DNA from: a virus
Taxonomy: Duplodnaviria > Heunggongvirae > Uroviricota > Caudoviricetes
DNA: 46,003 bases
Direction: 5' to 3' (one strand)
IMG/VR virus record: IMGVR_UViG_2562617057_000011
Coordinates: 1 to 46,003 of that record
In this document: positions 1 to 46,003 of the stretch, one piece after another
Layout of the letters: the number at the start of each line of letters is the position of its first letter
Numbering within the stretch: position 1 is the stretch's first letter
Notes under the pieces: model-generated
Databases searched by the model: none
The model's input: the letters and a program-made list of their open reading frames with translations, nothing else
What the model was told of the DNA's origin: nothing
Made by a program: the position numbers and the translations under genes

Positions 1-1314
1 CTAACTCACTGATTTTAATAAGCCTCTTGTGTCACTTTGGTGACCATGGGACATCATTGGGACATAATCTGCCAGCTTCTGATTCAGCATTGCGATCTGT
101 TCTGCATTGCTGTCAGTCATCCATGCTCCGTATACATTGAACACCATCTGGGCACTTGCATGCCCCATCTGGCTGGCAATGAAGCTTGGGTTTGCTCCGG
201 CAGATAATGACCAGCACGCATAAGTGTGTCGTGACTGGTATGCTTTCCGGTGCCTGATGCCCGCACGCTTAATGGCTGTTTCCCATGAGTCGCCAATGGA
301 ATCTACCTTGTAGATAAAACCTACCTGTTTGCTTTTTCTAACCACCTGGGGGTTAAATACGAAAGTACATTCATGATTCACTGAACGTCCATATTCACGT
401 AGTTGAACCTTGATGTGGTGCTGCTTACCCAGTCTTGTCATTTCAGCCTGATTTTTCAGGACACTGATAGCGGGCTGGATAAGATGCACAACCCTGTTTG
501 TACTTGCTTCAGTTTTAGGTAGAGTGAACTCACCGAGTTTCGTATAATTGCGCCTGATAGTAATAGTTCCTGCTTTCAGATCGATATCTTCCCAGGCCAG
601 GGAGACCAGTTCACCGTGACGCATTCCTGTGTACACAGCCAATGACCACAGGTTTTTCGTCTGCTGATGTCGGCAAGCATCTATCAGGCGAATAAATTCG
701 TCACGAGTTAGCGGATCTGGCTCTGCCCTGGCTCTTTTAAGAGGCTTAATTCCCTGGAAGGGATTTGCTTCTAAGTAACCGTGATCTGCAGCAAACTGAA
801 ACATTCCAGCGATTGTCGTCATGTAATAATTTACAGTAACGACGCTCCGTCCTTTTGCTGCTGCTTTGTTTTTCGTTGAATTCTGATACCCGGTCAGCAA
901 ATCTTTCCTGATATACAGCAATTCCTCTTTGGTTACCGATGACACCAGTCTGCCGCCTCCAATTTTCGGAACCATCGTTCTTGCAACGGATTCATAGCGA
1001 TTGAATGCATTTGCAGAGATTTCCATTCGTTTCAGATCCAGCCACTTTTCTTCAAGTTCCTTCACCGTAATTTCTTTTTTACTTACCCCAAAAGCCTGAA
1101 GGTTAGGGGAGTCAGGGAACTGTGCAGCATAATCAAAGCTTCCTGTGCGGATGGCAAAACATACCGATGTCCGCAGTTCCCCGGCGATCTTCCTGTTCTT
1201 GGCAGTGTCAGGGACACCAAGATTTTCCCTGACACGTTTACCTTTAAAATTAAACCAGATGCGTAATGTGCCGCCGTGGTTTTCGACGCCTGTTGGATAT
1301 TTGACTTTATCCAT
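1..1314 (-). CDS. int: phage tyrosine integrase (site-specific recombinase), 437 aa
   Basis: Complete minus-strand ORF with stop at 1-3; C-terminal catalytic-type R, H-x-x-R and Y residues; followed by an excisionase gene as in lambdoid int-xis modules. Confidence 0.95.
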   Translation of the reverse strand: MDKVKYPTGVENHGGTLRIWFNFKGKRVRENLGVPDTAKNRKIAGELRTSVCFAIRTGSFDYAAQFPDSPNLQAFGVSKKEITVKELEEKWLDLKRMEISANAFNRYESVARTMVPKIGGGRLVSSVTKEELLYIRKDLLTGYQNSTKNKAAAKGRSVVTVNYYMTTIAGMFQFAADHGYLEANPFQGIKPLKRARAEPDPLTRDEFIRLIDACRHQQTKNLWSLAVYTGMRHGELVSLAWEDIDLKAGTITIRRNYTKLGEFTLPKTEASTNRVVHLIQPAISVLKNQAEMTRLGKQHHIKVQLREYGRSVNHECTFVFNPQVVRKSKQVGFIYKVDSIGDSWETAIKRAGIRHRKAYQSRHTYACWSLSAGANPSFIASQMGHASAQMVFNVYGAWMTDSNAEQIAMLNQKLADYVPMMSHGHQSDTRGLLKSVS

Positions 1315-1369
1315 CGATACCTCCAGACGCCCAAGAGCGATACGAGCTTACATATTTCATGATATTAAA

Positions 1370-1606
1370 TCACCTGGGTTGTTTGTTTTTCATTGAGGCG
1401 ACCCAGGCATCTATTGCTTTTCTGTTATACATACATTCACTGGAAGGCTTTGGATTACCGTCTGGTGATACGTGAATATACTCTCTTCCAACCATCCAGC
1501 ATTCTTTCCGGGCCCGAAGAATTGTGCCTGGTTTGAGCCCGGTAATTGCGATTAGAACGCTTTCACAAACCCATTCATTGGGAGCCAGTTGAATCACATT
1601 GCCCAT
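1370..1606 (-). CDS. xis: excisionase-like small DNA-binding protein, 78 aa
   Basis: Small ORF directly upstream of int on the same strand; sequence resembles enterobacterial prophage excisionases from memory. Confidence 0.75.
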   Translation of the reverse strand: MGNVIQLAPNEWVCESVLIAITGLKPGTILRARKECWMVGREYIHVSPDGNPKPSSECMYNRKAIDAWVASMKNKQPR

Positions 1607-1614
1607 GCATTACC

Positions 1615-1761
1615 TCACACAACACTCAGCCCACGGCAGTGGCACCAGACCTCAAACATTCGTTTCACAATTTCACGACAGTAGAAACCGTCAACATCTC
1701 GCGTCAGGTCGTAGCGGTTGCCGTAACGCTGGTGGACCCATAGCTCAAACGCTTTATTCAT
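1615..1761 (-). CDS. hypothetical small protein, 48 aa (below ORF-track cutoff)
   Basis: ATG at 1761 preceded by AAGGA Shine-Dalgarno; stop 1615-1617 eight nt before the xis start; translated by hand. Confidence 0.35.
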   Translation of the reverse strand: MNKAFELWVHQRYGNRYDLTRDVDGFYCREIVKRMFEVWCHCRGLSVV

Positions 1762-1764
1762 TTT

Positions 1765-2007
1765 TTACTTCCTTTGCATTGCGCGTAATTTCTTCAGGTG
1801 CTTTTCTTGTTCTGTTTCAGCCAGAATCTTGTGATATTCCAGGTGGTCAATATGCTCGAACAGGCTACTGAATTCACCGATGCGTACTCGCCCGGTACGT
1901 CCGTCCATCCTCCGAAAGAACACTGAGTGCTCAGTACTGCGAGTAATTTCTACTGGGTATCCGGCTCTGTCTGTGTATATCTGCCCGCGTTGAATCAAAG
2001 CGAACAT
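1765..2007 (-). CDS. hypothetical protein, 80 aa (ATG start; ORF track extends to a TTG at 2043)
   Basis: ORF-track ORF 1765..2043; internal ATG at 2007 has a GGGGA Shine-Dalgarno 8 nt upstream. Confidence 0.5.
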   Translation of the reverse strand: MFALIQRGQIYTDRAGYPVEITRSTEHSVFFRRMDGRTGRVRIGEFSSLFEHIDHLEYHKILAETEQEKHLKKLRAMQRK

Positions 2008-2011
2008 GTGG

Positions 2012-2095
2012 TTATCCCCATCGACAAATCGAGTACACAACAAACGCTACTGCGAATACCATCCCCAGAGTTACGATTGCATCAGGCCAGCTCAT
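2012..2095 (-). CDS. possible 27-aa hydrophobic peptide (MSWPDAIVTLGMVFAVAFVVYSICRWG)
   Basis: ATG at 2095 preceded by GGAGGTG; single predicted transmembrane stretch; stop lies 4 nt before the next ATG. Confidence 0.3.
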   Translation of the reverse strand: MSWPDAIVTLGMVFAVAFVVYSICRWG

Positions 2096-2130
2096 TGATT
2101 CACCTCCTGCGGCGTCCTGGTATTCGATTT

Positions 2131-2700
2131 TCATTCCGGATGCTCCTGAGCCACGTTGAAATCGCCATGATCACGACAAGGCATCACAACAAATTCAGGA
2201 TTGCCATACATTGAGTTGATGATGGAATCAAACTGAATTCTGACCGCTTGCCCGTCACCGGAGGGACGTAACTGGACGGGAATAAATTTACGCTCACGAC
2301 CAAACATCTTCTCTGGATAACTCAGGTAACCCGCCTGGAGCACCGGGTGAGTACAGCGGTCAAACTTTTTCGGAATGATGCGATCCAAATCCGGAAAACA
2401 ACCGTCCACCAGTTTAATGCCGGTAATGGACAGTCGTCGCTGAAACTGGTCGCGATGAACAGCGATCGGCTCTTTACTAAAAATCAGCTCTGTCGTTTCG
2501 GCTTTGGCCGGGACGCCCCCTTCGAACTGGACAATGATGTTTTTCTTCGTCCGGATGCCGTGAGCCATGCGCAGTGCCACGGAACCATTGGTTGCCTCAA
2601 TATGTTTCGGCGTGATGTGAAGACCGTTCAGGTAATAACGAACGTCGTTTTTAGCAGCGCACACCAGAGCGGCGCGAATAAGTTTTGACTGGATGATCAT
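2131..2700 (-). CDS. truncated DNA polymerase III beta sliding-clamp (DnaN) homolog, 189 aa
   Basis: Motifs DVRYYLNG, ATNG, KLVDGCFPD..RIIPK and C-terminal FVVMP match E. coli DnaN domains II/III as recalled; ATGA start overlap with the upstream gene. Confidence 0.75.
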   Translation of the reverse strand: MIIQSKLIRAALVCAAKNDVRYYLNGLHITPKHIEATNGSVALRMAHGIRTKKNIIVQFEGGVPAKAETTELIFSKEPIAVHRDQFQRRLSITGIKLVDGCFPDLDRIIPKKFDRCTHPVLQAGYLSYPEKMFGRERKFIPVQLRPSGDGQAVRIQFDSIINSMYGNPEFVVMPCRDHGDFNVAQEHPE

Positions 2701-3446
2701 GCTTTATCCTCCCATCCGATCACCTGGAAAAGCCCCATCTTCGGGTGATACCAGCGTGTGCCGCGTGGTTCAGCCTCTGACATCATTTGGTGGAACGCCG
2801 CCATAAATGGCTCAAGCTCGACGATAGCCCTGCGAGACAACAGACCGTCCGGAGTCATGAATTCGTGGGTGTCTGTAGGAATTTGATATGCGTTCACCAG
2901 ATTCCGACACTTGGCGTCACTCATTCCACTTTTGGCTACCACCTGGCGGTAACCGACATATCCGGCGCGCATTGTGCCGCGTTTGATGTTCTCCACAGCT
3001 TTGGTGACCGTTTCGATCTTCTTTTCAACATGACTCAGGCGCTTTTGCTGGCGAACGGCATCGGCGGCCATTGCAGCGATCATCTCCATTTCCGTCAGCG
3101 GCGCGTGAGTTCGGAAATAGCTGTTAACCAGTTCGCGCTGAACCTGCCAGGCCAGATCGTCGGTGAAGGATTTCACCAACATCAAATAACCGGATTCGAC
3201 CAGTACAATTCCTGCTGCTGCAAATTTTGAGAAAGTACCGTCAGGGAGGTGTCGACGAATTTCGTCGGAACCTAATTCGAAGTAGTCTTCCCCTTCAATA
3301 AGACGAGACTTGTTTTCGCGGAAATTGCGTCCCGCTGTTCCGTCCGGGCGTTGGTGCACTTCATCAATCATCGCCAGCGTCACCATGCGCTGACCGCGAT
3401 ATTCGATTACCGGAAACTGTTTGTTGTTGATGGTTACAGTATTCAT
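2697..3446 (-). CDS. KilA-N/ORF6N-domain antirepressor-like protein, 249 aa
   Basis: ATG at 3446 with GGAGA Shine-Dalgarno; N-terminal ORF6N/KilA-N-like region; C-terminal ~130 aa paralogous to the C-terminus of the Rha protein at 9715-10428. Confidence 0.8.
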   Translation of the reverse strand: MNTVTINNKQFPVIEYRGQRMVTLAMIDEVHQRPDGTAGRNFRENKSRLIEGEDYFELGSDEIRRHLPDGTFSKFAAAGIVLVESGYLMLVKSFTDDLAWQVQRELVNSYFRTHAPLTEMEMIAAMAADAVRQQKRLSHVEKKIETVTKAVENIKRGTMRAGYVGYRQVVAKSGMSDAKCRNLVNAYQIPTDTHEFMTPDGLLSRRAIVELEPFMAAFHQMMSEAEPRGTRWYHPKMGLFQVIGWEDKA

Positions 3447-3489
3447 TTTTATCTCCAGACAGCCCGGCGTGTAATACCGGGCATATGTA

Positions 3490-4320
3490 TTACTTAACCT
3501 GAATAAATGGTGTGTTGGCACCGCTGGTCATGTACTGCGGCAGTGTGCCGTTCCATTTATTGATGGCTTCCAGCTCCATAACACCGGGGTTCTGGCGCAG
3601 AGCTTCACCGCGTAAACGAATTGCATCGGCTTCGGCCTGGGCTTTTGTGCGAATCGCATCAGCCTGTCCGGCAGCTTCTGCACGCAGCATGTTGGCTTCT
3701 GCTTCGCGTTGTTTAACTTCCTGCTCGCGTTGCAGTGTTTTCTGGTTTGCCGTGACTTTGGCGTTAATGCTGTCGATAACGGTTGGTGGGTACTCTGGCT
3801 TACCCACATATGAGAGGCTCATTACCTGAATACCGATGGGTGTCATTTCTTCCTGGATGTCTTTTAGAGCGGCATCCAGTAATTCAGATTTACCGCCGTC
3901 AATAAATTTGTCGGTGGTCATTTTGCTGGCCAGCCGATTGAGTGCGTCGGCGATCTTCTGGCGCAGGTCGGTGTTGGTAATGTCATCCACGCCTTTGCGG
4001 TAAGTCTGAAACACCGTGGTAACTTTGGATGGATCAACTTTGTAGGCCACGCCGATGTGATAGCCGATGGTTGTGCCGTCACTCATCTGGAAACTGAACG
4101 GTTCATCGTAGGTCTTCATTTGCTTGAAGGTCGGGAAAATGTAAACTTCAGTATTCCAGCCAGTCCAGTAGCGACCAACACCGACCACTTCACCGACACC
4201 TTTGTCGTCGCCCAGTTTGTTGACTTTGATACCCACATTACCTGGTTCAACGCGATCGCAACCTACAAGTCCGAAGACAGCCAGACTGACCGCGAAAACA
4301 AGCGCAATTGTTTTTTTCAT
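3490..4320 (-). CDS. SPFH/band-7 (prohibitin-family) lipoprotein with coiled-coil C-terminus, 276 aa
   Basis: Signal peptide with lipobox LVGC; SPFH-like core; Ala/Gln/Glu/Arg-rich coiled-coil tail; ATGA overlap with the upstream small membrane ORF. Confidence 0.85.
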   Translation of the reverse strand: MKKTIALVFAVSLAVFGLVGCDRVEPGNVGIKVNKLGDDKGVGEVVGVGRYWTGWNTEVYIFPTFKQMKTYDEPFSFQMSDGTTIGYHIGVAYKVDPSKVTTVFQTYRKGVDDITNTDLRQKIADALNRLASKMTTDKFIDGGKSELLDAALKDIQEEMTPIGIQVMSLSYVGKPEYPPTVIDSINAKVTANQKTLQREQEVKQREAEANMLRAEAAGQADAIRTKAQAEADAIRLRGEALRQNPGVMELEAINKWNGTLPQYMTSGANTPFIQVK

Positions 4321-4505
4321 TTTTCCCTCCCGGGGAAAGAAAGACCCTTATAAATGGCATAAATGCAGGGCGGGGTCAGACACGCCAGAGCAAAGCCAGA
4401 AATCACTGCTACCGTATCCTTCATTGATATGAGGGCCGGAACGATTAATCCGTAAATACATGCGATAATTGCCAGTGATATAACTATTCTGAAATAAATG
4501 TTCAT
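4317..4505 (-). CDS. small two-helix membrane protein, 62 aa (ORF track extends to 4538 inside the IS end)
   Basis: Two hydrophobic segments; ATG at 4505 is exactly at the IS target-site duplication; translationally coupled to the SPFH gene. Confidence 0.5.
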   Translation of the reverse strand: MNIYFRIVISLAIIACIYGLIVPALISMKDTVAVISGFALACLTPPCIYAIYKGLSFPGREK

Positions 4506-4549
4506 GTGAGGTGTACTGGCAATAGCGGACACTACCATTTGTTCTTTTT

Positions 4550-5368
4550 TTAAGCAGCCATCTGATGATATTTTTCCCTGAAGGCTGCCGGGGAGATATT
4601 CCCCAGACGAGAGTGACGACGCTGACGATTGTAGAAAATCTCAATGTATTCCCGTATTACTGAGATGGCTTCATCCCGGTTATTAAAACGATAGTGGCTC
4701 AGGCTCTCATTTTTCAGCGTTCCCCAGAAGCTTTCCATCGGAGCGTTGTCGTAACAGTTACCTTTACGCGACATTGATGTTTTCAGACCAAACTGCTCCT
4801 GTATGACCCGGTAATCGTATGCGCAGTACTGTGAACCTCGATCAGAGTGGTGGATTAGCCCGGCAGGTGGGCGCTGGCTCCTGAGCGCCATAAACAGGGC
4901 TTTACCTGTCAGCTCTTTTGTCATGCGCTCTCCCATGGCGTAGCCGACAATTTCGCACGTATAAACATCTTTGATGCCAGCGAGGTACAACCATCCCTCC
5001 TGTGTGGCAACATACGTCAGGTCCGCCACCCAGACCTGATTTGGTGCTGTAGGAGCGAACGTCTGGTTCAGCAGATTTGGCGCAACTGGCAGATTGTGGT
5101 TCGAGTTCGTAGTCGCTCTGAACTTGCGTTTCTGCTTACAGCGTAGCCTTAGCTCCTTACGAAGACGTGCCAGTCGGTCACGACCAACGATGATGCCATT
5201 CTCTGCCAGCTCCGTCTGGAGCCGCCGGGTTCCATATGTTTCGCGAGTGCGGATATGTGCCACCTTAATCTCCAGTTTTAGCCGCTCATCACTTTGTTTT
5301 CTGTCTGAGGGTTCATGCTGTACCCAGTTGTAATAACCGCTCCTGGATACACCAAATACCTGACACAT
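4550..5368 (-). CDS. IS3-family transposase OrfB (integrase core; made as OrfAB by -1 frameshift)
   Basis: DDE-type integrase-like sequence typical of IS3-family OrfB; overlaps the orfA reading frame. Confidence 0.9.
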   Translation of the reverse strand: MCQVFGVSRSGYYNWVQHEPSDRKQSDERLKLEIKVAHIRTRETYGTRRLQTELAENGIIVGRDRLARLRKELRLRCKQKRKFRATTNSNHNLPVAPNLLNQTFAPTAPNQVWVADLTYVATQEGWLYLAGIKDVYTCEIVGYAMGERMTKELTGKALFMALRSQRPPAGLIHHSDRGSQYCAYDYRVIQEQFGLKTSMSRKGNCYDNAPMESFWGTLKNESLSHYRFNNRDEAISVIREYIEIFYNRQRRHSRLGNISPAAFREKYHQMAA

Positions 5369-5403
5369 CGCTTCAATGGGAAATTGTTGTCGCCATTGTT
5401 CGA

Positions 5404-5706
5404 TTAACGCGTATTTTTCAGCGACTCCTGTGCAAAATACGCTGTTGCTTTTTTTAATATATCTCGCTCAAGGCGAGCTTCATTTAACGCCTTACGCAGT
5501 TGCAGAATTTCAGATTCCAGTTCAGCCACCGTGCGGGAACCAGGAGTACCGAGCCCTTTTCTGGCGGCGGTAACCCATTGTCCTAAAGTGCCTTCAGGAA
5601 GGGATAATCGGGAAGCGCCTTCACTGATCGAAAGTTGATTTTCAAGAACCGTTCTGACAGCTTCGGCTTTGAACTCTTTAGAGTAACGTTGGGTTTTTCT
5701 GCTCAT
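5404..5706 (-). CDS. IS3-family transposase OrfA (HTH and leucine-zipper part)
   Basis: 100-aa ORF with HTH and heptad-Leu region typical of IS3-family OrfA. Confidence 0.9.
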   Translation of the reverse strand: MSRKTQRYSKEFKAEAVRTVLENQLSISEGASRLSLPEGTLGQWVTAARKGLGTPGSRTVAELESEILQLRKALNEARLERDILKKATAYFAQESLKNTR

Positions 5707-5832
5707 TATTAGCTCCTTCTGATGCCATTCTATTTCAGGAAGGAGTGTCCGTTAAACTCAGGCTACCTCAATGGTCCTCTTGATGTATTCGGCTTGCCTT
5801 ATTTAATTGCGTCATGGTTAATTTCGTTTACG

Positions 5833-6225
5833 TCAGAATGGTTTTGTTGCCATCAGTTCGTAATATCCGGCGCTCCATGTGTCATATTTTCTGAACCATT
5901 TTTCTGTATACTGTTTCCTGGCGATGAGTCTGCGCAGTCGTCTGATTGTTCGCTGGTGTGCGCGGGTATACTCTGTGGTTGATTCTCCACGTTTCCATAT
6001 CTCATTCCCGTTGAAGATAAAACGCTTGTCAGGATGGCGTTGTCGGAATCCTGAACGTTCAAAAGCGCGGGTGGTCATAAAGAATGCCAGGTAACGAATT
6101 GCCGTTTTTCGGGTGAGGCATTTTTTTGTTCTTCCGTGGCGTGTTACAAAAAATAACGGGCCGACGGGTGTATCATGTTTCTGTAATGCCTGGTCAATGG
6201 CGCTGGCGGTGCGGTTGTCGATCAT
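5833..6225 (-). CDS. hypothetical basic protein, 130 aa
   Basis: ORF with ATGA overlap to the upstream gene; Arg/Lys-rich; no family recognised. Confidence 0.55.
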   Translation of the reverse strand: MIDNRTASAIDQALQKHDTPVGPLFFVTRHGRTKKCLTRKTAIRYLAFFMTTRAFERSGFRQRHPDKRFIFNGNEIWKRGESTTEYTRAHQRTIRRLRRLIARKQYTEKWFRKYDTWSAGYYELMATKPF

Positions 6226-6440
6226 TTCTTTATTTCCCCCGAATAACGTTCATGACTCATTACTTCCCAGTTCCGGCCGTCGTCTTTCGATAACAGCCGC
6301 CAGCGACGGTTAACCTTCAGACTGAGATATCCGTTGCGCTGTATCCGATGCGGGAATATACATCGGCATCTGTACCGCCGCAGGACCAGCAACGCCTGCT
6401 GGTGGACCCACTCAGGAATTCGTGTTGCTGTTAATGTCAC
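6222..6440 (-). CDS. hypothetical protein, 72 aa (start uncertain)
   Basis: ORF in an operon-like array; its 5' end overlaps the upstream gene by 29 nt, so the true start may differ. Confidence 0.35.
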   Translation of the reverse strand: MTLTATRIPEWVHQQALLVLRRYRCRCIFPHRIQRNGYLSLKVNRRWRLLSKDDGRNWEVMSHERYSGEIKK

Positions 6441-6627
6441 TGGTTTCCTCCTGAGCAGGTGCTGTTATCTGATACCCCGCTCTTTCTGCCAGCCATATGA
6501 ATGTATCCATGCTGGCAATCAGCTCTCCATCGCGGACTTTGCAGACATCTGTTACCTGGCCATTTTCAATTGTCATAACGATCTGCACTTTTTCGTGCAC
6601 AACAGATACAGGGGATAAATTAGCCAT
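6412..6627 (-). CDS. hypothetical protein, 71 aa
   Basis: ATG at 6627 overlaps the upstream stop (TGATG); GGAGG Shine-Dalgarno. Confidence 0.5.
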   Translation of the reverse strand: MANLSPVSVVHEKVQIVMTIENGQVTDVCKVRDGELIASMDTFIWLAERAGYQITAPAQEETSDINSNTNS

Positions 6628-6986
6628 CAGTTAATTCCTCCGCTGATATATTTTTCTTTCGCGTAATCAATAACCTCTTGTAAAAGGTTGTCTATAATTA
6701 ACTTTCCGGTTTCAGCCTGGTATTCAGTATGTTGATTAATCCCGATAGCATTCTGGTATGCAGTTCGGATTTCTGTTTCACCCTCCACTCGACCCAATTC
6801 ACCACGGGTAATACCTTCAAAGCGCAACAGCAACTGGTTTATAAACTGTTCTGTTATTTCTATGGTCGTAATGTTCCCATCCAGAAGGTCAACAATAAGC
6901 AGATCACCACCTGTTTTACGTTTTATTCGATGGAGTGCCGCAACAGCTATACGGCGACGATATGTATTAATGGGTTCATGTGTCAT
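6627..6986 (-). CDS. hypothetical protein, 119 aa
   Basis: ORF in the same array; start immediately after a 37-codon upstream ORF. Confidence 0.55.
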   Translation of the reverse strand: MTHEPINTYRRRIAVAALHRIKRKTGGDLLIVDLLDGNITTIEITEQFINQLLLRFEGITRGELGRVEGETEIRTAYQNAIGINQHTEYQAETGKLIIDNLLQEVIDYAKEKYISGGIN

Positions 6987-6989
6987 TTG

Positions 6990-7103
6990 TTATTTCCCGT
7001 ATGCTTTACGCAGAAATAAGCAGGCAATATGCATGTAATTTTCACCGTATTGTGCAATAAGGCTGGCGGTCTTGTGTGATGCCATATTCTTTATAAAAGT
7101 CAT
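6990..7103 (-). CDS. possible 37-aa small protein (below ORF-track cutoff)
   Basis: ATG at 7103 with AGGAGG Shine-Dalgarno 7 nt upstream; stop 6990-6992 sits 3 nt before the next start. Confidence 0.3.
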   Translation of the reverse strand: MTFIKNMASHKTASLIAQYGENYMHIACLFLRKAYGK

Positions 7104-7318
7104 AATAAAGCCTCCTGTGGATTAAGGTTGTAACAATCCCCGGCGATAAAACCGCAATAAACGTTCAGGGCATATTTGTTGTTATTGCGCTAATTCTTTT
7201 TCAACAGCGGCTTTTGCATATTCACATGCAAAATTCAGAATTTCACTGCCAAGTGTTTTTGTTTCGTTATTACTGGACGTATGTAACACCTGTGTTGCAT
7301 GCAATAAATGATAAACAT

Positions 7319-7531
7319 TTACCGCAAATGAATCAGGCTCCAATCATCTTGCTGTGAGGTTGTTTCTGTCATTGCTCCTGAAGTACATGCGAGCCTGTTT
7401 TTGACAATTCTCTTTCCTCTAATCACTATATCGGCAACATCTATTGCCTTTACAACCTCCGGGAGAAGTTCCTGGTTTGTATAATCAAAGTTATCAACAT
7501 GGAGAACAGTTATGTTTTCGAACTTTTTCAT
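7319..7531 (-). CDS. hypothetical protein, 70 aa
   Basis: ATG at 7531 with GAGGA Shine-Dalgarno; AT-rich surroundings. Confidence 0.5.
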   Translation of the reverse strand: MKKFENITVLHVDNFDYTNQELLPEVVKAIDVADIVIRGKRIVKNRLACTSGAMTETTSQQDDWSLIHLR

Positions 7532-7659
7532 GGCTTCCTCAGCTGACTTATATGTTCTGCTATATAGCGAGTCTCAGAAGTGTTTTCATATTGAGACTGT
7601 TTCCGCAATGATTGATAAAAATGTTCGCATGTACCTTGAGGGGCGAAGCGGCGATTATG

Positions 7660-8163
7660 TCACCATTGGTATTGGTTCTTCCGTAGAAGAGCTTCGCGAG
7701 ATAAGGAGCAAACTTGTTGAGATGCGTTATGGTGTTGCTGCTCCTCACTTTTTGGTTGCACCGGAGGAGTAACCGCGCCAGTTAACAGCCACATCGGATC
7801 GCAGCCAAGAATATTTGCCAGTGGGATAAGCATACTGATAGTTGGTTCATACTCTCCGCTCTCCCACTGGATGATGACTTCTTCATCGAGATCGAGCAGC
7901 CTGGCGAGTTCGGCGGTTGTTAAGCCGCAGGCTTCGCGTTGGGTGCGAAGACGGTTGTTGATTGCAGAATTTTTGTTCTGTAAAAGCATTGCTGACGATA
8001 GCTTTCTGGATATGCTATTTGTCATATCCCATGCCAGTCCTGCGCATGACTCTATATCGCTAGAGAGCGTAGCATCTGGTGTTGCTTTTGCTATTAGTGT
8101 AATGAGGCTGCCGAGGTTTTTCAGTTCTTCGAGACAGTCAAGAGTTGTAGCTTTATTGATCAT
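7660..8163 (-). CDS. XRE-family HTH DNA-binding protein, 167 aa, first gene leftward of the OL-like operators
   Basis: Cro/C1-type HTH motif (LTTAELARLLDLDEEVIIQWESGE...) in the central part; start abuts the operator region. Confidence 0.65.
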   Translation of the reverse strand: MINKATTLDCLEELKNLGSLITLIAKATPDATLSSDIESCAGLAWDMTNSISRKLSSAMLLQNKNSAINNRLRTQREACGLTTAELARLLDLDEEVIIQWESGEYEPTISMLIPLANILGCDPMWLLTGAVTPPVQPKSEEQQHHNASQQVCSLSREALLRKNQYQW

Positions 8164-8205
8164 GAGATGATACCCCAGTTACGAACTTTGTTTCATGGTA
8201 ACTAA

Positions 8206-8242
8206 GGTATCAAAGCATGGCAAGTAGTTTTTGATACTTTGG
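8206..8242. promoter_or_regulatory. OL-like operator region with repeated TTGATACTTTGG motif
   Basis: TTGATACTTTGG at 8231-8242 and an inverted copy GGTATCAAAG at 8206-8215 just downstream of cI; the same motif recurs upstream of cI. Confidence 0.5.
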
Positions 8243-8259
8243 TTTCTTTTTGTATCTGG

Positions 8260-8916
8260 TCAGAAAATATCCCACCTGGCATCAACCACAACACCTACTA
8301 TTTCGCAATCATTGTCCATTTCTATGATGGGATATTGTGGATTAAGGGGCTTTAGAAACGCCTTCCCCATTTCAGAAATATATTTTTTGAATGTTGCTTC
8401 ATTGGTGGATTTTTTTCTGGCGATGACGTAACACCCTGAAAAAACTTCTTTATCTGGATTGACAAGGATCGACATTCCTTCAGGAAATGTTATTCCTATA
8501 GGCGAAGTCATTGAGTCTCCGTGTACTTCCAGCCAGAAGCCCCTCTCACCAGCGTATTTTACAGAATGCCTCCAATTATCCTGATCATACATGTTGTAGT
8601 CATCACCTGCAGTTGCGAATAATCCTGCCTGAACCCAGTTAATTACAGGGTAAGAGTGTGCTGTGTCTCTCTGGGGACAGCTCTTAACATTATTTTCCCA
8701 ATACTTACCTTTTTCATCTCCGTTCTGAAGCCACTGCGGTGAACACTGCAGTGCCGCTGCGACTTTAAAAAGCGTGTCACCGTTGAAACTTTTTGTAAGA
8801 CCTTGCTCGGCTTTACTGATTGCAACTCTGGTGACCCCAGCTTTTTTAGCCAACGCATCTTGCGTTAACCCAGCTTTTTGTCGTGCGTTGATGAGGCGTT
8901 CACCTAAAGATTTCAT
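8260..8916 (-). CDS. cI: CI-type prophage repressor (XRE HTH plus S24 LexA-like peptidase domain), 218 aa
   Basis: N-terminal HTH, C-terminal S24 peptidase-like domain; ATG at 8916 with AAGGAG Shine-Dalgarno; divergent from a cro-like gene. Confidence 0.9.
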   Translation of the reverse strand: MKSLGERLINARQKAGLTQDALAKKAGVTRVAISKAEQGLTKSFNGDTLFKVAAALQCSPQWLQNGDEKGKYWENNVKSCPQRDTAHSYPVINWVQAGLFATAGDDYNMYDQDNWRHSVKYAGERGFWLEVHGDSMTSPIGITFPEGMSILVNPDKEVFSGCYVIARKKSTNEATFKKYISEMGKAFLKPLNPQYPIIEMDNDCEIVGVVVDARWDIF

Positions 8917-8938
8917 TTTTCTTCTCCTTTCATGGCTG

Positions 8939-8975
8939 CTGATACTAAAGTAACAGAATATCTTGATACTTTGGA
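8939..8975. promoter_or_regulatory. OR-like operator region (divergent promoter region between cI and cro)
   Basis: TTGATACTTTGG at 8964-8975 and TGATACTAAAG at 8939-8950 within the 111-bp cI-cro intergenic region. Confidence 0.55.
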
Positions 8976-9027
8976 TTCTCATGTTTAACATTCTTGGATA
9001 ACAGAGTATCCGGTGTGAGGCTAAAGA

Positions 9028-9237
9028 ATGACCCTTTATGAAATATTAAAAACTCAATTTAAAACCAATGCCGCTATTGGCCGCAGGTTCCCAAAGAAAG
9101 GAAAGCCTCGTGGTAGTCAGGGAGTTGGAAAGTGGAAAACGCGGGGCGTTCCGGAGGATGTTGCCATTCTCTGCCATCTGGATCCGAACATTCCATATAC
9201 ACATCCAAGCTTAGCGCACACAGAGGATGAGAAGTGA
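9028..9237 (+). CDS. cro: Cro-like small regulator, 69 aa (tentative)
   Basis: First rightward gene opposite cI; GAGG Shine-Dalgarno; small basic protein; similarity to Cro/YdaS-type proteins is weak. Confidence 0.55.
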   Translation: MTLYEILKTQFKTNAAIGRRFPKKGKPRGSQGVGKWKTRGVPEDVAILCHLDPNIPYTHPSLAHTEDEK

Positions 9238-9307
9238 TGGTGGTGATATGAGCGAAAAAATAACTATTAAATACGATGGGGCAACAATTTCGATTGCCCC
9301 AATCACA

Positions 9308-9601
9308 TTAGAGTTCGCTGAGAAGTTGTTGGTAAGCCTTAAAGGATGCGAACTGCATTCTACCTTCGGCATTGATTCCAATGCCTTCGCTTGTGCACCA
9401 GGCGATGAACTCGGCTGTATCCGCTTCAACTTTAATAACTCGTTGCCCGCTTCTTTCGACACGCTTAATCAATTTTTCAGCGTCGTGTTTCCACTCGGTG
9501 TAACTGTCGGAGAGCACATCAGCATCAGTAAAAATATTTTTGAGCTCATGATACTGAATAGCATCGCGAAACCAGAATAAACCAACGGCCTGAACTTTCA
9601 T
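9308..9601 (-). CDS. hypothetical protein, 97 aa, transcribed against the rightward early operon
   Basis: ATG at 9601 preceded by AAGGAGG; protein-like composition, unlike the overlapping plus-strand ORF 9227..9580. Confidence 0.6.
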   Translation of the reverse strand: MKVQAVGLFWFRDAIQYHELKNIFTDADVLSDSYTEWKHDAEKLIKRVERSGQRVIKVEADTAEFIAWCTSEGIGINAEGRMQFASFKAYQQLLSEL

Positions 9602-9714
9602 GTCGAACCTCCTTTGGTTCTTTTGTTTATAGGGATCAAAAGGATAACTGAAGGATGGTTCGGCACCAACAAGTACGAATGTGCGGAATCTTAAAAGAAT
9701 TTATCCGTAAGGAG

Positions 9715-10428
9715 ATGGCAGTGAACACCGCAATTTTTAACGACAAAGTATCCATGACCAGCGTTGAAATCGCAGAGCTGGTTGGAAGTCAACACGGCAA
9801 TGTCAGAATATCAATAGAGCGTCTGGCAAAACGCGGGGTGATTCAACTTCCTGCAATGCAAAAAGTTGAGAACGAACAATCATTTAGCCAAAACAAATTC
9901 ACAAACGCATATATTTTCGAAGGCGAACAAGGCAAACGCGACAGCATCATTGTCGTCGCACAACTTTGCCCGGAATTCACTGCCCGCCTGGTAGATCGTT
10001 GGCGCGAACTGGAAGAGCAGGTGCGCAAACCAATGAGCGAAATCGAAATGGTTGCCGCGATGGCTCTTGAAGCCGTTCGTCAGCAAAAACGCCTCGACAA
10101 GATGGAAGAAAAAGTCAGTCACGTTACTGAAACTGTCGAACAAATCAAAAGAGGCACCATCCGCGATGGTTATGCAGGCTACCGTCAGCTGGTGGCGAAA
10201 ACGGGTATGTCAGATGCGAAATGCCGCAATCTGGTGAACGCCTATCAAATTCCAACTGATACTCACGAATTTCTTACTCCGGACGGATTGTTGTCACGCC
10301 GCACAATTGTTGCAGTGGAACCGTTTATGGCTGCTTTCCATCGTATGATGAGCGAAGCGGAACCGAGAGGAACTCGTTGGTATCACCCGAAAATGGGGCT
10401 GTTCCAGGCGCTGGGCTGGCAGGGGTGA
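9715..10428 (+). CDS. Rha-family phage regulatory protein with C-terminal domain shared with the KilA-N protein, 237 aa
   Basis: N-terminal pRha-like segment (SVEIAELVGSQHGNVRISIERL); C-terminal ~130 aa paralogous to ORF 2697-3446; ATG at 9715 chosen, SD spacing is short. Confidence 0.75.
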   Translation: MAVNTAIFNDKVSMTSVEIAELVGSQHGNVRISIERLAKRGVIQLPAMQKVENEQSFSQNKFTNAYIFEGEQGKRDSIIVVAQLCPEFTARLVDRWRELEEQVRKPMSEIEMVAAMALEAVRQQKRLDKMEEKVSHVTETVEQIKRGTIRDGYAGYRQLVAKTGMSDAKCRNLVNAYQIPTDTHEFLTPDGLLSRRTIVAVEPFMAAFHRMMSEAEPRGTRWYHPKMGLFQALGWQG

Positions 10429-10645
10429 CGATGTTTACGGGTAATTTATGCAAGTCCTCAATCGCTGGTTCCGTGACGGAAGGGGGCGTCGTGTTCACGT
10501 TATACGCTGGGAGCCTGAAACACAGCGGGTTATTTATCTGCGTGATGGTTATCCATATGAATGTTTCAGCCCGTTGTGGTTGTTCAGGCGTGATTTTGTG
10601 GAGTGTGAAGCGCCGCCGGAATGACGGCACGGTATATACGAAAAA

Positions 10646-11005
10646 TTACGCCGCCTTGCCCAGCGTAAAATCAAAGTGGATGTCGTCATACGGGAATGAC
10701 GTTCCGCGCTCGCTTTTTTCCAGTAAACCGTTGCTGATGAGTGCGGTCACGTCAGTATGCACGCTTTTTACATCACGTCCAACCAGGGCTGCAATTTTTC
10801 GGATGGACATTTCTCCGGCACCAGTCATTGCCATCAGAATGTCCATGCGTTTTGGTGTCAGTACCTTATGCATCATTTGCCAGTCAGGAAATGAAATAAC
10901 GTTTTCTCTGGTTGCTTTTGCTCCGGTAGCTGCTTCCTGGAACGCAGACAGCACATCAGCCGTGAAATTATCCATTGACTCGATTCGGATTGTTACGGTT
11001 CTCAT
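10646..11005 (-). CDS. HTH/winged-helix regulator, putative antitoxin, 119 aa
   Basis: ATG at 11005 lies 1 nt after the upstream stop; C-terminal winged-helix-like segment; family not identified. Confidence 0.65.
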   Translation of the reverse strand: MRTVTIRIESMDNFTADVLSAFQEAATGAKATRENVISFPDWQMMHKVLTPKRMDILMAMTGAGEMSIRKIAALVGRDVKSVHTDVTALISNGLLEKSERGTSFPYDDIHFDFTLGKAA

Positions 11006-11006
11006 G

Positions 11007-11294
11007 TCAGATACCTCTGCGGATGGATTTAACGTCAGCCAGAAAATCAGCGAGCAGTTGTTCAATGGTGACAAAGCTGGTGCTGACTTCCTGACTACCA
11101 ATGTGTTTGTGATCGCCTTTACCCCGTTCGTTGTCGTAACGCATCACACACATGCCATCAACGACATAAGCCATGCTGTATTTGTAGTTGTGCTGGCTAC
11201 CCAATACAGCAGGCTCCACTTCCCATATGCGGATTCGTATGTATTCAGATTCACCGAGATGACGGATGAACTGTTTATACAGTCTGGATGGCAT
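11007..11294 (-). CDS. small protein, putative toxin of a toxin-antitoxin-like pair, 95 aa
   Basis: ATG at 11294 with GAGGA Shine-Dalgarno; tightly coupled to the downstream HTH gene; family not identified. Confidence 0.6.
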   Translation of the reverse strand: MPSRLYKQFIRHLGESEYIRIRIWEVEPAVLGSQHNYKYSMAYVVDGMCVMRYDNERGKGDHKHIGSQEVSTSFVTIEQLLADFLADVKSIRRGI

Positions 11295-11375
11295 TTAAAG
11301 CTTCCTCTGGTTCTTGTTGTAAACAATAACAACAAGGCTTCGCGTTGTCCACAGCTACAACATTTTGATATTGAT

Positions 11376-11648
11376 TCTGCAAGTCCGGGACGTTACACTG
11401 TTCCGGCACCTTATAAAACGGGTGCCGGGATTTGCACCCCGGAATTGATCAAGGCGATATATGACGCGCCAGCGTCTTTTTTATCGTCCACGCTCACGCA
11501 CGCCAGAATTATGGTGGGCTGGGCAGGGGAGCCGAAAGGCTCGCCGGTTTCCTTGATCGCCGGTAGTGCAAACCCTGTTCAGTCCGCCACCAGCGAGATT
11601 TGCACCTCCGGTGGTGGAAGTATTTCACCGATCAAGGAGGCTGCCATT
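11376..11648 (+). repeat. structured RNA leader, unit 1 of 3
   Basis: Hairpin 11403-11428, terminator 11463-11482, GAAA-tetraloop hairpin 11529-11542, helix GTGCAAA 11567-11573 with TTTGCAC 11599-11605, second helix CCACCA 11587-11592 with TGGTGG 11610-11615, SD AAGGAGG 11634-11640. Confidence 0.7.
11463..11482 (+). terminator. intrinsic terminator inside leader unit 1
   Basis: GACGC-GCCA-GCGTC hairpin followed by TTTTTT. Confidence 0.55.
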
Positions 11649-11720
11649 ATGGCTACGATCCCAGTTTCCCCATTCCTCAAAATCGAAGTCGTCAACGGTA
11701 AGGCCGTTACTACATCTCTT
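11649..11720 (+). pseudogene. Rha-family gene remnant (first ~24 codons only)
   Basis: ATG at 11649 with MATIP..KIEVVNGKAVTTSL start matching the Rha copies at 12015 and 12671, then diverges; the frame stays open only by running into the next unit. Confidence 0.4.
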
Positions 11721-11829
11721 TTCGGATATCTCAAACTGTTGCGCCTTGCTGGTGTTCCGGGTTATATTTCTCGCGTTGCTGTAAATCCAGCAACCGGGCT
11801 TCGCATCCCGAAACATCACACAGGGCTGA

Positions 11830-11852
11830 CACGCCATAAGCGTGTTTTTTTG
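11830..11852 (+). terminator. intrinsic terminator inside leader unit 2
   Basis: ACACGC-CATAA-GCGTGT hairpin followed by TTTTTT. Confidence 0.55.
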
Positions 11853-12014
11853 TCTACGCACGTCTATTCAATGGCGGCTCAGATGGGAGCTTCTTCGGAA
11901 GCGCCGGTTTTCCCTTGTGTGTCCGGTAATGCGAATCCTGTCTGGGCTGCCACCAATCATGGTTTCGCATCCGTGGGTGGTAGCTGTAAAGCACACACAC
12001 AAGGGGCTGTCACC
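11853..12014 (+). promoter_or_regulatory. structured RNA leader, unit 2 of 3
   Basis: UUCG-tetraloop hairpin 11890-11903, helix ATGCGAA 11930-11936 with TTCGCAT 11965-11971, second helix GCTGCCACC 11947-11955 with GGTGGTAGC 11977-11985. Confidence 0.65.
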
Positions 12015-12377
12015 ATGACTACCACCACTACTCACCCATTCCTCAAAATCGAAGTCGTCAACGGCAAGGCCGTTATTTTCTCTTTGCATGTGGCCTGCCA
12101 CTTTAAGCGCATGCACCAGAACATCGTCGACAAAATCGAGTATCTGAACTGCTCGCGCGAATTTTTTACCCGCAATTTCATACCGGGTACTTACCACATC
12201 TATGACGACTCTCTGCGTGGTTATTACATCACCCTTGATGGTCTGATGCTGCTTCAGCTTGGGTTAAGTCTGCGCACAATGCGGTACTACGAGAGTTGCA
12301 TTGAAGCGTTCCATGAGGCTGAAACCGTCCAGGTGCATTCCGCTTTCCGTCGTCATCAACGGGAGGTGCACCTATGA
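12015..12377 (+). CDS. Rha-family regulatory protein, short form, 120 aa
   Basis: ATG at 12015 after leader unit 2; N-terminal FLKIEVVNGKAV motif shared with the other copies; Rha-like central segment. Confidence 0.6.
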   Translation: MTTTTTHPFLKIEVVNGKAVIFSLHVACHFKRMHQNIVDKIEYLNCSREFFTRNFIPGTYHIYDDSLRGYYITLDGLMLLQLGLSLRTMRYYESCIEAFHEAETVQVHSAFRRHQREVHL

Positions 12378-12384
12378 TCCGCTA

Positions 12385-12670
12385 CCTGAATATTGATTCT
12401 GCAATTCCGGGACGTTACACTGTCTCTGCACCTTATAAAGCGGGTGTCGGGCGTGAGAACCCGGAATTCACCAAAGCGCACAACCGCGCTCTTGCGGTTT
12501 TTTTGTGTCATGAGCAGCATTACGCCCAAATTATGGTGGGGCGTGCAGGGCCAACTTCGGTTGGGCCGGGTTCTTTGGTGACCGGTTTCTCACCCCTGTA
12601 CGTCTCACCACCTATTGCCGTGAGAAGCTTTGGTGGTGAGTTATTAAAAATCACCAAAGAGGCTGCCATC
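12385..12670 (+). repeat. structured RNA leader, unit 3 of 3
   Basis: Terminator 12483-12505, UUCG hairpin 12551-12564, helix TTCTCAC 12587-12593 with GTGAGAA 12620-12626, second helix CTCACCACC 12604-12612 with GGTGGTGAG 12632-12640, SD 12656-12662. Confidence 0.7.
12483..12505 (+). terminator. intrinsic terminator inside leader unit 3
   Basis: ACCGC-GCTCTT-GCGGT hairpin followed by a T7 run; stem differs from unit 1 by compensatory changes. Confidence 0.55.
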
Positions 12671-13234
12671 ATGGCTACGATCCCAACCCTCACTCAACCT
12701 GAAATTGCCATCGTTGATGGTCAGGCTGTTACTTCATCCCTGGCTGTTGCCAACTTCTTCTCTAAACGTCATGACGATGTTCTGAAAAAGATCCGCATTT
12801 TGGATTGTTCTCCAGAGTTTTGTGCCCGCAATTTTGCGGAGACATCAATTTTGGTACGCCAGCCCAACGGTGGTACTCGCAAACTTCCCTGCTACCAAAT
12901 CACCCGCGACGGCTTCGCCTTCCTTGCTATGGGCTTCACTGGTAAACGTGCCGCCCGGTTCAAAGAGGCATACATCAATGCCTTTAACCAGATGGAGAGG
13001 AGCTTATCAGGAGCTGGTGCGGCTGACATGTCATCTGTCGCACAAAACGCCAGAGGCGTATACCTGCATTTGCGTGAAATCCATCAAATCTGGACAAGCC
13101 AGCTTTACCCAATGCTTAAGGCCGTTGAATCTCCGCTGGCTGGCAAACTGTACGACCGTGTAGGTGATGCTGTTTTTGGCGCTGCACTTGTTGATTCCAG
13201 GCTGAATGGTTCTGACAAGGAGGTTCGCCCATGA
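12671..13234 (+). CDS. Rha-family phage regulatory protein, 187 aa
   Basis: ATG at 12671 with AAAGAGG Shine-Dalgarno; canonical Rha-like segment (ITRDGFAFLAMGFTGKRAARFKEAYINAF). Confidence 0.8.
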   Translation: MATIPTLTQPEIAIVDGQAVTSSLAVANFFSKRHDDVLKKIRILDCSPEFCARNFAETSILVRQPNGGTRKLPCYQITRDGFAFLAMGFTGKRAARFKEAYINAFNQMERSLSGAGAADMSSVAQNARGVYLHLREIHQIWTSQLYPMLKAVESPLAGKLYDRVGDAVFGAALVDSRLNGSDKEVRP

Positions 13235-13425
13235 TTAGTTACGAAATCATCATCTCCACTACGGAATACAGAAACGATGTATCAGTTCGCACGGATGTAT
13301 CTGTCTGGCACCGTCGCTATAAATCCAGAAAAACGGCGGAACTGAAAGCGGCAGAGATGTGTGAAATCATCGCAATGAAAGGCAGTCCGGTTAAATACAT
13401 CACAACGGCGGAGGTGCGTCCATGA
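13231..13425 (+). CDS. hypothetical small protein, 64 aa
   Basis: ATGA overlap with the upstream stop; GGAGG Shine-Dalgarno. Confidence 0.5.
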   Translation: MISYEIIISTTEYRNDVSVRTDVSVWHRRYKSRKTAELKAAEMCEIIAMKGSPVKYITTAEVRP

Positions 13426-13646
13426 TTCGTCGAGTTGTGAATTCTCTGTATCACCGATACAACCGTTGCCCCCGTGTGGGGCAGTGGTTTGCCACCAGCA
13501 ACGGTCATGTTCTGCGGGTTTGCCTGGTCAGTACCGAAAGCCAGAAAGTCGTGTGTGAATTACTGGGGCGTAACTACACCATTAGCTACCCACTGGCGGT
13601 GTTTCAGTCCGGGAAAATGTTTAAACGCTTGGGAGGTGCCGTGTGA
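13422..13646 (+). CDS. hypothetical small protein, 74 aa
   Basis: ATGA overlap; GGAGGTG Shine-Dalgarno. Confidence 0.5.
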   Translation: MIRRVVNSLYHRYNRCPRVGQWFATSNGHVLRVCLVSTESQKVVCELLGRNYTISYPLAVFQSGKMFKRLGGAV

Positions 13647-14554
13647 GTAGCAAAATTCTCGGTAACGTCTGGGATGCATGTGCCGCGTATGGAGTCAAAG
13701 GTGCAAAGCTGATGATCATGGCGCGTCTGGCTGATTATTCGAATGATGACGGGGTGTGCTATCCCGGTGTTGAAACCATATGCCGACAGCTTGGGTTGGG
13801 AGAAAGCACAGTAAGAACAGCAATTTCAGAGCTGGAGGCTGATGGCTGGCTGACGCGTCAGTCACGCCGCAAAGGTAATCGTAATACGTCAAATCTTTAT
13901 CATCTGAATGCTGATCGGCTTGAACAGCTTGCCAGAACGGAGCGGGATAAGATTGCTGAACTGAAACACAAACGCAGACTTTCATCATTATGTGACCCGT
14001 CAGATTCTGAACCTTCAAAATCTGAACCGTCAGAATCTGAATGTTCAGGTGTGTTTGACCCTTCAGATTCTGGCAAAAAAACGGTTTTGACCCTTCAGAA
14101 TCTGGACCCAGATCCACAAGGTTTAAAACATGATCCGCAAGTAAATTCAAAACATGATCCGCAAGATATTGGCGCATCCGCTGACGCGTCTGCACCAGCG
14201 CGCTCTGCCCGACAGGAATATTCACCGGAATTTGAACAGGCCTGGCAGGAATATCCCAAACGTGCTGGTGGTAATTCCAAGTCGGCAGCCTTCAAAGCCT
14301 GGAAAACCCGAATCAGGGAAGGTGTGACACCAGAAACCATGCTCAATGGTGTGAAACGCTATGCCGCCTGGGTACGTGCTACAGGAAATACCGGCACACA
14401 GTTCGTGAAGCAGGCAGCGACGTTCTTTGGCCCCGATCGGCATTTTGACGAATCCTGGCAACAGCCAGCAGCTCCCGGAGGTGGGCGGGGCAAAAGCCTC
14501 CCGATCTCGGGATTCAGTGAGCAGGACTACGGCTCAACGAACTTTAACTGGTGA
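13643..14554 (+). CDS. replication initiator / replisome organiser (O-like), 303 aa
   Basis: N-terminal winged-helix region, acidic Ser/Asp/Pro-rich linker, conserved C-terminal domain; iteron repeats inside the coding sequence; followed by loader and helicase genes. Confidence 0.75.
   Translation: MSSKILGNVWDACAAYGVKGAKLMIMARLADYSNDDGVCYPGVETICRQLGLGESTVRTAISELEADGWLTRQSRRKGNRNTSNLYHLNADRLEQLARTERDKIAELKHKRRLSSLCDPSDSEPSKSEPSESECSGVFDPSDSGKKTVLTLQNLDPDPQGLKHDPQVNSKHDPQDIGASADASAPARSARQEYSPEFEQAWQEYPKRAGGNSKSAAFKAWKTRIREGVTPETMLNGVKRYAAWVRATGNTGTQFVKQAATFFGPDRHFDESWQQPAAPGGGRGKSLPISGFSEQDYGSTNFNW
13994..14165. repeat. iteron array, putative replication origin inside the initiator gene
   Basis: Four copies of GACCC(G/T)TCAGA(A/T)TCTG-like repeats at about 13994, 14027, 14056 and 14089, then a direct repeat AAAACATGATCCGCAAG at 14125 and 14149. 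Confidence 0.6.
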
Positions 14555-14571
14555 TTTTGTGGGGTGTGAAA

Positions 14572-15459
14572 ATGACTAATTTCCTGAACAAACAACACAT
14601 GCAACACGACAAAGCGCAGTTACTCAACCGCAGGGCTGACCTGGAAGAGGAACTGGCATTTGTCCGTGGCGGAAAGCGTCCGTGGCGCTGTGAGCATTGG
14701 GTGCAAAGTGCTGAGACGGTGTCCTGCGGGAAACACGGAAAATATACACGCTATGTGCTGACGGGCCCGGATGTCAGGGGGAAAGCTGTCAAACGGGTAT
14801 CCGGTTGCCTGTCCTGCCTCAGTGACGAGCTGGACCGCGTGTATGACGAATTACGCGACCTGAAGGTTTGTGAATTACTCGATCAGGCCGGTATTGCCCG
14901 CCGGTTTCAGGACTGTGAGTTTGAGAATTATCTGGCGGTGAATACTGACGCACAGAAAAACCTTGAAGCCTGTCAGCGCTATGCCGCTTCCTGGAAGAAA
15001 TGTCTCGCTGCAGGCACCAGCATGGTCATGATTGGCAATTGTGGTACCGGGAAAAATCACCTGGCTGTATCAATGGCAAAAAATATTATTCGCCACCACC
15101 AGGCAACCATAGAAATCACGGATGTGATGCGGCTTACCCGTGCGGTGAAAAATACCTGGCGCCACAACTCTGAGCGCACTGACGATGAAGTGATTAATCA
15201 TTTTGCATCACTGGATCTGCTTATCATCGATGAGGTTGGTGTGCAGTTCGGTACGCCTGCGGAGATAACCATCCTGCAGGAAATCATAAATGCACGTTAC
15301 GAAAGCGTTTTACCGACAATTTTGATCAGCAACCTGACGTTTGAACAGCTTAAAGAATCCATTGGTGAACGGATTGTGGATCGCGTTACTGATGGTGGGC
15401 GTAACTACCTGGCGTTTGGTTGGGAAAGCTACCGTGCGCATATCAGAGGTGTGGCATGA
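14572..15459 (+). CDS. DnaC-like helicase loader (IstB-type AAA+ ATPase), 295 aa
   Basis: Walker A GNCGTGKNHLA and Walker B LLIIDEVG motifs; Cys-rich N-terminal region; ORF track begins at a GTG at 14551. Confidence 0.85.
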   Translation: MTNFLNKQHMQHDKAQLLNRRADLEEELAFVRGGKRPWRCEHWVQSAETVSCGKHGKYTRYVLTGPDVRGKAVKRVSGCLSCLSDELDRVYDELRDLKVCELLDQAGIARRFQDCEFENYLAVNTDAQKNLEACQRYAASWKKCLAAGTSMVMIGNCGTGKNHLAVSMAKNIIRHHQATIEITDVMRLTRAVKNTWRHNSERTDDEVINHFASLDLLIIDEVGVQFGTPAEITILQEIINARYESVLPTILISNLTFEQLKESIGERIVDRVTDGGRNYLAFGWESYRAHIRGVA

Positions 15460-16856
15460 CAAACCCGACAAATCCGGCGTGGCGTAATGATGACCTGGAA
15501 GGTGCAGTGATTGGCGCGTTTTTTCTGCGTGGGGCTGATCCGGAAGTGATGGATATTCTGGCCACGCTTCCGGCGGATGTATTTTTTGTACGCCAGTACC
15601 GGGATATTTACGCAGGGATTTGTAGACAGGCCCGTGTATCCGGTGTGATTGACCCCGTACTGCTGTGCAATGAGATGCCGGAACTAGCCCCGGTGATTAC
15701 CGACACCGGACGTAAAACCTGGGTGAAGTCTTCACTGGAGCACTATGTTGCAGCGTTACGGCGCAATGCTGCATTGCGTGATGCAGAAAAAACACTGAAT
15801 GAGGCGCTGCAGAAATTACGTGATGCGCATACCTGTGAAGCAGCTGAAGATGCCCTGAAGGATGCGCACAATATGATGGCCTCATTGTCGACGGAAAAGG
15901 GCGTCATTCAGCCGGTACATATTGATGATGTGCTTCCGGAAGTGGTTGAGCGTGTTGAATGCCGGAATCAGGGGCTGGAGAAATCCAGGACGTTGATGAC
16001 CGGTATTGATGAACTGGACGCAAAAACAGGCGGTATGGAGCCCGGAGACCTGGTATTCATTGCCGCCCGTCCTTCGATGGGGAAAACCGAACTTGCGCTG
16101 GACATCATCGACAAGGTGACTGAGCAGGGGCATGGTGTGCTTCTGTTCACCATGGAGATGGCGAACATCCAGATTGGTGAACGTATGGTGTCTGCGGCTG
16201 GAGGGATGCCAGTATCACGCCTGAAATCTGTGGCTCACTTTGAAGATGAAGACTGGGCGCGTTTCTCACAAGGGGTGGGGCGGATGACCGGGCGCAATAT
16301 CTGGATGGTGGACCAGGCGAACCTGACCATTGATGAGATATGCGCAACAACGAAACACCATCTGATTAAACATCCGGAAACGGCGCTGGTGGTGGTTGAT
16401 TATCTCGGGCTGATAAAAACCCGAACCACGGGGCGTCATGACCTTGCCGTGGGTGAAATCTCAAAGGGGCTTAAAGGCCTGGCAAAATCCGGTGGTTTTC
16501 CGTTGATTGCGCTGAGCCAGCTCTCCCGCGGTGTGGAGTCCAGACCCAATAAACGTCCCATGAACTCAGACCTGAAAAATTCCGGAGAAATAGAGGCGGA
16601 TGCAGACATCATTCTGATGCTTTACAGGGATGAAGTGTACAACCCGGATACGCAGGCCAGGGGCATCGCAGAAATCAATATCACGAAACAACGTAACGGT
16701 TCTCTGGGAACGATTTACCGGCGTTTTTATAACGGACATTTTCTGCCTGTGGACCAGGAAAGTGCACGGGTGCTTTCCACTCCCATGAAGCCCGGCAATC
16801 CGCGCAGATACAGTAATAAACGAACTGACAGCAGTAAGATGGAGCGTTTCTTTTGA
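15456..16856 (+). CDS. DnaB-family replicative DNA helicase, 466 aa
   Basis: RecA-like helicase core (ARPSMGKTELAL, DYLGLI motifs); ATG at 15456 overlaps the upstream stop; GAGGTG Shine-Dalgarno. Confidence 0.9.
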   Translation: MTNPTNPAWRNDDLEGAVIGAFFLRGADPEVMDILATLPADVFFVRQYRDIYAGICRQARVSGVIDPVLLCNEMPELAPVITDTGRKTWVKSSLEHYVAALRRNAALRDAEKTLNEALQKLRDAHTCEAAEDALKDAHNMMASLSTEKGVIQPVHIDDVLPEVVERVECRNQGLEKSRTLMTGIDELDAKTGGMEPGDLVFIAARPSMGKTELALDIIDKVTEQGHGVLLFTMEMANIQIGERMVSAAGGMPVSRLKSVAHFEDEDWARFSQGVGRMTGRNIWMVDQANLTIDEICATTKHHLIKHPETALVVVDYLGLIKTRTTGRHDLAVGEISKGLKGLAKSGGFPLIALSQLSRGVESRPNKRPMNSDLKNSGEIEADADIILMLYRDEVYNPDTQARGIAEINITKQRNGSLGTIYRRFYNGHFLPVDQESARVLSTPMKPGNPRRYSNKRTDSSKMERFF

Positions 16857-17110
16857 ACAACCAGACAATGACTTTTACCCCTGAACAATTGCGTAAACAC
16901 GCGCAGGAAATGCTGCGTCATGCTGAACAACTCGAAAAAACGGGCATAACAAAAGACGCTATCCGTAAAGATATGGTACCCGCGCTTCGGGAACTGATGC
17001 AGGCGAAGCATCGCGCACAGAAAGCAGTAGATGAGCTGGTGGACTGTGTGGCAGAGCTGGAAACCAGAGTCGGAAAGTTTGAAAAACTGGTGCAGGAGGT
17101 GCTGCGCTGA
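16853..17110 (+). CDS. hypothetical coiled-coil protein, 85 aa (non-ATG start uncertain)
   Basis: ORF between helicase and Q; predicted helical; ORF track start is TTG, next ATG at 16868. Confidence 0.45.
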   Translation: MNNQTMTFTPEQLRKHAQEMLRHAEQLEKTGITKDAIRKDMVPALRELMQAKHRAQKAVDELVDCVAELETRVGKFEKLVQEVLR

Positions 17111-17481
17111 TGCGTGATATTCAAATGGTTCTTGAACGTTGGGGGGCATGGGTGGCAAATAATCACGAGGATGTGGAATGGTCATCTGTTGCTGCAGGTT
17201 TTAAGGGATTAATCCCTTCGAAAGTAAAATCCCGCCCGCAATGTAGCGATGACGATGGCCTGATCATTAGCTCTGCGATGACAGTTCTTAAGAAAAAGGA
17301 ACCGTATCAATACGAATTACTGGAAATGTATTATGTGTATGGGGTTACATTACGGGCGTTGGGGGTAAAACTGGGGATATCACTTAATCAGGTTGTTATC
17401 AGACTGCAGAAAGCTGAAGGGTTTATTGACGGTTGTCTGGCAATGTTGGGGGTATCTTTAGAAATTGATTGTTACATATAG
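17110..17481 (+). CDS. Q: late-gene antitermination protein Q-like, 123 aa
   Basis: Sequence recalled as matching prophage Q-family antiterminators (MRDIQMVLERWGAW...); GGAGGTG Shine-Dalgarno; sits before the late/lysis region. Confidence 0.75.
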   Translation: MRDIQMVLERWGAWVANNHEDVEWSSVAAGFKGLIPSKVKSRPQCSDDDGLIISSAMTVLKKKEPYQYELLEMYYVYGVTLRALGVKLGISLNQVVIRLQKAEGFIDGCLAMLGVSLEIDCYI

Positions 17482-17520
17482 TAATAAATTCAATCAAAGT
17501 AAATAATCATATTTTATTAT

Positions 17521-17553
17521 AACCTCCTGATGATACCTGTTCATCGGGAGGTT
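17521..17553 (+). promoter_or_regulatory. 13-bp-stem hairpin that sequesters the ribosome-binding site of the next gene; possible tR-prime-like element
   Basis: AACCTCCTGATGA-TACCTGT-TCATCGGGAGGTT; the 3' arm contains GGGAGG, 3 nt upstream of ATG 17557; AT-rich promoter-like sequence precedes. Confidence 0.5.
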
Positions 17554-17556
17554 ATT

Positions 17557-17913
17557 ATGGATAAAAATGTAGAGCATGTATTAGTTGATGCAATTGAAAA
17601 TAAGCAATCTTTAACAGTCGTTTACTTGGGAGGGAGCCAGCCCGGAACATTAAGGAATATTTCTCCGATTAGTATAAATGGGGATAAATTGCGGGCAAGA
17701 TGCCATAGTTCTGGAGCAGTAAAGGTTTTCAATCTTGGGAAAATACAGTTACCCAGTGACTCCTGCGCGGTATCTATGCACTATGGAGATTTAGAAGTTA
17801 AAGCTTATGAGACGATGCAGAGCGTAAATGACAACTTTCATGCCCTTTATCCTGAAGGTCGATGGGGTGTTGATTTTAATGAGCATCGCTTTGCTTTATT
17901 TGATTTTTTTTAA
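17557..17913 (+). CDS. hypothetical protein, 118 aa (possible WYL/SH3-like fold, speculative)
   Basis: ATG with GGGAGG Shine-Dalgarno; AT-rich island downstream of Q; no confident family. Confidence 0.5.
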   Translation: MDKNVEHVLVDAIENKQSLTVVYLGGSQPGTLRNISPISINGDKLRARCHSSGAVKVFNLGKIQLPSDSCAVSMHYGDLEVKAYETMQSVNDNFHALYPEGRWGVDFNEHRFALFDFF

Positions 17914-17940
17914 AACGGGAAACGAAAAAAAACGGCATTT

Positions 17941-18174
17941 ATGGCAATTGAGTTCAGGGAAAGAGATGAAGAGAAAATAATAACAGGTGTAACAATTGAT
18001 ATTGGTATATCTGGAACAGTGATTTCTGAGAAGTCCCGAATCCCAAAAAGACGACCATGGGTAGTGGTTGGTCCCGAACACGGAGAATACAGTACTTATT
18101 CAACTTTGGACAAGGCTGCTACAGCGTTTTTTGAGAGGCTTTCGTTGATAGCATCCGGCCTGGAAGATAATTGA
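17941..18174 (+). CDS. hypothetical protein, 77 aa
   Basis: ORF follows the 118-aa gene in the same AT-rich island; weak ribosome-binding site. Confidence 0.35.
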   Translation: MAIEFRERDEEKIITGVTIDIGISGTVISEKSRIPKRRPWVVVGPEHGEYSTYSTLDKAATAFFERLSLIASGLEDN

Positions 18175-18303
18175 TTTTATGTTTGGTATTCAGAGTTCGC
18201 CGTGCTTAAGAAAGTCAAGATTCTAAAAATACTGAATGAGCTACTTGTGTTATAACAAAAATGCTATTAGTGTGTTAAGAGTGGTTACTTCGCCACACAA
18301 CTT

Positions 18304-18329
18304 AAACCCGCCACTGAGCGGGTTTTTTG
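18304..18329 (+). terminator. intrinsic terminator
   Basis: AACCCGC-CACTGA-GCGGGTT hairpin followed by TTTTTT. Confidence 0.65.
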
Positions 18330-18450
18330 TACCTGTAAACCTGGTGCAGTACAGTAAACACGCTGGTGGTCGTGAATACTGACTTTTTATCTTGCTGGCT
18401 TTTTAGACAAGAGTTATTGGTATGTCATGTTAACCAGAAGGGAAAAAGAC

Positions 18451-18654
18451 ATGCTAAAACAGCAAGATATGACAGAAACCGCCGCCGCAGTCCTTCATTT
18501 CTTACCTGCTGACAAGTGGGTAACGCCACGCATGATGACGAGAACTACCGGAGTAAGCGAAGCCCGGTGCCAGTTAATACTGACTCAGTTAGTTCTGGCG
18601 GGTCTGGCGAAGGATAACGGCGGGTACGGGAATAAATTCAGACGCTGCCAGTAA
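18451..18654 (+). CDS. small putative winged-helix DNA-binding protein, 67 aa
   Basis: ORF upstream of the methyltransferase gene; second ATG preferred because of a purine-rich SD-like sequence. Confidence 0.4.
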   Translation: MLKQQDMTETAAAVLHFLPADKWVTPRMMTRTTGVSEARCQLILTQLVLAGLAKDNGGYGNKFRRCQ

Positions 18655-18804
18655 TGGCGGTTTCCTGCTGTGAAAATGGGCGGCTGGTGGGTGTTGGTAG
18701 CACCTGCCAGCCATTCGCTCATGCTTACTGGTCACAAGCGAACCACGGCCCACTGCTTTAGCGCAAAAGCAGAGTGAGCCTACCAGAGTTACGCTTACTG
18801 ATCC

Positions 18805-19863
18805 ATGAAAAATACTGTATAAATAAACAGTATTGATTTAATCAACGCTGATTGCCTGCATTTTATTCAGTCCCTGCCTGATGATTCCATTGACCTGATT
18901 GTTACAGATCCGCCGTACTTCAAGGTGAAACCCAACGACTGGGACAATCAGTGGAAAGAGGACGAAGATTACCTTAAGTGGCTGGACCACTGTCTGGCCC
19001 AGTTCTGGCGGGTGTTGAAACCTTCCGGAAGTCTTTACCTGTTCTGTGGTCATCGCCTGGCATCTGATATCGAAATCATGATGCGTGAACGCTTTAATGT
19101 GCTGAACCACATTATCTGGGCGAAGCCGTCCGGGCGCTGGAACGGGTGCAACAAGGAAAGCCTGCGGGCGTATTTCCCCGCCACAGAGCGCATTCTGTTC
19201 GCGGAACATTATCAGGGGCCGTATCGTCCAAAAGATGATGGCTATGAGGCGAAGGGCAGGGCACTGAAACAGCATGTGATGGCTCCGCTGATTTCTTACT
19301 TTCGTGATGCGCGTGCGGCTCTGGGGATAACGGCAAAACAGATTGCTGATGTCTCAGGAAAGAAAAACATGGTGTCGCACTGGTTCAGTGCCAGCCAGTG
19401 GCAGTTACCGAACGAGGATGATTACAGAAAACTTCAGGTGCTGTTTGCCCGGGTGGCAGAAGAGAAACATCAGCGGGGTGAACTGGAAAAGCCACATCAC
19501 CAACTGGTCAGCACATACAGTGAGCTGAACCGGCAGTATGCCAGCCTGCTGGAAGAGTACAAATCCCTGCGGCGTTATTTTTCCGTATCGGCAGCCGTTC
19601 CTTATACGGATGTCTGGACGCACAAGCCTGTGCAGTATTATCCGGGCAAACATCCCTGTGAAAAACCGGCAGATATGTTGCGGCAAATGATTACCGCCAG
19701 CAGTCGTCCGGGTGACCTGGTTGCAGATTTCTTCATGGGGTCCGGTTCGACAGTCAAAGCAGCGATGGCGCTGGGGCGTCGTGCAATTGGTGTCGAGCTG
19801 GAGGCTGAACGTTTTGAGCAGACCGCAAGAGATGTACAGAATTCAATCAGAAAGAGAGAGTGA
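18805..19863 (+). CDS. beta-class DNA amino-methyltransferase (N6-adenine or N4-cytosine), reading frame interrupted by TAA at codon 6; possibly a pseudogene
   Basis: DPPY motif near the N-terminus and FMGSGST SAM-binding motif near the C-terminus; ATG 18805 then MKNTV, TAA at 18820-18822, frame continues INSIDLINADCL..DPPY; ORF track starts at GTG 18925, after DPPY. Confidence 0.7.
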
Positions 19864-19903
19864 TATTGCTGAATTTATTCTGTAACGTTATCATTATGTT
19901 ATC

Positions 19904-19979
19904 GGCCCTTTAGCTCAGTGGTGAGAGCGAGCGACTCATAATCGCCAGGTCGCTGGTTCAAGTCCAGCAAGGGCCACCA
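19904..19979 (+). tRNA. tRNA with anticodon CAT (Ile2-like, lysidine-type; Met not excluded), CCA encoded
   Basis: 76-nt cloverleaf folded by hand; very similar to E. coli ileX as recalled; anticodon loop CTCATAA. Confidence 0.85.
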
Positions 19980-19980
19980 A

Positions 19981-20054
19981 CCACCACTAGCTCATCCGGA
20001 TAGAGCATCAACCTTCTAAGTTGACGGTGCGAGGTTCGAGTCCTCGGTGGTGGG
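19981..20054 (+). tRNA. tRNA-Arg, anticodon TCT
   Basis: Cloverleaf with acceptor CCACCAC/GTGGTGG, anticodon loop CTTCTAA, T-loop TTCGAGT; no encoded CCA. Confidence 0.8.
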
Positions 20055-20059
20055 CCAGC

Positions 20060-20135
<76 letters not shown>

Positions 20136-20138
20136 TAT

Positions 20139-20213
<75 letters not shown>

Positions 20214-20827
20214 GCGAGATTTGAGACGAAGGTTGTTATTTGCACTGACACAATATTGTGTGGGAATGTCTGACTCCTTACCATCTCCTGTTCTGTGATG
20301 TTGTTTTGTTGCAGTTCCAGTGCTCTTTTTTCAGCACCAGAATGGTGCATTGTCGGTCAGGTTACGTAGTGAACCTCTGGCAGGGGACTGATGATTCATC
20401 ATTCTGGTGTTGTAAATATCTCTTCGGACAACTTACAAAATATTCTAAGCAAACCCCGGGAACACACTCTTAACTGCCTTGGCTGGCGGTTTTTTGTACA
20501 GCGCTCGGTATGTGTGAGCTGGAAATCAGATTTTGCATGGACTGGAATCATGCTGTTATTTAGGGGCGAAGAACTGGCTTTTTCTTCCGCCTTCTCACCA
20601 GTAACGATTAGAAAAATAATGAAATGCCCCCCTCCGGGGAGGAGGACCGTAGAAAAAAGGACCCGCCAGCAAAAACATTGGGGATGAACAGCTTTCGCTA
20701 CTCAGATTGCTGGCGGGTAAAGTTCCTCATGAATTAAGAATGCTACGCGATCTTTTTTAATGGAAATGAAAATTATTGTCAATTAGTCGTGCGTGTTTTT
20801 TCATACAATATTGGTAAAGGTGATTCA

Positions 20828-20860
20828 GGCCATCAGAGTTTTGCTGATGGCCTTTTTTCT
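20828..20860 (+). terminator. intrinsic terminator upstream of the lysis genes (tR-prime-like)
   Basis: GGCCATCAG-AGTTTTG-CTGATGGCC hairpin followed by TTTTTT, about 35 nt before the holin start. Confidence 0.65.
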
Positions 20861-20894
20861 TTCCGATAGCACAGGTCTGTCGGGGGGGCGGGAT

Positions 20895-21110
20895 ATGTAT
20901 CAGATGGAAAAAATATCAACAGGCATTGCCTACGGCACCTCCGCCGGCAGTGCCGGCTACTGGTTTTTGCAGTGGTTGGATCAGGTCAGTCCATCACAGT
21001 GGGCTGCGATTGGTGTGCTGGGAAGTCTGCTTCTGGGGCTTCTGACTTATCTGACGAATCTGTATTTCAAAATAAGAGAAGACAAGCGTAAGGCTGCGCG
21101 GGGAGAGTAA
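20895..21110 (+). CDS. S: class II holin (phage 21 S-type pinholin), 71 aa
   Basis: Sequence matches the recalled phage 21 S protein ([39 protein letters not shown]...); dual-Met start MYQM. Confidence 0.9.
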
Positions 21111-21114
21111 TTCA

Positions 21115-21645
21115 ATGACACAAAACTATGAACTGATTGTGAAAGGGATCCGCAATTTTGAGAATAAAGTTGCGGTAACTTTAGCGTTACGGGACAAAAA
21201 ACGCTTTGACGGTGAAATTTTTGACCTGGACATCTCGCTGGACCGTGTTGAAGGTGCCGCGCTGGAGTTTTATGAGGCAGCGGCCAGAATGAGAATCAGA
21301 CAGGTATTCCTGGATGTTGCTGCCGGGTTATGTGAAGGGGATGAGCAGTCGCCGGAAAAGCGCCCCATAATTTTAGAGGCGCAGAATGTGTGGATAACCT
21401 ACAAAGGAAAGCTACCGGGAAGAATTACTGGTTCTCTGAAGACGCCACCGACGGCATTGCGGTCAGAAAAAGATGATATTGAATCGCCCATTGAAAAACT
21501 GGAGAAAAAATTGTCGGTGCTGATTCCTTCTGAAGATGAAAAAAAACGCCGCGATGAGCAGTTTGCGGCGTTTTACGATTATTGCATTGAAGTTACTCGC
21601 AGGAATTTTGTGAAGATTTTTGAGGAGGGTAAATCTCTTCAGTAA
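21115..21645 (+). CDS. hypothetical protein inserted between holin and endolysin, 176 aa
   Basis: ORF with GGGGAGAG Shine-Dalgarno starting 5 nt after the holin stop; no family recognised. Confidence 0.55.
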   Translation: MTQNYELIVKGIRNFENKVAVTLALRDKKRFDGEIFDLDISLDRVEGAALEFYEAAARMRIRQVFLDVAAGLCEGDEQSPEKRPIILEAQNVWITYKGKLPGRITGSLKTPPTALRSEKDDIESPIEKLEKKLSVLIPSEDEKKRRDEQFAAFYDYCIEVTRRNFVKIFEEGKSLQ

Positions 21646-21859
21646 GCTTAATGGCGGACGCTGCAATTAATTCAGGAAGGTCCGCAAGGTCATCTGTCAG
21701 TGGATATGATGAAAAATCGGCGGCAGTTCTGTTAAGAAGCGCTTTAACTAATTCCTTTTCCTTCTCCGGCAACAAGTTGATTAGAGCTACGACTGCTTGC
21801 CTGAGTGCGATTAAATCAGCAAAAGTTTGTTTTGGTAGATTTGTGTAATCCGTAGTCAC
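21593..21859 (-). CDS. possible acidic small protein, 88 aa, GTG start, convergent with the 176-aa gene
   Basis: Protein-like acidic helical sequence, but GTG start and a 53-bp 3' overlap with the convergent gene. Confidence 0.3.
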   Translation of the reverse strand: MTTDYTNLPKQTFADLIALRQAVVALINLLPEKEKELVKALLNRTAADFSSYPLTDDLADLPELIAASAIKLTEEIYPPQKSSQNSCE

Positions 21860-21966
21860 CTCTGTGTTTATCAGATTGACATCCTCCTCCCGCCAGTGCC
21901 CATCACTGGCGAGGTAAGATTTAACATATCCGGGGATTTGAAGCCGATAAATCCTGATAAATATCC

Positions 21967-22500
21967 ATGAACGTAAAAATCAGATATGGCCTGTCGGCTG
22001 CCGTTCTGGCACTGATTGCTATCGGTGCGCCTGCGCCTGATATTCTCGACCAGTTTCTGGATGAAAAAGAAGGTAACCACACTACGGCATACCGCGATGG
22101 TTCCGGCATCTGGACCATCTGTCGGGGTGCCACGATGGTGGATGGTAAACCCGTTTTTCCCGGTATGAAACTGTCGAAGGAAAAATGCGACCAGGTTAAC
22201 GCCATTGAACGTGATAAGGCGCTGGCATGGGTGGAGCGCAATATTAAAGTACCACTGACCGAACCACAAAAAGCGGGTATAGCGTCATTTTGCCCCTATA
22301 ACATTGGCCCCGGTAAGTGTTTCCCGTCGACGTTTTATAAGCGGCTGAATGCCGGTGATCGTAAGGGCGCATGCGAGGCGATTCGCTGGTGGATAAAAGA
22401 TGTTGGGCGCGATTGCCGCATACGTTCAAATAACTGCTATGGACAGGTTATTCGTCGTGACCAGGAAAGCGCATTAGCCTGTTGGGGGATAGATCAATGA
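21967..22500 (+). CDS. R: SAR endolysin (T4-lysozyme-like muramidase with N-terminal signal-anchor-release domain), 177 aa
   Basis: Hydrophobic Gly/Ala-rich N-terminus; catalytic E-D-T arrangement ([20 protein letters not shown]); follows a pinholin. Confidence 0.9.
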
Positions 22501-22964
22501 GCAGAGTCACCGCGATTATCTCCGCTCTGGTTATCTGCATCATCGTCTGCCTGTCATGGGCTGTTAATCATTACCGTGATAACGCCATTACCTACAAAGA
22601 GCAGCGCGACAAAAACGCAAGAGAACTGAAGCTGGCGAACGCAACCATTACTGACATGCAGCAGCGCCAGCGTTCTGTTGATGCACTCGATGCTAAATAC
22701 ACGAAGGAGTTAGCTGATGCGAAAGCTGAAAATGATGCTCTTCGGCGCAAGCTTGATAATGGTGGTCGGGTGCTCGTCAAAGGAAAATGCCCTGTGCCAG
22801 CCTCAGCCAAAACCTCCAGCGCCTCCGGCATGGGCAATGATGCCACCGTCGAACTCTCTTCAGTTGCTGGACGAAACGTTCTCGGTATCCGGGACGGAAT
22901 TATCCGCGACCAAACAGCACTGAGAACGCTTCAGGAATACATCAATACGCAATGCCTGAATTAA
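22497..22964 (+). CDS. Rz: spanin inner-membrane subunit Rz (i-spanin), 155 aa
   Basis: N-terminal transmembrane helix, coiled-coil periplasmic part; ATGA overlap with the endolysin stop. Confidence 0.85.
22717..22923 (+). CDS. Rz1: spanin outer-membrane lipoprotein Rz1 (o-spanin), embedded in Rz in another frame, 68 aa
   Basis: Lipobox VVGC, proline-rich mature part, AAGGAG Shine-Dalgarno; fully nested within Rz. Confidence 0.8.
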
Positions 22965-23005
22965 TCCCTCTGTATCAAAAACGAACTCAATTTGTTGGAT
23001 AGTGA

Positions 23006-23317
23006 ATGAAAATTTATATTGCCGGGCCAATGACGGGATATGAGAACTTTAATCGTGACGCCTTTAATAAAGAGGCAGATCGTTTGTCACGACATGGTCA
23101 CTCTGTCTTGAATCCAGCCACTTTGCCTAATGGTCTGACACAACGTGAATACATGGATATTTGCTTTGCAATGCTTCGTTGTGCGGATGCTATTTTGATG
23201 CTTCCTGGCTGGAAAGCGTCTGCTGGAGCAACTGCTGAGTATCATTACGCATACAAGATGGAGATGCCGGTATTCACTACGCTGAATTACCCGCCAGCTT
23301 GTTCCTCTGCAGTATAA
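23006..23317 (+). CDS. nucleoside 2-deoxyribosyltransferase-like (DUF4406-type) protein, 103 aa
   Basis: N-terminal MKIYIAGPMTG motif and conserved C-terminal LPGW..S.GA..E motif. Confidence 0.6.
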   Translation: MKIYIAGPMTGYENFNRDAFNKEADRLSRHGHSVLNPATLPNGLTQREYMDICFAMLRCADAILMLPGWKASAGATAEYHYAYKMEMPVFTTLNYPPACSSAV

Positions 23318-23669
23318 AAATCTCTTTGTTTCTCGTGTGCGATCGTGGTCGCTCGCTAAATTCCGCGCTGCATCGTCGCCGTATTTCCGCATTAACTATG
23401 ACCGTAGCCCGACGGGGAACTCCTTCTGCGCGAGTGTGCGGGAATAATCAAAAACGATGCACACCGGGTTTTTACCGCGTTTATGGTTCGCGGGTTTGTC
23501 CCTCATGCTCGCCAGTCCTGTGCGGGGGTGGAAGAAACAGGACACTTACACTGATTCTTGTGGGTACGATGCTATTCCTTTCTGGATTATCCCGATGTCA
23601 TTCATGCAGGGCGCTGTATCAGACGTTCGTCATGGCTGTCAGGCTGACGGGTCCTCCCGGTGGGGTGGC

Positions 23670-23830
23670 CTGCCACGGGGCGGGAGCGGCGCAGAATTTC
23701 ACTATTTATGAAAATTTTTCGGAAACCATGTCCGGTTTCTCTGAAGGTTAACCATTTGAAAAATATAGAAATGCGCTTTCTGTGAACCGGACATGCGCAA
23801 AAATTGAACACTCAAACCGGACATATATGC
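23670..23830. promoter_or_regulatory. cos packaging site (cosN nick region plus cosB-like terminase-binding repeats)
   Basis: ACGGGGCGGGAGCGGCGCAGAATTTCACTATTTATGAAAATTTTTCGG resembles the recalled lambda cos sequence; three ACCGGACAT-type repeats at about 23724-23739 (inverted), 23783-23797 and 23814-23829; immediately upstream of Nu1. Confidence 0.75.
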
Positions 23831-23902
23831 CGCGTTTCATAAAGTTGTTCGCAAGATGCATGTTTAAAACGCATGAGGGGAGATTTTTTGGCGAGGTGAA
23901 CA

Positions 23903-24412
23903 GTGGCTACTCAGACTGAAGTTGCCAGGCATTTGAGTCTGACCGATCGCCAGCTTCGCAGATTACAGAAACTGCCGGGTGCCCCGGTTTCGAACAAGCG
24001 AGGACAACTGGATCTGGATGCCTGGCGTGATTTTTACATATCGTATCTGAGAAGAAGTAAAAACGATGTGCCTGATGGTGATCCGGAAGAGGATTATGAA
24101 GAGAAACTACTCATTGCGAGATGGGAACTGACCGCAGAACAGGCTGTCGCACAGCAGTTAAAAAATCAGGTGTCAAAAGGAAATCTTATTGATAGCGGAT
24201 TTTGTATTTTTGCCCTTAGTAAGCTGGCGATGGCTTTATCCAGTACGCTTGACTCCATTCCTTTGTCCATGCAACGACAGTTCCCGGATTTAACGCCGCG
24301 TCATATTGATCATCTGAAAATCCTTATTGCTAAGGGAGCGAATCAGTGCGCGCGTGCGGGGGATAAATTACCGGATTTACTCGATGAATATATCAGAACA
24401 ACAACTGAGTAA
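23903..24412 (+). CDS. nu1: terminase small subunit (Nu1-like), 169 aa, GTG start
   Basis: C-terminal half matches recalled lambda Nu1 (FCIFALSKLA...LPDLLDEYI); GAGGTG Shine-Dalgarno. Confidence 0.9.
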   Translation: MATQTEVARHLSLTDRQLRRLQKLPGAPVSNKRGQLDLDAWRDFYISYLRRSKNDVPDGDPEEDYEEKLLIARWELTAEQAVAQQLKNQVSKGNLIDSGFCIFALSKLAMALSSTLDSIPLSMQRQFPDLTPRHIDHLKILIAKGANQCARAGDKLPDLLDEYIRTTTE

Positions 24413-26312
24413 TATGATGGTGGCAGTCACTATCGCACTGCAGCCACTGGTCAGGGTATTGCCGGTGACGGCTGTAGAATGGGCCGATCAAAATTATTAC
24501 CTGCCTAAAGAATCGTCATACGGTGAGGGGGAATGGAAAACGCTGCCGTTTCAGGTCGCCATCATGAACTGCATGGGCAATGACGAGATTCGTACAGTTA
24601 ACCTGATTAAATCTGCCCGTGTTGGTTATACAAAAATGGTGCTTGGTGTGATCGGGTATTTTATTGAGCACAAATCCCGCAACACTCTTCTTTTTCAGCC
24701 GACGGACTCAGCTGCTGAAGATTTTATGAAGTCTCACGTGGAAGCAACAATTCGTGATGTTCCTTGCCTGAAAAAACTTTCTCCCTGGCTGGGCCGGAAA
24801 CACCGGGATAATACGCTCACACTGAAGCGTTTTTCCTCTGGTGTGGGGTTCTGGTGTTTGGGTGGTGCTGCTGCCAAAAACTACCGTGAAAAATCTGTCG
24901 ATGTGGTCTGCTATGACGAACTCTCCTCGTTTGAACCGGATGTGGAAAAAGAAGGTTCGCCAACACTGCTTGGCGATAAACGTATTGAAGGTTCGGTATG
25001 GCCAAAATCCATACGCGGTTCAACGCCAAAAATCAAAGGCTCCTGCCAGATTGAAAAAGCCGCGAATGAATCTGCACATTTCATGCGGTTTTATGTCCCT
25101 TGCCCTCATTGCGGGGAGGAGCAGTATCTGAAGTTTGGCGATGATGCGACGTCGTTTGGCCTGAAATGGGAGAAGGGTAAACCGGAAACGGTGTATTACC
25201 TGTGTGAACATAATGGCTGCGTGATCCGTCAGTCTGAACTTGATCAGACCGGGGGGCGCTGGATTTGTGACAATACCGGGATGTGGACGCGTGACGGTCT
25301 GACGTTTTTCAGTGCTTCGGGTAATGAAATTCCGCCGCCGCGCTCCATCACTTTCCATATATGGACGGCGTACAGTCCGTTCACCACCTGGGTACAGATA
25401 GTCTGTGACTGGCTGGATGCACTGAAAGATCCCAACGGCGTGAAAACTTTTGTGAACACCACGCTGGGCGAGACCTGGGAAGAGGCCGTGGGCGAAAAAC
25501 TCGATCACCAGGTACTGATGGATAAGGTTGTGCCTTACACGGCAACGGTGCCTGTCCGGGTGGTTTATCTGACGGCGGGCATTGACTCGCAGCGAAACCG
25601 TTTTGAGATGTATGTCTGGGGGTGGGCTCCGGGAGAGGAAGCCTTTCTGGTGGATAAAATCATCATCATGGGACGTCCTGATGAGGAAGAGACGCTGTTA
25701 CGTGTGGATGCGGCGATCAATAAAAAATACCGCCATGCAGACGGTACCGAAATGACCATTTCCCGTGTCTGCTGGGATATCGGGGGGATCGATGGCGAAA
25801 TCGTGTATCAGAGGTCAAAAAAACACGGTGTTTTCCGGGTACTGCCGGTAAAAGGTGCCTCTGTCTATGGCAAGCCGGTGATCACCATGCCGAAAACCCG
25901 CAATCAGCGGGGTGTGTATCTGTGTGAGGTGGGGACGGATACCGCAAAAGAAATTCTCTATGCCCGAATGAAGGCCGATCCCACCCCTGTGAATGAGGCC
26001 ACATCGTATGCCATCCGCTTTCCTGATAATCCGGAGATTTTTTCGCAGACAGAGGCACAACAACTGGTGGCGGAGGAACTGGTGGAAAAGTGGGAAAAAG
26101 GAAAGATGCGTCTGTTGTGGGATAACAAAAAGCGGCGTAACGAAGCGCTGGACTGCCTGGTGTATGCCTATGCGGCATTACGTGTGTCCGTGCAACGCTG
26201 GCAACTTGATCTGGCTGTGCTGGCGGCATCCCGCAAGGATGCAACTGCACAACCGACCCTTGAAGAACTGGCAGCGAAGCTGTCCGGAGGAGTGAATGGT
26301 TACAGTCGCTGA
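24384..26312 (+). CDS. A: terminase large subunit (gpA-like), 642 aa
   Basis: Extensive similarity to recalled lambda gpA (TAVEWAD.NYYLPKES, FMRF.V.CPHCGEEQYLKFGD, YLTAGIDSQ); start overlaps the end of Nu1. Confidence 0.95.
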   Translation: MNISEQQLSNMMVAVTIALQPLVRVLPVTAVEWADQNYYLPKESSYGEGEWKTLPFQVAIMNCMGNDEIRTVNLIKSARVGYTKMVLGVIGYFIEHKSRNTLLFQPTDSAAEDFMKSHVEATIRDVPCLKKLSPWLGRKHRDNTLTLKRFSSGVGFWCLGGAAAKNYREKSVDVVCYDELSSFEPDVEKEGSPTLLGDKRIEGSVWPKSIRGSTPKIKGSCQIEKAANESAHFMRFYVPCPHCGEEQYLKFGDDATSFGLKWEKGKPETVYYLCEHNGCVIRQSELDQTGGRWICDNTGMWTRDGLTFFSASGNEIPPPRSITFHIWTAYSPFTTWVQIVCDWLDALKDPNGVKTFVNTTLGETWEEAVGEKLDHQVLMDKVVPYTATVPVRVVYLTAGIDSQRNRFEMYVWGWAPGEEAFLVDKIIIMGRPDEEETLLRVDAAINKKYRHADGTEMTISRVCWDIGGIDGEIVYQRSKKHGVFRVLPVKGASVYGKPVITMPKTRNQRGVYLCEVGTDTAKEILYARMKADPTPVNEATSYAIRFPDNPEIFSQTEAQQLVAEELVEKWEKGKMRLLWDNKKRRNEALDCLVYAYAALRVSVQRWQLDLAVLAASRKDATAQPTLEELAAKLSGGVNGYSR

Positions 26313-26499
26313 ACTGCAGGCGCTGCGTCAGGCGCGCCTTGATTTATTAACCGGTAAACGGGTTGTGTCGGTACAGAAAGACGGTCGCAGGATCGAATAT
26401 ACGGCAGCGTCCCTGAATGAGCTTAACCGTGCGATCAACGATGCGGAGTCGGTTCTGGGTACGACCCGACGCCGCCGACCGCTGGGAGTGAGGTTATGA
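26296..26499 (+). CDS. W: head-tail joining protein gpW-like, 67 aa
   Basis: Matches recalled lambda gpW (LMTGKRV.TVQKDGRR.EFTA). Confidence 0.9.
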   Translation: MVTVAELQALRQARLDLLTGKRVVSVQKDGRRIEYTAASLNELNRAINDAESVLGTTRRRRPLGVRL

Positions 26500-28088
26500 A
26501 ACGAACGCCTGTCCTGATTGATGTGAACGGCGTTCCGCTTCGTGAGAGTCTCAGCTACAACGGAGGCGGCGCAGGATTTGGCGGGCAAATGGCAGAGTGG
26601 TTACCACCGGCGCAGAGTGCCGATGCGGCCCTGTTGCCTGCATTGCGTCTGGGGAATGCCCGGGCAGATGATCTGGTGCGCAATAACGGTATCGCGGCTA
26701 ATGCGGTGGCCCTGCATAAGGATCATATCGTCGGGCACATGTTTCTTATCAGCTACCGTCTGAACTGGCGTTGGCTGGGGATGCGGGAGACCACGGCAAA
26801 AAGTTTTGTCGGGGAGGTGGAAGCAGCCTGGTCGGAATACGCAGAAGGAATGTTTGGCGAGATCGACGTGGAAGGGAAACGCACGTTTACGGAATTTATC
26901 CGTGAAGGGGTGGGCGTGCATGCCTTTAACGGCGAAATCTTTGTGCAGCCGGTCTGGGATACGGAAACCACGCAGTTATTCCGTACGCGTTTTAAAGCCG
27001 TGAGTCCGAAACGGGTGGACACGCCAGGACACGGTATGGGGAACCACTTTCTGCGGGCCGGGGTTGAGGTCGATCGGTATGGGCGGGCGATTGCGTACCA
27101 TATCTGTGAGGATGATTTTCCGTTCTCTGGTGCCGGACGCTGGGAGCGGATCCCGCGTGAGCTTCCCACCGGGCGTCCGGCCATGCTGCATATTTTTGAG
27201 CCGGTGGAGGACGGGCAGACCCGTGGGGCTAATCAGTTTTACAGCGTAATGGAGCGGATGAAGATGCTGGATTCCCTGCAGGCCACGCAGCTTCAGTCGG
27301 CCATTGTGAAGGCGATGTATGCAGCCACAATCGAAAGCGAACTCGATACCGAAAAGGCCTTTGAATATATCGCCGGTGCGCCGCAGGGTCAGCAGGATAA
27401 TCCGCTTAACAATATGCTGCAGAAGTTCATCCGCTGGTATGACACGAATAACGTGACGCTGGGCGGTGTCAAAATTCCGCACCTTTTCCCGGGTGATGCG
27501 CTGAACCTGCAGACAGCGCAGGATTCAGACAATGGATTTTCGGCGCTTGAACAGGCGCTGCTGCGGTATATCGCCGCTGGTCTGGGGGTTTCCTACGAAC
27601 AGTTGTCCCGTGATTACTCGAAGGTCAGTTACTCAAGTGCCCGCGCCTCCGCCAATGAGTCGTGGCGCTATTTTATGGGGCGACGAAAATTTATCGCGGC
27701 CCGGCTGGCCACGCAGATGTTTTCCTGCTGGCTGGAAGAGGCACTTCTCCGGGGGATTATTCGTCCGCCACGGGCGCGTTTTGATTTTTATCAGGCGCGT
27801 TCAGCCTGGTCACGGGCAGAGTGGGTTGGTGCCGGAAGGATGGCCATTGACGGGCTCAAGGAGGTCCAGGAATCGGTGATGCGCATTGAGGCCGGACTGA
27901 GCACGTATGAGAAAGAGCTGGCGCTGATGGGTGAGGATTATCAGGACATTTTCCGCCAGCAGGTCAGGGAATCCGCAGAGCGGGAAAAAGCCGGACTCTC
28001 ACGTCCGGTGTGGATAGCGCAGGCGTATCAGCAGCAGATAGCGGAGAGCCGCAGGCCGGAAGAGGAGACAACACCACGTGAGACGTAA
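26496..28088 (+). CDS. B: portal protein (gpB-like), 530 aa
   Basis: Position and size as lambda B; ATGA overlap with W. Confidence 0.9.
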   Translation: MKRTPVLIDVNGVPLRESLSYNGGGAGFGGQMAEWLPPAQSADAALLPALRLGNARADDLVRNNGIAANAVALHKDHIVGHMFLISYRLNWRWLGMRETTAKSFVGEVEAAWSEYAEGMFGEIDVEGKRTFTEFIREGVGVHAFNGEIFVQPVWDTETTQLFRTRFKAVSPKRVDTPGHGMGNHFLRAGVEVDRYGRAIAYHICEDDFPFSGAGRWERIPRELPTGRPAMLHIFEPVEDGQTRGANQFYSVMERMKMLDSLQATQLQSAIVKAMYAATIESELDTEKAFEYIAGAPQGQQDNPLNNMLQKFIRWYDTNNVTLGGVKIPHLFPGDALNLQTAQDSDNGFSALEQALLRYIAAGLGVSYEQLSRDYSKVSYSSARASANESWRYFMGRRKFIAARLATQMFSCWLEEALLRGIIRPPRARFDFYQARSAWSRAEWVGAGRMAIDGLKEVQESVMRIEAGLSTYEKELALMGEDYQDIFRQQVRESAEREKAGLSRPVWIAQAYQQQIAESRRPEEETTPRET

Positions 28089-29583
28089 TCTTTCACACAT
28101 TATTGCCGCAGCATTCAATGAACCGCTGCTTCTGGAGCCCGCCTATGCGCGGGTTTTCTTTTGCGCGCTCGGGCGCGAGATGGGAGCAGCAAGTCTTTCG
28201 GTACCACAGCAGCAGGTACAGCTTGATGCTCCCGGAATGCTGGCTGAAACGGACGAGTACATGGCCGGAGGAAAACGACCGGCCCGTGTTTACCGGGTGG
28301 TGAACGGTATTGCTGTACTGCCGGTGACCGGCACGCTGGTGCACCGGCTGGGTGGTATGCGGCCATTTTCCGGAATGACAGGCTATGACGGCATTGTCGC
28401 CTGTCTTCAGCAGGCAATGGCGGATAGCCAGGTGCGGGGCGTACTGCTGGACATTGACAGTCCGGGCGGGCAGGCTGCCGGCGCGTTTGACTGCGCTGAC
28501 ATGATTTACCGCCTCCGTCAGCAGAAGCCGGTCTGGGCACTGTGCAATGACACGGCCTGTTCTGCAGCCATGCTGCTGGCGTCGGCCTGCTCCCGACGGC
28601 TGGTTACCCAGACATCCCGTATCGGCTCCATTGGCGTGATGATGAGCCATGTCAGCTATGCAGATCATCTGGCGCAGGCCGGTGTGGATATCACGCTGAT
28701 TTACGCCGGATCGCACAAGGTGGATGGCAATCACTTTGAAGCGTTGCCTGCAGAGGTGCGCCAGGACATGCAGCAGCGGATTGATGCGGCGCGCCGGATG
28801 TTTGCCGAAAAAGTGGCGATGTATACCGGTTTAACTGTGGATGCGGTTATGGGGACAGAGGCCGCCGTTTTTGAAGGTCAGACCGGTATTGAGGCCGGGC
28901 TGGCGGATGAATTAATCAATGCGTCGGATGCCATCAGCGTGATGGCCACGGCGCTGAACACACACGATACAGGAGGCACTATGCCGCAATTAACTGCAAC
29001 GGAGGCTGCCGCGCAGGAGAACCAGCGAGTGATGGGGATCCTGACGTGTCAGGAAGCGAAAGGACGTGAACAACTGGCCACGATGCTGGCAGGGCAACAG
29101 GGTATGAGCGTTGAGCAGGCCCGGGCGATTCTGGCCGTGGCGGCACCGCAACAATCTGGTGTATCTGCGCAGAGTGAAGCCGATCGCATTATGGCATGTG
29201 AAGAGGCGAAAGGACGTGAACAACTGGCGGCAACGCTGGCGGCGATGCCGGAGATGACGGTGGAAAAAGCCCGTCCGATTCTGGCTGCTTCACCGCAGGC
29301 GAATGCCGGACCCTCACTTCGTGATCAGATTATGGCCCTGGATGAGGCAAAAGGGGCAGAGGCGCAGGCTGAAAAACTGGCGGCCTGTCCGGGGATGACC
29401 GTGGAGAATGCCCGGGCTGTACTGGCGGCAGCCTCAGGCAGGGCAGAACCGGTTTCTGCATCCACAACCGCCATGTTTGAACATTTCATGGCGAACCATT
29501 CACCGGCAGCGGTACAGGGTGGCGTGCCACAGACGTCAGCAGACGGTGATGCGGACGTGAAAATGCTCATGGCCATGCCATGA
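28078..29583 (+). CDS. C: head maturation protease (S49/ClpP-like, gpC-like) with C-terminal scaffold-like repeats, 501 aa, GTG start
   Basis: S49 peptidase-like core; three tandem ~45-aa repeats (EAKGREQLA...) in the C-terminal third, resembling a fused C/Nu3 arrangement. Confidence 0.85.
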   Translation: MRRNLSHIIAAAFNEPLLLEPAYARVFFCALGREMGAASLSVPQQQVQLDAPGMLAETDEYMAGGKRPARVYRVVNGIAVLPVTGTLVHRLGGMRPFSGMTGYDGIVACLQQAMADSQVRGVLLDIDSPGGQAAGAFDCADMIYRLRQQKPVWALCNDTACSAAMLLASACSRRLVTQTSRIGSIGVMMSHVSYADHLAQAGVDITLIYAGSHKVDGNHFEALPAEVRQDMQQRIDAARRMFAEKVAMYTGLTVDAVMGTEAAVFEGQTGIEAGLADELINASDAISVMATALNTHDTGGTMPQLTATEAAAQENQRVMGILTCQEAKGREQLATMLAGQQGMSVEQARAILAVAAPQQSGVSAQSEADRIMACEEAKGREQLAATLAAMPEMTVEKARPILAASPQANAGPSLRDQIMALDEAKGAEAQAEKLAACPGMTVENARAVLAAASGRAEPVSASTTAMFEHFMANHSPAAVQGGVPQTSADGDADVKMLMAMP

Positions 29584-29619
29584 AGTCAGTGCTGACCATC
29601 AATATGAGGTTTTTACAAT

Positions 29620-29967
29620 ATGGTAACGAAAACCATCACTGAACAGCGTGCGGAAGTACGTATTTTTGCCGGTAATGATCCGGCCCATACCGCTACAGGC
29701 AGCAGCGGGATTTCCTCGGCAACACCGGCTCTGACGCCCCTGATGCTGGATGAGGATACCGGGAAACTGGTGGTCTGGGACGGACAGAAGGCAGGCCATG
29801 CGGTTGGCATACTGGTACTGCCGCTTGAAGGTACAGAGACGGTGCTGACGTATTACAAGTCGGGGACCTTTGCGACGGAGGCCATCCACTGGCCTGAGAG
29901 AGTGGATACACACAAAAAGGCGAATGCCTTTGCCGGCAGCGCCCTGAGTCACGCGGCGCTGCCGTAA
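29620..29967 (+). CDS. D: head decoration protein (gpD-like), 115 aa
   Basis: Matches recalled lambda gpD (DPAHTAT, TPLMLD, KLV.WDG, YKSGTF, AFAG). Confidence 0.9.
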   Translation: MVTKTITEQRAEVRIFAGNDPAHTATGSSGISSATPALTPLMLDEDTGKLVVWDGQKAGHAVGILVLPLEGTETVLTYYKSGTFATEAIHWPERVDTHKKANAFAGSALSHAALP

Positions 29968-30024
29968 CACGTTATCAGGTCACTGCGGTGGCCTGACTGA
30001 TTTCTGAATGAAAGGAACTGATTT

Positions 30025-31053
30025 ATGGGATTGTTTACGACCCGCCAGTTACTCGGTTATACCGAACAAAAAGTTAAATTTCGTGCGCTGTTTCTGGAGC
30101 TGTTTTTCCGCCGTACGGTGAATTTCCATACCGAAGAGGTAATGCTGGACAAAATTACCGGAAAAACGCCGGTGGCGGCCTATGTCTCCCCGGTTGTTGA
30201 AGGAAAGGTGTTGCGTCACCGTGGCGGTGAAACTCGTGTACTGCGCCCGGGCTACGTTAAGCCGAAACACGAATTTAATTACCAGCAGGCGGTGGAGCGT
30301 CTTCCCGGTGAAGATCCGGCCCAGCTGAACGACCCGGCTTACCGTCGCCTGCGTATCATCACCGATAACCTCAAACAGGAAGAGCACGCCATTGTCCAGG
30401 TGGAAGAGATGCAGGCGGTGAATGCCGTGCTGTATGGCAAATACACCATGGAAGGAGAGCAGTTTGAAACTGTTGAGGTCGATTTTGGCCGGTCGGTGGA
30501 AAATAACATTACGCAGGCAGGAGGGACGGAGTGGAGCGCTCAGGACCGCGATACCTTTGATCCGACGCATGATCTGGATGCGTACTGTGATTTTGCTTCC
30601 GGCACCATCAATATTGCCATTATGGATGGTAAGGTCTGGCGTCTGCTGAATGGCTTTAAGCTGTTCCGCGAAAAACTGGATACCCGTCGTGGCTCAAATT
30701 CACAGCTGGAAACGGCAGTGAAAGACCTGGGGGCGGTGGTGTCCTTCAAAGGGTATTATGGTGATCTGGCAATCGTGGTGGCAAAAACGTCCTATGTGGC
30801 AGAGGACGGTACCGAAAAACGTTATCTGCCGGACGGCACACTGGTACTGGGAAATACGGCCGCAGAGGGTATTCGTTGCTACGGTGCCATTCAGGATGCG
30901 CAGGCATTGTCTGAAGGCGTGGTGGCGTCTTCCCGTTATCCGAAACACTGGCTGACCGTGGGTGATCCGGCGCGTGAATTCACCATGACGCAGTCCGCGC
31001 CGCTGATGGTGCTGCCGGATCCGGATGAGTTTGTGGTGGTGCAGGTGAAATAA
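30025..31053 (+). CDS. E: major capsid protein (gpE-like), 342 aa
   Basis: Strong similarity to recalled lambda gpE across the length (GYVKPKHE, DPAYRR.RII, TRRGSNS.LETAVKDLG, DPAREFTM.QSAPLM). Confidence 0.95.
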   Translation: MGLFTTRQLLGYTEQKVKFRALFLELFFRRTVNFHTEEVMLDKITGKTPVAAYVSPVVEGKVLRHRGGETRVLRPGYVKPKHEFNYQQAVERLPGEDPAQLNDPAYRRLRIITDNLKQEEHAIVQVEEMQAVNAVLYGKYTMEGEQFETVEVDFGRSVENNITQAGGTEWSAQDRDTFDPTHDLDAYCDFASGTINIAIMDGKVWRLLNGFKLFREKLDTRRGSNSQLETAVKDLGAVVSFKGYYGDLAIVVAKTSYVAEDGTEKRYLPDGTLVLGNTAAEGIRCYGAIQDAQALSEGVVASSRYPKHWLTVGDPAREFTMTQSAPLMVLPDPDEFVVVQVK

Positions 31054-31104
31054 TCCGTGAGCGGGAGCTAAATGCTCCCGTTTTTCATTCAATCAGGAGC
31101 GGGT

Positions 31105-31491
31105 ATGGCTACGAAAGAAGAAAACCTGAAACGTCTTTGTGAGCTGGCTGAGAGGCTGGGGCGTGAACCGGATGTCTCCGGTAGTGCGGCAGATATTGCG
31201 CAGCGAGTGGCGGAACTGGAGGAAGAGCTTGGAGATGCGGGGGAGGTCGCAGAGCCGGATACGTACTCACCATCGAAAGATGATCCGACCGCGCATAAAG
31301 GCGAGTCAGTTCCTGAACAGCCAGGCATTGTTACCGGAGACGAAACGGGGCAGGTTACGGTGGTGGCACTGGCGACACTGCATACAAAATGTAATGGTTC
31401 AGTGATATTTGTTTCACCGGGAACGTCGTTTCGTGTTTCTGCTGAGGTGGCGGCCAGCATGGCGGCAGGTGGTCTGGCAAAAAGGCAGTAA
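31105..31491 (+). CDS. FI: DNA-packaging protein FI-like, 128 aa
   Basis: Matches recalled lambda FI (VTVVALA.LHT, PGT.FRVSA.VAA.MA..GLA). Confidence 0.85.
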   Translation: MATKEENLKRLCELAERLGREPDVSGSAADIAQRVAELEEELGDAGEVAEPDTYSPSKDDPTAHKGESVPEQPGIVTGDETGQVTVVALATLHTKCNGSVIFVSPGTSFRVSAEVAASMAAGGLAKRQ

Positions 31492-31502
31492 CAGGAGATG
31501 TC

Positions 31503-31880
31503 GTGGACGGTTTCGATAATCTGTTTGATGCTGCGCTTGCCGGTGTCAATGAAGTCATTCTCCGTGATATGGGGATCAGCGCCGTCATTACGTCCGGAGA
31601 ACTTGAGGGGACACACCTGACAGGGGTTTTTGATGATCCCGAAAGTATTTCTTTTGTTGCCGGGGGGATCCGGCTTGAGGATTCCTCACCGTGCCTGTTT
31701 GTGAAAACGGCAGATATATCGCAGTTACGCCGTCAGGATACGTTAACTATCGGGGATGATTCTTTCTTTGTGGATCGTATTACTCCGGATGACGGGGGAT
31801 GCTGTTATATCCGGTTAAGGCGGGGCAGTCCTGCCCCACAGAATAATGCCAGAATGAGGCGATATGATGAAGGGACTTGA
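31503..31880 (+). CDS. FII: head-tail connector protein FII-like, 125 aa, GTG start
   Basis: Matches recalled lambda FII (FDNLFDAA, GVFDDPE.IS, QLRR.DTLTIG, DR..PDDGG). Confidence 0.9.
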   Translation: MDGFDNLFDAALAGVNEVILRDMGISAVITSGELEGTHLTGVFDDPESISFVAGGIRLEDSSPCLFVKTADISQLRRQDTLTIGDDSFFVDRITPDDGGCCYIRLRRGSPAPQNNARMRRYDEGT

Positions 31881-32451
31881 GAATGCCATCCGCAATCTGA
31901 ACAGCCTCGATACCCGCATGGTGCCACAGGCCAGCGCATGGGCGGTAAACCGTGTGGCGGCAAAGATTATTTCTGTCGCCACACGGCAGGTTGCGCAGAA
32001 TACCGTTGCCGGGGATAACCAGGTGAAAGGTATTCCCCTGAAAACGGTCAGGGAGCGTGTCAGGCTGCTTAAAGCCAGCCCCTCAGGAAAAATGTATGCC
32101 CGCATGCGTGTTAACCGGGGTAACCTGCCCGCCATTAAGCTGGGTACCGCACAGGTCAGACTGGCCCGCTCCCGGCATGGCAGCAACTCACGTCATCGTG
32201 GCAGCGTACTGAAAGTGGGGAAATACCTTTTCCGGGATGCGTTTATTCAGCAACTGGCGAATGGTCGCTGGCATGTGATGCGGCGTATTGACGGCAAAAA
32301 TCGTTACCCCATTGATGTGGTGAAAATCCCGATGTCCGGACCGCTGACACAGGCATTTGAAGATGCCCGCGACCGCATCATTGCTGCGGAAATGCCGAAA
32401 CAGCTGGAGTATGCCCTGAAACAACAACTGAGGTTATGGCTGACCCGATGA
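31864..32451 (+). CDS. Z: tail completion protein gpZ-like, 195 aa
   Basis: Matches recalled lambda Z (QASAWAVNRVA, SVATRQVA..TVAGDN.VKGIPL, LANGRWHVM.R, RYPIDV.KIP). Confidence 0.9.
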   Translation: MMKGLENAIRNLNSLDTRMVPQASAWAVNRVAAKIISVATRQVAQNTVAGDNQVKGIPLKTVRERVRLLKASPSGKMYARMRVNRGNLPAIKLGTAQVRLARSRHGSNSRHRGSVLKVGKYLFRDAFIQQLANGRWHVMRRIDGKNRYPIDVVKIPMSGPLTQAFEDARDRIIAAEMPKQLEYALKQQLRLWLTR

Positions 32452-32849
32452 ACCGACATACACAGATCCGCCAGGTCGTACTGGCACGCCTTCGGGAACA
32501 GTGTGGAGACAGCGCCACGTTTTTTGACGGGCTTCCGGCATTTATTGATGCGCAGGAACTGCCTGCCGTGGCGGTGTGGCTGAGTGATGCTCAGTACACC
32601 GGAAAAATGACGGATGAAGATGACTGGCAGGCTGTTCTGCATATTGCCGTCTTCATCCGGGCACAGGCACCGGATTCAGAGCTGGATATGTGGATGGAGA
32701 GCACCATTTTCCCGGCCCTGAATGATGTACCTGCATTTTCCGGACTCATCGACACCCTGATCCCACTCGGTTTTAACTATCAACGTGATAATGAGATGGC
32801 CACCTGGGCGATGGCGGAAATCACGTACCAGATCACGTACACGAATTAA
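32436..32849 (+). CDS. U: tail terminator protein gpU-like, 137 aa
   Basis: Matches recalled lambda U (ATFFDG.PA, FPAVAV.L, PDSELD.WMES.I.P). Confidence 0.9.
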   Translation: MADPMNRHTQIRQVVLARLREQCGDSATFFDGLPAFIDAQELPAVAVWLSDAQYTGKMTDEDDWQAVLHIAVFIRAQAPDSELDMWMESTIFPALNDVPAFSGLIDTLIPLGFNYQRDNEMATWAMAEITYQITYTN

Positions 32850-32859
32850 GGAGGTGGCA

Positions 32860-33600
32860 ATGACCACACCAAATCCACTGGCAAAAACGAAAGGTGCGGG
32901 AACGACGTTCTGGATGTACACCGGCAAGGGCGATGCGTTTGCGAACCCTTTGTCGGACACTGACTGGCTGCGTCTTGCGATGGTGAAGGATCTGCAACCT
33001 GGCGAAATGACCGCTGATGCAGAAGATGACACTTATCTCGATGATGAAGATGCAGACTGGAAAACGACAACCCAGGGGCAGAAATCCGTTGGTGATACTT
33101 CGGCGACGCTGGCCTGGCGTCCGGGTGACAGCGGGCAGAAAAAACTGGTTCAGTTGTTCGACTCCGGTGAAGTCTGCGCGTTTCGTATCAAATATCCCAA
33201 CGGCACTGTTGATGTTTTCCGCGGCTGGCTGAGCTCACTGGGTAAAACCATTGCCTCAAAAGACGTGATGACCCGCACTGTGAAAATCAGCGGTGTGGGG
33301 CGTCCGTATCTGGCAGAGGAGGGCGCTGAAACCGTGGGCGTTACCGGGCTGACGGTGGCACCGGCATCTGCCAGTGTCAAAGCGGGAGCAACCACCACGC
33401 TGACCTTTACAGTAAAACCTGACGGGGCCAGTGACAAAGCGATCAGTGTGCATTCGTCAGATCCTCAGACTGCTTCGGTGACCCTGAGCGGGCTTGTGGC
33501 CACGGTGAAAGGCGTGAAGCAGGGCAGTGTCAGCATCGTGGGCATGACCTCTGACGGAGAGTTTGTGGCAGTGGCTGCGGTGACCGTCAGCGCACCATAA
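32860..33600 (+). CDS. V: major tail protein gpV-like with C-terminal Ig-like domain, 246 aa
   Basis: Matches recalled lambda V (KGAGTT.W.Y.G.GD..ANPLSD.DW, YLDDEDADW, NGTVDVFRGW.SS.GK); AAGGAGGTG Shine-Dalgarno. Confidence 0.95.
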   Translation: MTTPNPLAKTKGAGTTFWMYTGKGDAFANPLSDTDWLRLAMVKDLQPGEMTADAEDDTYLDDEDADWKTTTQGQKSVGDTSATLAWRPGDSGQKKLVQLFDSGEVCAFRIKYPNGTVDVFRGWLSSLGKTIASKDVMTRTVKISGVGRPYLAEEGAETVGVTGLTVAPASASVKAGATTTLTFTVKPDGASDKAISVHSSDPQTASVTLSGLVATVKGVKQGSVSIVGMTSDGEFVAVAAVTVSAP

Positions 33601-33620
33601 CAGGACGATACTCATCATTG

Positions 33621-33643
33621 CCCCGGTTATCCGGGGCTTTTTG
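33621..33643 (+). terminator. intrinsic terminator / attenuator between V and G
   Basis: CCCCGG-TTAT-CCGGGG hairpin followed by CTTTTTG. Confidence 0.55.
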
Positions 33644-33655
33644 CATCCGGAGAAC

Positions 33656-34045
33656 ATGATGTTTCTGAAACAGGATACGTTTAATTATGAAAAACAGTCC
33701 GTGGTGCTCAGTGAGCTGTCCGGGCTGCAGAGAATTGAATATCTGACGTTTGTTCAGCAGCGAACGGCAAAGTTTGATGCACAGGAGGGAGAACTGCCGG
33801 AGGCTGAACGACAGATTGCTTTTCTGCGTATGGGAATGGATATCAATGCCTGGCTGGTTTCCCGCTCACTGTGGAATGCTGAGCAGTCTCAGGATGTTGA
33901 GACGCTTTGCGCATCCATTATGACAACATGGTCGTATGATGCGCTGGGCGCGGGGGCGGAGAGGGTTCTGTCGCTGAGCGGTATGGGGACCATTGAGAAT
34001 GCCGGGGATGATGATCATGAGGCGCTGACGCCGGAAAAGTCCTGA
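33656..34045 (+). CDS. G: tail assembly chaperone gpG-like, 129 aa
   Basis: Position and similarity to recalled lambda G (LSEL..LQRIE.L); followed by an overlapping T-like frame. Confidence 0.85.
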   Translation: MMFLKQDTFNYEKQSVVLSELSGLQRIEYLTFVQQRTAKFDAQEGELPEAERQIAFLRMGMDINAWLVSRSLWNAEQSQDVETLCASIMTTWSYDALGAGAERVLSLSGMGTIENAGDDDHEALTPEKS

Positions 34046-34053
34046 CGCGGGAA

Positions 34054-34383
34054 ATGCAGTTTGTCATGCGGCTTGCCCGGGAGTTCCGGCGGGCAGACTG
34101 GCGGCGGATGCTGTCGGAAATGTCGGCCACTGAGCTTGGTGAGTGGGGCGATTATTTCCGGATGCAGAGCTTCAGTGATGTGTGGATGGATGCGCAGTTT
34201 GCCTCGCTGAAGGCATTGATCGTGAGAATGGTGTCCGGCAGCAGCGATGCTGCGGTGGCTGATTTCAGCCTTTTACCGGAAGAGAACGGGATACCGGAGC
34301 GAACGGACGAAGAACTGATGCATCTTGGGGAAGGTATTTCCGGAGGTGTGCGTTATGGACCAGATAGCCAACCTGGTCATTGA
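34054..34383 (+). CDS. T: tail assembly protein T-like frame, probably made as a G-T fusion by -1 frameshift
   Basis: ORF in the -1 frame relative to G, open upstream through the G stop region; lambda-like organisation. Confidence 0.75.
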   Translation: MQFVMRLAREFRRADWRRMLSEMSATELGEWGDYFRMQSFSDVWMDAQFASLKALIVRMVSGSSDAAVADFSLLPEENGIPERTDEELMHLGEGISGGVRYGPDSQPGH

Positions 34384-37300
34384 TTTGGGGATTGATGCGG
34401 CAGAGTTTAAAAATGAAATTCCCCGTATCAAAAACCTTCTGAATGGTGCAGCCAGCGATGCAGAACGGTCTTCTGCCCGTATGCAGCGTTTTATGGAGCG
34501 TCAGACTCAGGCGGCCCGGCAGACAATGCAGGCGGCTTCTTCGGCTGCAACAGCAGCATCAGCCCATGCGCAGACGGTGGAAAAGAACGCACGGGCTCAT
34601 GAACGCATGGCCCGTGAGGTGGAACAAACCCGTCTGCGCGTGGATGCCCTGAATCAGAAAATGCTCGAGGAACAGGCGCAGGCCAGGGCACTGGCGGAGG
34701 CGCAGGATAAAGCGGCTGCCGCCTTTTATCGCCAGATTGACAGTGTGAAACAGGCCGGTGCGGGGCTTCAGGAATTACAGCGTATTCAGCAGCAGATCCG
34801 ACAGGCCAGAAACAGTGGCGGGGTTGGTCAGCAGGATTATCTGGCGCTGATTTCGGAGATCACGGCGAAAACCCGTGCCCTGACGCAGGCAGAGGAACAG
34901 GCCACCCGGCAGAAAGCGGCGTTTATCCGCCAGCTTAAAGAGCAGGCAACCCGCCAGAATCTGTCGTCTTCTGAGTTGCTTCGCGCCAGGGCGGCTCAGC
35001 TGGGGGTAAGCAGTGCTGCAGAAGTGTATATCCGCAAAATGGAGCGGGCAGGAAAAGCCACACATTCGCTGGGGCTGAAAAGTGCGGCAGCCCGGCGGGA
35101 GCTGGGGGTGTTAATCAGTCAGATGGCGCGCGGCAATTTTGGTGCGCTGAGGGGATCCGGGATAACGCTGGCTAACCGTGCCGGATGGACAGGCGCACTG
35201 ATGTCGCCGAAAGGCATGATGACTGGCGGCGTTATTGGCGGACTTGTCGCGGCGGTCCTGGGTCTGGGTAAAGCCTGGCATGACGGCCGGAAGGAGGGCG
35301 AGGAATTTAACCGTCAGCTGGCGCTGACGGGACATTATGCCGGTGTCACTGTCGGGCAGTTGTGGAAACTCAGCCGGGCCATATCCGGGAATGGTATCAC
35401 GCAACATGCGGCAGCCGGTGCGCTGGCACAGGTGGTGGGCAGTGGGGCATTTCATGGAAACGATATTGGTATGGTGGCGAAAGCTGCCGCACAGATGGAG
35501 CGATCGGTTGGCCAGTCGGTCAGCGATACCATAAATCAGTTTAAGCGGCTGAAGGATGATCCTGTAAATGCCGCGAAGGCGCTGGACAATGCGCTGCATT
35601 TTTTGACTGCCACTCAGCTTGAGCAGATACGCGTCCTTGGGGAGCAGGGGCGGTCCAGTGATGCGGCCCGGATCGCCATGTCTGCGCTGGCAGAGGAAAC
35701 CGGTAAACGCACATCTGATATTGATAATAATCTCAATGCGCTGGGTAGTACGCTGCAAACCTTGTCTGACTGGTGGAAGCAGTTCTGGGATGCGGCCATG
35801 AATATTGGTCGTGAAGACTCGCTGGATGCGCAGATTGATGCGTTACAGGAAAAAATTCAGCGCGCGAAAAAATATCCGTGGACAAACGCCTCCACACAGG
35901 TGGAGTACGATCAGCAGCGTCTTAACGATCTTCAGGAGAAAAAACGCCGGAAGGATTTGCAGGATGCAAAAGCGCAGGCAGAACGGAATTACCAGGAGCA
36001 ACAGAAACGCCGGAATGCTGAAAATGCCGCGCTGAACCGGATGAATGAAACGGAAGCTGCACGACATCAGCGGGAAATTGCGCGTATTAATGCCATGCAG
36101 TACGCCGACCAGGCTGTCAGGGATGCGGCGATACAGCGTGAAAATGAACGTTACGAAAAAGCCATTAAGAAAAATACACGGGCAACCCGTAATGATGAGG
36201 CCACCCGGTTATTGCTGCAGTACAGTCAGCAGCAGGCACAGGTGGAAGGGCAGATTGCTGCTGCCAGACAGTCAGCAGGCATTGCCACTGAAAGGATGAC
36301 TGAAGCGCATAAACAGCTTCTGGCCCTGCAGCAGCGCATCAGCGACCTGGACGGGAAAAAGCTGACGGCAGATGAAAAGAGTGTGCTGGCCCGTAAGAAT
36401 GAGCTGATTCAGGCGCTGACGCTGCTGGATGTGAAACAGCAGGAGCTGCAGAAACAGACAGCGCTTAACGACCTGAGAAAAAAAACGGTTCAGCTGACCA
36501 GCCAGCTGGCAGACAAAGAACGTGCACTGCGTGAGCAGCACAATCTGGATATTGCCACTGCAGGTATGGGGGATAAGCAGCGGCAGCGCTACCAGGCACA
36601 GTTGCGCATCCGGCAGGAATACCGGCAACAGTTGCAACAGCTTGAGAATGACAGTCGCCAGAAAGGCACTTACGGGACGGAGGACTACCGGAGGGCTGAG
36701 GAGGTGCTGAAGGGGAGCCTGAAGCGACAACTGAATGAAAACAAACGCTACTGGCAGGAACTGGAAGTGGCGCAGGGCGACTGGAAAAACGGTGCCATGC
36801 GGGCGTTTCAGAATTTTACGGCGGATGCGGATAATGCGGCGGGAACGGCAGAACAGATGTTTACAGTGGCATTCAGCAGTGCCGGTAATGCACTGGCGAC
36901 ATTCTGTACCACCGGTAAGCTGAATTTTAAATCCTTCACCTCTTCCCTGTTGTCAGATATGGCCAGAATTATGGCACAGATGGCCATGATGCAGGCGGTA
37001 AAGGGCGTCGGTTCTTTATTCGGCTTCACGACTAATGCTGATGGCGGTGTTTACCAGTCTGCTGATTTGAGTCGCTACAGTGGCACGGTGGTTAACCGTC
37101 CGACGTTTTTTGCTTTTGCAAAAGGCGCGGGTGTGATGGGGGAAGCGGGACCTGAAGCCATTCTGCCACTGCGTCGCGGTGCTGATGGTAAGCTGGGGGT
37201 TGTGGCGGATACTGGTGGTTCAGGCATGGTGATGTTTGCCCCGCAGTACAACATTGAGATCAATAACGATGGCACGAACGGGCAGATAGGTCCGGCTGCC

Positions 37301-37396
37301 CTGAAGGTGGTTTATGACCTCGGGAAAAAAGCGGCCGCGGACTTTATGCAACAGCAGGCCCGTGATGGTGGCCGGTTAAGTGGAGCATACCGGTAA
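34355..37396 (+). CDS. H: tail tape-measure protein (gpH-like), 1013 aa
   Basis: Long Ala/Gln/Arg-rich coiled-coil protein at the lambda H position; GGAGGTG Shine-Dalgarno. Confidence 0.95.
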   Translation: MDQIANLVIDLGIDAAEFKNEIPRIKNLLNGAASDAERSSARMQRFMERQTQAARQTMQAASSAATAASAHAQTVEKNARAHERMAREVEQTRLRVDALNQKMLEEQAQARALAEAQDKAAAAFYRQIDSVKQAGAGLQELQRIQQQIRQARNSGGVGQQDYLALISEITAKTRALTQAEEQATRQKAAFIRQLKEQATRQNLSSSELLRARAAQLGVSSAAEVYIRKMERAGKATHSLGLKSAAARRELGVLISQMARGNFGALRGSGITLANRAGWTGALMSPKGMMTGGVIGGLVAAVLGLGKAWHDGRKEGEEFNRQLALTGHYAGVTVGQLWKLSRAISGNGITQHAAAGALAQVVGSGAFHGNDIGMVAKAAAQMERSVGQSVSDTINQFKRLKDDPVNAAKALDNALHFLTATQLEQIRVLGEQGRSSDAARIAMSALAEETGKRTSDIDNNLNALGSTLQTLSDWWKQFWDAAMNIGREDSLDAQIDALQEKIQRAKKYPWTNASTQVEYDQQRLNDLQEKKRRKDLQDAKAQAERNYQEQQKRRNAENAALNRMNETEAARHQREIARINAMQYADQAVRDAAIQRENERYEKAIKKNTRATRNDEATRLLLQYSQQQAQVEGQIAAARQSAGIATERMTEAHKQLLALQQRISDLDGKKLTADEKSVLARKNELIQALTLLDVKQQELQKQTALNDLRKKTVQLTSQLADKERALREQHNLDIATAGMGDKQRQRYQAQLRIRQEYRQQLQQLENDSRQKGTYGTEDYRRAEEVLKGSLKRQLNENKRYWQELEVAQGDWKNGAMRAFQNFTADADNAAGTAEQMFTVAFSSAGNALATFCTTGKLNFKSFTSSLLSDMARIMAQMAMMQAVKGVGSLFGFTTNADGGVYQSADLSRYSGTVVNRPTFFAFAKGAGVMGEAGPEAILPLRRGADGKLGVVADTGGSGMVMFAPQYNIEINNDGTNGQIGPAALKVVYDLGKKAAADFMQQQARDGGRLSGAYR

Positions 37397-37725
37397 TGGA
37401 GACGTTTCACTGGAAAGTGCGCCCGGATATGAATGTGGTATCAGAGCCGAAAGTGGTGACAGTGAAGCTGGGCGATGGTTATGAACAGCGTCGTGCGGCG
37501 GGACTGAATAACCAGTTGTCGACTTACAGCGTGACGATACGTGTTCGTAAAGGTGAACACCCACCTTTAAAAGCCTTTCTGGAACGGCACGGTGGCGTCC
37601 GCGCATTTCAGTGGACGCCACCTTATGACTGGAAGCCGATCAGGGTGGTTTGTCGTAAATGGTCGGCAAGCGTGGGGGCGTTGTGGGTAACCATAACGGC
37701 AGATTTTGAACAGGTCGTGGCATAG
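37396..37725 (+). CDS. M: minor tail protein gpM-like, 109 aa
   Basis: Size and position as lambda M; TAATG overlap with the H stop. Confidence 0.9.
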   Translation: METFHWKVRPDMNVVSEPKVVTVKLGDGYEQRRAAGLNNQLSTYSVTIRVRKGEHPPLKAFLERHGGVRAFQWTPPYDWKPIRVVCRKWSASVGALWVTITADFEQVVA

Positions 37726-37734
37726 GAGTCTCTG

Positions 37735-38433
37735 ATGCAGGATATTCCACAGGAAACACATCATGAGACGACACGCCTCACTCAGTCAGCCCAGGTGGTG
37801 CTCTGGGAAATCGATCTGACAGTGGTCGGTGGAGAACGTTATTTTTTCTGTAATGAGCAGAACGAAAAAGGTGAGCCGGTCACCTGGCAGGGGCGGCAGT
37901 ATCAGGCATACCCCATTCAGGGGTCGGGGTTTGAACTGAACGGCAGGGGCTGTGCTGCCCGTCCGACACTGACGGTCTCTAACCTGCACGGCATGGTCAC
38001 CGGTATGGCGGAAGATCTGCAGAGTCTGGTCGGCGGAACGGTGGTCCGGCGTAAGGTTTACGCCCGTTTTCTGGATGCGGTGAACTTCGTCAACGGAAAC
38101 AGCGACGCCGATCCGGAACAGGAGGTGATCAGCCGCTGGCGCATCGAGCAGTGCAGCGAACTGAGCGCGGTCAGTGCCTCTTTTGTGCTGGCCACACCAA
38201 CGGAGACGGATGGCGCGGTTTTCCCGGGGCGTATCATGCTGGCGAATACCTGTATGTGGACTTACCGTTCTGATGAGTGTGGTTACACGGGCAGGGCAGT
38301 GGCTGACGAGTTCGACAAACCAACGACGGATATCCGGAAGGACAAATGCAGCAAGTGTATGCGCGGGTGTGAGTTGCGCAACAATACCGGTAATTTCGGC
38401 GGTTTCCTTTCCATCAATAAACTTTCTCAGTAA
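37735..38433 (+). CDS. L: minor tail protein gpL-like, 232 aa
   Basis: Size and position as lambda L; conserved Cys cluster near the C-terminus. Confidence 0.9.
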   Translation: MQDIPQETHHETTRLTQSAQVVLWEIDLTVVGGERYFFCNEQNEKGEPVTWQGRQYQAYPIQGSGFELNGRGCAARPTLTVSNLHGMVTGMAEDLQSLVGGTVVRRKVYARFLDAVNFVNGNSDADPEQEVISRWRIEQCSELSAVSASFVLATPTETDGAVFPGRIMLANTCMWTYRSDECGYTGRAVADEFDKPTTDIRKDKCSKCMRGCELRNNTGNFGGFLSINKLSQ

Positions 38434-38437
38434 ATCC

Positions 38438-39181
38438 ATGACACAGACAGAATCAGCGATTCTGGCGCACGCCCGGCGATGTGCGCCAGCGGAGTTGTGC
38501 GGCTTCGTGGTGAGAACGCCGGAGGGGGAAAGATATTTTCCCTGCGTGAATATCTCCGGTGAGCCGGAGGCGTATTTCCGGATGTCGCCGGAGGACTGGC
38601 TGCGGGCAGAGATGCAGGGTGAGATTGTGGCGCTGGTCCACAGCCACCCCGGTGGTCTGCCCTGGCTGAGTGAGGCTGACAGGCGGCTGCAGGTGCAGAG
38701 CGATTTGCCGTGGTGGCTGGTCTGCCGGGGTGAGATTCATAAATTCCGCTGTGTGCCGCATCTTACCGGGCGGCGCTTTGAGCACGGGGTGACGGACTGT
38801 TACACGCTGTTCCGGGATGCTTATCATCTGGCGGGGATTGAGATGCCGGATTTTCATCGCGGGGATGACTGGTGGCGTCACGGTCAGAATCTCTATCTTG
38901 ACAATATGGAGGTGACGGGTTTTTACCGTGTCGCACTGACAGAGGCACAGCCGGGCGATGTGCTGCTGTGCTGTTTTGGTTCATCGGTGCCGAATCATGC
39001 CGCCATTTACTGCGGTGACGGCGGGCTGCTGCACCATATTCCTGAACAACTGAGCAAACGAGAGAGGTACACCGACAAATGGCAGCGACGCACACACTCC
39101 CTCTGGCGTCACCGGGCATGGCGCGCATCTGCCTTTACGGGGATTTACAACGATTTGGTCGCCGCATCGACCTTCGTGTGA
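38438..39181 (+). CDS. K: tail assembly protein gpK-like (MPN/JAMM plus NlpC/P60-like domains), 247 aa
   Basis: HSHP-containing MPN-like motif and Cys/His hydrolase-like C-terminal domain; position as lambda K. Confidence 0.9.
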   Translation: MTQTESAILAHARRCAPAELCGFVVRTPEGERYFPCVNISGEPEAYFRMSPEDWLRAEMQGEIVALVHSHPGGLPWLSEADRRLQVQSDLPWWLVCRGEIHKFRCVPHLTGRRFEHGVTDCYTLFRDAYHLAGIEMPDFHRGDDWWRHGQNLYLDNMEVTGFYRVALTEAQPGDVLLCCFGSSVPNHAAIYCGDGGLLHHIPEQLSKRERYTDKWQRRTHSLWRHRAWRASAFTGIYNDLVAASTFV

Positions 39182-39720
39182 AAACGGGGGCTGAAGCCAT
39201 CCGGGCACTGGCCACACAGCTCCCGGCGTTTCGTCAGAAACTGAGTGACGGCTGGTATCAGGTGCGCATTGCCGGGCGTGATGCAGGTGAAACCGAATTG
39301 TCTGCCCGTCTTAATGAGCCGCTGGCAAATGGTGCAGTGATCCACATAGTACCGCGTCTGGTGGGAGCTAAAAGTGGCGGTGTGTTTCAGGCGGTGCTGG
39401 GGGCGGCTGTTATGGCGGTTGCTATATGGATGCCGGGGGTAGGAATTATGGCGAGTAATCTGCTGTTTTCTCTCGGTGCCAGTATGACGCTTGGCGGTGT
39501 TGCACAGATGCTGGCACCGAAAGCCAGAACTCCCCGTACACAGACAACGGATAACGGTAAGCAGAACACGTATTTCTCGTCACTGGATAACATGGTTGCC
39601 CAGGGCAATGTTCTGCCCGTTCTGTACGGTGAAATGCGCGTGGGGTCACGTGTGGTTTCTCAGGAGATCAGCACGGCAGACGAAGGGGATGGTGGTCAGG
39701 TTGTGGTGATTGGTCGCTGA
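39079..39720 (+). CDS. I: tail assembly protein gpI-like, 213 aa
   Basis: Overlaps the 3' end of K in another frame as in lambda; hydrophobic central segment. Confidence 0.85.
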   Translation: MAATHTLPLASPGMARICLYGDLQRFGRRIDLRVKTGAEAIRALATQLPAFRQKLSDGWYQVRIAGRDAGETELSARLNEPLANGAVIHIVPRLVGAKSGGVFQAVLGAAVMAVAIWMPGVGIMASNLLFSLGASMTLGGVAQMLAPKARTPRTQTTDNGKQNTYFSSLDNMVAQGNVLPVLYGEMRVGSRVVSQEISTADEGDGGQVVVIGR

Positions 39721-39780
39721 TGCAAAATGTTTTATGTGAAACCGCCTGCGGGCGGTTTTGTCGTTTATGGAGCGTGAGGA

Positions 39781-42700
39781 ATGGGTAAAGGCAGCAGTAA
39801 GGGGCATACCCCGCGCGAAGCGAAGGACAACCTGAAATCCACGCAGTTGCTGAGTGTGATTGATGCCATCAGCGAAGGGCCGGTTGAAGGTCCGGTGGAT
39901 GGATTAAAAAGCGTGCTGCTGAACGGTACGCCGGTCCTGGACAGCGAGGGGAAGACAAACTTTTCCGGTGTTACGGTGGTGTTCCGCGCCGGCGAGCAGG
40001 AGCAGACACCGCCGGAGGGGTTTGAATCTTCCGGCTCAGAGACTGTGCTGGGTACGGAAGTGAAATACGACACGCCGATCACCCGGACCATCACGTCGGC
40101 AAACATCGACCGTCTGCGCCTGACCTTCGGTGTGCAGGCACTGGTGGAAACCACCTCAAAGGGTGACCGGAATCCGTCGGAAGTCCGCCTGCTGGTTCAG
40201 ATACAGCGTAACGGTGGCTGGGTGACGGAAAAAGACATCACCATTAAGGGCAAAACCACTTCGCAGTATCTGGCCTCGGTGGTGGTGGGTAACCTGCCGC
40301 CGCGCCCGTTTAATATCCGGATGCGCAGGATGACACCGGACAGCACCACAGACCAGCTGCAGAACAAAACGCTCTGGTCGTCGTACACCGAAATCATCGA
40401 TGTGAAACAGTGCTACCCGAACACGGCGCTGGTCGGCGTGCAGGTGGATTCAGAGCAGTTCGGTAACCAGCAGGTGAGTCGCAATTATCATCTTCGCGGG
40501 CGCATTCTGCAGGTGCCGTCGAACTATAACCCGCAGACGCGGCAATACAGCGGTATCTGGGACGGAACGCTTAAGCCAGCATACAGCAACAACATGGCCT
40601 GGTGTCTGTGGGACATGCTCACTCATCCGCGCTACGGCATGGGGAAACGTCTTGGTGCGGCAGATGTGGACAAATGGGCGCTGTATGTCATCGGCCAGTA
40701 CTGCGACCAGTCAGTGCCGGACGGATTTGGCGGCACGGAGCCGCGCATCACCTGTAACGCTTACCTGACCACACAGCGTAAGGCGTGGGATGTTCTCAGT
40801 GATTTCTGCTCGGCGATGCGCTGTATGCCGGTATGGAACGGGCAGACGCTGACGTTCGTGCAGGACCGACCGTCGGATAAGGTGTGGACCTATAACCGCA
40901 GTAATGTGGTGATGCCGGATGATGGCGCGCCGTTCCGTTACAGCTTCAGCGCCCTGAAGGACCGCCATAATGCCGTTGAGGTGAACTGGATTGATCCGGA
41001 CAACGGTCATGAGACGGCGACAGAGCTTGTGGAGGACACGCAGGCCATTCTCCGTTACGGTCGTAACGTCACGAAGATGGATGCCTTTGGCTGTACCAGC
41101 CGGGGACAGGCGCACCGCGCCGGGCTGTGGCTGATTAAAACGGAACTGCTGGAAACGCAGACCGTGGACTTCAGCGTCGGCGCAGAAGGGCTTCGCCATG
41201 TACCGGGTGATGTCATTGAAATCTGCGATGATGATTATGCCGGTATCAGCACCGGTGGTCGCGTACTGGCGGTGAACAGCCAGACCCGGACGCTGACGCT
41301 CGACCGTGAAATCACGCTGCCGTCCTCCGGTACCACGCTGATAAGCCTGGTTGACGGAAATGGCAATCCGGTCAGCGTGGAGGTTCAGTCCGTCACCGAC
41401 GGCGTGAAGGTGAAAGTGAGCCGTGTTCCTGACGGCGTTGCCGGATACAGCGTGTGGGGGCTGAAGCTGCCGACGCTGCGCCAGCGCCTGTTCCGCTGTG
41501 TGAGTATCCGTGAGAACGACGACGGCACGTATGCCATCACCGCCGTGCAGCATGTGCCGGAAAAAGAGGCCATTGTGGATAACGGGGCACACTTTGACAG
41601 TGACCGGCGCGGCACGGTGAATGGTGTCACGCCGCCAGCAGTGCAGCACCTGACCGCAGAAGTCATCGCAGGCAGCGGGGAATATCAGGTGCTGGCGCGC
41701 TGGGACACGCCGAAGGTGGTGAAGGGGGTGAGCTTCCTGCTTCGCCTGACCGTGGCAGCGGATGACGGCAGTGAGCGGCTGGTCAGCACAGCCCGGACGA
41801 CGGAAACCACATATCGTTTCACGCAGCTTGCGTTGGGGCGTTATACGCTGACAGTCCGGGCGGTAAATGCCCGGGGGCAGCAGGGCGATCCGGTGTCGGT
41901 ATCGTTCCGGATTGCGGCACCGGCAGCGCCTGTCACTATTGAACTGATACCGGGGTATTTTCAGATAACGGCGGTCCCGAAACTGGCTGTATATGACCCG
42001 ACGGTGCAGTTTGAGTTCTGGTTTTCGGAAAAGCGGATTGCGGATATCAGGCAGGTTGAAACCACAGCCCGCTATCTTGGCACGGCGCTGTACTGGATAG
42101 CCGCCAGTATCAATATCAAACCGGGCCATGATTATTATTTTTACGTTCGCAGTGTGAACACCGTTGGCAAATCGGCATTTGTGGAGGCCGTCGGTCGGGC
42201 GAGCGATGATGCGGAAGGTTATCTGAGTTTTTATAAAGGGTTGATCAATAAAACGCATCTCGGCAAGGAGTTGTGGACGCAGATTGATAACGGTCAGCTT
42301 GCGCCGGACCTGACTGAAATCAGGACGTCCATTACGAATGTCAGCAATGAAATCACGCAAACCGTCAATAAAAAACTGGAAAATCAGAGTGCTGCAATCC
42401 AGCAGATACAGAAAGTTCAGGTTGATACAAATAATAACCTGAACAGCATGTGGGCTGTGAAGCTGCAACAGATGAAGGACGGACGCCTTTATATTGCGGG
42501 TATCGGTGCCGGTATTGAGAATACGCCAGCAGGAATGCAGAGTCAGGTGCTGCTGGCGGCAGACAGGATTGCGATGATTAATCCTGCGAATGGCAACACA
42601 AAGCCGATGTTTGTTGGTCAGGGCGATCAGATATTCATGAACGACGTGTTCCTGAAACGCCTGACGGCTCCCACCATTACCAGCGGTGGCAGTCCTCCGG

Positions 42701-43278
42701 CATTTTCCCTGACACCTGGCGGACGGCTGACGGCGAAAAATGCCGATATCAGTGGTAGTGTGAATGCGAACTCAGGAACGCTCAACAATGTCACGATTAA
42801 CCAGAACTGTACGATTAAGGGCATGCTGGAGGCGACCCAGGTCAGAGGGGATTTCGTTAAAGCTGTATCAAAAGCCTTCCCGAAAAAAGTCGGTACGTGG
42901 GGTAACACGGAAACACCAAACGGTACGGTTACAGTCACCATCAGCGATGATCATAACTTTGACCGCCAGATTATTATTCCGCCCATTATCTTTAACGGAA
43001 TAGCGTATAGCGATCCGGGAAGTGGTAATAACCCCAGAGGCACGAGATACACAGGTTATGGTTTTGAAGTTCGCAAAAACGGCGTATTAATCGCATCCAG
43101 AGAAACTAAAGGGGCCATTCCCGGTAGTTACAGTGCGGTTATTGATATGCCGAGTGGCAGAGGAAGCGTCACTCTGGAGTTTAAGATTTTCCAGAAAGGC
43201 AATCAGGGGGCAGGTAATATCACCGACTGTACGGTGATTGTGACCAAAAAAGCGGCTTCCGGCATCAGTATTCGTTGA
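39781..43278 (+). CDS. J: host-specificity / central tail fibre protein gpJ-like, 1165 aa
   Basis: Size, position and N-terminal similarity to recalled lambda J; fibronectin-like repeats. Confidence 0.95.
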
Positions 43279-43298
43279 AATTGTTATAACCCATATAA

Positions 43299-43324
43299 GG
43301 GCACCAGAAATGGTGCCTTTTTTA
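43299..43324 (+). terminator. intrinsic terminator after J
   Basis: GGGCACCA-GAAA-TGGTGCC hairpin with GAAA tetraloop followed by TTTTTTT. Confidence 0.7.
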
Positions 43325-43347
43325 TTGCAGAAAAGCGAGAGGTAATT

Positions 43348-43947
43348 ATGCGTAAACTTTATGCCGCCATTTTGTCCGCAGCCATTTGTCTGGCCGTATC
43401 CGGTGCGCCTGCATGGGCATCTGAACATCAGTCCACGCTGAGCGCGGGGTATCTTCATGCCTCGACGAACGTTCCCGGCAGCGATGATCTTAACGGGATT
43501 AACGTGAAATACCGTTATGAGTTTACGGACACACTGGGGCTGGTGACGTCATTCAGCTATGCAGGAGACAAGAATCGCCAGCTTACCCGTTACAGCGATA
43601 CCCGCTGGCATGAAGATTCCGTGCGTAACCGCTGGTTCAGCGTGATGGTGGGGCCGTCTGTGCGCGTGAATGAATGGTTCAGCGCGTATGCGATGGCGGG
43701 TATGGCTTACAGCCGTGTGTCGACTTTCTCCGGGGATTATCTCCGCGTAACTGACAACAAGGGGAAAACGCACGACGTGCTGACCGGAAGTGATGACGGT
43801 CGCCACAGCAACACGTCTCTGGCGTGGGGAGCTGGCGTGCAGTTTAACCCGACCGAATCCGTGGCCATTGACCTTGCTTATGAAGGTTCCGGCAGTGGCG
43901 ACTGGCGCACTGACGGTTTCATCGTGGGTGTCGGTTATAAGTTCTGA
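43348..43947 (+). CDS. lom: Lom-like outer-membrane beta-barrel protein (Ail/OmpX family), 199 aa
   Basis: Signal peptide, alternating beta-strand pattern, C-terminal aromatic residue; position after J as in lambda. Confidence 0.9.
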
Positions 43948-44010
43948 TTAGCCAGGTAACACAGTGTTATGACAGCCCGCTGGTTCAGGCGGGCTTTTTG
44001 TGGGGTGAAT

Positions 44011-45426
44011 ATGGCAGTAAAGATTTCAGGTGTACTGAAAGATGGGGCGGGTAAACCTGTCGTAAATTGTGCGATTGAACTGCGGGCCAGAAGAACCAGT
44101 CCGACCGTTGTGGCACACGTTGTTGCCACTTGCGTGACGGACAATAACGGTGCTTATGTGATTGAGGCTGAGCCGGGGTATTACGAGGTTGCGCTTCACT
44201 GTAACGGCTGGCAGCCAACCCGTGTCGGGGATATTGATGTGGCACCGACTGATGCACCGGGGACACTGAACGCGTTTCTGAATGCACCAAAGGATGGTGA
44301 TTTACGTCCGGAGGTGATGAAGCGCTTTGAGGAAATGGTGGCGCAGGCGCAGCAGAGTGCCGGGAGCGCAGCCGGAAACGCACAGCAGACGGCGCAGGAT
44401 GTGGCGGCAGCCGCAACGGCCCGTGATGATGCACAACGTTTTGCGGAGAAAGCCCGACAGGATGCAACCGTCACAGCTGAGGACAGAAAGGCCACTGCGG
44501 AAGATGTGACAAGCACAGGAGCAAATGCAGCCGCAGCCGGACAGAGTGCACAGGATGCCGCAGGTTATGCCCGCGCAGCAGAACAGGCCAAAAATGACAT
44601 TGATGCTGCGCTGACCGGCACTCTGAAAACGGCTAACCATCTGTCTGAAATCGCAGCAGCAGGCGAAAAGGCACAACAGAAGTCCCGGGATAGTCTGGGG
44701 CTGAAAAGTGCAGCCACGATGGAAGCACAGAGCGACATTTACGACCGGACAAAAGGCCGTCTGGCGATACCCGGCGCATTCGGCTTTGGGCGTGCTTTTC
44801 TGTCTGAAGATGTTATCCGTTTTGACACTAAGAGTGATTTCCTGGCCTGGGTAAGGAATGCGCTGCCAGGTGAATATTCCGTTGCTGGCCCCTACGACAT
44901 CATCATACCCGACACACGGTTTGAAGGGGTGCTCAGCATCCGGTGGACTGATGCACGCCCTGAGACAACAGAACCGAGGTACAGAGCCAAATCCCTTACT
45001 TTTTACGGCATTAACGGCCCCATTTATCACACCCGCTACTGCTACTGGCCCATATCCAGACTGACTGGCTGGGTGAAAATAAATATAACCACAGAAGATA
45101 TTATTTACAGAATCGTGGCGAGCTCTGTCCGCAACAGATGGGGAGACCCTGACATTGGCGGGCTGATTATTGCTGCGTACCAGGGAGAAGCTGACGGTGA
45201 TAAAGTCATCAGACTTGTCAGGGGGCAGTCATACAGAGGCTCACGACTGGGACCGGTGGGGATTTCAGTGCCCTGTACTCCCACCGGAACGTATATAGCA
45301 TCCCCACAATTTTTCATTACGGGATGTTCAGAGCATTCATTACCGGGGTCATATTGCGCCCTGTCCGGGGTGCCGGATGCACATGTCTCTGGCGCAATGC
45401 CCGGGCTTTTTATTCGCACATCGTGA
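44011..45426 (+). CDS. stf: side tail fibre protein (Stf-like) with lambda-type N-terminus and divergent C-terminal domain, 471 aa
   Basis: N-terminus MAVKISGVLKDGAGKPV matches recalled lambda Stf; Ala/Gln-rich shaft; C-terminal ~200 aa differ. Confidence 0.85.
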   Translation: MAVKISGVLKDGAGKPVVNCAIELRARRTSPTVVAHVVATCVTDNNGAYVIEAEPGYYEVALHCNGWQPTRVGDIDVAPTDAPGTLNAFLNAPKDGDLRPEVMKRFEEMVAQAQQSAGSAAGNAQQTAQDVAAAATARDDAQRFAEKARQDATVTAEDRKATAEDVTSTGANAAAAGQSAQDAAGYARAAEQAKNDIDAALTGTLKTANHLSEIAAAGEKAQQKSRDSLGLKSAATMEAQSDIYDRTKGRLAIPGAFGFGRAFLSEDVIRFDTKSDFLAWVRNALPGEYSVAGPYDIIIPDTRFEGVLSIRWTDARPETTEPRYRAKSLTFYGINGPIYHTRYCYWPISRLTGWVKINITTEDIIYRIVASSVRNRWGDPDIGGLIIAAYQGEADGDKVIRLVRGQSYRGSRLGPVGISVPCTPTGTYIASPQFFITGCSEHSLPGSYCALSGVPDAHVSGAMPGLFIRTS

Positions 45427-45436
45427 GGAATGCACC

Positions 45437-46003
45437 GTGGAAATTAAAAAAATCATTAATCCCCGTTATACCGAAAGTGGCGCAGTAGACTGTGACGTTT
45501 TTTTTGACGACAGGGACCAGGCAGTCCCCTACACAGCCACCGCTGATGATGTCGCACCGACGGGTCAGCAAATCTGGCAGGAACTGCAAAGTGGCAAATG
45601 GGGTGAGATAGCCCCATTCACTGTGACACCAGAAATGCTGGAAGCGGCCAGAGAGGCCAGACGTCAGGAAATTGAAGCATGGCGCACAGAACAGGAGGCG
45701 AAGCCGTTCACGTTTGAATGGAACGGTCGTATCTGGAATGCTGGCCCCGACTCACTGGGCCGCCTGTCCCCGGTAGTCATGCTGGCAAAATCTGTCACAG
45801 CACAAACGCATATGGCGTGGGGTGATGCCGATAATCAGCAGGTGAAACTGTCGATGCCGGAACTGGAAGAACTGGCGGCAGCAATGGTGCAGGCGCAGGT
45901 CGATCGCAATGACGAGATTTATCAACGTCAGCGGGAGATGAAGGAAGAACTGAATAACCTGGAGGATTTGGGTTCAATCCGAGCGTTTGGTATTGGCCAA
46001 TAA
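45437..46003 (+). CDS. tfa: tail fibre assembly protein (Tfa-like), 188 aa, GTG start
   Basis: Position directly after stf; GAGGAA Shine-Dalgarno before GTG 45437; stop at 46001-46003 at the window edge. Confidence 0.7.
   Translation: MEIKKIINPRYTESGAVDCDVFFDDRDQAVPYTATADDVAPTGQQIWQELQSGKWGEIAPFTVTPEMLEAAREARRQEIEAWRTEQEAKPFTFEWNGRIWNAGPDSLGRLSPVVMLAKSVTAQTHMAWGDADNQQVKLSMPELEELAAAMVQAQVDRNDEIYQRQREMKEELNNLEDLGSIRAFGIGQ

Follow-up and report, generated by a model that had tools for sequence, protein, structure and literature searches.

The methyltransferase gene of a lambdoid prophage is interrupted at its sixth codon by a TAA, and this copy is probably a recently inactivated allele of an orphan gene for a beta-class N6-adenine methyltransferase of the M.EcoGII family. 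We studied it in a 46,003-nt stretch of viral DNA (IMG/VR record IMGVR_UViG_2562617057_000011), which we refer to here as the window. The most likely account is that a very rare stop replaced Lys6 and left a recent null allele of the prophage methyltransferase, a case of ordinary prophage decay. The stop codon had been noticed in an initial annotation of the sequence, and the kind of methyltransferase was already known. What is new is that the mutation struck an SOS-box-like palindrome and that the gene is preceded by a structured leader.

By direct reading, positions 18805 to 18822 of the plus strand are ATG AAA AAT ACT GTA TAA. The residual open reading frame (ORF) has five codons (MKNTV), begins at ATG 18805, and ends at the premature stop (codon 6; 18820 to 18822), where relatives have AAA and where T18820 is a rare base. 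ATG 18805 is the native start codon of the family, as seen both from the coding sequence (CDS) starts that PGAP assigns in relatives and from the N terminus of M.EcoGII (MLNTVK). We found no Shine-Dalgarno sequence upstream of it. Past the TAA, the same frame continues as INSIDLINADCLHFIQSLPDDSIDLIVTDPPYFKV... and reads INSIDLINADCL...TDPPY and later FFMGSGS before it reaches a terminal stop at 19864 to 19866. This remainder of the methyltransferase ORF (18823 to 19866, plus strand; 346 codons plus the stop) is otherwise intact. It contains the catalytic motif IV (DPPY; 18907 to 18918, plus strand, residues 35 to 38), the TRD, and the SAM-binding motif I (FFMGSGS, matching FxGxG; 19729 to 19749, plus strand, residues 309 to 315).

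The initial annotation had described MKNTV, a TAA at 18820 to 18822, and a frame that runs on to DPPY and the SAM-binding motif, and the sequence is exactly so. A frame scan likewise confirmed its statement that the first canonical start after the stop is GTG 18925, past DPPY. There is no in-frame ATG, GTG, or TTG between the TAA and this GTG (codon 41; 18925 to 18927, plus strand), which lies three codons past DPPY, and a start there gives a 312-aa product without that motif. Because the two other frames at the TAA close within 1 to 10 codons, a frameshift cannot bypass the stop. Compared with intact orthologs, the allele carries a disabling lesion and has no canonical restart that keeps the catalytic motifs, as expected of a null allele. 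Ribosomes starting at the native ATG, itself without a Shine-Dalgarno sequence, would be expected to release a pentapeptide and to make no full-length enzyme.

The assignment of the frame is secure because the residues past the TAA match the Pfam family N6_N4_Mtase (PF01555), with an E value of 1.7e-45 and a score of 156 bits (cutoff, 26.7 bits) over profile positions 1 to 219 of 221. The motifs follow the order of the beta class, that is, IV (DPPY), TRD, and I (FxGxG), and PDB homologs align to both ends of the protein. When Lys6 is restored, the protein is identical to M.EcoGII at 301 of 349 residues (86%) and colinear with it from residue 1, with the M.EcoGII sequence taken from the supplement of PMC11551740 as OCR text containing a few errors. 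It is also 86% identical to the methyltransferase of phage 1720a-02, which has been called very similar to M.EcoGII (PMC5778455). We detected no cognate endonuclease near the methyltransferase, and PADLOC returned methyltransferase matches only. By these sequence comparisons, we place the gene among orphan beta-class N6-adenine methyltransferases, in the M.EcoGII family. M.EcoGII methylates adenine in any sequence context (PMC5778455, PMC7544214), and by analogy the enzyme of the window allele would methylate adenine non-specifically.

To establish the ancestral codon, we compared the window with intact homologs, as the initial annotation had proposed. The closest genomes, 99.8% identical over 1,251 nt, have GTA AAA ATA where the window has GTA TAA ATA. 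Codon 6 is AAA in both CFSAN029787 and RM8352, and in the closest relatives the PGAP annotation has a CDS of 352 aa that begins at the equivalent ATG. Among 46 species-level homologs, codon 6 is AAA, AAT, or ATT, and M.EcoGII, an experimentally characterised enzyme, begins at this ATG and likewise has Lys6. On this alignment evidence, the ancestral codon is AAA (Lys), and a single A-to-T change made the TAA. The initial annotation had also raised the prospect that homologs naturally start downstream of the stop. This holds for distant lineages only; more than 1,000 close E. coli alleles do not start there. The ORF is undisrupted in 62 of 63 non-Xenorhabdus loci.

A second difference from the closest relatives is a G-to-A change at 18832 (plus strand), which turns GTT (Val10) into ATT (Ile10). 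This A is a standing polymorphism, present in GB089 and in 16 of the 46 species-level loci; the A-to-T change at 18820 is essentially unique. The window's 81-mer had no exact match among 1,058 matching E. coli records. Three of these records were one base off, and the one that we inspected, GB089, had AAA together with ATT. An exact 28-mer was absent from genome contigs (one genome per species, 185,579 species), from metagenome contigs, and from IMG/VR viral contigs. Outside the window, the allele was found only in a single Logan contig of 1,556 nt (SRR9425317), which is 100% identical to window positions 18398 to 19953, both changes included. The contig may share its isolate, or even its reads, with the window, and SRR9425317 was not mentioned in the literature that we searched.

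An allele that is essentially unique could be a sequencing or assembly artefact, the true codon being AAA. We consider this very unlikely. Both changes recur in the identical contig of the separate Logan assembly, and the difference is a substitution that lies outside a long homopolymer context and has a second substitution 12 nt away. Treating the TAA as real, we compared the window with CFSAN029787 over positions 16068 to 22901 (6.8 kb) and found only four differences, at 16827, at 18820 (T versus A), at 18832 (A versus G), and at 20882, where there is an extra G. Because the ORF has no other damage and there are so few differences in 6.8 kb, we take the lesion to be recent.

The methyltransferase gene (18805 to 19866) lies between Q and the tRNA and lysis genes of the prophage. 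Upstream are the Q antiterminator (17110 to 17481), a split phrog_8498 gene (17530 to 18174), and a small conserved ORF (phrog_331; 18427 to 18654, plus strand) that always precedes the leader and the methyltransferase. A conserved noncoding stretch of about 150 nt separates this small ORF from the methyltransferase. Directly downstream of the methyltransferase are four prophage tRNA genes (19904 to 20213, plus strand) with anticodons CAT, TCT, TGT, and TCC, followed by the holin, lysozyme, and Rz genes. The module is shared by Stx2c and Stx2a phages, phiP27, 1720a-02, and mEp460, and relatives of the methyltransferase are present in 2,612 of 5,426 complete E. coli genomes.

The initial annotation had offered two outcomes for the allele, namely, inactivation by a nonsense mutation or very low expression by non-canonical initiation or readthrough. 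The nonsense mutation is borne out by the AAA of the homologs, and readthrough found no support. Regulated readthrough of the TAA, or its bypass by a frameshift, would agree with the intact downstream ORF and with nothing else, and that ORF is already explained by the recency of the mutation. We rejected such programmed recoding, whose probability we judge to be negligible, since the stop is conserved in no homolog, the +1 and +2 frames close within 1 to 10 codons, and the four adjacent tRNAs include no suppressor.

Non-canonical initiation is harder to dismiss, and it would mean that the allele tunes a toxic enzyme down instead of abolishing it. Three near-cognate codons lie in frame past the TAA, ATA at 18823 (codon 7), ATT at 18832 (codon 10), and ATC at 18841 (codon 13), where initiation or reinitiation could yield low levels of enzyme. 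All three precede the structural core, with PDB homologs aligning from about residue 9, and natural members of the family begin at the equivalents of codon 5 (a GTG in Xenorhabdus) or codon 10 (an ATG in Proteus cibi and P. hauseri). In reporters with a strong ribosome-binding site (RBS), initiation at AUA, AUC, and AUU reached 1 to 2% of that at AUG (bioRxiv 10.1101/063800). However, this figure applies behind a strong RBS, and no Shine-Dalgarno-like sequence precedes the ATA, ATT, or ATC of the window. The ATT is itself one of the differences from the closest relatives, but it also occurs in intact alleles (GB089) and so need not be compensating. Furthermore, no other genome shows such an architecture with a non-canonical restart. 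We regard a leaky allele as improbable and meaningful enzyme expression from the window allele as unlikely; loss of function is the reading that we carry forward.

The TAA sits inside a 20-bp palindrome, TACTGTATAAATAAACAGTA (18813 to 18832), which overlaps codons 3 to 10, has the form CTGT-N8-ACAG, and resembles an SOS box, that is, a putative LexA operator. It matches the gammaproteobacterial LexA consensus TACTG(TA)5CAGTA at 18 of 20 positions. No other site in the 46-kb window comes within three mismatches of it, and 100 shuffled sequences contained no such site. On an approximate position weight matrix (PWM), built from 24 K-12 operators, the box scored 27.2 bits. For comparison, these K-12 operators scored 12 to 26 bits when each was left out in turn, wild-type alleles of the methyltransferase gene scored 20 to 24 bits, and the next-best site in the window scored 13.5 bits. 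The hokE SOS box, CACTGTATAAATAAACAGCT, is almost identical to the box of the window.

The wild-type box is TACTGTAAAAATAAACAGTG, and the two changes in the window bring its match to the consensus from 16 to 18 of 20 positions. In PWM score, the closest wild type has 21.5 bits, A at position 20 raises this to 23.4 bits, and both changes together raise it to 27.2 bits. The A at 18832 thus makes box position 20 match the consensus, while also creating one of the near-cognate start codons. With each change, the box gains a self-complementary pair (1-20 and 8-13). A single quasi-palindrome template switch was rejected as the origin of both changes, which lie in opposite arms and leave positions 7 and 14 mismatched. 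When we searched with a relaxed pattern, ACTGTATAAATANNCAGT, the 240 sampled viral and metagenomic matches were generic SOS boxes, none of them in a methyltransferase context, and the window's exact 20-mer was the commonest variant among them.

The palindrome recurs at the same place across the family. Searches with the protein yielded 80 species-level loci, of which 46, picked by the pattern CTG-N10-CAG, carry a site of 17 to 24 bits exactly 8 nt after the A of the ATG. These 46 are all of the loci outside Xenorhabdus and Photorhabdus that have an alignable N terminus; the other complete loci outside these two genera (L034, L085, L087, and L088) have unrelated N termini. The box-bearing loci span the Enterobacteriaceae, Erwiniaceae, and Morganellaceae and include Escherichia, Salmonella, Citrobacter, Klebsiella, Enterobacter, Kosakonia, Buttiauxella, Erwinia, Rosenbergiella, Morganella, and Proteus. 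Between −600 and +1300 of the 46 loci, there was no other site of at least 14 bits.

Within the box, codon 8 has C as its third base in all 46 loci, though the residue may be N, S, H, T, or P. Thr4 is encoded by ACT (45/45 loci), Lys6 by AAA (28/28), Ile7 by the rare codon ATA (33/33), and Ser9 by AGT (45/46) and never by TCN. Beyond codon 10, synonymous sites are well mixed. CTG and CAG are kept at synonymous as well as amino acid-changing positions. In Xenorhabdus and Photorhabdus the peptide is similar (NIVNLSG), yet the motif is gone, with scores of −0.2 bits or less. Together, these alignments indicate that the palindrome is conserved at the DNA level over codons 3 to 10. The AT-rich bias at codons 2 to 7 could partly reflect selection on translation initiation. 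Selection for AT-rich codons could explain the preference for AAA, ATA, and TTA, but not the invariant C and G of CTGT and CAGT. We found no natural allele with T at box position 8, where a T with AA next makes a stop codon.

We infer that the palindrome is a LexA operator that helps to silence a toxic gene until the SOS response sets in. Members of the M.EcoGI/M.EcoGII family are unexpressed in lysogens, and their constitutive expression is deleterious to the cell (PMC5778455, PMC7544214). Since expression of the enzyme is toxic and lysogens do not express it, its loss should cost the host nothing. Release of a LexA operator at SOS would coincide with prophage induction, and such control, if true, would account for the lack of M.EcoGI and M.EcoGII expression in lysogens. 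In the literature that we searched, there was no report of a link between LexA and the M.EcoGII methyltransferase family. A consensus scan and manual inspection of both strands revealed no convincing sigma-70 promoter around the box. One candidate, TTACTG-17-TATAAA, was rejected because its −35 element matches at 2 of 6 positions and transcription from it would start downstream of the ATG.

Upstream of the methyltransferase lies a conserved structured leader of about 135 nt (18670 to 18804, plus strand), which ends 1 to 2 nt before the ATG. At the end of the small ORF is a hairpin with a T-run (about 18643 to 18666) that has the stop codon of the ORF in its loop. The leader is kept from Escherichia to Proteus and folds better than shuffled sequence (z = −2.65). 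We built a model of it by hand, with helices P1 (18677-81/18748-52), P2 (18682-93/18701-12), P3 (18714-19/18737-42), P4 (18755-59/18766-70), and P5 (18730-33/18800-03), and scored it on 49 distinct sequences. The model was 88.5% paired, and nine pairs had changed on both sides. In shuffles there were 3.6 ± 1.2 such two-sided changes, with none of 500 reaching nine, and slid controls had five or fewer. This covariation is confined to P2 and P3; P1, P4, and P5 are unproven because they are invariant. The G-U pairs place the leader RNA on the plus strand. RNAalifold alone recovered only part of the structure. No Rfam family matched the leader at its gathering score, and the only match in E-value mode lay on the opposite strand at chance level (E = 4.6). 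We propose the leader as a candidate cis-regulatory element.

If the palindrome is a LexA operator, the two changes in the window would lower expression transcriptionally as well as translationally. A fuller hypothesis is that promiscuous methyltransferases of the M.EcoGII family are under direct SOS control through an operator in codons 3 to 10 together with the previously undescribed leader of about 135 nt and that the window allele is a double hit, at once operator-up and null. We hold this only tentatively, and it is more doubtful than the loss of function itself. If true, the allele would testify that leaky expression of a toxic enzyme had been selected against. Such selection, as opposed to neutral decay, would have fixed both changes for a stronger operator and a dead ORF because leaky expression was costly. 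Of just four differences from CFSAN029787 over 6.8 kb, two do fall inside the 20-bp box, both move it toward the consensus (21.5 to 23.4 to 27.2 bits), and constitutive expression of the enzyme is deleterious (PMC5778455). Yet this case is made after the fact, the family carries the G-to-A change as a standing polymorphism, and the nonsense codon alone silences the gene, so that strengthening the operator would be redundant. The changes were also observed in a single lineage, with no parallel occurrences. We therefore consider selected silencing unlikely and ordinary decay the better account of the allele.

By itself, the allele is a routine prophage pseudogene. Annotators should mark the gene as disrupted and should not take a 312-aa call started at the GTG as a functional enzyme. 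For methylomes, the prediction is that this prophage adds no non-specific m6A. M.EcoGII is a widely used tool for footprinting and for m6A writing. The putative operator and the covarying leader provide testable hypotheses for the silence of its family, and both suggest that the SOS response may be connected with phage anti-restriction methylation.

Among known systems, the closest are M.EcoGII and M.EcoGI from prophages of E. coli O104:H4 C227-11 (Murray et al. 2018, PMC5778455). Like them, the window gene is an orphan borne on a prophage, and it shares with M.EcoGII the beta-class motif order DPPY, TRD, and FxGxG. Its neighbourhood is that found in phages 1720a-02 and phiP27. The difference is that M.EcoGII has Lys6 where the window copy has TAA, and the window copy should thus not yield an enzyme. 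M.RsrI, M.MboIIA, and CcrM (PDB 1eg2, 1g60, and 6pbd) are more distant. They are homologous to the window protein in the N-terminal motif IV and C-terminal motif I regions, but they are sequence specific, with central TRDs unlike that of the window gene, and the window protein did not reach the NCBIfam equivalog cutoffs for enzymes of these types.

The nearest parallel to the interrupted reading frame is in Xenorhabdus, where 10 species-level loci read ATG GAA TAG CCN GTG, with an in-frame stop near the ancestral ATG past which the frame goes on. There, however, a canonical GTG 3 nt past the TAG, at the equivalent of codon 5, is the evident start, whereas the window has no canonical start at that place. 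Moreover, the Xenorhabdus arrangement is common to all 10 loci, whereas the window allele occurs elsewhere only in the one Logan contig. Finally, the box resembles the canonical LexA operators of E. coli, such as those of umuDC and hokE, in being a palindrome of the TACTG(TA)5CAGTA type. It differs from them in position: the putative operator of the window lies inside the first ten codons of the gene rather than over identified −35 and −10 elements.

The leader of about 135 nt that lies directly 5' of the methyltransferase ATG (18670 to 18804) is shared by genera as far apart as Escherichia, Proteus and Morganella, and it had no match in Rfam. In a hand-built model tested on 49 distinct aligned leader sequences, helices P2 (18682-93/18701-12) and P3 (18714-19/18737-42) both carry compensatory changes, with nine two-sided pair changes across the two helices versus 3.6 in shuffles. 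The methyltransferase ATG has no Shine-Dalgarno sequence 5' of it. A GATC (Dam) site at 18800-18803 abuts the start codon on its 5' side; among the 49 aligned leaders, its ATC is invariant and its G nearly so. In the same model, this GATC is the 3' strand of helix P5.

Upstream of the leader, a small conserved ORF (18427-18654) ends in a hairpin that is followed by TTTCCT (18643-18666), such that the TAA stop of the ORF sits within the hairpin loop. The stem covaries across homologs (GCTGCC/GGCGG versus GCCTCC/GGAGGC), and the hairpin is a possible terminator between the small ORF and the methyltransferase unit.

At a series of Xenorhabdus loci (L052, L056-L058, L060, L062, L064, L065, L076, and L077), the sequence of the homologous methyltransferase genes at about position 2001 is ATG GAA TAG CCN GTG. 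An in-frame TAG is thus conserved at codon 3, and the GTG, equivalent to codon 5, serves as the start. The SOS-box-like palindrome that spans codons 3 to 10 in the prophage (18813-18832) has been lost in these lineages, as well as in Photorhabdus. In Proteus cibi (L085) and P. hauseri (L087), the start ATG, also at about position 2001, aligns with codon 10 of the Escherichia coli protein (MQLFNDDAL), and the sequence 5' of it is unrelated. Because these two members start at the codon 10 equivalent, residues 1 to 9 appear to be dispensable in nature.

Directly 3' of the methyltransferase gene is a cluster of four tRNAs (19904-20213): CAT, Arg-TCT, Thr-TGT, and Gly-TCC. The CAT tRNA was assigned to Met by ARAGORN and to Ile by PGAP in relatives. 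Codon 7 of the methyltransferase is the rare ATA in all 33 homologs with Ile at that position. Farther downstream, an extra G at 20882, which precedes the annotated start of the holin gene by about 12 nt, is one of just four differences from the closest relative, CFSAN029787, over 6.8 kb.

Two adjoining ORFs (17530-17913 and 17941-18174) each match one half of the same PHROG family, phrog_8498 (positions 1-118 and 129-205, respectively); there is also a weak WYL-like hit. They represent one gene that has been split or disrupted, and the gene is likewise split in CFSAN029787.

Elsewhere in the prophage, three tandem modules (11368-12731) each contain an isrK-like RNA, a C4 antisense RNA (61-84 bits, Rfam), and the start of an ORF, which is similar in all three (MATIP...KIEVVNGKAV). 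This region resembles a triplicated immunity or antirepressor region of the P1/P7 c4-ant type.

Follow-up and report, generated by a model that had tools for sequence, protein, structure and literature searches.

Gene content of the lysis cassette

The 46,003-nt stretch of DNA analysed here (the window) is an E. coli lambdoid prophage, and its 1.9-kb lysis cassette is 100% identical to that of E. coli RMDEC332. The features of the cassette are collected in Table 1. The holin (PF04971, 121.4 bits, with further matches to phrog_9876 and to phrog_20, 'holin') is named 'class II holin family protein' by PGAP in the identical genome. It carries the dual-start motif, with M1 and M4 as possible starts (MYQMEK...), and no Lys lies between the two starts here (MYQM), the corresponding residues in relatives being MKSM. 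The endolysin (PF00959, 84.9 bits) is rich in Gly and Ala and weakly hydrophobic at its N-terminus (KD19 peaks at 1.88, at residue 9) and has, by direct inspection of the sequence, the catalytic motif E35-x8-D44-x5-T50; with the domain, the N-terminal segment and the catalytic motif that characterize R21-type SAR endolysins, it is predicted to be one of them. The Rz spanin gene and an embedded Rz1-like ORF follow.

Between the holin and the SAR-type endolysin lies an ORF for a 176-aa protein. Its presence there had been pointed out in an earlier sequence-only reading of this DNA, and both the ORF list and the Pfam matches agree with it. The ORF begins 4 nt after the holin stop codon, on the same strand, so that its co-expression with lysis, also claimed in that reading, may fairly be assumed to occur through co-transcription in the late operon. 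The 321-nt gap between this ORF and the lysozyme gene is occupied by an 88-aa ORF on the opposite strand (the reverse ORF), and the two ORFs share the 53 bp at their 3' ends (21593-21645). An Rfam scan of 19800-23600 at E<=1 returned only four tRNAs and a match to GcvB that was dismissed as chance (18 bits, against a gathering score of 42).

Table 1. Features of the lysis cassette and of its ydfR-lysozyme interval (positions of the window)
Feature	Position	Strand	Basis
S21-type class II holin (pinholin type, predicted), 71 aa	20895..21110	+	PF04971 E 1.5e-35
YdfR-family (DUF1327) gene, 176-aa long form	21115..21645	+	ATG start; ORF list, PF07041, phrog_2091
DUF1327 core, aa 1-112	21115..21450	+	alignment; AF2 model
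C-terminal extension, aa 113-171, predicted helical or coiled	21451..21626	+	alignment, DNA homology
Reverse ORF as listed, 88 aa from GTG	21593..21859	-	phrog_2572 E 8e-53
Low-GC insert, ~262 bp	21627..21888	no strand	homology breaks on both sides; GC 0.43
GAGGTGA, Shine-Dalgarno sequence for the ATG of the reverse-ORF family	21856..21862	-	sequence inspection
Segment upstream of the lysozyme gene, common to Stx phages	21889..21955	no strand	DNA homology
SAR-type endolysin (predicted), T4-lysozyme family, 177 aa	21967..22500	+	PF00959 E 7e-24
Rz spanin	22497..22964	+	PF03245 E 2.4e-30; phrog_13; coordinates from PGAP
Rz1-like ORF embedded in Rz	22717-22923	+1 frame	VVGC lipobox, Pro-rich tail

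The YdfR (DUF1327) family

The 176-aa protein matches the Pfam family DUF1327 (PF07041) with an E-value of 4.4e-40 (136.2 bits, cut-off 25), the match spanning residues 1-112 of the protein and positions 1-92 of the 93 in the profile. It is also matched over its full length by phrog_2091 (E 1.6e-103), and a 100% identical NCBI protein, named 'YdfR family protein', occurs on 463 contigs. The gene lies where members of the family are found, directly 3' of a PF04971 holin gene and 5' of a lysozyme gene in a lambdoid lysis cassette. By these matches, the 176-aa ORF is more than a chance ORF and encodes a long form of the YdfR/DUF1327 family. The gene family, its position in the cassette and the exact protein are already known from public databases.

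The gene order in the Qin prophage of E. coli K-12 is essQ (holin), ydfR, rrrQ (lysozyme) and rzpQ. The order holin-ydfR-lysozyme is also present in phages mEp460, 2H10, PhiR5_1, Stx2-converting phage 86 and YYZ-2008, in O157-type prophages, and in all 80 of the 80 IMG/VR loci retrieved, and many Stx phages also carry a YdfR-family gene at the holin-lysozyme position. Of 5426 complete E. coli genomes, 4031 contain DNA of the N-terminal part of the gene, in up to nine copies each. Among 50,697 sequenced phage records, DUF1327 is carried by 101, all of them E. coli lambdoid or Stx phages, as against 569 records that match the whole cassette. The family is a small, narrow one, with only 73 members in an exhaustive search of 1.84 billion cluster representatives; a 3128-aa match from this search, a repetitive G2F/Rib protein, was dismissed as compositional.

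A YdfR-family gene is therefore an optional but standard resident of the S21-type cassette, and not an unusual insertion. The sequence-only reading had considered holin and endolysin genes to be normally adjacent, which holds for most of the sequenced phages but not for E. coli prophages, where ydfR commonly lies between them. The same reading saw the gene as an unusual cargo insertion, a view contradicted by its canonical position in K-12 Qin, mEp460 and many Stx phages. It had also named, as grounds for abandoning the idea, that homologous phages might carry the gene as a standard lysis accessory, and this is essentially what is found. As the holin-lysozyme position in E. coli lambdoid prophages is where the family normally sits, the finding, although real, is an ordinary one.

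Domain organization of short and long forms

In an alignment of 20 family members, a conserved core of ~112 residues is followed by variable C-termini. The short YdfR forms are 103-116 aa in length (the commonest cluster having 1129 members), and the long forms have 176, 183, 211, 268 and 296 aa. The core is modelled by AF2 as three beta strands and a helix (residues 5-72), followed by a conserved PIILEAQNVWITYKGKLPGRITGSLKTPP segment; pLDDT is 58-76 per 10-residue block over residues 1-70 of the 176-aa protein, and helices at residues 125-174 are modelled with low confidence. The protein has no membrane segment (maximum KD19 of 0.83) and no signal sequence. Its N-terminal domain is under purifying selection, with a dN/dS of 0.28-0.39 and 70 of 175 changes synonymous (expected fraction 0.26, p = 4e-5). 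Among 55 distinct sequences, most have the 176- or 183-aa form intact, and these forms are found in viable phages; in several prophages the YdfR-family gene is interrupted by IS elements or frameshifts.

YdfR of K-12 Qin (b1555, P76160) belongs to the same Pfam family and occupies the same holin-lysozyme position. The window protein shares 77% identity and 92% similarity with it over residues 1-74, the part of K-12 YdfR that is reported to bind RNase E (PMC13232886). The K-12 protein has 103 aa and diverges after about residue 80; the stop codon of its gene overlaps the lysozyme start and no reverse ORF lies behind it, whereas the window has the full 112-aa core, a 64-aa extension predicted to be helical, and the 321-nt gap with the reverse ORF. 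The other long forms (183 aa in 2H10 and O157-type prophages, 211 aa in PhiR5_1, 268 aa in Stx2-86 orf5, and 296 aa in P0065) agree with the window protein in the core and in how the C-terminal extension begins (...EKLE...KKRRDEQFAAFYDYC...). This extension is common to the 183-, 211- and 296-aa forms and to proteins with other N-termini, and the C-terminal segment of the window protein (...EKLEKKLSVLIPSEDEKKRRDEQFAAFYDYCIEVTRRNFVKIFEE) is likewise found behind other N-termini. The 183- and 211-aa forms have the same insert and the same reverse ORF as the window, the 183-aa form containing seven residues (GSVADLN) that are absent from the window form. The 268- and 296-aa forms have a further C-terminal domain and no phrog_2572 ORF.

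A Foldseek search of the 176-aa model against the PDB gave no match at E<=0.001, and a sequence-profile search of the PDB with both ORFs gave nothing below E 0.09. Neither ORF matched an NCBIfam or PADLOC profile at E<=0.01. Of the profile and structure searches proposed in the sequence-only reading, the former were thus informative (DUF1327 and phrog_2091, and phrog_2572 for the reverse ORF), while the latter gave no structural match in the PDB.

A low-GC insert at the 3' end of ydfR

DNA homology to the longer ydfR forms stops at 21626, inside codon 171 (the left break, as seen against L096). Homology to Stx phages restarts at 21889 (the right break), and homology to K-12, mEp460 and the 296-aa form at about 21951-21961. 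The DNA between the two breaks has a GC content of 0.43, compared with 0.50-0.51 in the lysis genes. This insert supplies the last five codons (GKSLQ) and the stop codon of the 176-aa ORF, and also approximately codons 1-77 of the reverse ORF together with its ribosome-binding region; the 296- and 268-aa forms fill the whole gap. The insert appears to have taken the place of the 3' portion of a longer ydfR gene, which agrees with the PGAP flag on an identical ydfR copy ('incomplete; missing C-terminus'). As to direction, we infer from the homology breaks only that the long form is ancestral and was subsequently truncated.

Nucleotide diversity over 21315-21975 is 0.011-0.045, compared with 0.05-0.22 in the holin and lysozyme genes, the low values being due in part to sampling, since the loci had been picked for matching the reverse ORF best; a search of 5.8 billion proteins nevertheless gave hardly any full-length relatives under 85% identity. 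Pairwise dS does not exceed 0.16 in the module and is 0.3-1.3 in the flanks. Dual coding was rejected as the cause of this conservation, the overlap being 53 bp and the low-diversity valley ~650 bp. Structured RNA was also rejected, since folding of the two strands of the insert gave nothing unusual (z-scores of -1.05 and -0.52). The pattern points to a young module that spread by recombination among otherwise diverged cassettes. The module is carried by 376 complete E. coli genomes and, at full length, by eight phage records, including viable phages. The segment between the insert and the lysozyme gene that is common to Stx phages contains a perfect 8-bp hairpin at 21891-21911.

The reverse ORF and its start codon

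The 88-aa product of the reverse ORF would be acidic (pI 4.57, with 13 D+E and 8 K+R and a net charge of about -5). Its residues 4-88 align to positions 2-86 of the 86 in the phrog_2572 profile, and it is 84-98% identical to E. coli hypothetical proteins; by its match to this profile it, too, is more than a chance ORF. Phrog_2572 has 18 matches among 5.8 billion proteins. Identity exceeds 85% in almost all of them, and almost all come from E. coli or Shigella, one match being a Salmonella fragment.

In the relatives, the ORF has 86 codons beginning with ATG-GAT-TAC (MDY(T/P)NLPKQ), and this ATG, which corresponds to codon 3 of the window ORF, lies 5 nt after the GAGG of the GAGGTGA sequence. 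The ATG is present in ~50 of 55 distinct related sequences; four other distinct sequences share the ACG of the window, where position 21852 of the + strand is G and not the A of the consensus. Phages 2H10 and PhiR63_1 carry the ATG allele, and strains RMDEC332 and CFSAN029787 the ACG allele. The family-equivalent part of the window ORF is thus 21593-21853 (86 codons), with ACG at 21853-21851 as its first codon, and the family's combination of an ATG with a Shine-Dalgarno sequence is absent from the window. The GTG that was listed as the start (21859-21857) lies inside GAGGTGA and is CTG in 19 distinct relatives that retain the ATG. By comparison with these relatives, the canonical start of the reverse ORF is lost in the window. 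ACG is a very poor initiator codon. As a result of the change from ATG to ACG, the reverse ORF is probably untranslated, or barely translated, in the window. PGAP annotates a 'hypothetical protein' in genomes with the ATG and makes no annotation of the reverse ORF in the window-identical genome. In the sequence-only reading, the coordinates, acidity and 53-bp overlap of this ORF were correctly described, but its GTG start has to be given up.

Support for the coding status of the reverse ORF in its relatives is marginal. Among recurrent alleles, 11 of 24 changes are synonymous (expected fraction 0.28, p = 0.047), and the amino-acid changes are conservative (L/V, L/I, E/D, Y/F and L/F), with a mean BLOSUM62 score of 0.0 compared with -0.54 expected. 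The dN/dS is 0.37-0.7, with a Fisher p of 0.054 for the most diverged pair. A 65-aa ORF on the + strand (21651-21848) scores equally well, its wobble positions being common to the reverse frame, and the attempt to tell the two frames apart by their substitutions failed for this reason.

The reverse ORF is modelled by AF2 as a three-helix bundle (helices 8-27, 30-48 and 56-74; pLDDT of the best model 72), followed beyond residue 74 by a tail that is not helical. Because only this tail lies in the older ydfR sequence (up to 21626), the 53-bp overlap looks, on the model, like an incidental by-product. No sigma70-like promoter site with at least 9 of 12 matches was found in the 440 nt upstream, where manual inspection yielded only candidates matching 7 of 12 positions, and a terminator scan found none. 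The ORF has no Pfam match, and a Foldseek search of its model against the PDB gave none at E<=0.001. The DUF1823 (PF08853) label was rejected for the reverse ORF of PhiR5_1 (15.3 bits against a cut-off of 25; E 0.023), and the window ORF has no match to DUF1823 at E<=0.1.

Minus-strand ORFs are also found in the ydfR-lysozyme slot of other phages. Stx2-86 has orf6 (phrog_1853) there, and phiSTEC1575-Stx2k has another; the two have no similarity to the window ORF or to each other. In Stx2-86 the same ~65-nt segment with the hairpin lies upstream of its unrelated minus-strand ORF.

Function of YdfR-family proteins

Several phage proteins target host RNase E, including T4 Srd, T7 gp0.7 and phiKZ Dip, of which T4 Srd binds the N-terminal half of the enzyme. 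If the result for K-12 YdfR described below carries over, these would be functional analogues of the window protein and not homologues, and no sequence or fold similarity was found between YdfR and RNase E binders of this type. In contrast to Srd, gp0.7 and Dip, the ydfR gene would be expressed late, from the lysis cassette, and not early. A further difference is that few transcripts responded to over-expression of YdfR (PMC13232886).

The sole experimental work on the family is that of Gopel et al. (RNA Biol 2026; PMC13232886) on K-12 YdfR. In a two-hybrid assay, an interaction with Rne 1-597 was seen for YdfR and also for its N-terminal 72 residues by themselves, and the full-length protein scored with Rne 1-597 only (PMC13232886). 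Strep-YdfR co-purifies Rne1-598 and also DNase-resistant nucleic acid, carriage of RNA by a contaminant not being excluded by the authors (PMC13232886). Over-expression of YdfR changed few transcripts and left growth unaffected, and RNase E binding is reported only for the 103-aa K-12 protein (PMC13232886). The 77% identity to K-12 YdfR suggests that the N-terminal domain of the window protein may also bind RNase E or RNA.

From these data, and from the position and strand of the gene, the 176-aa protein would be a small accessory protein of the cytoplasm, its gene being transcribed as part of the late operon. Its conserved beta-beta-beta-alpha N-terminal domain would most likely bind the catalytic half of host RNase E and/or RNA, and would act on RNA turnover late in infection and not on the holin-endolysin-spanin machinery. 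An insert of ~260 bp and low GC content would have truncated a longer ydfR form, providing the last five codons and the stop, and would have brought in the phrog_2572 reverse ORF, the frame of which, past its last helix, would run into the older ydfR sequence until the first stop. With ACG in place of ATG, this reverse ORF would be silent or barely translated in the window. Taken as a whole, this account of a YdfR accessory protein with a role involving RNase E or RNA, a truncating insert and a start-less reverse ORF is somewhat more probable than its negation.

Alternative explanations

The sequence-only reading had offered two roles for the 176-aa protein, a lysis regulator or a late-expressed effector, of which the latter fits the only experimental data on the family (PMC13232886). 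As a regulator, the protein would tune the triggering of the holin, or the release or translation of the SAR endolysin, and thereby set the timing of lysis. The gene lies within the cassette and almost certainly shares its transcript, the family was found only beside S21-type holins in every locus examined, and the overlap of ydfR stop and rrrQ start in K-12 (ATGA) suggests translational coupling to the lysozyme; furthermore, a genetic screen, as cited by Gopel et al., tied ydfR to envelope integrity (PMC13232886). The envelope phenotype of a ydfR deletion could nevertheless be a polar effect on the lysozyme gene. Further points against a regulator of this kind are that the protein has no membrane segment or signal sequence, that the gene is missing from most sequenced phages with the same holin and lysozyme type (101 against 569 records) and has been disrupted in several prophages by IS elements or frameshifts, and that the C-terminus and the lysozyme spacing vary freely (genes overlapping by 4 bp in K-12 and 36, 55 or 321 nt apart elsewhere). 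A lysis regulator is thus improbable, and we favour, with moderate confidence, a late cytoplasmic accessory protein that may bind RNA or RNase E. Less improbable, though still unlikely, is that the locus is neutral baggage, with the 176-aa ORF a functionless truncated remnant and the reverse ORF a gene in no phage at all, but a mere 'shadow' frame of a young, little-diverged insert. The PGAP flag of a missing C-terminus would fit a remnant, the module is too young for clear purifying selection, and the reverse ORF belongs to the very narrow phrog_2572, is without a promoter, a terminator, a Pfam, NCBIfam or PADLOC match or a structural neighbour, and has lost its start codon here, with no other visible decay. 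The constraint on the DUF1327 domain and the intact state of the 176- and 183-aa forms in most distinct sequences, including those in viable phages, argue against such a remnant, and the conservative amino-acid changes, the ATG and Shine-Dalgarno sequence of the relatives and the moderately confident three-helix model argue against a mere shadow frame.

The reverse ORF could also be a working moron in the window, with a promoter of its own active in the lysogen and a GTG or ACG start, its protein or antisense transcript aiding the lysogen or dampening leaky lysozyme expression. Phage morons such as lambda bor and lom are small, independently acquired genes of different base composition in or beside late operons, and the reverse ORF resembles them in its discrete, insert-like boundaries, its lower GC content, its orientation opposite to the late operon and its presence in a minority of comparable cassettes (376 genomes, compared with 4031 that have ydfR N-terminal DNA); the unrelated minus-strand ORFs annotated in the same slot of Stx2-86 and phiSTEC1575-Stx2k, and the ~65-nt upstream segment with its hairpin in common with Stx2-86, would fit as well. 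Unlike morons, however, it has no identifiable promoter (no sigma70-like site reaching 9 of 12 matches in the 440 nt upstream) or terminator, and its canonical start codon is lost; no separate Shine-Dalgarno sequence serves the GTG, many relatives have CTG in its place, and RNA folding is unremarkable (z-scores of -0.5 and -1.05). A functioning moron in the window is accordingly very doubtful. A broader proposal would make the interval a conserved minus-strand slot, in which the ~65-nt leader or promoter with its hairpin (21889-21955) drives swappable cargo for the lysogen, combined with a DUF1327 modulator of RNase E that links RNA decay to lysis. Candidate cargo would be phrog_2572 in the window, phrog_1853 in Stx2-86 and possibly the third ORF in phiSTEC1575-Stx2k, and, if the proposal were true, the cargo or an antisense transcript would benefit the lysogen or restrain leaky expression of the lysozyme. 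We regard this combination as speculative and improbable.

Implications

Overall, what the sequence-only reading observed at this locus is confirmed, and its interpretation is partly supported. The only mildly novel point is that a slot beside the lysozyme gene repeatedly holds unrelated small ORFs on the opposite strand. For annotation, the start of the reverse ORF is the ATG at codon 3, lost here, rather than the GTG; the label 'DUF1823' found in some phage records has no support; and behind the PGAP pseudogene flag on this copy of ydfR there is a real exchange of its 3' end. About three quarters of complete E. coli genomes carry DUF1327, and the sole functional lead for the family is the binding of RNase E or RNA reported in 2026 (PMC13232886). 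The long forms, together with viable phages such as 2H10, would provide a natural system in which to follow this lead during lytic growth.

Flanks of the lysis cassette

The four tRNA genes that precede the lysis cassette (table) resemble a tRNA cluster found in Stx-type late regions. Their anticodons are CAT, TCT (Arg), TGT (Thr) and TCC (Gly), and the CAT tRNA is assigned to Ile by PGAP but to Met by ARAGORN. The GC-rich hairpin and T-run that follow may constitute a late-operon terminator of the tR' type, read through by the Q antiterminator. The holins of many relatives begin with MKSM, the same dual start as in phage 21, whereas the holin of the window begins with MYQM and has no basic residue between its two Met codons, a difference that could alter the antiholin/holin balance. 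At the other end of the cassette, related cassettes carry different cargo 3' of Rz (for example PerC, YlcI/YnfO or a TonB_C protein) in place of the DUF4406-domain gene of the window.

Features in and around the lysis cassette (window positions unless a comparison locus is named; L098, Stx2-converting phage 86; L100, phiSTEC1575-Stx2k)
Feature	Position	Strand	Location
Four tandem tRNA genes	19904-20213		Upstream of lysis cassette, 3' of DNA methyltransferase gene
GC-rich 10-bp hairpin with TTTTTTC (candidate terminator)	20827-20853	+	~40 nt 5' of holin start codon
Holin dual-start motif MYQM	20895-20906	+	
Three-codon mini-ORF, ATG TCA ATC TGA	21871-21882	-	Immediately 3' of GGAGGAGG
Conserved ~65-nt segment	21889-21955; L098 2001-2067		Upstream of lysozyme gene
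Perfect 8-bp hairpin	21891-21911		Inside ~65-nt segment
DUF4406-domain gene	23006-23317	+	3' of Rz
orf6, phrog_1853	L098 1636-1950	-	Annotated in slot after DUF1327 gene
Unclassified 90-aa ORF	L100 2111-2383	-	Annotated in slot after DUF1327 gene

Variation in ydfR and the adjoining slot

The commoner long form of YdfR has 183 aa (loci L086, L002 and others); compared with it, the 176-aa form has a 21-nt in-frame deletion (at 21505/21506) that takes out GSVADLN, one heptad of the predicted helical region. The long-form gene is broken by IS elements in several prophages (loci L016, L091 and L097, the element belonging to the IS3 family in the latter two) and frameshifted in L013 and L067.

The slot between ydfR and the lysozyme gene holds minus-strand ORFs that are mutually unrelated in the window (the reverse ORF, phrog_2572), Stx2-86 (orf6) and phiSTEC1575-Stx2k. 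The mini-ORF, located 17 nt upstream of the family start of the reverse ORF, is kept in most relatives. The conserved segment 5' of the lysozyme gene is also present in Stx phages without the phrog_2572 ORF, and in Stx2-86 a TTTTT run comes after its hairpin on the minus strand; short-ydfR cassettes (e.g. K-12, mEp460) lack the segment.

No variant has a recognisable Shine-Dalgarno sequence at the lysozyme start codon (region 21945-21969 in the window). The lysozyme start codon of K-12 overlaps the ydfR stop codon as ATGA (L085 5055-5058), which suggests that lysozyme translation is coupled to that of ydfR, and the 321-nt gap between the two genes in the window would break coupling of this kind.
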